A stretch of 64,000 bases of DNA from Podarcis erhardii (lineage: Eukaryota). Position 1 is the first letter of the stretch; each line of letters starts with the position of its first letter. The notes under the pieces are model-generated. The model made no database searches. It saw only the letters and a list, made by a program, of their open reading frames with translations, and was not told the origin of the DNA. The DNA is taken from the NCBI GenBank assembly GCA_964252035.1, contig CAXUOO010000189.1; one strand, written 5' to 3'. The translations under genes and the position numbers were made by a program. Of this stretch, positions 1 through 64,000 are shown piece by piece.

Positions 1-798
1 GCTGCAACAGTATTGCATTTTGCAGCAGCAACATCAAAAAAAAGTGCATGCGCTTCAAAAGCAGAACGGCAGAATGGGAGAGGCTGTAAAATGAACTAGT
101 GACAGCAAAAAAATCCAGTTACACTATATATAGTAGTGCACGCCATGTGAAAACAACAATCTGAAGTATTGCTTGAGCAACATCAGCGCTGACGGCAGAT
201 CGCAGCAACAGTATGCTTTTTTGCAAGTGTACATGGGCACTTTACATCAGCGGGGCTGTGATTTTTGTCTTGATAAATCTGAAGTGTATAGAACACACTC
301 AGACAGAAATACACGTATATATAACTATATGTATAGAGAGAGAAGTTCAAATATATGTTTAGCAAGTGTAAGCCCCCACATCAAGTGGTTTCACAGCTAC
401 CTTCTGAATTTACTGGCGACCTCCCTTGCAGCCCAACACGCTGGTTCACGCTGATGTACGCGCTTCTGTATGAACTTTTATCCAGTCAAAACACATCAAA
501 AACTGCATCATCTCGCTCTGCTCTATTCAAAAAAACTAATTCTGGAATTACGTCGACTCCAGTCAGAAACTAAAAATACTTGATGAGAACGATATGCGGA
601 CATAGAATACAAGTATCTAGTATGTGCAAGCTTTCCAGACACGACTAGACAAAAGTTTACACTCACACGCACGTGTACAATGTTGTAATTCAATCGCGTA
701 TTATGTACAATAGCAAACGAGTAAGATATACACATAATAACAGAGAGAAGATAGGCATCAGTAGAGCAGTAGAAAAACATGCATTTCGCTTTCCTTAC

Positions 799-1064
799 AC
801 GGAGTTCCTCAACAGGGTCTCCTGCTAAAGCTCCGCTTCCGCACATAACTAGAGGCGGTAGTGGAGCTCGAAATCCTGCTTTGTTGCCCGTTCTTTCTGT
901 TGATGATTTGACTGTTTTTGCCTGTTTTTTTCGAAGCTTGCCATAATTCCTGGCGTCCTTTCTTGTGCGCGTTTCATCAGCTCCTTCACCTGCTTTCCAC
1001 TCCAATTTTTCACCACAACAGGCTCTGTTCTTCTCCTCTGTTTTAGCAGTAGTGGTGGTCGAAT

Positions 1065-1096
<32 letters not shown>

Positions 1097-2802
1097 ATAG
1101 CTGTCGGTGCTGCTTGGCATGATTTGCACGAGTGCACAGGCTGCTGAATTGTCAACGAGGAAGAAAGCGTCGCTTCAGGTTGGCTGCTTGTGTGGAAAAA
1201 AGGATTGTGATGACAGCAAAACTTGTCCTTCTTCTTCGTTTTCTTTCTCTTTTTTGTAGAGCTTGTTGCAGTGTGTAGAAAGAAGAGGCTGTTGCTGGGT
1301 TTTTTGCAGGTGTCGCTGCCATAGTGCTTGTTGCAAATAACTTCCACGTGTGCACTGCTGCTCTCAGAAACTGCTGCTGCGTTTCGGCTGTTTTCTCTTT
1401 CATTCCGTCCGTCTTTTGCTCTCTTGCTTTTGCGCTTTTTGCGACTGAACTGGCTGCGGCCTGAACAGTGGCTGACTTGATTTTGTGCATGCAGCAGCTC
1501 GTCAGTGGAAGCAGCAGCGTGATGACTGCTCAGTCGAACTACGCAGCAAACAAATCCAGCTTTCAAACAAGCATTCACAATCGAAGCCGCCTGTATGGAC
1601 AGTGCAGCAGGTGGCTGCTCAAAACTGCTGCAGATTTTTGCATCATCGTGACAGTCTTTGCATGCAGTGCAGCTCTGCTCACTCTTTCGAAAACTTCGCC
1701 TGCAACAACATCGACGATTTCTGCAGCGAAAACGAGTGGCTTCGTTCGACAGCCTCCTTTTTTGGCTGTCTGAACTGGTGCTGTTGCTGAACGGGGAAGT
1801 TGAAACACTGCTACTAAAAGAGTCTGAGACGCTGCACCCAAAGCCTGCCACAAACTCGTCTCCCACTACAAAAACCACGCCTTTCCAGTGTAGATACGGA
1901 CTGTAGCAGTCGCTGCTTTCTACTGGCTGCTGAACTGGAAATTTCTGCTTTTTCTGAGCTTCGTGGAGGGGGTGCTTTGGTGGAAACGCCTGCAAAGGCA
2001 GCAGCAGCAGTGGCAGTTTCTTCGAAGAAAGTGCTGCTGCTCTTTCTTCCTCTCTAGTGCTACTGCTGCCCCTCTTGAACTCACTGCTGCTCTGCGAAAA
2101 AACGCAACGCCCACTTTCACTTTGCTTCTGCATGCAGCCCTTATCAGTACACCGCATGCAGCGGCTTTCTTTTCTTCCTTTCCTTTTCGAAGAAAAAGCG
2201 GGCCTCCCTTCATCCCCTGCTGCTGACAAATCAGCTCTCAGCTGCTGCTGCCGTTTCACTCTCTTGCTGCTGCACTCAGTAGAACTCTCGCTATCGTTGC
2301 TGGAATCAGTAGAATCCCTGCTATCGTTGCTGTTTTCAATAGTAAGACTTCTGCTATTGTTGCTGGAATCAGTAGAATCCCTGCTATTGTAGCTGAAATC
2401 AGTAGAACTCCTGCTATTGTTGCTGAAATCAGTAGAACTCCTGCTATTATTGGTGTTTTCAATAGTAAGACTTCTGCTACTGTTGCTGGAATCAGTAGAA
2501 GTCCTGCTATTGTTGCTGTTTTCAGTAGTAAGACTTCTGCTATTGCTTCTGCTTCTTTTGTCAGGACTACTATTGCTGCTGCTAAAAATACTTTGAGTAT
2601 GATTGGTGGTGGTTTGGCAAAAGGCATGCCTGTCAAGCAATGCATGCTTCGTCTGATCATACGGGCTTTCACTAACAAACAAATCCACTTTTAAACCACC
2701 ACCACCACCACCATTATTATTACCACCACCACCACCACCATTACTATCACCACCACCACCACCACCACCATCACCACCCCGCTCAGTAAGAGTATCCCGA
2801 CT

Positions 2803-2833
<31 letters not shown>

Positions 2834-5800
2834 TGAGCAGCAATAGCAGCGAGAGTCTGTTTATCACTACTACTACTACTACTGCTACTGCTACTACTAT
2901 TATTATCAGCACCACGACTACTACGACTACTACTGGTTGCAGCAGAAAAAGCAGAGAATCCACGACGAGCGTCTTCCTGTTGAAGAGTAGCAGGGGCTCG
3001 TGCTGTCGAGTTGGCACTAGTTAGACTTGAACTGGAAGCAGTGGCCTTTTGTATTGGTTGCCAGTTTTTCTTTGAGGCAGAAACAGCGCAGTCTTCTTTG
3101 TTGTTGTGCCCTCCTCCTGCACAAGTCGTAGCAGTGAAAGGGAGAGGCAAACTTCGACGAACAGCAGCGAACGCTCTGCGAGGACTTGGAACTTGCTTGC
3201 ATGCAGCAACTGCAGCATGCAAAAAAGGAGGAAGGGGCTGCGATTTAGACGGCAGTCGAGCAGCAGTAGCAGCAACAGCAGGTGTTTTTTCAGCACTAGC
3301 AGCAGCAGCAGAAGGTGCAAGAAATCGTGGAGAAGAACCGCAGAAAAAAGCGGAGATTTCTGCTTCTTCTGCATCACCACCACCCACAATCGTAGCAGGA
3401 ATCGCAGAATTCGTCGTGGTGAGCGTAGAACGAGTAGCAGTCGCAGGAAGAAAAGGAGAAGAAGGAAAAGGCGGAAAAGAAGGAGGAGTGGGTGCATGTC
3501 TTTTTTTGTCTGCTGCTGCTGCTGCTTCTTCAGCCATAGGAAGAGTGGGAAGAAAGTACCAGTCTAGAACGGAAATGGCTCCAGTGAGTGGATTTTGCAG
3601 GCGCTGACGATGAGCCCGCACTGCTGGCTGAACTGGCAAGTTCTTGAAGAGCTGCAGCTTTCTGCAGCAGCTCAAACTCACTTTTCTGAGCAGTTGCTGC
3701 AGCCACCACTTGCAGCCTCCTGCTTTTCTCTCAGAAGCAGCAGCGGCGCTTTGCTTGCGACAACAACAGCAACGAGAAGAAGAACTCGAAGAAGAAGCAC
3801 TTTCGTTTTTTGGGAGAAGTAAAAATGCGGACCGAAGACGTCTACTTTGCAGCAGGTGGAAGAACAGACGCTGCAGTGGCACCAGTAGTGATACGCGAAA
3901 AAAACGCGGACTCTTTTCGACTCCTCTTTGTTGATTTCCAAGTAATTCCTCACCTGCTCGATCATCAGCGTTTCCACCGAGTAGTTGTCTGCGTTGTTCG
4001 GCAGAAGGCGCTGACTCGGAGAAAAGGGTGCTCTCTTTCTGCATGCAAAAAAAGGCGCCACGGCTATTACGACGTCTGCTGCTGCGACTCCATGCACAGC
4101 TGCATGCTGCGCAGCCAGCACCAAAAACAAGTGCTGCAGTGGAGCCGCAAACAAAAAGAAGGGTGGACGGTAAGATCGCCGCGCAAATTCACACCTGCAC
4201 GCCCAAAAACCGCAGCTTTGACGTGCATGCACCAGCAGCAGCACATGCATGCAAGTGCACCAGCAGCAGCTGCTCTCTCAGCCGCATGCGTCAAAAGAAA
4301 GAGGAAAACACACACGCAGCACACTGAGGGGCAGCGCAGCCAGTGCATGCAAACACCAAATCCGCGCGTGAAATTGCACCACTCCAATGTGCCTGCAAAA
4401 GCAGAGCGGAAAACCACTGAAAGGCAGCCATGTCTCACGAAAGCCGTTGCAGACTGGAAGCACGAATTTGCATGCAGCAGATATTCCAGCTAGATTCTTC
4501 TTCATCATTGTGCAACGCAAACAGCCGTCGAAGTTCACACAAGCACTTGGAAAATAAATGAAAATGAGTAAAGTAGACGCTTGCACACAGAGAAATTGGA
4601 GACTTTTGCAGCTGTTTCCCCACTGTTTTACTACGACTACAGCCGCACTGCAGCACGAAGATATTGTGAAAGGAGGCGGCTTAGAGCTGTCGCTTATTGG
4701 TTGACGCATGCATCTATGTGTCAACATACAGCACAAAAGAAAACATCAAATTTATGTGGACAAGAAATCTGGGCTGATCTATAATTGAGTGCAGCAGCAC
4801 AAAAGAAAACATGCAAATTTATGTGGACAAGAAAATCTGGGCTGATCTATAATTGAGTGCAGCAGCACAAAAGAAAACATGCAAATTTATGTGGACAAGA
4901 AAATCTGGGCTGATCTATAATTGAGTGCAGCAGCACAAAAGAAAACATCAAATTTATTTGGACAAAATAATCTGGGCGGATCTATAAAGTGAGCGCCGCT
5001 GTGCATGGCTTCACAGATGTATGTGCGTGTCTTTGCATGCATATTCGAAATGCTTCATGTACATACACTCCATCCAATAGCCGCCGCATGCGTAGTGGAA
5101 GCAAAGAAATCCTAAAATTATGGAGCGAACGAGCAGCAGTCAGTAACAGAAAAGTGAAAGTTGATCTACAAATCAAAGTACAGAAAACTGGAGAAAGTCA
5201 ATCAACCCTACCACACACATATATAAACAAATTTGTGCATCCAAACATCCACACATACAGCCACAGATCTACACGCATAAGGCCTACATTTAAAAGACAT
5301 ATACTTGGATTTCGATGCAGCATGCTTACACATATGTGTGGAGACGCTTTTGTGTACTCTCCTATACAAATCTAGAAAGCAAAGATTCCGCTGTGTGTGT
5401 TGATACAGTAGGCATGCAAGAGCTTCAAAAAGAAGGATTTGTGTGCTGACGAGTCAACTGCATGCGCAGCAAAGCAGCAGCAAAGCAGCGCAGAGATTTT
5501 GAAAAGAAGAGGCGACTGCTGCAGACACATTGAGCAAGCAAAGGAAGATCAGGTGCATTAAAAAGGCAGTCAATAGCAGCAGCTATAGCAACTTCAACGA
5601 AACATGCAGAGACACACAAAGCTGCATCTCTCTATAGTGATTCCGTGATTTCTTCTACGATTTCGGTAAACGCAAGAAAGTGAATTGCAGCATAGCGCAC
5701 ATGCAGCAGACGAGTTCCACACTGATCCAAAAATCTGAACAGCGTGTCCTGTCTACTGGAACTTTCATAGAGTTTTGCATGGATGTGCACACACACACAA

Positions 5801-7362
5801 ACACATTCATAACCACCACATTGCATGCATGCACCTCCCTTTATCAGTGCCAGCAATATTCTTATTAAAAATTGTATAAAAAGAAAGAGAATGAAGAGGA
5901 GGAGAAGAAGCTGAGCAAGGTGGTGCAGCGGAGAGTGGAGTAGAGAGAAAGGTGCGAGTTAGAGCAGCTGCAGCTGAGATTAGAAGGACATATACTGGAG
6001 GACTTACTGCTGTAAAATGCGGCGCATTTTCGGCCCAGAGTAGTAGAGGTTGATGCGCGAAACATTGAGCAGCTCACTGAGGAAGAAGGCGCAGACGGCA
6101 GCAGCAGCAACAAACCAGAAGCAGCGCTGAAGAGAGCTGAAGAGAGAAAAAAAAAAGTTAGGAAGCCAGCAGTAGCACCAGTGAACAAGCCAGCCAACTG
6201 TTTGAGTCCCCCAGTGAGCAGTCGGAAAAGCCACGAGGCGCGAGAACTCCGTCAGAAGAAAAAAGAGCCAAACGAGCAGTGTCTGAGTGCATGCAACAGC
6301 ACAACTGAGACAGAAGACTTGAATTCGCAGCTGCAGCTGCCAGAGCCAGGAGACTTCCTCTGCATGCGCTTTCAAAAAAGCAGCAAGTGCCCGGGAAACA
6401 GTCTCTGCTGCTGTAGTTCGACAAGAAGAAAGGAAAGCACCAACAGCACCAGTTGTTGGAAGAAGCACCGACCACAACTCCTCCATTCGCACTTTCCAGT
6501 GGAGGTGGCTGTTTTCAGAATCACTGGCTGCACTGTGAATCTGACCACGATTACTGAGCACCCAGCGCAAACGAGTGGAGAAAGTGTGGCTGCTGCGTCT
6601 AGCTGGTGCTGTCGATTTAGTCTTGTGGGGGCTCTGAGTGAGTCGACGAGCGATGGGGCTGAAGCGGCGTCTGTCTTTGATTTTCGAAGCAGTTCTACTG
6701 CTGCTTTTACTGTCGATGTCACTACAACGCAGCCAAGAAAAAGAGACGCTGCAGCTCTTTCTTTTTCTTAGAGCGTGGAAACTGCTGCAGTTGAGTCTGT
6801 GCAGAACGGATTTGGTCGAGTGACTGTCGCTGCTGTTGGGGCTGCTTTTGAAGCGGAAAAGCTGCTGCAGTTTCTCGTGGAGAAAGCCAGCTGCATGTCG
6901 TCGTCCTGAAGAAACCAAAAAGGAGGCGGAGTTGTCGACTTTCGTGTTTTTTTCACCCCCCTGAGGCAATTGCTGCAGCACTAATTCCGCGCCTGTTCGA
7001 AACGAAGAGGGTGACACCGTCGTGCTTGAAACGCTGCTGTTGTTCGAGGCGAAAAAAACGGAAGGAACGCTGTCCTTGTTGCGACTACTACTACTACTAC
7101 TAGTACTGAACAACCACAAAAGAGTCAAAGATAGCAGCAGAAAGAGCAGCAGGAGAGCGCCTCGGTTGCCGAAAGGCAAAGAAGAAGTGAAGTCGAAAAA
7201 CAGTGTCGGACGCTGGCGCACCGCTGGCGAAACTGGTGGGCGACTTCTAGTCGTGTCTCTGCTCTGTTTGTTGCACAGTTTGTGACTGCTGCTGCGGGTT
7301 TCGGAGGAGTTTTCATGGCTGCAGCGAAACTGAGTGGAGTTGTCTTTTTTTTCCGGCTTCAT
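799..7362 (-). CDS. Membrane-anchored alpha/beta-hydrolase-like protein (YheT/ABHD1-3/EHT1 type) with large low-complexity insertions; 3' end continues left of 799
   Basis: Exon 7362-6008 (MKPEKK..., hydrophobic segments, ending RINLYYSGPKMRRILQ) has a GTAAGT donor at 6007. It joins in phase 2 to the acceptor at 4195, giving RILQQCEFARRSYRPPFFLFAAPLQHLF, which resembles the family N-terminal C..l...Y.P..w....lQ motif. Conserved-looking islands follow in family order in the 523-4044 ORF: HRQRLQNPLTGAISVLDWYF (y.R..l...DG....lDW), GVVFVVGD, IVNACLKAGFVCCVVRL (a...G...vV.n.RG), PLPPLVMCGSGALAG (elbow position). A GTAAGG donor lies at 798. One frame switch is needed between about 4190 and 3680. 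Confidence 0.6.
2276..2560 (-). repeat. Coding minisatellite, about 30-bp units encoding SRS(S/L)T(D/I)(S/F/E)(S/N)(N/S)N-like decamers
   Basis: Repeated tcagtagaa..cctgctattgttgctg(g/a)aa and aatagtaagacttctgcta units; visible as SNNSRSSTD/SRSLTIEN repeats in the 1173-aa ORF. Confidence 0.85.
4729..4992. repeat. Intronic tandem repeat, about 67-bp unit x4
   Basis: cagcacaaaagaaaacat(g)caaatttatgtggacaagaaa(a)tctgggctgatctataattgagtgcag repeated head-to-tail, inside the predicted intron 6007-4195. Confidence 0.95.
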
Positions 7363-10300
7363 GATGATGTGTCCTCTGCACTCAGAAAGTCTGCTAAAGC
7401 ACCACAGACTTCCCTCAACACGCATTTACAGCAACAACGAAACCCAGTGCACAGTTTCGTTTCATGTGTTGAGCTTGCTTTCCACTCCACCCCGCTACAC
7501 TGTCGCCTCTGCTTTGTGGATTTAACGCTACGTATTCTGCATAAACTGCTTAGACTCCAACGTTGCTGCTGCTCTGCTAGTTGGTGCACACAGCTGTTCT
7601 TGCTCTGTTAATGGTGGCTTCTGCTCAGTGCTCGCAGATGCCAGCAGTGCTGCAAGCAGCCGCAGCAGCAGCGCAACATTTTTGTGGCTTATCACACAAA
7701 ATACGCCTTGAAATAATCAGCCATGCACTTCTGCCTGCAGCTGCTGCTTGTGCATTGAATTTCGGTAAAGATTCGCGCAAACTTCTCCCCCTTGACCGAG
7801 AGAACGAAACTACCAAAATTGGGCAACCCCCCTAAGTGTGTCAGTGTGTGTGTGTAGGTAACCACTGCCACGTACTCCACCTTCTGCGCGCAATTTGACT
7901 TATAAAGAACTCTCCAGATTGAAAACTATTCATACACATACATAAATATCGAGAGAGAGAGAGAGATGCGTTCACGAATATAGTCGATCCCGTTTTTTCG
8001 TGCGTATATATGAGTACGCACACACACATGAATTTGAATACGGCAGAGGAGTGCGGCAGGAATAACAAGTGAATAAAGGAGAGACACCGGCGGAATCAAC
8101 TGCTGCAACAACGTAAAGACGTTGACCAAAACAAAACAACAACAGCTACATGACACAGCACAACTTGTTGCAGAGACGTGAGACTGTATGTGGCGTTATG
8201 TCAACACGAATGAGTCGGTATAAGGCAGTCTGAAAGGCGACTGGGAATTGCACTTCATTTGACGACGCGGAAATTACAGACTTTATTCGGAACGCAGATA
8301 CGCTGCTGTAGCCTGTCGTTCTGCTGCAAATTAGCTCATTTTTGCTTTACTTCAAAGCGGCTACTCCTGCGAGTGCGACTTCTACACCGGGATCAACATG
8401 CTTTCTCGTGTCTTCTGCGCATCATCAGCAAAAATGAAAATGTAGAATCGACGCAAGAGATACAGGAAGCTGAACTGTTTCACTGAGAATGCGCGAAGCA
8501 TGCCCTTAAAGAGATGTGCCGTCGCTAAGTTGTGCTGGGCTCACAGCAGTGTTGCTACAGCCCGCTGCTCTAGTGCCGCTGTGCAGGTGCTTCCGTTGAA
8601 AAGTATTTTTTTGTTTGCATCACACCCACTGCTTCTTCGGCAAATGCTGTCGATGCTGCTGGTGGCGACCTTGAAAAGAAAGTGTGCATGTCTGTCGCAT
8701 GCGCAGCTAGTATGTCGTCTTACCACGGATGTCATAGCTGCAGGCACAAACCACACTATTAATCTCTCTTTCTTTTTCTCTTCCCCTTGGCTTTTTCTGC
8801 TTCTTCCTTTAAACTACCGCTGTCTTCGATGCGTCTTTCGGTGGCGCCTTCTCCTTCACATATACCATATATATGGACTCGCGTCCACCGCCTGCACATA
8901 CAAGACAACTGTCGGGGTGCTGCTGCTGCTGGACTGACACCACAGCACCTGCAGCAACAACGGCACTCATACACATAATATGCGAATTTCAAACGACTTC
9001 AAAATGCATAGAACGATATAGCAGCAGCTGAGCAGAAACAGCAGCCAAAACAACTGCTGTGTGCTTGATGTATGACTAGGTTTGTAAAAAAAGCCAGAAA
9101 TATGTGTGCAGAGACGGTACAAGGACTCTGCAGTGCGATGTGTGTAGTTTCTCGACACCACACCACCAAAAAACCTATATTGTCTGTTTTTTCTGCAGCA
9201 TTATTCCAGTTACTGCAGGCAAACGATAGCGTGAGCGAAGCAAAATGAGCAGTTGGAAAACTTTTGCTCGCTGTCCCATGGGGCAGTTGCACAACACACC
9301 AGCAGAAACGCTGGACCATCAAGCGCAGCAGCTTTTCAGCAGCACAGAGCAGCCACTAAGCAGCAACCGCTGCAATACATCAATTATCAACAACAGGCAG
9401 CCTTTGAGTATGTGACAGCAACATCACACCCGTCATTCGCACTAGTAAAGCAGCCTCGTAAACCATAGGCAGAATTACAAGTAAAAAATTCAAGCCTAAG
9501 CTGCAGCTACAGCGGCAGCATCAGCAGCAGCGGGACCTACGCGCATCAGTAGAATGAACAAAAGTCGCCTGCCAATGGCCTGACGCCCACTGCTAATTGC
9601 ATGCATATGCATATATATATATGTATATTGGAAAGAAGTAAAAAGAACTGTTGAATCCACTAGGAGTCTTCAGTCAGCAAACAAACACTAATACACCTCA
9701 TGCCTAACAACGGTAGCAACAGCGCATCAGTCAGCCTACAGCAAAAACAGCAGCGGCAGGACAGGCTCCCAAACAAGTTCTTGAACAGACAAAAGAAAAC
9801 ACCACAAAAAACACGTACTCAATATGGACGCAGAAGAAGAACTAGTAGCTGAAATAGTAGCAGGACTACTAGCGCGAACAGCACAGCAATTCAGTAACGG
9901 ATACTTGCTGGAATAGCGGCGCTTCTGTGTTTGAAGCAATTGCAGCACAAAAGCTTAGCGCAGCAGCAGCAACAAGGCCAGCAAGGTCTTAGCAGTAGCC
10001 ACTGCAAACACACAAATAAGGTTAACTCCACTAGCTGCTTTAACACTTTCAACCAGCCCCTTTTTAACAGCAGCAGCAGCATTATCAGCAGCGTCAACAA
10101 CAGTAACAGCAGCACTAGCAGCTTTGACAGGTTTAGCAGCACTAACAGCGGCTTTGATAGAAGTAGAGTTGCCACCAGCAGTGCTTTTACGCGCAGAATA
10201 GTAGCAGTAATAGCAGCTTCCACACTAATTCACAGTCGAAGCGCTTCTTCGAACAAATAGGAAGATTCGGTGGAAAGGAGAAAAACTAGAACGAATTCCT

Positions 10301-13300
10301 CAATAGCAGCAGCTGTAGCAGCCAGAGCAGTAGTATTCGTAGTAATAGTAGTAGTAGTAGTATTAGTAGTAGAATTAGGCTAGCGTAGAGGCTTACAAGC
10401 GCAGCAATAGCAGCAGCAACCGCGGTTGTGCCTTATTTAGAAGAGTATTCGTCTTGAGTATCAGAGAGATAAGACATATCTTGCAGTGCATGGTAATTCA
10501 ATGTTTTCGCAGATCTTCTTTTGAGTTTTATTTGCATTGTGATTTGTTTTTCACTGATGTAGAAAATGTCAATGGAAAAAAAGTTCATTTTTATGGTCTG
10601 TGGCATTTAGATTCTATCTGCTCTGTAAGCGTCGAATATTTTGGGAGCTTCGTTTCAAAGTCAGTTTCTCGAGCCAGACAAGAAGAAGCGACTTTGTCGA
10701 AGACCACTCTTGCGACGCCTTTCTCCCCATTTTTTCGCCGCTCTGGATTTCTTTATACTCAATTTTTTTTCTCTCTCTCTCTCTCTCTATATTTATATAT
10801 ATATATATATATATGTAGATGCATTTTATGGCAAAAGCGTTCTTATACCGCGCTACATTTTCCAGTATCTCGATCTGCGTATGCATGTATATTTGAATAG
10901 ATAAATGCGTAGAAAGTTCGGAGTACGTGTGTATATAACTTTGTATTTTCTGTCATTCGGGGTGCCATTTGGTTTTCTCTTTTTCTGCTCGTCTGGCTGA
11001 AGACGAAGGCCGTAATCACATTTCTTGTTCTTTTTATGAACACTAGCCCATTGTGACTGCGCAATATATCTCCAATCTTCCTCAGTCTTTGAGCGGCAAA
11101 AACAACTTTGTTTTGCACGCTGATTTGAAATTTGCAACATAAAAAGATTCTTCGAACTCATCTCTACATATGTATATAGGTATAAGTTAGCCTCCTCTTC
11201 CTCGTCAGTATGCTATGCTAGTTTACTAAACAATGGATTTTTCCGATCCTCACCACTTTTCAGTTTCCTTGAAGTACAGAAACAGAAACCACTTTTACTG
11301 TTTTCTTTCAGTAGACATCATTGTTTTCGAAGAGAGGTACAAATATATTCAAACGAGATTTGATCATTGAGTATACACATGTGTAGTCATTCAGCCTCCA
11401 TTTCTTCTAATGCAGACGATGTCTCTATGACTCTGCTATTCTATCAACTCTTGTTCAATTTCGTAAAAAGTAGGAAATTGTGACTTTGTCCAGTCTACTT
11501 GTGTTCTTCTCAAGTATCTCTCTCTCATATACATTTCTCAAGCTCTCTACATCTTCAACAAAAGTACGAATATACATACATGAAATTATACCACTAAGTA
11601 CGTAATTATTTATGAGTTAAGATGAAATTTTTTGCCGTTTACTCCTTCATCTCTGCATTCTTCAATACATATATATATATATATATATATGTGTGTATTT
11701 ATTTCCTCTCACTCACATGTGAAACTTCCTTGATTAAAGCTCACTCGTTCACACTGGTCTCTGTCTCTTTTTGCTTGTAGACATAGATTTCTATGAGTCC
11801 CAATTCTTTTATTTGAGCCGGTATCTCCATGCATGTGTACATGATACAATGAAAGTGTCAGTTCTTTCACTCGCATGCATTTCGACGATGAACATACGTC
11901 CGTATATCGAATGCATGCATTCTCGTGTCAATAAAGTTGTCGGGCACCATTTCTTTCCTCTGTGGATGATGAGAAATCAGCGAAAGATTTATCTTTGACT
12001 GAGCACTGCAGTGCGAATAAACCGCGCTATCTCTTTTTTTGGATTTCTGCTGCGACAAAAATCGAAGCTGCTGCAACTCGCTCGAGCTCCTTTTTCGGCT
12101 GTTGCTGGTGCTTCTTCAGTGCTGGATTTGTGCTGCTTTTGAAGTCTCTCTGCTATCTATTTAATCTGCAGTCTAATTGCATAACTGATATTCGTTCTCA
12201 GCCCCACACACACACACAAATCGAATTCAAGCCTGCTTTTTCGCTGCTTTTTTTGCTCTTTTTCTTCTCGTCATTCTCTCGCTTTTGCATCTGCTGCACC
12301 GCCAGTGCATGCAGCTTCATGAGCGTCAAACTGAGATACTTTCTCTGTGTGATGAATGCTGTTTTGTATGCCTCAATCAACGAAGCTTTCCATGCAGCAG
12401 CGCTTTCTACGAACCTGTTTTTTGTGTGCAAACTGTGGCTCTTTTACTGCTTTCGCTCTCGCAGTTGCTGCCTCTTTTTTCGTTTTTCCGCAGTAGCAGT
12501 CCCTGTGTTTTAGTGCTTTCTTTGATCACAACGTAAAAAGACGAGCACGCATCAGTTTTCTTGCTGCAATGCTGCTGCTCTGCAACTTTTTTCTCTGCTG
12601 TTTTGCTAAACAGTGCAAACCACCCTTTATCTCTCTATACATATATATATATATATTATATGTGTGGAATTGATAGTTTATTCTGTATTTATGGCCTCAA
12701 AGAGACTGTGAAAGCGGTATATACATATACATATATACATATACATATATATATATATATATCCGGCTGACGATTTCTCTGTATTCCACCAACAACTGCT
12801 TCTTCTAGCTTTCACGACAATTGTCACTATTGCTGAGGCTCACAGCACACTCAACTCAAGCTCTACCCTATCACTACTTCCAATACTAGTACTATTACTA
12901 CTACGAATATACTACTACTAATATACTACTACTACTATTATTATTACTAGTACTTTTTCACTACTACTAGTACTTTTACTGCGACGACTCTAGCTAGTGA
13001 AGGAATGGCGCTGTGGTTCTTTTTGTGTTGAATTTTTGTATTCTTTGATGTGCTTATACGAAACAACGACTCTGCTACTACTACTATTTTGACGCATATT
13101 CGCTTATTCTTTCTTCCCTTCTACGCCTGCTCAAACCACTGTGGGTTTTATTGTTTTTTTGCTGCAAAGAAATCCACAAAACAGGGGTCAGGCCTACAAT
13201 AACAGCAACCCAGTCTACTTTTTATTCCGTATTTGACGATTGAGACGACTACTTTACTGAGAGAAAAGGAAGTCCAATTTTCCAGCTTCATACTTTGAGA

Positions 13301-14074
13301 AAAACAAAAGTCCGCTTTCAATCGAGAGATCTTTGTGTCAGCCTAGTTACGCGTATTTACGTGAATTTACTGAAATTAGGATATATACACGATAGCACAC
13401 AAAGATACTGCGTTTAATCCGAGCAGCTGAGTAGCAGGAAAAGTAGACGCAGTGACTGCTAATTCAACACCAAAGTGTCGACACTTGAAGATTGGGTGAA
13501 ATTTAGGCCCTCTCTCTGTGAGTGAGTGGTGTGTGTGTGTAAATATTGTCTTTCTTGTTAAAACTGCGCTTTGTTCAACTGCTTTGCTTGTTTGAGCGCG
13601 CGCACCAATCATCACCCAGTTTCGCACCACTGTCTCTGTGTTTAAAGAAAAGCAAAAATCTTTCAATCCAAACCCTACTGGCAAAACAGAGCAGCGAAAA
13701 TAGCAGCAGTAGTTGTTTGCAAAAGTTCCGTAAAAAGGACTTGGAGTTTTCAACTCAACTGCAGCAGACGCGATGCAGAAAGAGCCAAACTTCGCTTACT
13801 TTGCAGCAGCAGCAGTTGATGAGAATGATGAGAAAGTTTGGAGCACTGATTGCTTGCTTTTCAAGGCAGAAATTGCCTCATTCACAGCACTGAAGAGAAG
13901 AAGTCTCGCAGCAGCTTCGTTGGGCACTTCAAACACGAATCGAAAGCAAAAGCAACTCAAAAAGCAGTGAGCAAAAACGCCAACTTTTCCTCACAGCTAA
14001 AACAAGCACTCAGCTTCGCTCTGTTTTTTTTTTCCACTGTTCTTTTGGCTGCCCGTGCATCCTCTGCAGTAACA

Positions 14075-14833
14075 GCACATACACATATATAGTTTATATG
14101 AAGATACGTATGTGTGTGTATTTGCGAAAACGTATATATGTGAATAACTACATATGCAGCACATATATATATAGTTTATATGCAGATACGTATATGTGTG
14201 TATTTGCGAAAACGTATATATGTGAATAACTACATATGCAACACATATATATATATATATATAGTTCATATGAAAATACGTATATGTGTGTATTTGCGAA
14301 AACGTATATATGTGAAAAACTACATAAGCAGCACATATATATATATATAGTTCATATGAAGATACGTATATGTGTGTATTTGCGAAAACGTATATATGTG
14401 AATAACTACATATGCAGCACATATATATATAGTTTATATGCAGATACGTATATGTGTGTATTTGCGAAAACGTATATATGTGAATAACTACATATGCAAC
14501 ACATATATATATATATATAGTTCATATGAAAATACGTATATGTGTGTCTTTGCGAAAACGTATATATGTGAAAAACTACATAAGCAGCACATATATATAT
14601 ATATAGTTCATATGAAGATACGTATATGTGTGTATTTGCGAAAACGTATATATGTGAATAACTACATATGCAGCACATATATATATATATATGTATAGAA
14701 GATCCGTATATGTGTGTATTTGCGAGAACGTATATATGTGAATAACTACATATGCAGCACATATATATATATGTATAGAAGATCCGTATATGTGTGTATT
14801 TGCGAGAACGTATATATGTGAATAGTTACATAT
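14075..14833. repeat. Minisatellite, about 85-bp unit x9, with higher-order (three-unit) structure
   Basis: Core gatacgtatatgtgtgtatttgcgaaaacgtatatatgtgaataactacatatgcagcac(at)n seen nine times. Variant units recur in the order A-B-C-A-B-C-A, followed by two copies of a fourth variant (gagaacg). Confidence 0.95.
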
Positions 14834-14889
14834 GGGTGTTAGGGAGCAGTGAAGGAGACTAGCAGCAGGGCCACAGAATCGCCAAAAAG

Positions 14890-17803
14890 TTGCTGTTTGT
14901 TTTGTTTGCGCAGCAGCAGTTTTTATTGCCGAAAAGCAAGCAGCCGCAGCAATTCGAGGCAGTCGCAAAAGGGAAAAGGCAGGGACAAAGAAATCAAAGA
15001 GAAAGAGAGAGGCGGTTGAGGAGGAGCGAAGCAGACGCATGCGAGCAGGCAGAGGAGAGAAGTTTGGGGCGAGCTTTTTTACGAAGACACAAGCTTTTTT
15101 TCAGCGGTTCAGACTTGGCTGTTTTTTGGCTGCTGTTTTTTTCCTTGACTTGTCTGCACATGCACGAAATCACGCCTGTCAAAGGAGGATCTTTTTCTTT
15201 CCACGAGGGGCTGTTCAGACAGAAAAAGAACGGGCTCTCCACTTCGCTCGAAAACGACGCAGAACCTAAAAGTTTCACCACTTTTATTACCAACAACGTG
15301 AACAACAACTCTCCTCCTCTACGAAGAAGCAAGTCCACTGGGTTTTTTTTCCCCTTTTTCAGGTGCAGCAGTCGTCAACAGTCGAAATTCACTACTGCTG
15401 CTGCACCACCAGTGGCTGTTGGAGCCTTTCTTCAGTCTGCGTGGAGTAGTCGAGTTTCTTCACTGAACCGAAAAAACAGTTCTCGGCTTTTCTTCGCGTC
15501 GCCTTCTTCCACGAGCTGCCAAAGCAGCAAACACGGTCTAGCAGGCGAAACTTTCAGGTGTACATACACCAGCAGTGCGCGTGCGAGAAGCTTCAGCAGC
15601 AGCGCCCGTGCAGCCTGCAGCAGAAGGCTTTCCCTCCTAAGCAGCAGAAGCAGTTCAGATTCACTACCACTACTACTACTATTACTATTATCAAATAGCA
15701 GGTCGACCACCACCACCACCACCACCAGCAGCAGCAGCAGCAGTAGCAGCAGCGTTTCAGGCACATGCAGCTACAGCCTTAATAGCGCTGCGAGTGACAC
15801 CCTCAGAAACTGCTGCAGACAAAAGAAACAAAGCAGCACTCGTTTGTGTGCATGCAGCAGCTCAGACTTCAACAAAAGTAGTAGCGCCGCTTTTTCCGAC
15901 TGTCCGCGCTGCTCACTGGTAAGCCCCAAAAACACGTTTTTTCCGCTTATTTTGTTCGACTCTGGCAATGTCTGAGAGCAGCAGGAATAACGATGGTAAC
16001 AGTTTTAACACTAGAAATGATCGGAGCAATAGTAGTGGTGGTAAAAGTAGCCACGACTGCCGCCAGGATGATAATACTAACGGTCGCAACAGACTCTGCT
16101 GCAGCGAAAAAGAGGGAAAAACGAGCAAGTTTCAGAGCAGACCAGTAGTTGCGAACTCTTCAGAAACTCTGCAGCGACCACAACGCTCGACTGCTCAAGA
16201 CAAAATTCAAACTTTGGAAATTCCTTTTCCAGTCATTCCTGTTCGAGTGCGCGTGAGTGAGGAGTTGCTGCAGAAGCTGCACGGAAGCACAAAAAGAAGC
16301 CAAAGCAGACGGCGACTCTTTTTTCCACTGTCTCGTCTGCTTTCCACGCTGCATCACTACGTGAAAGAAACGGCCTCTTGCAATAGCAACAGCAATAGCA
16401 GTTTTCACAGCTGTAGTAGTAGCGACAGTGTACTACATCGCGACTCCTGCGGAGACAGCAGCAGCACTGATTTGATCTTCAACGGTGAAAAACGGGCCAG
16501 CAGCAGCATCATCGAAAACCGGAGTTCTTTGCGTGCTCCACTTTCCACTGAACTGGAAGAGAGGAAGCGCCAAACAGAGACTGCTGCTGGTGCTTCTTCT
16601 GCTTCTCCACTAGCAGCAGCAACGCAGCCAGCAAAAACAGCCCAGAATCTGCGCAATTAGCAGCAGAAGCTCCCACAGAGAACAAAAGAGCGAAAAAGCG
16701 ACTCCTCCCACTGGCAACAGGACCCGAAGAAACGACAACTGCAGGTAAGGAAGCGAACTTGTCAGAGCCTTTCAAAGTCGCAGAACTGCTGCATGCGGCC
16801 ACTCGTTTGTATCGCTGGCTGCACCGCCTCAGGCTGCCTCTGCGTCTAGGCGTAAGCATCGTGGAAGAAAGCAGCTGCAGCGCTTTCAAAGAATTCGTTG
16901 CTTCGAAAGAGCCGCAACAACGGCAGCTTCAGCTGCCTCTACTTGAGAAATTCGCACTGGCAAAGTTGCATGCGTCGACTGCGTGTTTCAGCGAGAAAAG
17001 GAGCTCTTCCCCAGACGCTGCTGCTTTTTTTTTTCGTCCCCTCATCTACGAGGTGCAGAGAGACGAGCAACTGCATGCGCTGCTCTCGCAGTTCTTCAGC
17101 CCCCTGCTGAAAGACTACTTCAAAGAGCCTCTGTGCTCGCACGGCACTCAGCAGCAGCAGTCGGCACCGCTGAAAAGCTGTTCACAAACAACCACAGCCA
17201 CTGCTGCTTCAGAATTCTCCGACTCGTTTTTTTTTTCCTCCTTCTTGCCCCCTTCGTTCGAAAAAAGCGCCTTCTTCTGCACCTGCTGCTGCTCTCTCTG
17301 CTGAGTCAGTCTTCACTAGTGCTGCAGCTTTTCCTCGACCCCGCCCACTACTGCGCATTCTTAAACTAAAACCCACTCGCAGCACTCACCACAAAAGGGA
17401 AGAAAAAGCAGCAATTTCAACACCACCACCACCACCACCACCAACAAAAGCGGACTTGACTTCGTTTCTCGCTTCTTCTTCTCGTTTTTGTGTTTCTTCC
17501 AAGAGAACTCCTGCTGCTGCTGCTGCTGCTGATGTCTTTTTCGCCTCCACTCTTTCTCGAGTTGGGGCTGAAGCAGTTGGAGACGAAACTGCTGCTGCTG
17601 CACCTCTTTTTCGCAGTGGAGCGGAAACTGGCTCTTCACTCGCTGCACCAAGCACTGCTTCTCCCTTCAAGGAAGAGTTTGCTAGACTTTCTGCAGACTC
17701 GTGGACAGACTCAGCTGCAGCTGCTGGCTCCCTTTCCACACAAAAGTCTCTCAGTTCGCTGCATGCAGCTTGTGCAGTTGAAACAGGAAAAATGCAGCAG
17801 TGA
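14890..17803 (+). CDS. Chain of overlapping ORFs; probable long N-terminal extension of the TrhO-methyltransferase locus (or a separate hypothetical gene)
   Basis: ORFs 14890-15975, 15968-16660, 16759-17304 and 17456-17803 overlap end to end in different frames with protein-like composition (poly-S/A, EIPFPVIPVRVRVSEELLQKL, AATRLYRWLHRLRLPLRLG). Several breaks lie near homopolymers. A GTAAG donor is present at 15919. No family recognised. Confidence 0.4.
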
Positions 17804-20800
17804 AGATGATTATGCGGCCTTCGCGTGTGTTGGTGCTGTGGCTGCTGCCTCCCTGCGAAACTCAGTGGCCCGCAACTACTCGACTTTTCTCTCCACTTCT
17901 GCGTGGTTTGTTTCCGAATCCGAAAGTGCCGGTTTTTTCAAAAGCTTTTCAGGCACTGCGAAAAAAGCGCGCACTAAGCAGCTTCCCACCACTCTTGTTG
18001 AAGAAACTTTCTCCACTCATCAAGTCCCCACTTCTTCTGCAGCAGTCACAGACAAAGCGAGGAGTGCTGCCACTGCTGCAGCTTCTTCCACTCTTCCTCC
18101 ATTCTGCACTGCACCCAAAAAGTCCAGTGCAGTAGTTGCTCCTCTTCACTCGAATATTAGTGCTGGTGGTGGTGGTCCTCCTCTTTTCAGCAATGCTGCT
18201 ACGAATAGTGACGGAACTCCTTCTCCTCTTTCCCCTGCAATTCCTAGTGGAAAGGCCTCCCTCAAGTTGTGGAAAGAAGGCGACTTTCTGGGTGGTGGTG
18301 CAGCTCGAGAGGACTGCGCAAGAGGAGGTGTACGTACACCGCAACCACTGCTGCTGCCAACCACAACCACACCCCCACCACCACCCCGCACAACAGGCCC
18401 TTCAACGCAGAAAAAAGCAGAGAAAGTGGACTTTTTGTCTGTTGCTGCTGCTGAAGACACTTCCAGTTTCCAGTCGGAGAAAGCCCCGAGTTTGCCCTCA
18501 GCAAAAAGAAAAACAGTCACCAAAGAAAGTGAGTCTTTTCTCGGTCGCGCCTCTTCCTCGACTGCAAGCAAAGAAACCGCGACCGTTTCTTCTTTTCTCG
18601 CAGAAAACTGCAAGAGAGCAACCACAAAAGCAGGGAGCAAGGTTGCAGGAGAGAAGGCGCCCACCTCGAACAAATTCGTTCACACAAGTCCCACTAAGAC
18701 AACTGCGGAAAGTTCTGCTCGAGACGACGCAGTGCATGCACCGAAAAAGAGAGGAAAAGCAGAAGAAGAAGACGAAGAAGGAGAAGGAGTGGAGAACAGC
18801 GGAGAAGAAGCAAGTGCAGAAACAGGAAGCAGAGAAAAGCGAGTGGTGCTGTCTTTCTACAAGTTCGTGCCCATAAACAACCCCTGGGCTACTGCTGAAG
18901 CGCTGCGTCTGCTGCTGGAGCCGTGCGGAGTGGTGGGTCGAATTTACGTCGCACCAGAAGGAGTCAATGGGCAAGTTGCTGTTCCTGCTTTGCATGCTGA
19001 AAAAGACGCCAATAACTTCGACTCTTTTCGTGCTCTTCTGCAGCTTGTGCTGCCCCCCGCAACACCACCAAACGAAAAAATCCATTTCGTGCTAGACCCT
19101 TGGACCCTTCCTAACGCGCTACTGCCTGCAGTCAAAAAACACCCACTAACAGGAAAACACTCAGTAACAGGAAAATACTCAGCAACAGAAAAACACCCAC
19201 TAACAGGAAAACACCCACTTACAGTAGAACACCCACTAACAGGAAAACACCCACTTACAGTAGAACCCCCACTTACAGTAGAACACCCACTTACAGTAGA
19301 ACACCCACTTACAGTAGAACACCCACTTACAGTAGAACACCCACTTACAGTAGAACACCCCCCACTTACAGTAGAACACCCCCCACTTACAGTAGAATTC
19401 CCCCCACTTACAGAAAAGGACGTTGCAAGAAGGGCTTTGTTAGTGACGGAGTCGACAGCAGATTTTGCAGAAATTGGCAGCGAAGGAGGAGAAGGTAGCG
19501 GAGAAGAAGAGCCACCACCAGAATCAGCAGCTGCGAAGAAGGAAGAAGAAGCGAGCGAAACAGAGCAGAAAAGAGAGAAGAGCCCTTTTTCCGCAGAAGT
19601 GGGGAGGAAAGCAGGAACTTCTGCTTGTTCTTCCTCGGCAAAGAGCGTGGACTGCTGCTCGGACTCGACGACTGCCTCACTTCCCCAACAAAGAAAAACG
19701 AGGCAGAACTACTCAGCTTCGACGCCTACATTTGAAGCAGAAGAAGCAGCTTTTGACGCACTCCACATTCGCGTACGGCGTCAAGTGCTAGTCGACGGGC
19801 TTTTCACTGCTTCCCCTCAATTGCTGCGAAAAAAAGAGGCCACAAACTCTGCAGAAAACCCAGCACTTGCTCCGAAAGGAGTCGACGCAGCAGGAGAAGC
19901 AGAGAAAACAGACACCGAAAAAACGCAAGAAAGAGCAAAAGAAGAAGAAGAAGAAAAGGCCCTGAACTGGAGCGACTGTGGCGAAGAAATCGAGCCCGCG
20001 CAGTGGGAACAGAAACTGCAGCAGCTGCTGCTCCAGCAGAAAAACGAGAGACAAACTCTGCGTGAATCCGTTTCAGCAGCAGCTACTACTACTAATACAA
20101 CTACAACTACTACTAGTAGTAGAATTAGTGTAGAGCAACGCAAGTCTGACAAGCAAGTAGAAAGCAGCAGCCAAGGCAGAGCTGGCACCTTCGAAAACTG
20201 CGCTCGAAGCAGCTTGGGGCTCGAGTGTGAGAATGAGTGTGCAGAAGAGAAGGAGACCACCACTGCCCCACAAAAAGAAGAAAAAGGCAGAAACTTCAGC
20301 AAAAGTCCCCGTTTTATCGTGCTCTTAGACTGCCGAAACGACTACGAGTCTGCCATTGGAACTTTCGCTGGGGCCTCGCCACTCAACACAAAAGTTTTCG
20401 CTCAAACTTTCGGCTCCACCACTGGCGCGCTTGCCCTTCGACTCAATGAGGCGTTGAATCCACTCACCATTTCACCAAAAAAGCTACAAAAACAACACCA
20501 ACTACAACAACAACAACTACAACAACAACAACTACAACAACAAGTACAACAAGAGCTACAACACCATGTACAACAAGAGCTACAACACCCAGTAAAACAA
20601 GAGCTACAACACCCAGTAAAACAAGAGCTACAACACCATGTAAAACAAGAGCTACAACACCATGTACAACAAGAGCTACAACACCATGTAAAACAAGAGC
20701 TACAACACCCAGTAAAACAAGAGCTACAACACCAAGTACAACAAGAGCTACAACACCATGTAGAACAAGAGCTACAACACCATGTACAACAAGAGCTACA

Positions 20801-22287
20801 ACACCATGTAGAACAAGAGCTACAACACCCAGTAAAACAAGAGCTACAACACCAAGTACAACAAGAGCTACAACACCATGTAGAACAAGAGCTACAACAC
20901 CATGTACAACAAGAGCTACAACACCATGTACAACAAGAGCTACAACACCATGTACAACAAGAGCTACAACACAATGTACAACAAGAGCTACAACACCAAG
21001 TACAACAAGAGCTACAACACCCTGTACAACAAGAACAGCTACTACAACAACAGTCACAACAAGAGCTACAAAACCATGTACAACAAGAGCTACAACACCC
21101 TGTACAACAAGAACAGCTGGAATTGGTGGCAGCAGGAGAGCAAGGCCAGACAGGCGTGCTGCAAGAGCGAAAAAAAGTGGAAGAAGTGGAGGACATTGCG
21201 GTGCAGACGAAGCAAGTGGAAAAACAAGAGGAGGAGGAAGTGAAGGAGTTCGAGCACACTCTAAAGCAGAAGAGCGAGTCGTCGTCAGCGCTGCAGAAAG
21301 AGAACACCGAACTGCTTCTTTTCTGCACAGGAGGCATTCGCTGCGTGAAAGTGGGGGCTTATCTGAAGCAGCGCTTGGGCTTCAAACACGTTTTTCGACT
21401 CAAAGGGGGCGTGCTATCTTACGCCCAGTATCTGCAAGAAAAGCTGCAACAGCAGCAACAGCAGCAACAGCAGCAACAGCAGCAACAGCAGCAACAGCAG
21501 CAACAGCAAGAGGAAGGGGAGAAGAGCGGGGACTTTTTTTGGTGGTTCGATCGAAACAGCTTCTTCCGTGGAAGTTTGTACATGTTCGACAACAGACTGG
21601 TGCACCCTCTAACTTCTCATTTGCAGTCAGTGTCGAGCCACTCAGTGGGATCAGTACGCTCACTGCCGAGTCGACGCCTGTCACTTGCGCTTTCTTCAGT
21701 GTCCAACTTGTCGTCTTCGATTCAGTGGCTGCTGCAGCAGCTTTTGTCAGCAAACTCTTCAGCAGCAGTTTCGCGCACTCAACTCTTACAGCGAAAGTGT
21801 TGGCCCATTTGCTGAAGCATGCGCACCTTTAAAAAGCCGAAAAAAGCCAGCGACTGAGTCAGCGCAGCAGCCCGCGCATGCACTGTTGAGTGGAGAAAAT
21901 GGAGAAAACGCAGCTGCAGCAGACGCAACTCAAGAGACTCCTGCAGAAGGCGAAAAAGCCGAGTTACCAGCAGCAGCAGAAGCAGAAGCCCCCAAAATAG
22001 GCCCACTGCCACTAACTAGACAAACACGACCTGATCGAGCAGCTTCCGAAGCGAGCGCGACTTTCGAGGAAAAAGCGCAGACTTCTGCGAGACGAATTTC
22101 GTGGCCTGTGAAAGAAACTCGCCGAGAAAAACTGGCCGCAGAGAGAAGACGGAGCACGCAGAAACGCATGCAAAAGGCGCGAGAAAGGGGCCTGGATTTC
22201 TTGAACTTGCGCCTGCTCTCTTTGCTGCCTCACTTGGCTGCAAATCACGCTCCTCCTGCTGCTGCTGCTGCAAGTGCCCAATCAAAG
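17490..22287 (+). CDS. trhO: TrhO/YceA (UPF0176)-type rhodanese-domain tRNA uridine(34) hydroxylase module
   Basis: Motifs in family order: VLSFYKF (about 18846), GRIYVAPEGVNGQ, LHIRVRRQVLVDGL, LLDCRNDYESAIGTFAGA (about 20322), FCTGGIRCVK (21321), GFKHVFRLKGGVLSY, FRGSLYMFDNR. The Cys-rich tail CSQC...HCRVDACHLRFLQCPTC...GCCSSFC (21622-21747) lies in the +1 frame. A phase-0 donor AAG|GTATAA is at 22288. The true start is uncertain; 17490 is only the ORF-track start. Confidence 0.9.
19135..19416 (+). repeat. Coding minisatellite, 18-21-bp units encoding (K/E)HP(P)LT(G/V)
   Basis: cacccacttacagtagaa and variants; translated as KHPLTG...EHPLTV...EHPPLTV. Confidence 0.95.
20494..21120 (+). repeat. 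Coding minisatellite, 24-bp unit (about 24 copies) encoding QELQH(H/P/Q)V(Q/K/E)
   Basis: caagagctacaacaccatgtacaa and variants tandemly repeated, preceded by poly-Q. Confidence 0.97.
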
Positions 22288-22552
22288 GTATAAATTCTCA
22301 GCAAAACTGCAGCAGCAGCACACGAACCAGCTGTTCCACCACACTCTCGGTGGAAAATGGGGCTTTATTTCTGCTGCAGAAAAAGGGCTGTTTCAGGTGA
22401 CTTATACGCCCACCAGTTGGAAAAAGGCGGCAAAAGTAGGATAGGTTTCTTTTCCACTTTTCTACACCTCCTAAGTCATTTTCACAAAGTCGGACTAGAG
22501 TCGAGCTCAACAGGGTCCTGGATGACATCAACAAAAAAAACAAAGTAGTGGT

Positions 22553-22595
<43 letters not shown>

Positions 22596-22931
22596 CGGGG
22601 CTAAAACTCCACAGACTACCGAGTGCAGCAGCAAATCACTCAAATAGGTCTACGACAAAAGAAGTGAGACAGGAAATCAAAAAAATGTAATGTACTGCAG
22701 AATCTACAGCAGACACAGTCAACTTACAGCTGCACACACAAAACACATGTAAAACATTTATAAACACACATATGCATGCGCATGTACACGTAACACGTGT
22801 ATGTGTGATGTGGAGTGGATTATCACCGGAGCGGTGCCCTTTTGGCTCAAAACTTTCAGTGTATTTGAGTGCATGCAGTGCGCGGATCTACCTCATTGTG
22901 TGTGTCTTTGCTGGTGTTTTCTACTGTGCAG

Positions 22932-25900
22932 CAGCACATCAAAACAGGAATTGGTGGCTTTTTGCCTCGAACTGCTGCAGCACCAAACACAAGTGCTTTC
23001 TCCTTGCTGCGCTGTGCTGCTGCAGCGAAAGAGAAATTAGTGGCACCAAAAAGACTAGCAGCAGCCACAACTGCTTCTCAAGCTTTTCTTGCTGCAGAAC
23101 CGTCTTTCTTTGCTGCAGCCTTGAAAACCACTGGTGAGACTTTCCTCGACAAAGAAAGGCAAGTGGCTGCAAAAGAAGAAAAGTCCAGCAATTTTGAGTT
23201 GGAGTGCAAGCATTTGTTGCTGCAGCGACTGCCTGCAGAAGCGTCTACTGCAGAAAAACCCGCTTTGCTGCATGCACAGGAGTGCACTGCGAAGAAGAAG
23301 AAGAGAAATCTCGACTTTGAAGGCTCGTCGAAGCGACTGCATGCGCAGGAACTCCAGACGAGTGCTCCCACTTCGCCAAGTCTTTCTCTCGAGCGACTGC
23401 TGCATGCAGAAGCTTCTGCTTGGAGTTCTTTCTCTGAACGTCATCGAAGTCTGCTGGAAGCTGCTGAGAAAACTTCTCGGCTTTTGTCGGGGGCCCCTGA
23501 AAAGCGAGAAAAGCAACAACAACAACCACAACAGCGACACCAAAAAGTCCCTTTTTCTTCTGCTTCGAAGTTGCTAAAAAACAGTCGTTGCAGCAGCGTT
23601 TTTGACAGCAACAATAAAAAGGAAGATGCAAGAAGCAGCAGCAGCAGCCACCACGCTGAAACGAAGCCGTTGCTAGCAGCCAAGCAGAAACTCTCAACTC
23701 CTCAAACTTGCTTCTGGAGCAATCACTTGCAACAAAGAATTCTAGCCATGCTAAGCAAGTTGCAGCGTCCCCAAAAAATACTGGAAATCGGCTGTTTCAC
23801 GGGACTAGCTGGTAAAACTCTCGTGCGTCTCAGATTGCAAGCTATTTACTCTAAAGTGACTATATATCTTCTCGCTTGCGACGTGTAGACTCTATTATTC
23901 TATCCAGATACTTATGAGAACAAGGTAGTATAGGCTTCACCAGTTTGCTACTCACTGACACATCTTCCTCACTTACTTCTGCTACATATATTTCGGTGTA
24001 GTTCTGCCCTTTTGGGAGACTGCCTCGGGTTTTGTCTAGCCACGTATTTGCCCATTTAAGTGCATGTCTTTGCGAGATAGATACATGATACTCAGAACTC
24101 TTTATACTCTATGTGTTTTCTTGTCAAAACCTTTCTTTTAGTGTGAATAGTTGGTTCGTGTACGTCCTCTCTACGCCAATCTATGAAAAGAATGACGAAA
24201 TTTATACGTTAAAAAAAGCGAGTCTAGTTTCTGGTTCACATACATATGTATATGTTGTATGCCCCAACGTGAAATATGATATATATGGACTCAACGCATG
24301 CACTTATATCTCCAGTCACTAATTCAATTTGTTCTGTACTTCTGTGGATCTACGAAACTCTGTGAATACATACTCTTGTCTAGCAGAGACATCTCTGCTT
24401 CAAATTTCAAGACGCACAATGCTCATGGGTGTATGTTTGCATATATATATATATGTGTTATACATGTAAAATTCTCGAGGCAAATAGAAACCGTGTCTAG
24501 GAGTGGGGAATATGTGTGAACATCTCGAAGTAAACGTTTAAGACCGGTTTGTAATACGGAATATCTGTGTCTCCATTCCCACTGTCTGCATTCGTCAACT
24601 TGTTTGTGCGGGTACGATATCCAAAGGGGCTTGATAAAAAGTCACTTACAATATACATTTATGATCTACTAACTCGTGTCTAGCCCGTGAGAGATCAAGT
24701 CTGCGAACTTCTGTACATATATGTATATGTATATAAGGAGGATGAAAGTGAGTGGTGAAGTGAGCTGAGCATAGCGAGAGGAACTGAAGCAAGGACGGCT
24801 TTGAAGTGGATTTCTGCGAGGCTGATTTTTCACATTTGCACCATTGATAGCAACTTGTGTGGACGTATCGCATGCTGCTGACCCAGACGCGTCGATGCAT
24901 GTTTTTGCACTGGTTTGATGTAGTCGTTCTCGCCTCAAAAGAAGCCCCGCATTTTTGTACGAATATTGAATCAATCAGCACAGAACGAAACTCACTCACT
25001 GCAAAAACTCAGGAAGCAAAACTACTACCGAAGGCGACTGAAAAACCAAGACGAAACAGGCTCTCGCAACTGAAAGTTTTGTGTATTTTGTGTGCCCCCA
25101 ACAGCCCTGAGTCTGGCAGAAGGCTTGCTGCCTCTTCCTCCAGCGTCCTCAGCGGAAACAAGTGAAGTTTGTAGAGCAAATGAAGCAGCAGTTTCAGCTC
25201 TTTTTCACGTGGAAGAAGCAACAGCAGCAGTGGACAGAGTGAGACAACTAGTGCTGCGAAGCAAGCAGCAGCCGAGTTTGGTGGCGATTGAGCGCTGCAA
25301 GCGAGCAGCAACTGCTGCAGCAGCCTTTTTCAGAGCTTCTGTCTACTCTCCGTACTTGCACGTCTTCTGTGCAGAGGCGTTGCCACTCCTGCAGGGCCTC
25401 GTAGAGGGCCCAGCAATTCAGCAGCGCCCAGCAATTCAGCAGCAACTCGTAGAGAAAGAGGCTGACGAAGAAAGTGGCTTTGTTTTCAAAGCTGCAGGTG
25501 AGGAGCTAAGCAGCTGCAGAAAAAGCGCTGAGACTGCACAGAGCGCGCAGGCAAAGTCGCAAGAAAGCCCCAAAAAAGCGCGCGAAAACGTCGAGTTTGA
25601 CCTCATTTTCCTCGACGCCGACAAGCTGCAGTATCGCCAGTTTCTCGAGCTGATTTTGCATGCGCAGTCTCCGCTGCTCGCTCCCACGGGTCTGCTGATC
25701 ATCGACAACACGCTTTTCAGGAGAATAGAAGCGCCTCAACAGGGGGGTAAAGAAGCAGCTGCTTTCCTCAGTCAGCGAGTAAACGAAGTCTCTTCTTCTT
25801 CTTCTTCTTCAGTGCGAAAACTTGGCTGCTGCAACTGCAGGGGGGGAGGCAGTCACCGAAAAAAAGGGGAAAAAAGCGACTGGAAAAGGAGCCAAATTGA

Positions 25901-27061
25901 CTGCCCAGGCAGCAGCAGTAAGCGAAGAGGGACTGACGAAACAAGCAGCAGTGAAGGAGAAGAAGAAGATGAAAGGAGCATGCATCTCAATCACCACAGT
26001 GGGCAAAGCGCAGTGGGGGGAACAAGTGGAAGTAGTAGTCGGGATCGCGACAGTCTTTGCGAAGAAACTGCTAGCAGAAGAAGCAGCAGCAGTGGCAGTG
26101 TTTTCAGCAGCAACGGAACGAGTGGTGCAAGAAGTGGCTGCTTTGTGGAGGCCTCTAGTTTTAGTGGAAACAACCACTCAACTCGCAGCAGCAGTGGAGA
26201 CCAACTACGTGAGTATCCTAGCGCAGGAGTGGCTGGGGCCTCTGATCTGTTGGAGAAAACAGCGAAGAGCAAAAAAGAAGAATTGGCTGCTTCGGAAAAT
26301 GCTCGTTTTGCAGCAAAACATGAATTTTCACGAAGGAAACAACAGCGACTGCAAAATTTGCGTCAAGTCAGACGCCTGTTGCGGCGCCAGCAGCGCGTGG
26401 AACGCATCCAGCGTGAAATGCAGCAAATCAATTGCGCTCTTTATAGTGATTCTCGGATCAATCAGGTGACTCACAGGAAATGGGAAACTAACACAACAAC
26501 GTCGAATGACAAGATTTGAGCCTTCTTTTATCTGCGCTGGAAAAAATTCGCTGTTCAAAACAGACAAACAATGTTAAAAAATGGCTAGCTATACCCGTTC
26601 ATACAGATACATGCATATATGTAAGAGGAAAAAACTATCTCTCTGCGTGATTGTGTATTTGTAAGTATACGTACATATATGTGTATATCTGTCTTCAGCC
26701 TTCACACGCAGTAGGTACATACGAAGGCACAAGTGCAATCTCCACATCAAATGAATGTATGTTTTATGATCTTATACATATGAGTGCATATGCATGTTTA
26801 TGCTGATAGAAAGCAAATGGGTGGGCGCGCTTACAAGGATAGAACACTTGTAAAACCTGCTTTTATTTCCTGGAAAGCAAGAACTCGATGCATTCTGCCA
26901 ACTATGTGTTTCAGGTTATTCTGCCTGTAAGAGATGGACTTTCACTTGTCACATGGAAAGACGCCTACCAAACAGCACAGCGCATCGCAAGCAGTGCTGC
27001 TGCTGCTGCTGTTGCTCCTGAAAAGAATAATATTGTTGAAAAAGCTGCTGCAGCAGAGTGA
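22932..27061 (+). CDS. Class I SAM-dependent, cation-dependent O-methyltransferase module (Methyltransf_3: CCoAOMT/COMTD1/TrmR-like), 3 exons
   Basis: Exons 22932-23811, 25105-26465 and 26915-27061, all GT-AG and phase-consistent. Spliced motifs: QRILAMLSKLQRPQKILEIGCFTGLA|ALSLAEG (SAM motif I), FDLIFLDADKLQY, LLAPTGLLIIDNTLF, LYSDSRINQ|VILPVRDGLSLV. Stop TGA at 27059-27061. Confidence 0.9.
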
Positions 27062-27176
27062 AGAAAACAAAAGGCGATTTTTCAATGTTGATGCTTGCCC
27101 ATTGGCCCCTCTCTTTGCAAGTCTCCTCACGTATCCGAAGAAATGAAAAACATTGTTATGAGTCTACGATAGTGCA

Positions 27177-27219
<43 letters not shown>

Positions 27220-29219
27220 AATATATGAAATCATATGTAAGCAGCATTCATATGTAGATATATATATATATATATATTTTATATATATATATGTCCGGAC
27301 AATACAGACAATAAATTCGTGCTGTGTTCATTATTTTTCCTTGTGGGTGTCTTCGCTTGACATCTTCATATGTGGAACAGACGTAGAGAGAGGACCATTA
27401 TGAGATTTCTATTGTTTCGTTTACTCGTTAGGTTGCTGCTTGTGTGTACTGGTGTTGTTGTACTGATGCATGCGTGCATTTCGGATGCCGGATTTGTTGA
27501 TTTTGTGTTTCTAAGAAAGATCCCATCAAAGTTTTATTTTTGGAGAAAATATAACGTTTATTATAGCTGAAGGAGCTGACATCAGGAATCTCTGCATGAA
27601 GGCATAATGGATGCCGAATTTTTTTTTTTTTAAGAAATGACTGCAGTCCTGTAGGCTTGAACAAAAATATAAATACTTGTATGACAGCTGAAATCTCTGC
27701 TGCTCCACTGCCGTATGTTTACTTGCTATGCTCATGTGCAAGAAAGTCAGCGGAAACAGTAGTGCAGGTCCAGCCGGAGAAGCAACTGGAAAACATTAAA
27801 CTTGGCAGATTGTATTTCAGTGAAGCTTTCCTGACAATTCCTTGAGTCACCAACGTAATTTTTCTTACTTCATTTTTCCACGTATATTCCTTCCTTTCTT
27901 GTATTGTCCCCCTCCATGTTGTATATGAAAATGCATAGTATGTTTGTACTTATATACATTTATATGTCTATTCTTACATACTCGTAAACTGATGTGCAAA
28001 TCTGCATGCTCGTTGCCTCATACAGACTATGTACTTTACACTTTGATTTAGAATCTTTTTTTCAGCGGATTCTTTTTTTGTTGTTATCCTATGCTTCATT
28101 ACTCTTACTACACAAACCAGACTTGCTTTTGCCGGCTACTGCGTCACTTTTTTTTCTCTCTTCCAGACGCTGATGGAACTGAGCCACAAATGAGGGAAAG
28201 TTTACTTATCGCACGTATATATGCATACACAAATAAGATTTTTTGACACATACATGATACATAAACATAGCAAATTAAGTATACATTTGTACGCGCTTAT
28301 GTATGTATATATATATATATACATATCAGTAGATTTCGTCAATCGGCAGAATTGAATTTATTCGTGGTCTATGTGCACAATTTCATTCTCAAAGCATGCG
28401 AACCATCCACTCCCAACGAGCCTTTCACACAGTTCTTTTCACGTTTCCTTTCGTTCAGTCTATTTCAACTGGTTTTTTGTTTTCTGGCAGTGAAGCACAC
28501 GCTCAATGAAATTCATCTGCAACTGATTTTGACTCTTGCCGCTGTGCTCCAAAGTCGTTAACAACATTATCAAAAATTAGCTGTACCGCAATGCCCCATT
28601 TTTTGCATTTTCGGTTTTTTATACTCTGCTAACTAGTGTAATGTCAATCTTTGTACGTTTCCATACACATAAATTAGATTGAAATACATATATATATATA
28701 TATATTATATATTGTGAGTGACATTTCGTAGCGTACAGTGAATGTCAAAGCTGCTGATTTGCAGTGTAGTCACATGTGGCTGTCGATCTGATAGAATCAA
28801 TTTCACTTTTACTCCATAATGTACTACCTCTCAGTAGGGGAGATTTTCCGCTCGTTTTTTTCAATAATAGGAATGATAGCATAGACGTTTTTGCAAAAAA
28901 TTGTTACTTTAGTTTGTTCATTCATACGTGAACGCTGATATGATTGCTGCAGTTAAATGGAGCGCGCGCTTCGTTCCTCATAAAAGTATCTTATAGATAT
29001 ATGAGTGAAACACTTTTTTTATATGAAAGCTCGTTCGTACATATATATCCTTTGTAATGGTACATACATATCTATGTGCAGCTGTGTGCGTTTTTCATTA
29101 TTCCCCATAGAAGTCTTGAATTAGTCTTTTTATGCTATTCAGCGGTGCGGCTACTTTCGCTCTTTTCCAGCCTGAGTTGCATGCACAGCGACACTCACGC
29201 TATCTTTTCAAACAAATAC

Positions 29220-29251
<32 letters not shown>

Positions 29252-30873
29252 GAGTGTATATATTAAGTCTGTGTATATGCATAATTTAGTATATATTTGC
29301 TGAGTTCAATATGTATATGTTTTTTCTCAATATCACCGTCTGCAATGTTAATCTTCTGCAACCACGATAATGTTTCAACTGCTCTTTCTTTAAGCATAAA
29401 ACCTTGCTTCCTCTCTCTGCTGCTAGCTCTGGACTTTCAGTTTCATTTGCTGCTGGTGCCGCTTTGCATACAGTACTGGTTGAGTGTATCCGCAGTATGC
29501 GCTGTTGTGATTGCCTACTCTGTAACTGCCACTGCTGCTGCTGCACATTCTTATGGCTTCAACGTGTACGGAAAATTACAAGTAACATAGTCAAATACTT
29601 TTATACAGTGATATTGACATAAAAAAGTACATATATATATATATACATATGTGTGTGCGTGTAAAGAGGTGAGTCCGTTTATACATGATTCCGTCCAATA
29701 TCCTGAAGGGTTGACGCCGCTTTAGTTTCAGAATTGGTGTGCCCGGATTTGAGTAGAATATGAGATTGTAGTTCTTGGTTGATTCTGCTGCGAAGCAATG
29801 CTTTGCGAATGTCTGGGGTAACGGAGCTTGTTTATATACTTGCACTTTCAGACAGCAACAACTCAAGACAATAAATGACGCCTATACCGTATCATACGAC
29901 GACATATAGGGGTGTACAAGCACACATGCAAGCAGATACATTCCTCAAGCATACATCTACATGTATGTATATATATATATATATATATATTTGTGGACGA
30001 ATCATAACACTATCATATATGTAAAGTAGGGGAGAGAGGCTGGGAAGAAAAGGCCCTTAGAATAATAACGCTGTATCGAAACACCTGAATACAAATGGCG
30101 GTTAAGGAGTATACACTTTCATCTGCTTGTAAAGTCATCGGCCTCGCTCTGGTGGTGCTGCTGCTGCCGAGATAGTAATATTGCCAATCAATCGTTAGAA
30201 ATTGTTCAGTGACTGATCTGAAGTTGTTTCTCTTCGAATTTGTTCTTGCTTATGAACAAGCAGTGTTGCTGTTTGTCGTGGTTTTGCTAGACGAGCAAAT
30301 GCCTTAGCGGGTGAAAGCGACCTTCACATTCAAATGACTAATCGAATAAACGTGCGACATTTGAGCGTATATATCCATGTTCTGTGGGGACGTGTGAGAC
30401 TTTCCAGAGAGTCTTGTGTTATTTTTATAGTTTTTGAGAAAAACAGAAAAGTTTGGTTTTAAAAGAGTGGGAATGTTTTCGTAACCGAGTTTTTCTCGTT
30501 CTCTCTTTCTCTTTCGTCTCTCACAAGCGAGCTCCATTCGTAACGTATGTGTGGCGTTTCTTCCAGAGAAAGAACACCGTTCAACAGAGAAATCTCAACG
30601 TGTAACGTGCTTTTTCAGTTCGCTTGTAAACCAGTTGTATTAACGTGCTTTTTCAGTTCGTTTGATGTTTCGAGCAGTAGTTGTGCATGTTTCTCTACAC
30701 ACTATAATAGCTTCGCAAATCACAGCTGCGCAACCCACACTATATGCTGGTGTGTGTGTGCGCGGTTTTGTTGTTGGTGCCCAAGAAGTGTGCGCCAGCA
30801 GCTGCTAGAGAACGCTGAAAAAAGGAGAAACCTTAAGTGCTGCGCCTAGCTTCCACTGCACTTCATCACGTCT

Positions 30874-31058
30874 CTAGTCTGCCTGTAGCTGTTTCTGCAC
30901 AGACTGCACAGTTCGTCTGGGATAGCGCCTTGCTCGCAGCAAGTGCAAGTCTGCTTCCTTCAGTTCAGCCAGTGAAACCACTTCCTTCAACTGCTGCTTC
31001 GGCAAGATTTGATTTTTCTTCTTCTTCGAACAATGGGCTGACTTTGTCGAGACGGCGA

Positions 31059-31089
<31 letters not shown>

Positions 31090-32253
31090 CCCAGCAGCGA
31101 CTGCTCCGTTGTTTTGTGGGGTCGATGCTGCAAGTGGTGGTGAGTCGAGCTCAGCACTTTCCCCTCTTTTTCCTGCACCGCCGACACCGCCACTTTCTCC
31201 CCCTCCAACTCGTCGTCGTCTGTCGCTGCTGCTGCTGCTCTTGCCTGCTGTTGTTGTTGTGGTTTCTCGCTGCAAAAGTTGCTGAGCTGCTTTCACCACT
31301 ACTCCCACTGACTCAGACCCCACCACTAGTGTGGTGGCTGCAGCTGCAGCAGTTTGTTTCGCGGCCTTTTCTTTGGCAGCCGAACTTCGAGCAGCCTCTG
31401 TTGCATGTGCAGTGGGTGGTGGCCCTTTTTTCGCTGCTTTTTTTGCACTGGCTGCTGCTGCTGCCTCTGCTGGTCTTTTTTGCAGACGCAGCCACTGCTG
31501 GGCTTCAAGTCTACAAGGTGCGCTCGGAGAAAAGCGGCTTTCTTCTTCTTCTTCTTGTTTTTGAAGTGGAGAACTCGAGGCCGCAGTGGACGGAGTCTCG
31601 TGGTTGCTGCGTCGTTGCTGTTCACGGTCGGCGCCGCCGACTCGTCTTTTCTCTGCGCCAGGGGCAAGCGAGGGGCGGTCGCAGAAAAAAACTGGGCTCT
31701 TTCTGCTCGGCTCTTCTAACAAGTCGGCGTCTTTTTTCAGTTTCCTGGCTTTTTTGCGAGGCCAAGCTGCGGCAGCTGCTGTTCTGCTCTGCTTCTTCGT
31801 CTGCATCATAACACCTCCTTCTTCTTCTTCTTTTTCTTCTTTTTCTTTCTCTTTTTTTTCTGCGTGGATCGATGGATTCAACTGCGAGTTCTTCACTTTG
31901 CACTGAACTTCACTTTTTCCCACTCTTTCCTTGCTGCTGCCAAAGCCTCTCTCTTCTGCAGCAGTGCAGCAACTGCTGAATTCACTCGTTTTTGAACTCG
32001 TAGCGACTCTGCTTGGAGTGCCCTCCTCTTCACACCCACTGCCACCACCACCACCACTACTACAACTGCTACTACTACTAAAACTACTAGTAGTAGTTCT
32101 GCTTTCGCTGCTTCTTCTTCTCGACTCACTGCTGCTGAAATGTCTACGCCTCAAACTGCTACTGTTCAGTCTCAGCAAGGGTCGATTTTCACTTGCGACC
32201 GCTTTTGGCTGCGACAGTTGCACACACAAACAAGCGCTCGCAGCTACGACCAC
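30874..32253 (-). CDS. Hypothetical low-complexity, K/E/S/A-rich ORF (459 aa); separate gene or further 3' exon of the GEX1-like gene
   Basis: Long open frame with the same composition as coding regions elsewhere in the window; no family motif recognised; splice boundaries unresolved. Confidence 0.4.
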
Positions 32254-32273
32254 AACTGCTCAGTTTTATTCCG

Positions 32274-32560
32274 TAAGTCCGGTTTCATGCCCTTTTCTAC
32301 TACATATGTATGCAGATAAGTCGGGTTTCAGTGCCCTTTTCTACTACATATGTATACAAATAAGTCGGGTTTCATGCCCTTTTCTTCTACATATGTATGC
32401 AGATAAGTCGGGTGGTTTCAGTGCCCTTTTCTACTACATATGTATGCAGATAAGTCGGGTTTCAGTGCCCTTTTCTACTACATATGTATACAGATAAGTC
32501 GGGTTTCATGCCCTTTTCTACTACATATGTATGCAGATAAGTCGGGTTTCAGTGCCCTTT
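32274..32560. repeat. Tandem repeat, about 44-bp unit x7
   Basis: ataagtcgggtttca(g)tgcccttttctactacatatgtatgcag repeated. Confidence 0.95.
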
Positions 32561-33383
32561 TTTACTCTATATAAACATGTGTAAAAGTTGCCTGTTTGTG
32601 TGTGTACATTCATCCTGCAATAGTCTGGACGTATCTCTTTGCGCTGTACAAGGTTTTGTGCGAGCGTGGATGGATGGACTTTGCTCGTGCTTGCTCATTG
32701 CTGCTACAATTTTTCACATATATATATATGCAGACACTTATTGCACAATATGCGCGCTCTTTTGCTTGAAGAGCGCGAGTGAGTGACTTCGAATTCGTTT
32801 CTTTTTGTTCAACTTGTAATAGTTCAATTTGCACGAAGAACTCCTTTCCACTACTGGAAGGAGGAGGAAACTGATGCATGTTTGTTTCCAGACGAGGTCG
32901 TGAGTCACTGTGTGATTTTCTCTATATGCCAGATCTGTAAAACGGGATTTGTATGTGTCCAACATACGTGTTCTAACTGTCCGTCTGTGTGTGTTTCAAA
33001 GTCAACACACCTACATACCTATGTGTAGATGTATGTGTGTAGGTTTTGTGTTTGTCTTGTATAGCTTTATCTGTGTACGTGATACCCATATCAAAAGGAC
33101 GCACACAAACCATATACATACACATATAACTGACAAGTGGGATGCATCTATCAATATATGTATATGTAAAATTGGATGCCGCTTTGGCACCAGTTGAAGT
33201 GCATGTGAACATTTAAAGACTTGCTGCGGTGGGTGTGGTAATTTCACACTGGAGAAACATGATGCGGCTGTTTCGTTGCGTGCTTTGCTGCTGCAGAAAG
33301 AGTTTGCACTGTTGTGTGTACATGGAATGGAAATAGTGAAATTCCGACTCGAACAGTCCGCAGCACGCATCCACTTTGTGCAT

Positions 33384-36300
33384 TCATGCATGTATGAAGT
33401 ATGGATATGATGATCTCACTTGGTGCTGTTGCAGCTGCGTGGTGTGTTTTGAGTCGTTTTCTGACTTTTCTGGTGCTGCTGCTCGTCCAACGAAAGAGGA
33501 AAGGATGCGTTTGAAGAAAATTTGAGGACTTTCAGTGTCGATGATGCCTCTGAAAGAGCGAGGCCTTGCTGCTCTTTGAGGATTTCTCCGAACCACTAGC
33601 GGCGGCGGTTCTTCACTTCTTTCTTCCTGCTGCTGCGCCCGCTGCACTTCCACACCACCACCAACGAGTAGTTGTTGTTTTTGTGGATTTCTTTGTTTCA
33701 AGCTCAAATGTGGCTGCTCCTTTGCACTGGGGGGCAGCTGCTGCTCTTGACTTCGCTGTTCTCGCTGCTCGAGCTGACTACTACACAACTGAGGAGCGTG
33801 CTGGCTTCTTTTTGCAGTGTGAAGTGGTGGCTGGTGTAGCGCAGCTTCTTTTGGTTGCGGTTGCAGTGCATGCGCCTGCGCCTGCTCCTCAGCACCACCC
33901 TCCACTTGGTGGACTTCGTCTCGATTTTTCGGATTTTTCTGTCTTTTCTTCTGCAGTGCTTCTGCCTGCTCAGAGAGCGCCTGCTGGGCCTGCAAGAAGT
34001 GCTGCTGCGCAAAGTCTTGTCGGTGCGCTGGGCGACGAACCACGTGTTTCGAGGGAGAGTCGGTGGTTGCCAGCAGTGTACGTACACCGCAGTCGTCGTT
34101 CAGGAGACGCGAACTCGGAGCTCGCCCTGCTTGTCCTTCTTGTTGTTGTTTTTGCTGGTCGTGCGTCGTCGCTGGGCTTTTCGACGAGGATGAGGCAGTC
34201 CTCAAAAGCCCCCTTTTGGTTTGCTCTCTGCTTTCTGCTGCTTTTTCGCTTTGTTTTGCACTGCTTCCTTCGTCGCCGACTGGAGTTGTTTCTTCAGCCA
34301 GACAAAGCGGGTCTCCCTCAACACCACCTAGCTCAGTAAGTGGTGGTTTGTTCTGGCTGAGTCGATGCTGAGCTGCACTAATTGCCGCAATCTGAGCGGT
34401 GGCAGCTGTCGCTGCTGCTGCAGCAATCTGCGCTGCTGCTGCTGCTACTCTGCTGTGTCTGCTCGAGCCTTCTAGTGCAGCAGCAGCAGCAGAAGCAGCA
34501 GCTTCAAGTGTGTCTGCTGTTGCTCTGTTCTTCAGCAGAGAAGAGCTTTCGAGAAAAGCAGCAGTCGCTGCTGAGCCCTTTTTCGGGATATAGGAGGGAT
34601 CCGCTGCTTCGCCTTCGTCGCGGTCGAAGTCTCTCGACCTCTTTATTGCTTCTTGCACAGACAGGCCTGCTGCGAAAACTGCACTCGAAAAACTGTGGGG
34701 ACTGTTTGAGCAGCTTCTGTAGCTGCTGCTTCTGCATCTGTTGCAGCTGCTGTTGAAGCTCGAGTAGTGCTTGTGGGGAGCGCAGTAGTAGTTCTTTCTG
34801 CTGCTGGAGTTGCCTAGGTTGCTGTTGCCCAACAAGGAAAAGGAGGAAAGTGGTGGACAGCGATACTTCGAGGAAACAAGCAGACGCAGTGGGCCGACGA
34901 TGCTCCCACGCTTCGGCAAGTCTTGGCTGCAACTCTGGAAACTGCTGTTGTTCAGACTGTGCAAACTGCTGCTCACTGTCTTGCAGGCACTGTCTGCTGC
35001 TTCGTTTCCTGCAACTCTCTCCTCTACGCTTTCCGTGGCTGCTGCGACTGCTCCTTCTTTCCCTGGCTGTGTAGGCGAAGCTGCTGCAGCCGCTGTTGAG
35101 AAAGAAGGAGGAGGGAAATTCGCCCCCTTTGAAGCTGCTGCAAAAAAAGCTGCTGCTGCTGTTGGGCGTGCGTGAAGCGCTGCGGCTGTGAGTGGTGTTG
35201 CAGCAGCAGAATTGGAGTCGCAGAAAAAGGGACTTTTGCTTTGCGCCGAGCCCCAGTTCCCGACAGGGTCCACTCGGTCTTCAAACAGCTTGCTGGAAGT
35301 GTCTGCTGCTGCAACCACAGAAAGTCTCCCACTACTACTGCTATTACTACTACTACTGCTACTACTGCTGCAGGCGTAGGCTGTTTCCCAAGTCAGGTTA
35401 CTGAAACTGCTGAAGTGGTGGAGCCTCTTTTTCTGTACTTTGTGCGTCGTCTCGTCGTTGTTCTGGCGGAGAGCGAGGAGGACGTCGTCGCTGACTTGTG
35501 GCTTTCTTCCGTTGCTGGCGTTGCTCGCTCTTTCTGCTTCTTCTTTTTCTCCTGCTGCTGCTGCTGTTGTGTCGAGCCGCCCCCTACTGCTGCTGCTGCG
35601 AAACCCACTGAAAGCGTGGCTTTCGCTGCTGAAGAGGAGACTCTCTTCTGCTGCCCCCCAGCAGTTCTTCGTTTTCTGCTCTTCACGCTGCTGCAGCTCC
35701 TGCCTGCTGCAGCAACAAGTGCTACTGCTGCTACTGCTGCGCTCGTCGTCTTTGTTGCTCTTATTGCTGCTGCTGCTGCTTCTGTTGGGCAGCAGCCAGC
35801 TGCAGCGCACTGTCGCTGCATGCGAAGAAGTTCGCGTCGAACTGTCCTCCTTGCTGCTGCAGAACTCCGAACCGCTGTGGTTTCCTCGCGCATGCTCGCG
35901 CTTCTTCTCCCTGCAAAGAAGGCTGCCGCCCTCTCCCTCCTGTTCTTTCTTCTTCGCAGAAAAACAGCAGCGAGTCGACCAGGAGGAAGCGACGGAAGTC
36001 TCCCTGTTCGCAAGCAGAGAAAAAAGAGACTTTCTCGCTGCAGCAGTTGCAAGAGGACTCGCTCCGTCTGCCTCCTTCTTCTCCTCGTGGTAAGTGTGGC
36101 TGTTCGCTTTCGCAGCTGCTGCTGCTTCTTCAGTTGCGCTGTTCCAACTGCGCTGCAGAAGCACAGCCTGCTGCGCTTCGGCTTCGCCCACGAATTCTCC
36201 CTTCTTCACTTTCTCGAGCACTCGCTCGCAAAACTGCATGAGGCGTTCGTGGGCGCGCTCTTGCCTGTAAATCCTCGCCTGCAACTCAAGCACCTCTCGC

Positions 36301-39134
36301 TGCAGTCTCTGAGCCTTCGCAGTCCCCACCACCTCCACCACCACTGCTGGTGGTGCTAGTGGTTCTAGTAGTGGTGGTGCTAGTGGTGCTGAGGGTGGTG
36401 CTGTTGCTGAGTGGGTTTCTTGCTTGGTTGGGCAGCTAGCCACAGCAGCTGCTTCTGCTGCAGCTTTTTGTGCTCGCTGCAGCAGGGCTGCGCGAACTGC
36501 GAGCATTTCTTGGTGGAGCGCATGCATTTCCTCGCGCAGCAGTTCCTCCGCTGTCTTCTGCAGAAGCACTCGCTGCACCCACACGCCAGCAGCTGCTGCT
36601 GCGTAGAGCGTCCGAAGCAGCAGCACGAAAACTTCCCCCACTCTCTCCACGTCCCACCAGGGCGGCGCCCCAGCGCTCTCAGACTCAGTCTTCTCCCGCT
36701 GTTGTCGCTGTCTCTGTGGCTGCCTCGACTCTGCTTCTGCTGCTGCTGCTTCTTCTGCTGTCGTCTTCGTCTGTGCTTGTTGCATGCGCTCGCGAACTCC
36801 ACTTTCTCTGCGATGTGCACCCGAACGCGCAGCGAGCGAGACTTCAAACAGGCCTCGTTTCTGCTCTGGCTGGTGCCGACCCAAAAGCAGCGCCAACTTG
36901 AGTTGCCCTGCTCGCAGCAGAGGCAGGCCTTTTTGCCGGGCCGAAAGCTCCACAGCTGCTGCAGCAATCAGCAGCAGCAAGAGCGGTATGCGGGCTTCTC
37001 TCGCTCGTCGTGGAGAACTAGTTACGAACAGAGAAAGCAGCAGTGCGAGGCCGTAGAAAAACACACTCTGTGCGCACCCAACACTGTCTCGAATGTAGAG
37101 GTGGAAGGCTCGAATTTGTTGCAGAGACGCAAACACTTCGCTCACGCTCTCTTGGACATGTTGCAGCACTTGCTGCACTTGCCAGCCCCCTTCCAGTTGC
37201 TGCTGCTGCATCTGCTGCAGGCGAGCTGCGTGTTGCTGCAGACGCGCGGCTATTGCTCCAGAAGCCACTGCTAGGCGATTCACTGTTGCTTCACTGCGGC
37301 GTTGCCACTCTGCACTGTGCAGGAAAAAACAGATGTTGTCTGGAGAAAAAGAAAAAACCAACACAAAAACCAACGCACAAAGGCCGAACCATTCGTCAGC
37401 CTGTAGTCGAACAACTATCCAGTGCACTCACGCGAGTGCGAGACACTCGTGTCTCTTTGTGTGCAACAACGCTAACACACGAACACTGTGACGAAAACGT
37501 CTTTCCAGCCGACGGAAATTACGCACTGCCAGTTCTGCTACTCTAGTAGTCTGTACAGAGAGGAGGCTCTCGTGGGGACTCGAAATACTTAAAAATATAT
37601 GTGCGAGAGAGACCAATTCATATTTGAATATATATATATTTATATTGATGTATGTTTAGGGAGTTCCAGACACAACCGCTTTCTTATTGCCGAAAAAATA
37701 TATATACATTTGTATGGATGAGAATCAGTGCAACAACCTTTCTATACGTCTCAGCGACTACACATGTAAAATATATATGTATCGAACTGTACGTACACAA
37801 CGGCAATTGCTTTCTGATACAAGCCACGGTTGTGTGCTAGGAGAAATAACCTTACCTATATGATTAATTTGCTCCCGCACTAAAGCAAACGTGCCAAACT
37901 CCATAGAATTTGCGTGTTGGCAACCATTTACTATTTTTTGTCTGAGACTCTCGCACGCAGCAGAAAGTCTCTGCAACAACTGCTGTTTCCCTCTTGTAAC
38001 TTTCCCAGGCGTCCCTGCCTCTCCGCTGCTATTTGAAAGCGTATGCTGCGTGGGAAGAATATCTTGTTGGTGCTGCTTGCCTTCTTCGCTTGCCAACTGA
38101 GACAAATGCTGCCGCAGATGTTGCCGCCCTTGCTGCTGCTGCTGCTGCCAGTTTCTCTCTCCATCTATCTTCTGCACTCTTTCTTGCGATTTTCCGGAAG
38201 AATCGACGGACGGGCTTTCACTATAATCAATCAGTTGCCGCTGTTCTTCTTCTCGTTGCTGCTGCAGCTGCTGCTCGAGCAGTACGCACGGATGAGCTAC
38301 TAGAATTCCACCTTTCACATTAGTTGCATGTTTGATTTTTCCTGGTGCCGCTGCATTCGCTGCTAAGGGAACTGGTGGCGTAGCTGCTCCGGAGACTGGT
38401 GTTTCCAGCTGCTGAAACAAATTTTCAGCGACGACCAGTTCTCCACCACTATTTTCATCATTGTCGTTGCCCACGGTGGAAGTGTGTATTTGGCTTTCCT
38501 GCAGCCAAGCAACAGGTAGTACATCATCTGCTTGAAGAAAGCAGCCTTGCGCTGCAGTTGGAAATGCGCGCTGTGTGCGCTTGAATATGCACTTTGTACG
38601 TAGTAGTGCAATGTATTCGCGAGAAGCCTCTCCTATGCTGCTGCAGGCTTGTTCGCTAGGCAACTGCTGAAGCAACTGCAAATGCTGCAGCACTTGAGCC
38701 CAACAAGTGCTATCACTTGCTGCTTTATTGGATTCTGCTGCTTCTCTTTCTAGTTGCTGCAATGCGACTCTCCCTTTCTCCGCTCGCGCTGCTACTTCCT
38801 CTGCTGCTGGGCTACTCGTGCCGCTGCGTGCGAAAGACGGAATGCGAGAGCTTTCGATAGCAGCGGCGCCTGTTCTATCTGCGGCTGCTAAAACGCAAAC
38901 TACAAGCAGCAGCAGCAGCAGTAGGCGGGACAAGTATGCGGAAGCAAGAGTAACTGATGGATTTGAGTAGTTGTTATCATTAGCTGGAGGGAAGAGCGAC
39001 AAGCGACCAGAGAAAGTACACACAGAAAAACCGAGGCAAATTGTACAAGCAGCGGAGCTATCTTCTGCAGCTGTTGTTGGTTTCGCTTTTGCCGCACGTG
39101 GCATTGTCGGTTTTATATTAGTTATCTGCGGCAT
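33384..39134 (-). CDS. GEX1: GEX1/KAR5/Brambleberry-family nuclear envelope fusion protein with a long low-complexity C-terminal tail
   Basis: Exon 39134-37856 (donor GTAAGG at 37855) joins in phase 1 to the exon starting at 37339. Recessed hydrophobic segment LLLLLLLVVCVLAA, then Cys-rich domain motifs CWAQVLQHL...ACSSI...YIALLRTKCIFKRTQRAFP...GC and EQINHI|DNICFFLHSAEWQRRSEATVNRL, a coiled coil, and hydrophobic helices FFYGLALLLSLFVTSS / ARIPLLLLLIAAAAVE / LLLRTLYAAAAAGVW. The 3' end is either the stop at 33384 or a possible donor GTGAGA at 33419. Confidence 0.8.
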
Positions 39135-42100
39135 GAAGCCTACAACCGCTGTTTCAAAACCACAAATTCAAAGTATTTGCGCGGTTATTGAGGCGAAAGC
39201 AACAATACAGCACCAGAGTCCGGAAAAGTTTTTCTCCCTCGGGAAAAAAAAAACCCGCAAATTTATATCTGTTCCTGTTTGGAGCATCTGAGATAACATG
39301 TTGTTCATTTTTTAGCGGATAGTTACAGCGTGTGTGTTTCACACTCTTTCTATGTAACAGCTGAATCTTTTTCAACTCTACAAGCTGAAACGAAGATTCT
39401 CTCGATGACAAGATGTGTCTTCTTTTTCTGCTGTTGTCCGCGCTGCCATTGCTGCTGCTAGTTCCGCGATCGGGGTGGGATTACTTATGTCCGTTTTTAC
39501 TTCTGCTCGTGCAGCTGCAGTTGTCGTATATCTCAATCTTACTTCCTTGCTGATGCTGCTTTTGCCACAACGCCTTTGCGACGGAGTGCTCTTGCTTCAG
39601 TTTTGCGGACACTCTGGATGCTGCTGCAGTATAATCTGTTGTGCAAGGTGCTGGCCTTGGCGCAAGCAGCAGGCACACCTTTAGTTAGGAAAATCATTGA
39701 AGCATTATGGCACGGGGCGAAAAAGGTTTCAAAATGCATAAGTTACTTGCATACTTCTGGTGACTAAAAGACCTATAATAAAGACTTAAACACATTGGCG
39801 TCTGCATTCCTAAAATGACACGCAAGCGTAGAAAGCCAGTATGTTTCGAAAGACAGGCAGATATATTCAAAAGGAGAGAAGAAAAGTAGAAGAAGACGTC
39901 TTAGTGCTTTGTCAATATAGAATCGTTAACCTTAAAAAAGTGCAGGGGCGGGAGTCCAGAGCAAGAAAAAATAAACAATACTGAAGCCTGACTAGAGGCG
40001 CTGAACAAGAAAGGAAGAAAAAGCAAGTGAGGAGTTAGATGATTCAAGTTTAACAGAGGCAGAATGGATAAGAATGATATCAGAAAAGTAGAGAACAAAA
40101 AGGGCGGAAAAAAAAATGCTTCGTGCGAAAAGAAACAGTAAATCGGGGTTCAGGTATGCGCTCATCAGAGCTGCCTCTCCCTAATGCTTTCTCCTGCTTT
40201 GTTAAAGAAAAGGAAAATACATGTAAAGGAGCACTTGGCTGCAAGATTTGTTTGGCCGAAGAAGCAATGGGGCTGAGAAAACATGTACAGTGCCGCTTCA
40301 TTCACCCCTTCAATCTGGAAAAAAAAGGAAAAAATAAGGCTTAGGTAAGAGCGCTACTATGGAATTCTGGTTTATATTAGGCTTCACCTGCTTTCAGCGC
40401 TTTTATTCTCGCGAAACTTACGTAAGCCGTATACATTCATGTGTTGGCAGCATCACCCTCTAACAGATCGCGCACATAGTGGGAAAAAGCGAAGCCGTTA
40501 TGTGCTTTCATTTGCGTCCAGCAGTGGATGTGCTGTGTACCGACTTGACTCACTGACATTCATCTCGCATCAAGTCATATCAATGAACACCCTAGTCGTT
40601 GTTTGAGGAAGAGGAAGTATATATTAAGCAGAAAAAAAGTCGTGAATTTAAGCACAATTTGTTTGAAATGGTATAAATTCAAATACAGCTTCTTCACAGA
40701 AACCCACGCGCCTTTTTGGTTAGTACAAAACGCAAGCGAAGGAGAGCAAAGCCCCTTACCTTCACAAAAAAATTTGTAGAATGCGCAGCAGAATAAATTT
40801 TCAAGCAAAAGGGGTTTGACATGTGGAAATTACACTTAGAGAAATTCGTATATGTTAACTGAATCATTCAAGTACATTATGTTGCTATTAAAAACAAAGC
40901 TTTACAGCCTAGAAAGAAGGGATTCACTCTATGTCTACTGTGTTATGTAAGAACATTGCGTTGCTATGAAAGGGAAAGCTCTTTAGCGTAGGATGGAAAA
41001 GATTCATAAAAAATATATGCCTAACGATCGGCCGTATGTCAGTCGAGAAACTCCGTTGTCCATCCGAAATACCCAACATCTCAAATAAAAGGTTGATTCA
41101 TCCGACCCGATATTGAGACGGAAGATTAGTAAGAGACGTTTTCTAGCCAGGAAAGTCGACAAAGAAACAAACACCGACAAAAGAGGAAAGATTTTTCACA
41201 GAATACGTACACCCTTTGACTCTGGATACAACCAAAGCTGTAGGGGCAAGCTATTTCGTATCAGACGAGATATATTTGGAGGACAGAAAAGACACTGATG
41301 TTTGCCGGAACGCCACCTGTATAGCTCGAGACCAAGAAGATAAAGATACTGATCGCAACTAAGATAATCGGCGCTTGACTGGAACGAAATGTGAACGTGT
41401 GATGTGATGTGGAACTATGAGGGGGCTCTACACGCTTGGACTATTTTGCTTCTCTGCTGACTGGACCTTGGTTCTTCGGAAAAAAAAAGAGACTACACAC
41501 AACAGCAACATGGCGCACCCTTCGACAAGAGAAGTTGCTATGCTGAGACGTATGAACATCTAGCTGGCATTTTTTCTTCAGTGATTGCTGGTCGCTGTCT
41601 GAAGTGATTTTATTCAGACAATCTGACGCAGCGTATAGAATATATACAGCCGCACCCCGAATTACACTATGAGCTGATAACTTGTGCACCAAAATCAGAT
41701 GAAGAGAAAGAACATACAATCCAGGCATGGCACGTAAAGATGCACGTACTCAGCACACATAAGTATGTCCATAGAGTGAAAAATCGTGACCTGTACAATC
41801 TTCTTCCGCTTCAGAAAAAACCTTAGCGGAAGCATGAATCTAATTGGCGTACATAGGGTGGGAATCAGGTTCCTATTCGTCTTTTTTGCTGGAAGCGGTG
41901 CAACAAGAAGCGGCGCAAGAGAGAGAGAAAAAATGCCAAGTAGCGGATTGACCGTATGAGTGGAGAAAAGGTCGAAGTGTTGGTGGTCTTTAAGACCCTA
42001 AACAAATTTTGGAAAAGTGTGGTCAGATTCAAATAAACATTTCCCATTTTGCTTCATATACAATCGCCTATGTTTAAGTATATATATATGCATTGGCAAA

Positions 42101-45100
42101 TTATGCATACACAAGCAATCTGAAGGTGTACAAAATACACGTCAGATATTTTCCTACTCTTCTGGAAGGTACACTCAGTCAGGCCGCCTTTGATGTTTTA
42201 ATATTTAGTTTTTTGCGAAGTTCACACAGGTGCTTATATCTGTATATGAAAAAAAGTCTGAGAAGAAGGCACTGTGAAAATGTTTTCTTGTAGAGAGCTG
42301 TTGGGTATTTTGCTTGTGCAACTATGTACCATCACCAACTGGAAAGGTTCGGGGAGCCTGGATCTCGCTATGATGAGGAGATATGTTACAAAAGTTGCGC
42401 GTTCGCCAACGACTCCCCGCGTATGGGATGAAATTTGATAATGTGTCAGCGCGGCGCCATCTAACGCCAAAGAGTTAGACACTTTTGACTTGCTGCCTAA
42501 TCAGACATTACACACATGCTTATGTATATACGCAGCATCGCTTGAACGTAAGTTTAAAATTTTTAGTACTTTATAGAACGCTAACAACTGATGTAACTTT
42601 TGAAACCATTACTTCGAGCAAGACCAAATTGTGCGTCCAAAATCCTCTAATGGTAAGTTTTCCGACTAAATCGCGGAACAAAGAAGTGTAGCGCTTTCGT
42701 TGAATTTCCTCAAGCTAACGTTTCAGGATCGCCTCATGCGTAATCAGTTGGTCTGCCAGTGTGAACCAACGTGGACTTGAAAGAAAGCTGCAGGAGACGC
42801 ATAGAATTTGCAGCAGACCAGCAACGGCAGCGGCGAAAGTAGCAGCACATTGTAATACAGAATTTGCATCGTTACCATCTGCAGACTAACAAGAGCGAAG
42901 AGATGGCAAAGCAACTGCAGAAAGTTTGTCTGGTGCGACTCCTCGCAGGAAAGTTGGATGTGGGCAGCTTCTGATTTTGCAAAATTTTCGTTTCCACTTA
43001 CAAGCTGTTGTGATCGCTACAAGTTCTTGGCCCATTGTGCTAGCATACTGCCATTAACGCAGCAGCAACGGCTCTGACTATCTCATGTTGTTCTTGCTTG
43101 TAAACTGCTGCTGCTGCTGCTGCTTCGTTCCGTAGAAAGTCAGTAGATGTAATGAAAATCCATATTAGGTACCACAAGACGGGGATATGTGATGTTGTGT
43201 CAACCGGGACATGAGCAACAGCAAACCAGGAAACAGGAAGCCTGTGCTCGAGTCAGTAAACGAAGTCGATCGGGAACGCAAGTTTGGAAGTGGAGAAGTT
43301 CTAGATGTTTTCTATTCGCAGTGAATGAAGCTGTCTGGACTAACCTTTCGGGGATTGTGGTGAGTGAAACCATGATAGAACACATGTTAAATCTAGATGA
43401 CTCGAATGTCTACCTTCTTGGAAGTTGCATACTTTCTGATAACGTAGAGCGAGGACCTCGATGAAGTCAAGCGGCTGCACGTTAGCGACTGATCGAGGTA
43501 ATTGTTAAAAACAACTACAAGCAGAGAACATGATCCCGTAAGGAAGCTGCAGATTGACAGGTGCTGCAACATGGAGAATTGCATATAAAAACACGCTACC
43601 GCAGACGCGTACAAACCTTCACATAAACGCTAAGAAAAATAATGAACATTATATACACATGTATATATATTAATTTCTTTGCTGTATTATCGGAATCAGG
43701 GATATATATATATACGCACGTTTATATAAGATGAACTCATGTATATATAGATGAAACTACTTCTATAGTTTGTTCGTTTCATTTGTGGGCAGCGCAAGCT
43801 CTAAAAGTATTTGCAAACAACTGGGGAGAGTGCCGCGCTAGAAGAGCACTACCCCCTTGACGTCAAACACTAGCGGGCAAGAGCTACTTCGGTACTTTTC
43901 TTCCTCATTGTTTGAGGAATGTATTGAGTCGGACAGACGGTCCAGAGTTCTTCGCGTTCAGAGCATATTAGCATAATTCATAATCCTAATGCTGTAACGC
44001 ACAAGTAGTTAAAAGTGAGAGCTTGCAAATTTGTGCAAAGGCAAGCTTCAGCACTTGACCTCCATGCATGGTGAATGAGTTTCCTTAACGCACTAGATCA
44101 GTACGTCTTTCAGTGATTGTGCTGGAAACATGGATGACTTTTTTCAGAAAGTAAAGTCACCAATAACTACCTCTACATACATAGAGTTGCCACGCAGTAT
44201 TCCACTGTGATTTACAATACTTTATACTTCCAGCAATCTATATAGGTAAAAATTTCCACGTCTATAGACCCTCTCATCATACAGGTGGGGCAGCCGTAGA
44301 TCCTGCTACAGACGGTTTCTGCATTATTTTCCAGCGCTCTGACCTCTCTCCATTCAAACGACCTCCTCATTCACGAAACATCACATATCGCAGGGTTCTG
44401 AGTACCGCAAACATACGCCGCAGACGTATTGCACAAGTATGCAGTCCTTTATCTTCGATTTCAAAGAGCTTCTAATGCACCGTATATTGTCTTCCCTTTC
44501 CAGTCGCCAGGTGACTTTATTTCTCTGCGTCGTGCACGACACGCAGCTACTTGAAGGCTCTCTGTTTTCCCATGATTGTAAAGCTGCCCTCCGGTTGTCT
44601 CGTGAGCAATAACAAGACAAAAATAAAGAGATGGGACATCCTGGATATGCCGCTAAATAAACACACAACAGCCAGCAATACGCTTTTACTGCAAGAAATA
44701 TTCAAAGGAAGTATTAGTTTTTGCTTCGCTACGTTCGACTATCCATTTCAACAACCGGAAGACTTGTCGTTCCTCCTAATGCCGCGACCGCGGAGGCTTC
44801 CGCCAACTTTGCCGTTCGACTCCGTTTTGTGGACGGCACCTTGTAAGCTTCTTCGTCGTCAGAGACCATCAGTACCACTTTTCAGTATTTTGAACCGTCA
44901 ATACAATAAAAACGATTAGCTTTTTACGACCACATGCGCATGTGAGTCGCTTGAACGAGTTGTGGCGCCTGAAGCGCGGCCCTTCCGCGCTCGGTTCATC
45001 TCCCGTGGTAAGGCGCGGTGTTTGCTGTCGCATCGCCAAACGACTACACCTTCGATGCAACTAAAAATTTCACGGCTTTTTGTGCCTCTTCATCTTCTGA

Positions 45101-45241
45101 GTCACTGGTGTTTTCGACTCTATCATAACTGTGAATTTGAGAACTAAGTTTGCAGTGTCCTTTGGGCGTATCTGCCTTCTCGGTGCAAATGCACACTTAT
45201 ACCCCGCGCATGAATTTGGAAGTATTCTCTCAAAAAACTAA

Positions 45242-59575
<14,334 letters not shown>

Positions 59576-62500
59576 GTTCTCACACTTTATATACATATAT
59601 ATATAAGTTGTATACGTTTTTTCCAGTAGCAAGTATGCCTGTGTTGGCCACTGCGTACGTATGTGTGTGTCGACCCTACCAGAGTAATATCTCTAGTATA
59701 ACAGCGTCTTTCTCTTTCAACGCAAACATCTTCACTTTTTCACAAAAACAGCAAATGCTGCTGTTTTATGCTGTTTTAAGCCCTGCAGTCACATTCGCAG
59801 GTTGATGAACGGCGCGTGCCCGTATATCTGTATATATATATATATAGATATACCTATATACACCATTGGCAATTTCATCGTGTCTGCGGCCTGGAATCCA
59901 TGAAAAAGGCACCTAACTTCGATTACCACATATTGCTCAATCATGTATATATGCGTGCGCAGATATACATATATATATATATATACACACGTATCTGAGT
60001 GTATGTATATGTATGTTCGAAGATGTGCTTATCGATGTACATTTTAACGTATGGTTGTGCCAGAAACGGAAGTAGAGGCGTCTCAACACTAATTCCGTTT
60101 CTCAATTTTTCCTTACTTGCCTGTTTGCATGTGGACAACTCTACATATATGCATATAAGATATACGTATAAACTAATACATTTGAGGTTTATATGTGCTT
60201 TTGAAGAATACTGCACACATGCGTAGTAAATTTTTCAAAAATAGTTGCTTTCCATAACCCACGGCGGGTAGCTGAAAAAATTCAGATAGTAAAATCATGG
60301 CCTATGCTGTGGCCATGCAATAACAGAAGTGTAGCCTTTGTTGTCCAAGTTTGGTATTATTGGAGTAAACTCTTCGCAATACATACATTCTATTGGAACT
60401 GCGTAAGATACGCCTTTTTCAAGTCACAATACTAGGAATGTTCCCATTGTGCTCATTAAAAGGTCTACATGTTATACATTTGCTGTTTGCCCGTATATGT
60501 ACATATATATATATATACAATTTGCAGAATTTATATCTGTTCCTGTGAACTCCATATTATTTTCTTTTGTTAGAAGTAGAACACAAGATGGCTGCTATCT
60601 TGTCTGCTATTGATGCCGCACATGTATATATATATATATATATATATATATTACTTCATGCTCATACGGACTTTGTGGAGAAACGGCTGCTGATACTAGT
60701 AATCAGCGTACAATTTATAGTTGTTGAATGCCTAGTATTATACAGGCTGGTGGAGTTTGTGCTGATATTACTGAAATGAATGCTAAACGTATCACCAGAT
60801 AATCGTTAATACTGCACGCATCCACAATTAACGAGCTTCGCTAAAAAATAACCTGTATATATGTATATATATCTACAAATTTTTACATTATATGTATATA
60901 TTGTTGTTAGAACACATTCCAGTACACCTTAGCCGCTGCTAGGTAGCTACTGTAAATATCTTCATGAATGCTATACAAAGTACAAGCCGACTCAAGTGTC
61001 AACACCCCAATCCCGTATCTGTATAAAAAAAGCGTGCACGTATGTGTCTACAAATAAAGTTTATGGAGATCAATATGAACGCAAGAAATAATAATAATAA
61101 TTTACGAGTAGTTTCAGACACAATTTGGATATTCAAAAAATAATAGTTTTGAAAGCGCCGTTTTCTCATTAATTGGTTTTAAAAGCTATTAACGGGTGGT
61201 GCCGCTGCACCAAATATTGCTGATGCTGTTTATGCTGCTGTCTGCAGCATAAACAGCTTCAAAATTATCAAACCTTTAGTTTGATCCCATTTGTTTAGAA
61301 TAAACTGAAAAAATTTTTCAGAATAAGTCTTACACGTCGACATGCTCTGTGAGCGTAAATCCAAATGAGAAGGTGCACGTAGCTAAAAAAAACACCAGAA
61401 TCCAGGAGCATGAAAGTTCAACTGTTTAGATCCTAAAGCTTACTTCATTTTCTTGCAATATAGGCTTTGCGCGCACATATATATACACGTATACGCAAAT
61501 ACACATACGCAAGCATTAAGTACTAACGTAATTTTTTGTTGCACGTTGTACACGCATACAGATACTCTCAAATTTATACATATACGTATGATATGTGATT
61601 GGCGTTTTTCTACTTATACAGGTACATACGTATTTATGAATACGTGTATATGTGTTGACGAATGACAGATTTTTTACAGTCCTTTCATATATATAAATAT
61701 GTATGTATATTGTGAAAGACCGCATGTAAGCTCTGGAGATTCATTCCTAAATCAAATCACCTCATTTCTGCAGCTGCGAATGATGGAAGCATTGTCCGAG
61801 GAAAGAAATTGACGAGCACTGGCTCTCTTGCATGCGACATGCATAATTTTACTACTGCCGCAACCCTTGAAGCGAGATTTGTGCATATGTGCACGACATA
61901 CCTGCGGACTTGTACCAAATAATAATTGCATACAAAGACATATACGTTCACATATATTTGAATCTAAAAAAAAAGAGGATGAAAAAAAATTCCGTCTATG
62001 CGGCGTCGAGACCGCTGCATTTGCGTTCTAATCAAGAAGTTCGTGTAGCTGCAGCAGAAACAGCTGTCATCGCTTGAATTTGTTTGCTAAGTTCATAATT
62101 CACACACTTCCATTTTCAGTAGTAGCAACAGCAACAGCAGAGCCTTTTGCTTTTTTCCTTTCTTGCTGAAGACGGGAGGAAGAGCGTTGTGCCTCAGTCA
62201 CTGCATTTACCAGCTCTCCTCTTCTAGCCAGATGCCTATCAAATAGTCGTAACAAAGCAAGCAAACAAATGACGGCAAGCTGAACACAATTATGGTTAAT
62301 CAATATAGTTACAGTTTTTTATATATATAGAGAGAGAGATATACGTATATGTATACGTTTTATACGTGTGGAGTTCATGCAAAATGGTTTTTAGTAGAAT
62401 TTCATTATCGCATGAAATCAGCAATTTATATGCTACTACAGCTACGATTGCTATTGGAAGGACAAGAAACCACGTATATTTATGTATGTATATATATATA

Positions 62501-63279
62501 TATATATTTGAGGTAGATGCATACACAGCAGAACTCTGTGTGAAGAGCTGTAGTGCGTCATACGCGAGAGGACATCGTATATAAGCTAATACATTGAGTA
62601 TACCTAAAGAAGCCGTTTGTGCATGCGAAATACAAGTCAATTCTATTTCATCATTTGCAGTTTAACACCAAGAGACGTTGTTCGCTTCACGAAAAAAGAC
62701 TGGATAGAGCATGCAAAGAATAAGTGGATAAATCCTATGTGTAGCAAACTGTGACTCACATTCACATATACATAAAGAAATACATATATATATATATATA
62801 CGTATATATACGTATATATACGCATGTGTACGTTTGGGGATTTGCTTGTGAGCACATCCTACATATGCATGATGAACATACATATGAAAGTACATCAAAT
62901 AGTGTGCATAAGTCTACGTGTAACTGTATGCATTATAGAAATTTATTCTTACCGCAGTATGCAGAGAATAAAGGGAACAAAGTCGTGGCGACGCCGGACA
63001 TTTTCTTTATGCCATCTCTGCAGCAGCAAATGGACCATTCTACGCTCAGTTGGTGCATGCAACTGTTCACGCTCAATTGAAACACAAGTATCTACACATA
63101 TACGTACATACCTATATGCGCGCCTTAAAATCCATATGGATGTTCACGCAAGAGGCTGAATACGCACTTTTCACATTTTTGCAGACGCACTTTCACCCAC
63201 CAACTTTAACAAAGAATACATATATATATATATACTTTATTGTCTAGATAATTCGTAGATACCGATGAATACACATTAC

Positions 63280-63311
<32 letters not shown>

Positions 63312-64000
63312 GTAATCAGTGCCCATATGTTCGTTCGACAAGCACACATACGCACATGTAAGATTCAACGCATGTGAAATCAATTATATGTATGTTTGAT
63401 TACAATCGACAGAAGAATTTGTATAGCTGCAAGTTTTGCGCAAAGCCTACCTATGGAATACATAGATATACATATAGACATATATAATTGAAAAAATTTA
63501 GACATAGTCTGGTACAAACATGATATACGTACACATCTTCATATATACGCACCATTTCGGCTCAGAAACTACATCTATATGTATATAATAAAGTTGACAG
63601 AACAAGGACGTTTCCTCAACGACGTTGTATTCGTACTGTTTGATGTTGATCACAGTCATCAATAATACTGTTTGGCCTTCCGTACTTGCACATGTAAATT
63701 GAAGTAAATACATTTATATACATATATATATTAACATCCAGATGCATAGCTTTGCATTACCTCAGTTCACATTACACTCAACACTGATGCGCGTAATATT
63801 ACGTATATGTATACAATTCTGGTATTTCAAAATTCGTGGAAATATATGCTGATATGCAATTGCAGCTAAACTCTATAAAATGTAGAATCAGATTGGTGCA
63901 CAGACATTATCACATAAACTATCTTGATATAATATGGTAGCCGTGCATAGTTATTCATACATATTTCTAGGGCTGTATCTGTTACCTCGCTTTCTTGTTG

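What the first reader, a model, noticed from the sequence alone, without database searches (positions are those of the whole stretch)
18843..27061. Predicted fusion of a TrhO tRNA-U34 hydroxylase to a TrmR-type O-methyltransferase: a one-protein ho5U-to-mo5U pathway in a eukaryotic parasite
Seen: a full TrhO/YceA motif set is followed by an O-methyltransferase. The reading frame after the Cys-rich tail ends at a phase-0 donor (AAG|GTATAA, 22288). This matches a phase-0 acceptor with a good pyrimidine tract (ttctactgtgcag, 22931) that opens the first methyltransferase exon. That exon has no in-frame Met until just before the SAM motif (about 23748), so it needs an upstream exon. The SAM motif (LEIGCFTG) and metal ligands (DADK, DN) are intact. 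Established: in bacteria TrhO makes 5-hydroxyuridine at the wobble position using O2, and Bacillus TrmR (YrrM, same methyltransferase family) converts it to 5-methoxyuridine, which widens four-codon-box decoding. Inference: this is a Rosetta-stone fusion of two consecutive steps, implying mo5U in apicoplast or mitochondrial tRNA. I know of no description of this in Apicomplexa but could not search, and the methyltransferase substrate is inferred from context only.
Basis: partly seen in the sequence, partly recalled or inferred. Interest (0 to 1): 0.9.

Follow-up and report, generated by a model that had tools for sequence, protein, structure and literature searches.

The report
Fused tRNA hydroxylase-methyltransferase gene in a coccidian
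This Eimeria-like parasite has one long spliced gene joining a TrhO tRNA-uridine hydroxylase to an O-methyltransferase; the same fusion is already known from oomycetes and diatoms and is annotated in other coccidia, so it is a real but not new architecture that predicts an untested wobble-uridine modification, probably in the apicoplast.

Summary
All the TrhO parts are present: UPF0176_N, a rhodanese domain with the exact CTGGIRC loop, and the Cys-rich Rhodanese_C tail. They are followed on the same strand by a three-exon family-3 O-methyltransferase with intact SAM and metal motifs. The first methyltransferase exon has one Met, 20 codons before its end.

The fusion is strongly supported by comparison. 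Annotated proteins of Cyclospora, two Eimeria species, Cystoisospora suis, Besnoitia, Vitrella and a red alga carry all the domains in one chain. So do transcriptome ORFs of Rhytidocystis and Chattonella. Cyclospora has introns at all three of the window's positions, with the same phases, and its linking intron is only 186 nt.

It is not new as an architecture. Sakai et al. 2019 used the yceA-trmR fusion of Phytophthora and Phaeodactylum to discover TrhO. No searched paper discusses it in Apicomplexa.

Caveats:
- The gene starts several kb upstream of 18843.
- There is a frame shift at 21603-21621.
- The methyltransferase is not a close sequence neighbour of Bacillus TrmR.
- Hammondia annotation splits the two parts.
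- The compartment is inferred only.

Verdict: new member of a known kind, moderate interest.

The parts
14890..15975 (+). Candidate 5' region of the gene. It is a Ser/Thr/basic-rich ORF ending in a CPRC motif. An ATG at 15039 opens a signal-peptide-like stretch in another frame.
   Evidence: ORF list and sequence. The CPRC motif sits at the same relative place in the Cyclospora, C. suis and Besnoitia orthologues. The exact start and first introns are not resolved.
16226..16366 (+). Exon piece encoding the start of a conserved N-terminal module (IPVRVRVSEELLQKL...RRRLFFPL).
   Evidence: tblastn of the C. suis and Besnoitia proteins (1e-5, 7e-7). The module aligns with red-algal, stramenopile and coccidian fusions. 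It is predicted to be a beta-grasp fold.
16759..17304 (+). ORF with the second conserved block of the N-terminal module (...DEQLHALLSQFFSPLLKDYFKEPLCSHG).
   Evidence: tblastn of Besnoitia aa 663-690 to 17062-17145 (3e-5). ORF list.
18843..19022 (+). UPF0176_N (acylphosphatase-like) domain of TrhO.
   Evidence: Pfam PF17773, E 3.2e-15, 56.7 bits. tblastn to all five coccidian orthologues.
19138..19397 (+). In-frame 18-nt tandem repeat (HPLTVE-type hexapeptides) inserted in TrhO.
   Evidence: TRF: period 18, 14.1 copies, 90% matches. Translation.
19752..20375 (+). Conserved TrhO core blocks. These are the basic strand FDALHIRVRRQVL (19752-19790), NWSDCGEEIEP (19965-19997), and the start of the rhodanese domain, IVLLDCRNDYESAIGTFAGA (20316-20375).
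   Evidence: Motif coordinates. tblastn. NCBIfam TrhO equivalog hit.
20482..21112 (+). In-frame 24-nt tandem repeat (QQELQHHV-type octapeptides) inserted inside the rhodanese domain.
   Evidence: TRF: period 24, 24.4 copies, 90% matches. Translation.
21315..21437 (+). Rhodanese active-site region. The CTGGIRC loop is at 21324-21344.
   Evidence: Pfam Rhodanese, 25.1 bits against 22.2. The loop is identical to E. coli CTGGIR(C), in which C200, T201, G203 and R205 are essential (PMC6599085).
21564..21602 (+). Start of Rhodanese_C (FRGSLYMFDNRLV) in frame 0.
   Evidence: tblastn of C. suis and Besnoitia.
21603..21621 (+). Zone where the reading frame shifts by +1. It is either an indel in the assembly or a very recent frameshift.
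   Evidence: Frame 0 carries ...VHPLTSHL and frame 1 carries CSQC... from 21622. tblastn HSPs switch from frame 3 to frame 1 here. No splice of plausible length restores the frame.
21622..21750 (+). Cys-rich Rhodanese_C tail (CSQC...HC...C...QCPTC...GCCSSFC).
   Evidence: Pfam PF12368, 27.2 bits against a cut-off of 26.9.
21751..22287 (+). Linker. It includes a basic helical stretch (RREKLAAERRRSTQKRMQKARERGL...) shared with the orthologues. It ends at the phase-0 donor AAG|GTATAA.
22288..22931 (+). Predicted intron 1 (644 nt, phase 0) joining the TrhO part to the methyltransferase part.
   Evidence: Donor and acceptor sequences. There are homologous phase-0 introns in Cyclospora (186 nt) and in locus L001. 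It has no direct transcript evidence in this species.
22932..23811 (+). Methyltransferase exon A. It holds a variable linker, the N-terminal helices (LERLLHAEASAW...) and the SAM motif ILEIGCFTGLA. It ends at a phase-1 donor.
   Evidence: There is only one Met, at residue 273 of 293.
23812..25104 (+). Intron 2 (1293 nt, phase 1).
   Evidence: G|GTAAAA ... cccccaacag|CC. It has the same position and phase as Cyclospora (GIS S|LALAEGL) and L001.
25105..26465 (+). Methyltransferase exon B. It holds LSLAEGL, IERCKR, FDLIFLDADKLQY, LLIIDNTLF, a long Ser-rich insert and the Arg-rich helix RRLLRRQQRVERIQREM.
   Evidence: Pfam Methyltransf_3, 29.4 bits. PDB phmmer hits to 2gpy, 5zw3 (TrmR) and 8k1f. 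Alignment A2.
26466..26914 (+). Intron 3 (449 nt, phase 0).
   Evidence: CAG|GTGACT ... tgtgtttcag|GTT. It has the same position and phase as Cyclospora (RILH|VLLPVGDG) and L001.
26915..27061 (+). Methyltransferase exon C (VILPVRDGLSLVTWK...) and the stop codon.

Best explanation
A single multi-exon gene, from roughly 15-16 kb to 27,061 on the + strand, encodes one large protein with four parts:
1. an N-terminal leader;
2. a beta-grasp-like module found only in the eukaryotic versions;
3. a complete TrhO (UPF0176_N, rhodanese with the CTGGIRC loop, Cys-rich tail);
4. a linker followed by a cation-dependent family-3 SAM O-methyltransferase.

How it would work: the TrhO part would hydroxylate C5 of wobble uridine 34 using O2, giving ho5U. 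The fused methyltransferase would then methylate that hydroxyl, giving mo5U, on the same tRNA. This would widen decoding in four-codon boxes. The substrates are most likely apicoplast-encoded tRNAs.

Shown:
- the domain content;
- the conserved intron positions;
- the fused architecture in relatives.

Inferred, with my estimate of likelihood:
- the splice in this species (about 0.85);
- the two chemical steps (about 0.6);
- the apicoplast location (about 0.5).
For: Domains are confirmed. The catalytic loop is identical to the E. coli loop, whose residues were shown to be essential.

Fused proteins with all the domains:
- C. suis, 2674 aa, and Besnoitia, 2578 aa;
- Cyclospora XP_026192139.1, Eimeria media and E. 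flavescens;
- Vitrella, the red alga Cyanidiococcus, and Phaeothamnion;
- a diatom cluster of 79 members.

Transcript-derived fused ORFs:
- Rhytidocystis TSA GHVS01097939;
- Chattonella MMETSP.

Gene structure:
- All three introns match Cyclospora in position and phase. The linking intron there is 186 nt, and the exon after it has no Met.
- In the window the exon has only one late Met.
- In the window, L001 and Cyclospora the TrhO frame stops 1 to 24 codons after the GT donor. Hammondia has a similar candidate donor.

Function and location:
- The Vitrella and Cyanidiococcus TrhO parts exceed NCBIfam's curated TrhO cut-off (204.8 and 193 bits against 170).
- The methyltransferase keeps the SAM glycine motif, the three metal ligands, the Glu-Arg pair matching TrmR E85-R86, and an Arg-rich segment where TrmR has R178-R181.
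- Published precedent: the fusion of yceA with trmR guided the discovery of TrhO.
- The E. flavescens model and one Cyclospora model start with a signal-peptide-like hydrophobic run followed by a Ser/Thr/basic region.
Against: - There is no transcript evidence for this species.
- There is a +1 frame shift at 21603-21621 inside the TrhO C-terminal domain.
- The Hammondia hammondi annotation splits the locus into two adjacent same-strand genes of 1752 aa and 755 aa. No T. gondii model was retrieved.
- The methyltransferase domain is not closest to TrmR among solved structures. PaMTH1, 3cbg and 3tr6 rank above 5zw3.
- TrmR's R90 is not conserved, and R86 is Arg in only 8 of 18 fused representatives.
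- The window's TrhO score is below NCBIfam's cut-off (101 against 170 bits) because of large repeat insertions.
- Targeting is judged by eye only.
- Oomycetes have the fusion without a plastid.
Confidence: 0.6

Rival explanations
1. These are two adjacent, co-oriented genes. TrhO ends at the TAA at 22291, and the methyltransferase is transcribed and translated separately from an unrecognised upstream start exon. The two proteins still act in one pathway.
For: The Hammondia hammondi annotation has two genes here. The 644-nt gap in the window is long enough for regulatory sequence. A relative (L001) has in-frame Met codons in the corresponding exon. ATG-bearing small ORFs exist at 22772 and 22801 in other frames.
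Against: The gap is 186 nt in Cyclospora and 152 nt in E. media, and the exon after it has no usable Met. Fused ORFs are seen in transcriptomes. The annotated Hammondia start lies in a CT-rich tract that ends in CAG, which looks like the 3' end of an intron.
Confidence: 0.1
2. The gene is fused, but the protein does different chemistry or acts elsewhere. The methyltransferase might act on a small catechol-like molecule or another RNA. Alternatively, the enzyme might work on cytosolic tRNAs, or on tRNAs imported into the mitochondrion, rather than on apicoplast tRNAs.
For: The nearest solved relatives of the methyltransferase domain are small-molecule or uncharacterised O-methyltransferases. 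TrmR-specific arginines are only partly kept. Oomycetes lack a plastid yet have the fusion. The added beta-grasp module has no known role.
Against: Persistent fusion to a bona fide TrhO runs across red algae, stramenopiles, chromerids and Apicomplexa. This argues that the two activities share a substrate. A basic strand in TrhO and an Arg-rich segment in the methyltransferase fit RNA binding.
Confidence: 0.2
3. The copy in this genome is a recently inactivated pseudogene, because the frame breaks at 21603-21621.
For: The frame change is in the sequence as given and has no N nearby. No splice of plausible length restores the frame; the only candidates are 27 nt or 31 nt.
Against: More than 1000 codons downstream stay open in the expected frames, across three conserved introns, with all motifs intact. 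This is unlikely after any length of neutral decay. Draft coccidian assemblies carry indel errors (my own knowledge).
Confidence: 0.07

Closest known systems
yceA(trhO)-trmR fusion genes of Phytophthora sojae, P. ramorum and Phaeodactylum tricornutum (Sakai et al. 2019, PMC6599085, Fig. 3b)
   Same: The domain order is the same: TrhO followed by a family-3 O-methyltransferase in one gene. The inferred logic of two consecutive steps of xo5U34 synthesis is the same. My searches show the same architecture in diatoms, raphidophytes, Phaeothamnion, a red alga, Vitrella and Apicomplexa.
   Different: The coccidian versions are two to four times longer because of low-complexity and tandem-repeat inserts. 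They are split by conserved introns and carry long N-terminal leaders. None of these fusions has been characterised biochemically, so far as the searched papers show. Apicomplexan members are not mentioned in any paper I found.
Bacterial TrhO (E. coli YceA, B. subtilis YbfQ)
   Same: It has UPF0176_N, a rhodanese domain with an identical CTGGIRC loop, and the Cys-rich Rhodanese_C tail. NCBIfam's TrhO equivalog is the best hit.
   Different: It is interrupted by an 18-nt and a 24-nt tandem-repeat insert and a poly-Gln run. It is preceded by a beta-grasp-like module and a leader. It scores below the curated cut-off. It has a frame shift before the Cys-rich tail.
Bacillus subtilis TrmR (YrrM; PDB 5ZW3/5ZW4), the ho5U34 methyltransferase
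   Same: It belongs to the same Pfam family (Methyltransf_3). It keeps the SAM motif, the metal ligands corresponding to D133, D159 and N160, the Glu-Arg pair corresponding to E85-R86, and an Arg-rich stretch before the last helix.
   Different: It is not the nearest solved relative when complete orthologous domains are used. R90 is not kept. The domain carries long inserts. Ryu et al. found close TrmR neighbours only in Firmicutes.
Cation-dependent small-molecule O-methyltransferases (PaMTH1 4QVK, Synechocystis 3CBG, Coxiella 3TR6, CCoAOMT 1SUI)
   Same: They are the best or near-best sequence matches among solved structures, with the same fold and metal site.
   Different: They are stand-alone enzymes and are not fused to an RNA-modifying domain. 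They lack the Glu-Arg pair (they read D-V, D-Q or E-Y at that spot in the alignments) and the Arg-rich pre-helix segment.

Membership tests
TrhO (UPF0176 / YceA) tRNA U34 hydroxylase | N-terminal UPF0176_N (acylphosphatase-like) domain | tested here: met
   PF17773, E 3.2e-15, 56.7 bits against a cut-off of 26.2, at nt 18843-19022.
TrhO (UPF0176 / YceA) tRNA U34 hydroxylase | Rhodanese domain with the CXGGXR loop. C200, T201, G203 and R205 are essential in E. coli. | tested here: met
   CTGGIRC at 21324-21344. Pfam Rhodanese, 25.1 bits against 22.2. Essential residues come from PMC6599085.
TrhO (UPF0176 / YceA) tRNA U34 hydroxylase | Cys-rich Rhodanese_C tail contiguous with the rhodanese domain | tested here: inconclusive
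   PF12368 passes (27.2 against 26.9 bits), but it lies in the +1 frame relative to the preceding FDNRL.
TrhO (UPF0176 / YceA) tRNA U34 hydroxylase | Score above NCBIfam's curated equivalog cut-off (NF001133, 170 bits) | tested here: not met
   The window scores 101.3 bits and Cyclospora 122.8 bits, both lowered by inserts. The compact fused orthologues pass: Vitrella 204.8 and Cyanidiococcus 193.
TrhO (UPF0176 / YceA) tRNA U34 hydroxylase | O2-dependent formation of ho5U34 on tRNA | not testable with these tools
   This needs an enzyme assay or mass spectrometry.
TrmR (ho5U34 O-methyltransferase) | Methyltransf_3 fold with the SAM-binding glycine motif | tested here: met
   PF01596, 29.4 bits against 22, on exon B alone. 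ILEIGCFTG at 23781-23807. The full domain is seen in orthologues.
TrmR (ho5U34 O-methyltransferase) | Mg2+ ligands Asp133, Asp159 and Asn160 | tested here: met
   The alignment to 5zw3 pairs FLDADK with FIDAAK and IIDN with ITDN. Ligand numbering comes from PMC6158493.
TrmR (ho5U34 O-methyltransferase) | tRNA-binding Arg86, Arg90 and Arg178, conserved specifically in TrmR orthologues | tested here: inconclusive
   The window has I-E-R-C-K-R, so R86 is kept and the next Arg is one position early. It also has an Arg-rich run before the last helix. Among 18 fused representatives, position 86 is Arg in 8 and position 90 is mostly Ala. The positions were mapped from motif anchors and from my recollection of the TrmR sequence, checked against the paper's residue numbers. 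No TrmR row was in the alignment.
TrmR (ho5U34 O-methyltransferase) | Closest characterised relatives are TrmR proteins | tested here: not met
   For the Cyclospora domain, 5zw3 ranks 6th (5.4e-7) behind PaMTH1, 3cbg, 3r3h and 2hnk. For the Vitrella domain, 5zw3 ranks 21st. Only the short window exon ranks 2gpy and 5zw3 first, at about 1e-4.
TrmR (ho5U34 O-methyltransferase) | Methylation of ho5U34 to mo5U34 | not testable with these tools
   This needs an assay, complementation or mass spectrometry.
Eukaryotic TrhO-methyltransferase fusion (Sakai et al. 2019) | Both enzymes in one polypeptide, with TrhO N-terminal | tested here: met
   In orthologues it is shown directly. In the window it follows from a phase-compatible splice at 22287/22932 whose position and phase are conserved. 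No cDNA is available for this species.
Eukaryotic TrhO-methyltransferase fusion (Sakai et al. 2019) | Fusion present at the transcript level | tested here: met
   The Rhytidocystis TSA complete ORF of 1470 aa has all four Pfam domains. Chattonella MMETSP transcripts also carry the fusion. This was not tested for the window's own species.

The most novel reading that the evidence does not exclude
Coccidia, and probably the common ancestor of apicomplexans and chromerids, make mo5U or another xo5U. The searched papers treat this modification as essentially bacterial. It would sit at the wobble position of apicoplast tRNAs. The enzyme would be a three-module protein (beta-grasp module, TrhO, O-methyltransferase) inherited with the red-algal plastid. 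Four-codon boxes in the minimal apicoplast tRNA set would then be read by modified uridine, not by the unmodified 'superwobbling' uridine now assumed.
Probability: 0.4. Interest if true: 0.65.

Novelty: new member of a known kind. Interest (0 to 1): 0.45.

Why it matters
Apicoplast translation works with about 25 tRNA species. Its wobble-modifying enzymes (MnmA, MnmE/G, TilS) are being shown one by one to be essential in Plasmodium or important in Toxoplasma. Papers on that system explain four-codon-box reading by unmodified U34 and do not mention hydroxyuridine.

A conserved fused TrhO-methyltransferase in coccidia, Rhytidocystis and Vitrella gives a concrete, testable alternative for at least part of the phylum. 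It names the gene to tag, knock out and assay.

It also extends the fusion that led to the discovery of TrhO from three stramenopiles to red algae, chromerids and Apicomplexa. That distribution fits inheritance with the red plastid.

For genome annotation, it shows that the Hammondia models (split) and the E. media model (reads through one intron and lacks the last exon) need correction.

Tried and rejected
1. The first homologue search used the whole 1441-aa ORF. It was swamped by low-complexity words and returned one hit. Restricting the words to the conserved N-domain of a relative solved this.
2. I looked for a Toxoplasma gondii orthologue with two length windows and found none. Nothing can be said about T. 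gondii.
3. NCBIfam has no model that recognises these methyltransferase domains as TrmR or as anything specific.
4. I built a FastTree of 133 methyltransferase domains. The coccidian and Rhytidocystis fusions form one long-branched clade. The algal and chromerid fusions sit elsewhere, among short, probably fragmentary, ORFs. Deep nodes are unresolved and no labelled TrmR was in the tree. I therefore drew no conclusion on a single or multiple origin, or on the bacterial donor.
5. I considered a mini-intron to explain the frame shift at about 21600-21630. Removing 27 nt keeps the frame unchanged. Removing 31 nt would restore the frame but deletes the first Cys of the tail and is implausibly short. 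Both were rejected.
6. I considered an alternative acceptor at 22980/22981. It is phase 1 and incompatible with the phase-0 donor, so it was not preferred.
7. The search of earlier findings returned nothing for this locus or these words.
8. Literature searches for TrhO together with apicoplast returned no paper. A broader search was uninformative.

Full report
**What is in the sequence**

The window has the composition and the CAG/poly-Gln repeats of a coccidian.

On the + strand a long frame-0 ORF (17490-21815) contains these TrhO features:
- Pfam UPF0176_N starts at nt 18843 (E 3.2e-15).
- Conserved TrhO core blocks lie at 19752-20375.
- The rhodanese active-site region lies at 21315-21437. 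Its loop CTGGIRC is letter for letter that of E. coli TrhO. In E. coli, C200, T201, G203 and R205 were shown to be essential (PMC6599085).
- NCBIfam's TrhO equivalog is the top hit (5.6e-29, 101 bits). It falls below the curated 170 bits because the domain is interrupted by two in-frame tandem-repeat arrays (19138-19397, period 18; 20482-21112, period 24) and a poly-Gln run.

The last TrhO element is the Cys-rich Rhodanese_C tail. It is present and passes Pfam's cut-off. It sits in the +1 frame from 21622, whereas the preceding FDNRL is in frame 0. tblastn of orthologues switches frame at exactly this point. No intron of plausible length repairs this. I read it as an assembly indel or a very recent mutation, because more than 1000 downstream codons remain intact.

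**The methyltransferase**

I derived three exons: 22932-23811, 25105-26465 and 26915-27061. The introns are of phase 1 (G|GTAAAA...aacag|CC) and phase 0 (CAG|GTGACT...tttcag|GTT).

The pieces align end to end with the C-terminal 450-580 residues of annotated proteins of Cystoisospora suis and Besnoitia besnoiti. The SAM motif (ILEIGCFTG), the metal ligands (FLDADK, IIDN) and the C-terminal LPVRDG motif are intact.

Exon A has a single Met, at residue 273 of 293. That lies inside the conserved domain, and well downstream of the N-terminal helices of the fold (LERLLHAEASAW...).

**Is it one gene?**

The TrhO-tail frame ends AAG|GTATAA, with the stop inside the would-be intron. A pyrimidine tract plus CAG at 22931 opens exon A in the same phase. 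Comparative evidence makes this junction convincing.

1. Synteny and exon structure. A 42.7-kb contig of a Cystoisospora-like organism (L001) has the same layout: a TrhO ORF, a gap of about 540 nt, then three methyltransferase exons. Its TrhO frame ends GGT|GTGAGTTAG, and a CT-rich tract plus CAG opens the next exon in phase 0.
2. The same junction in an annotated protein. The annotated C. suis protein (2674 aa, with all four Pfam domains) joins ...NVPDIPG to ESQTHESRF.... That is precisely the junction I predicted in L001 (...VACAAG|SPQTHGVRF...).
3. Fused models in other coccidia. Fused proteins are annotated in Besnoitia (2578 aa), Cyclospora cayetanensis (XP_026192139.1, 1117 aa), Eimeria media and E. 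flavescens.
4. Intron conservation. Mapping the Cyclospora protein onto its genome shows introns at all three of the window's positions, with the same phases. These are ...IPPRMP|DFRGS... (phase 0, 186 nt), GIS S|LALAEGL (phase 1) and RILH|VLLPVGDG (phase 0). A 186-nt gap cannot hold a terminator plus a promoter, and the exon after it has no Met at all.
5. Transcript evidence. A complete transcriptome ORF of the apicomplexan Rhytidocystis sp. (TSA GHVS01097939, 1470 aa) carries UPF0176_N, Rhodanese, Rhodanese_C and Methyltransf_3. MMETSP transcripts of the raphidophyte Chattonella also carry the fusion.

One annotation disagrees. Hammondia hammondi has two adjacent genes here. The upstream frame there also passes a GTGAGG donor 17 codons before its stop. 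The annotated start of the second gene lies in a CT-rich tract ending in CAG. I take this to be a split model.

I put the probability that the window encodes one fused protein at about 0.85.

**The gene is larger than the finding**

Orthologue tblastn hits at 16226-16366 and 17062-17145, and a CPRC-containing ORF at 14890-15975, show that coding sequence extends at least 2.6 kb, and probably about 4 kb, upstream of 18843.

The block at 16226 begins a module of about 110 residues (V.V.I.PE.R..L...KR.VF.P...). This module precedes TrhO in the red-algal, stramenopile and coccidian fusions. An AlphaFold model of the Chattonella copy (pLDDT 74.7, pTM 0.60) gives a beta-grasp fold. Its best, weak, matches are PB1, RA and ubiquitin-like domains (E about 2e-3 to 6e-3). 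Its role is unknown.

**How widespread, and is it new?**

An exhaustive profile search with the methyltransferase domain found at least 16 cluster representatives, among the best 150, that also carry TrhO parts. Most have all three parts I searched for, and a few are fragments. The named ones are coccidia, Vitrella, the red alga Cyanidiococcus, and Phaeothamnion. The ESM Atlas has a 79-member, all-eukaryotic cluster with this architecture, mostly from diatoms.

The decisive point for novelty is published. Sakai et al. 2019 state that yceA is encoded as a fusion with trmR in Phytophthora sojae, P. ramorum and Phaeodactylum, and they used this to pick yceA as the missing hydroxylase. The Rosetta-stone inference is thus established.

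What I did not find is any paper linking TrhO or hydroxyuridine to Apicomplexa or the apicoplast. Two recent papers on apicoplast wobble modification do not mention them, and one of them invokes superwobbling by unmodified U.

**What the methyltransferase is**

It is clearly a cation-dependent family-3 O-methyltransferase. Calling it 'TrmR-type' is reasonable but not proven.
- With only the window's exon B, the best solved matches are 2gpy, B. subtilis TrmR (5zw3) and a 'tRNA 5-hydroxyuridine methyltransferase' (8k1f), at marginal E-values.
- With complete orthologous domains, PaMTH1, 3cbg, 3tr6 and others rank above TrmR.
- Ryu et al. 2018 name Arg86, Arg90 and Arg178 as TrmR-specific tRNA contacts.
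- The window keeps the Glu-Arg pair (IER) and has an Arg-rich run before the last helix. R90 is not conserved, and R86 is Arg in only 8 of 18 fused representatives.

The strongest argument for ho5U as substrate is the persistent fusion itself.

**Where it acts**

This is inferred. Apicomplexan mitochondria encode no tRNAs and import cytosolic ones (established knowledge, not tested here). If the enzyme serves organelle-encoded tRNAs, the apicoplast is therefore the candidate.

The E. flavescens model and one Cyclospora model begin with a hydrophobic, signal-peptide-like run followed by a Ser/Thr/basic region. C. suis is annotated as a 'transmembrane protein'. In the window an ATG at 15039 opens a similar stretch, but in another frame.

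The presence of the fusion in plastid-less oomycetes shows that the fusion is not tied to plastids.

**Verdict**

The feature is a new, so far undiscussed, member of a known kind of fusion. Its interest is moderate. It gives apicoplast-translation researchers a specific, testable candidate for an xo5U pathway, but it does not overturn anything yet.

Noticed in passing
window 21603-21621: The reading frame of the TrhO gene shifts by +1 between FDNRL...SHL (frame 0) and the Cys-rich tail (frame 1). There is no N nearby and no plausible intron. It is probably an assembly indel.
   Followed up: partly
window 16226-16366 and 16759-17304; also P0028:84-236, P0117:100-234, P0045:1-132: A conserved module of about 110 residues precedes TrhO in red-algal, stramenopile and coccidian fusions. 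It has no Pfam match. Its predicted fold is beta-grasp (PB1/ubiquitin-like), at moderate confidence.
   Followed up: partly
window 19138-19397 and 20482-21112: Two in-frame tandem repeats (18 nt x 14, HPLTVE-type; 24 nt x 24, QQELQHHV-type) are inserted inside the TrhO domains. The second sits between the two halves of the rhodanese domain. A (CAG/CAA)n poly-Gln run lies at 21442-21508.
   Followed up: partly
L004 3951-12850 (Hammondia hammondi KL544031.1): The annotation splits the locus into a 1752-aa gene with the TrhO part and the 755-aa HHA_461960 with the methyltransferase. The start of the second model lies in a CT-rich tract that looks like the 3' end of an intron.
   Followed up: partly
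L002 5213-6520 (Eimeria media JBPVOH010000049.1): The annotated E. media model reads through the conserved phase-1 intron, adding about 50 unrelated residues and a 44-nt 'intron'. It ends in intron sequence instead of the last LPVRDG exon.
   Followed up: partly
ESM Atlas search with P0018, structure row 4: A bacterial cluster, mostly Planctomycetota, fuses TrhO domains to a pseudouridine synthase (PseudoU_synth_2). This is another RNA-modification fusion partner of TrhO.
   Followed up: no
window 22552-22595 and 27181-27292: (TA)n microsatellites lie in intron 1 and just downstream of the stop codon. The AT-rich flanks contrast with the roughly 50% GC of the exons.
   Followed up: no
P0014 and P0017 (Scytosiphon, Pylaiella); P0012 (Nemacystus): Brown-algal proteins of 478-666 aa have the closely related methyltransferase domain at the C-terminus. 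Pfam found no TrhO family in the three scanned (P0012, P0014, P0017), and my phmmer check found none either. They may be partial models or a different N-terminal partner.
   Followed up: no
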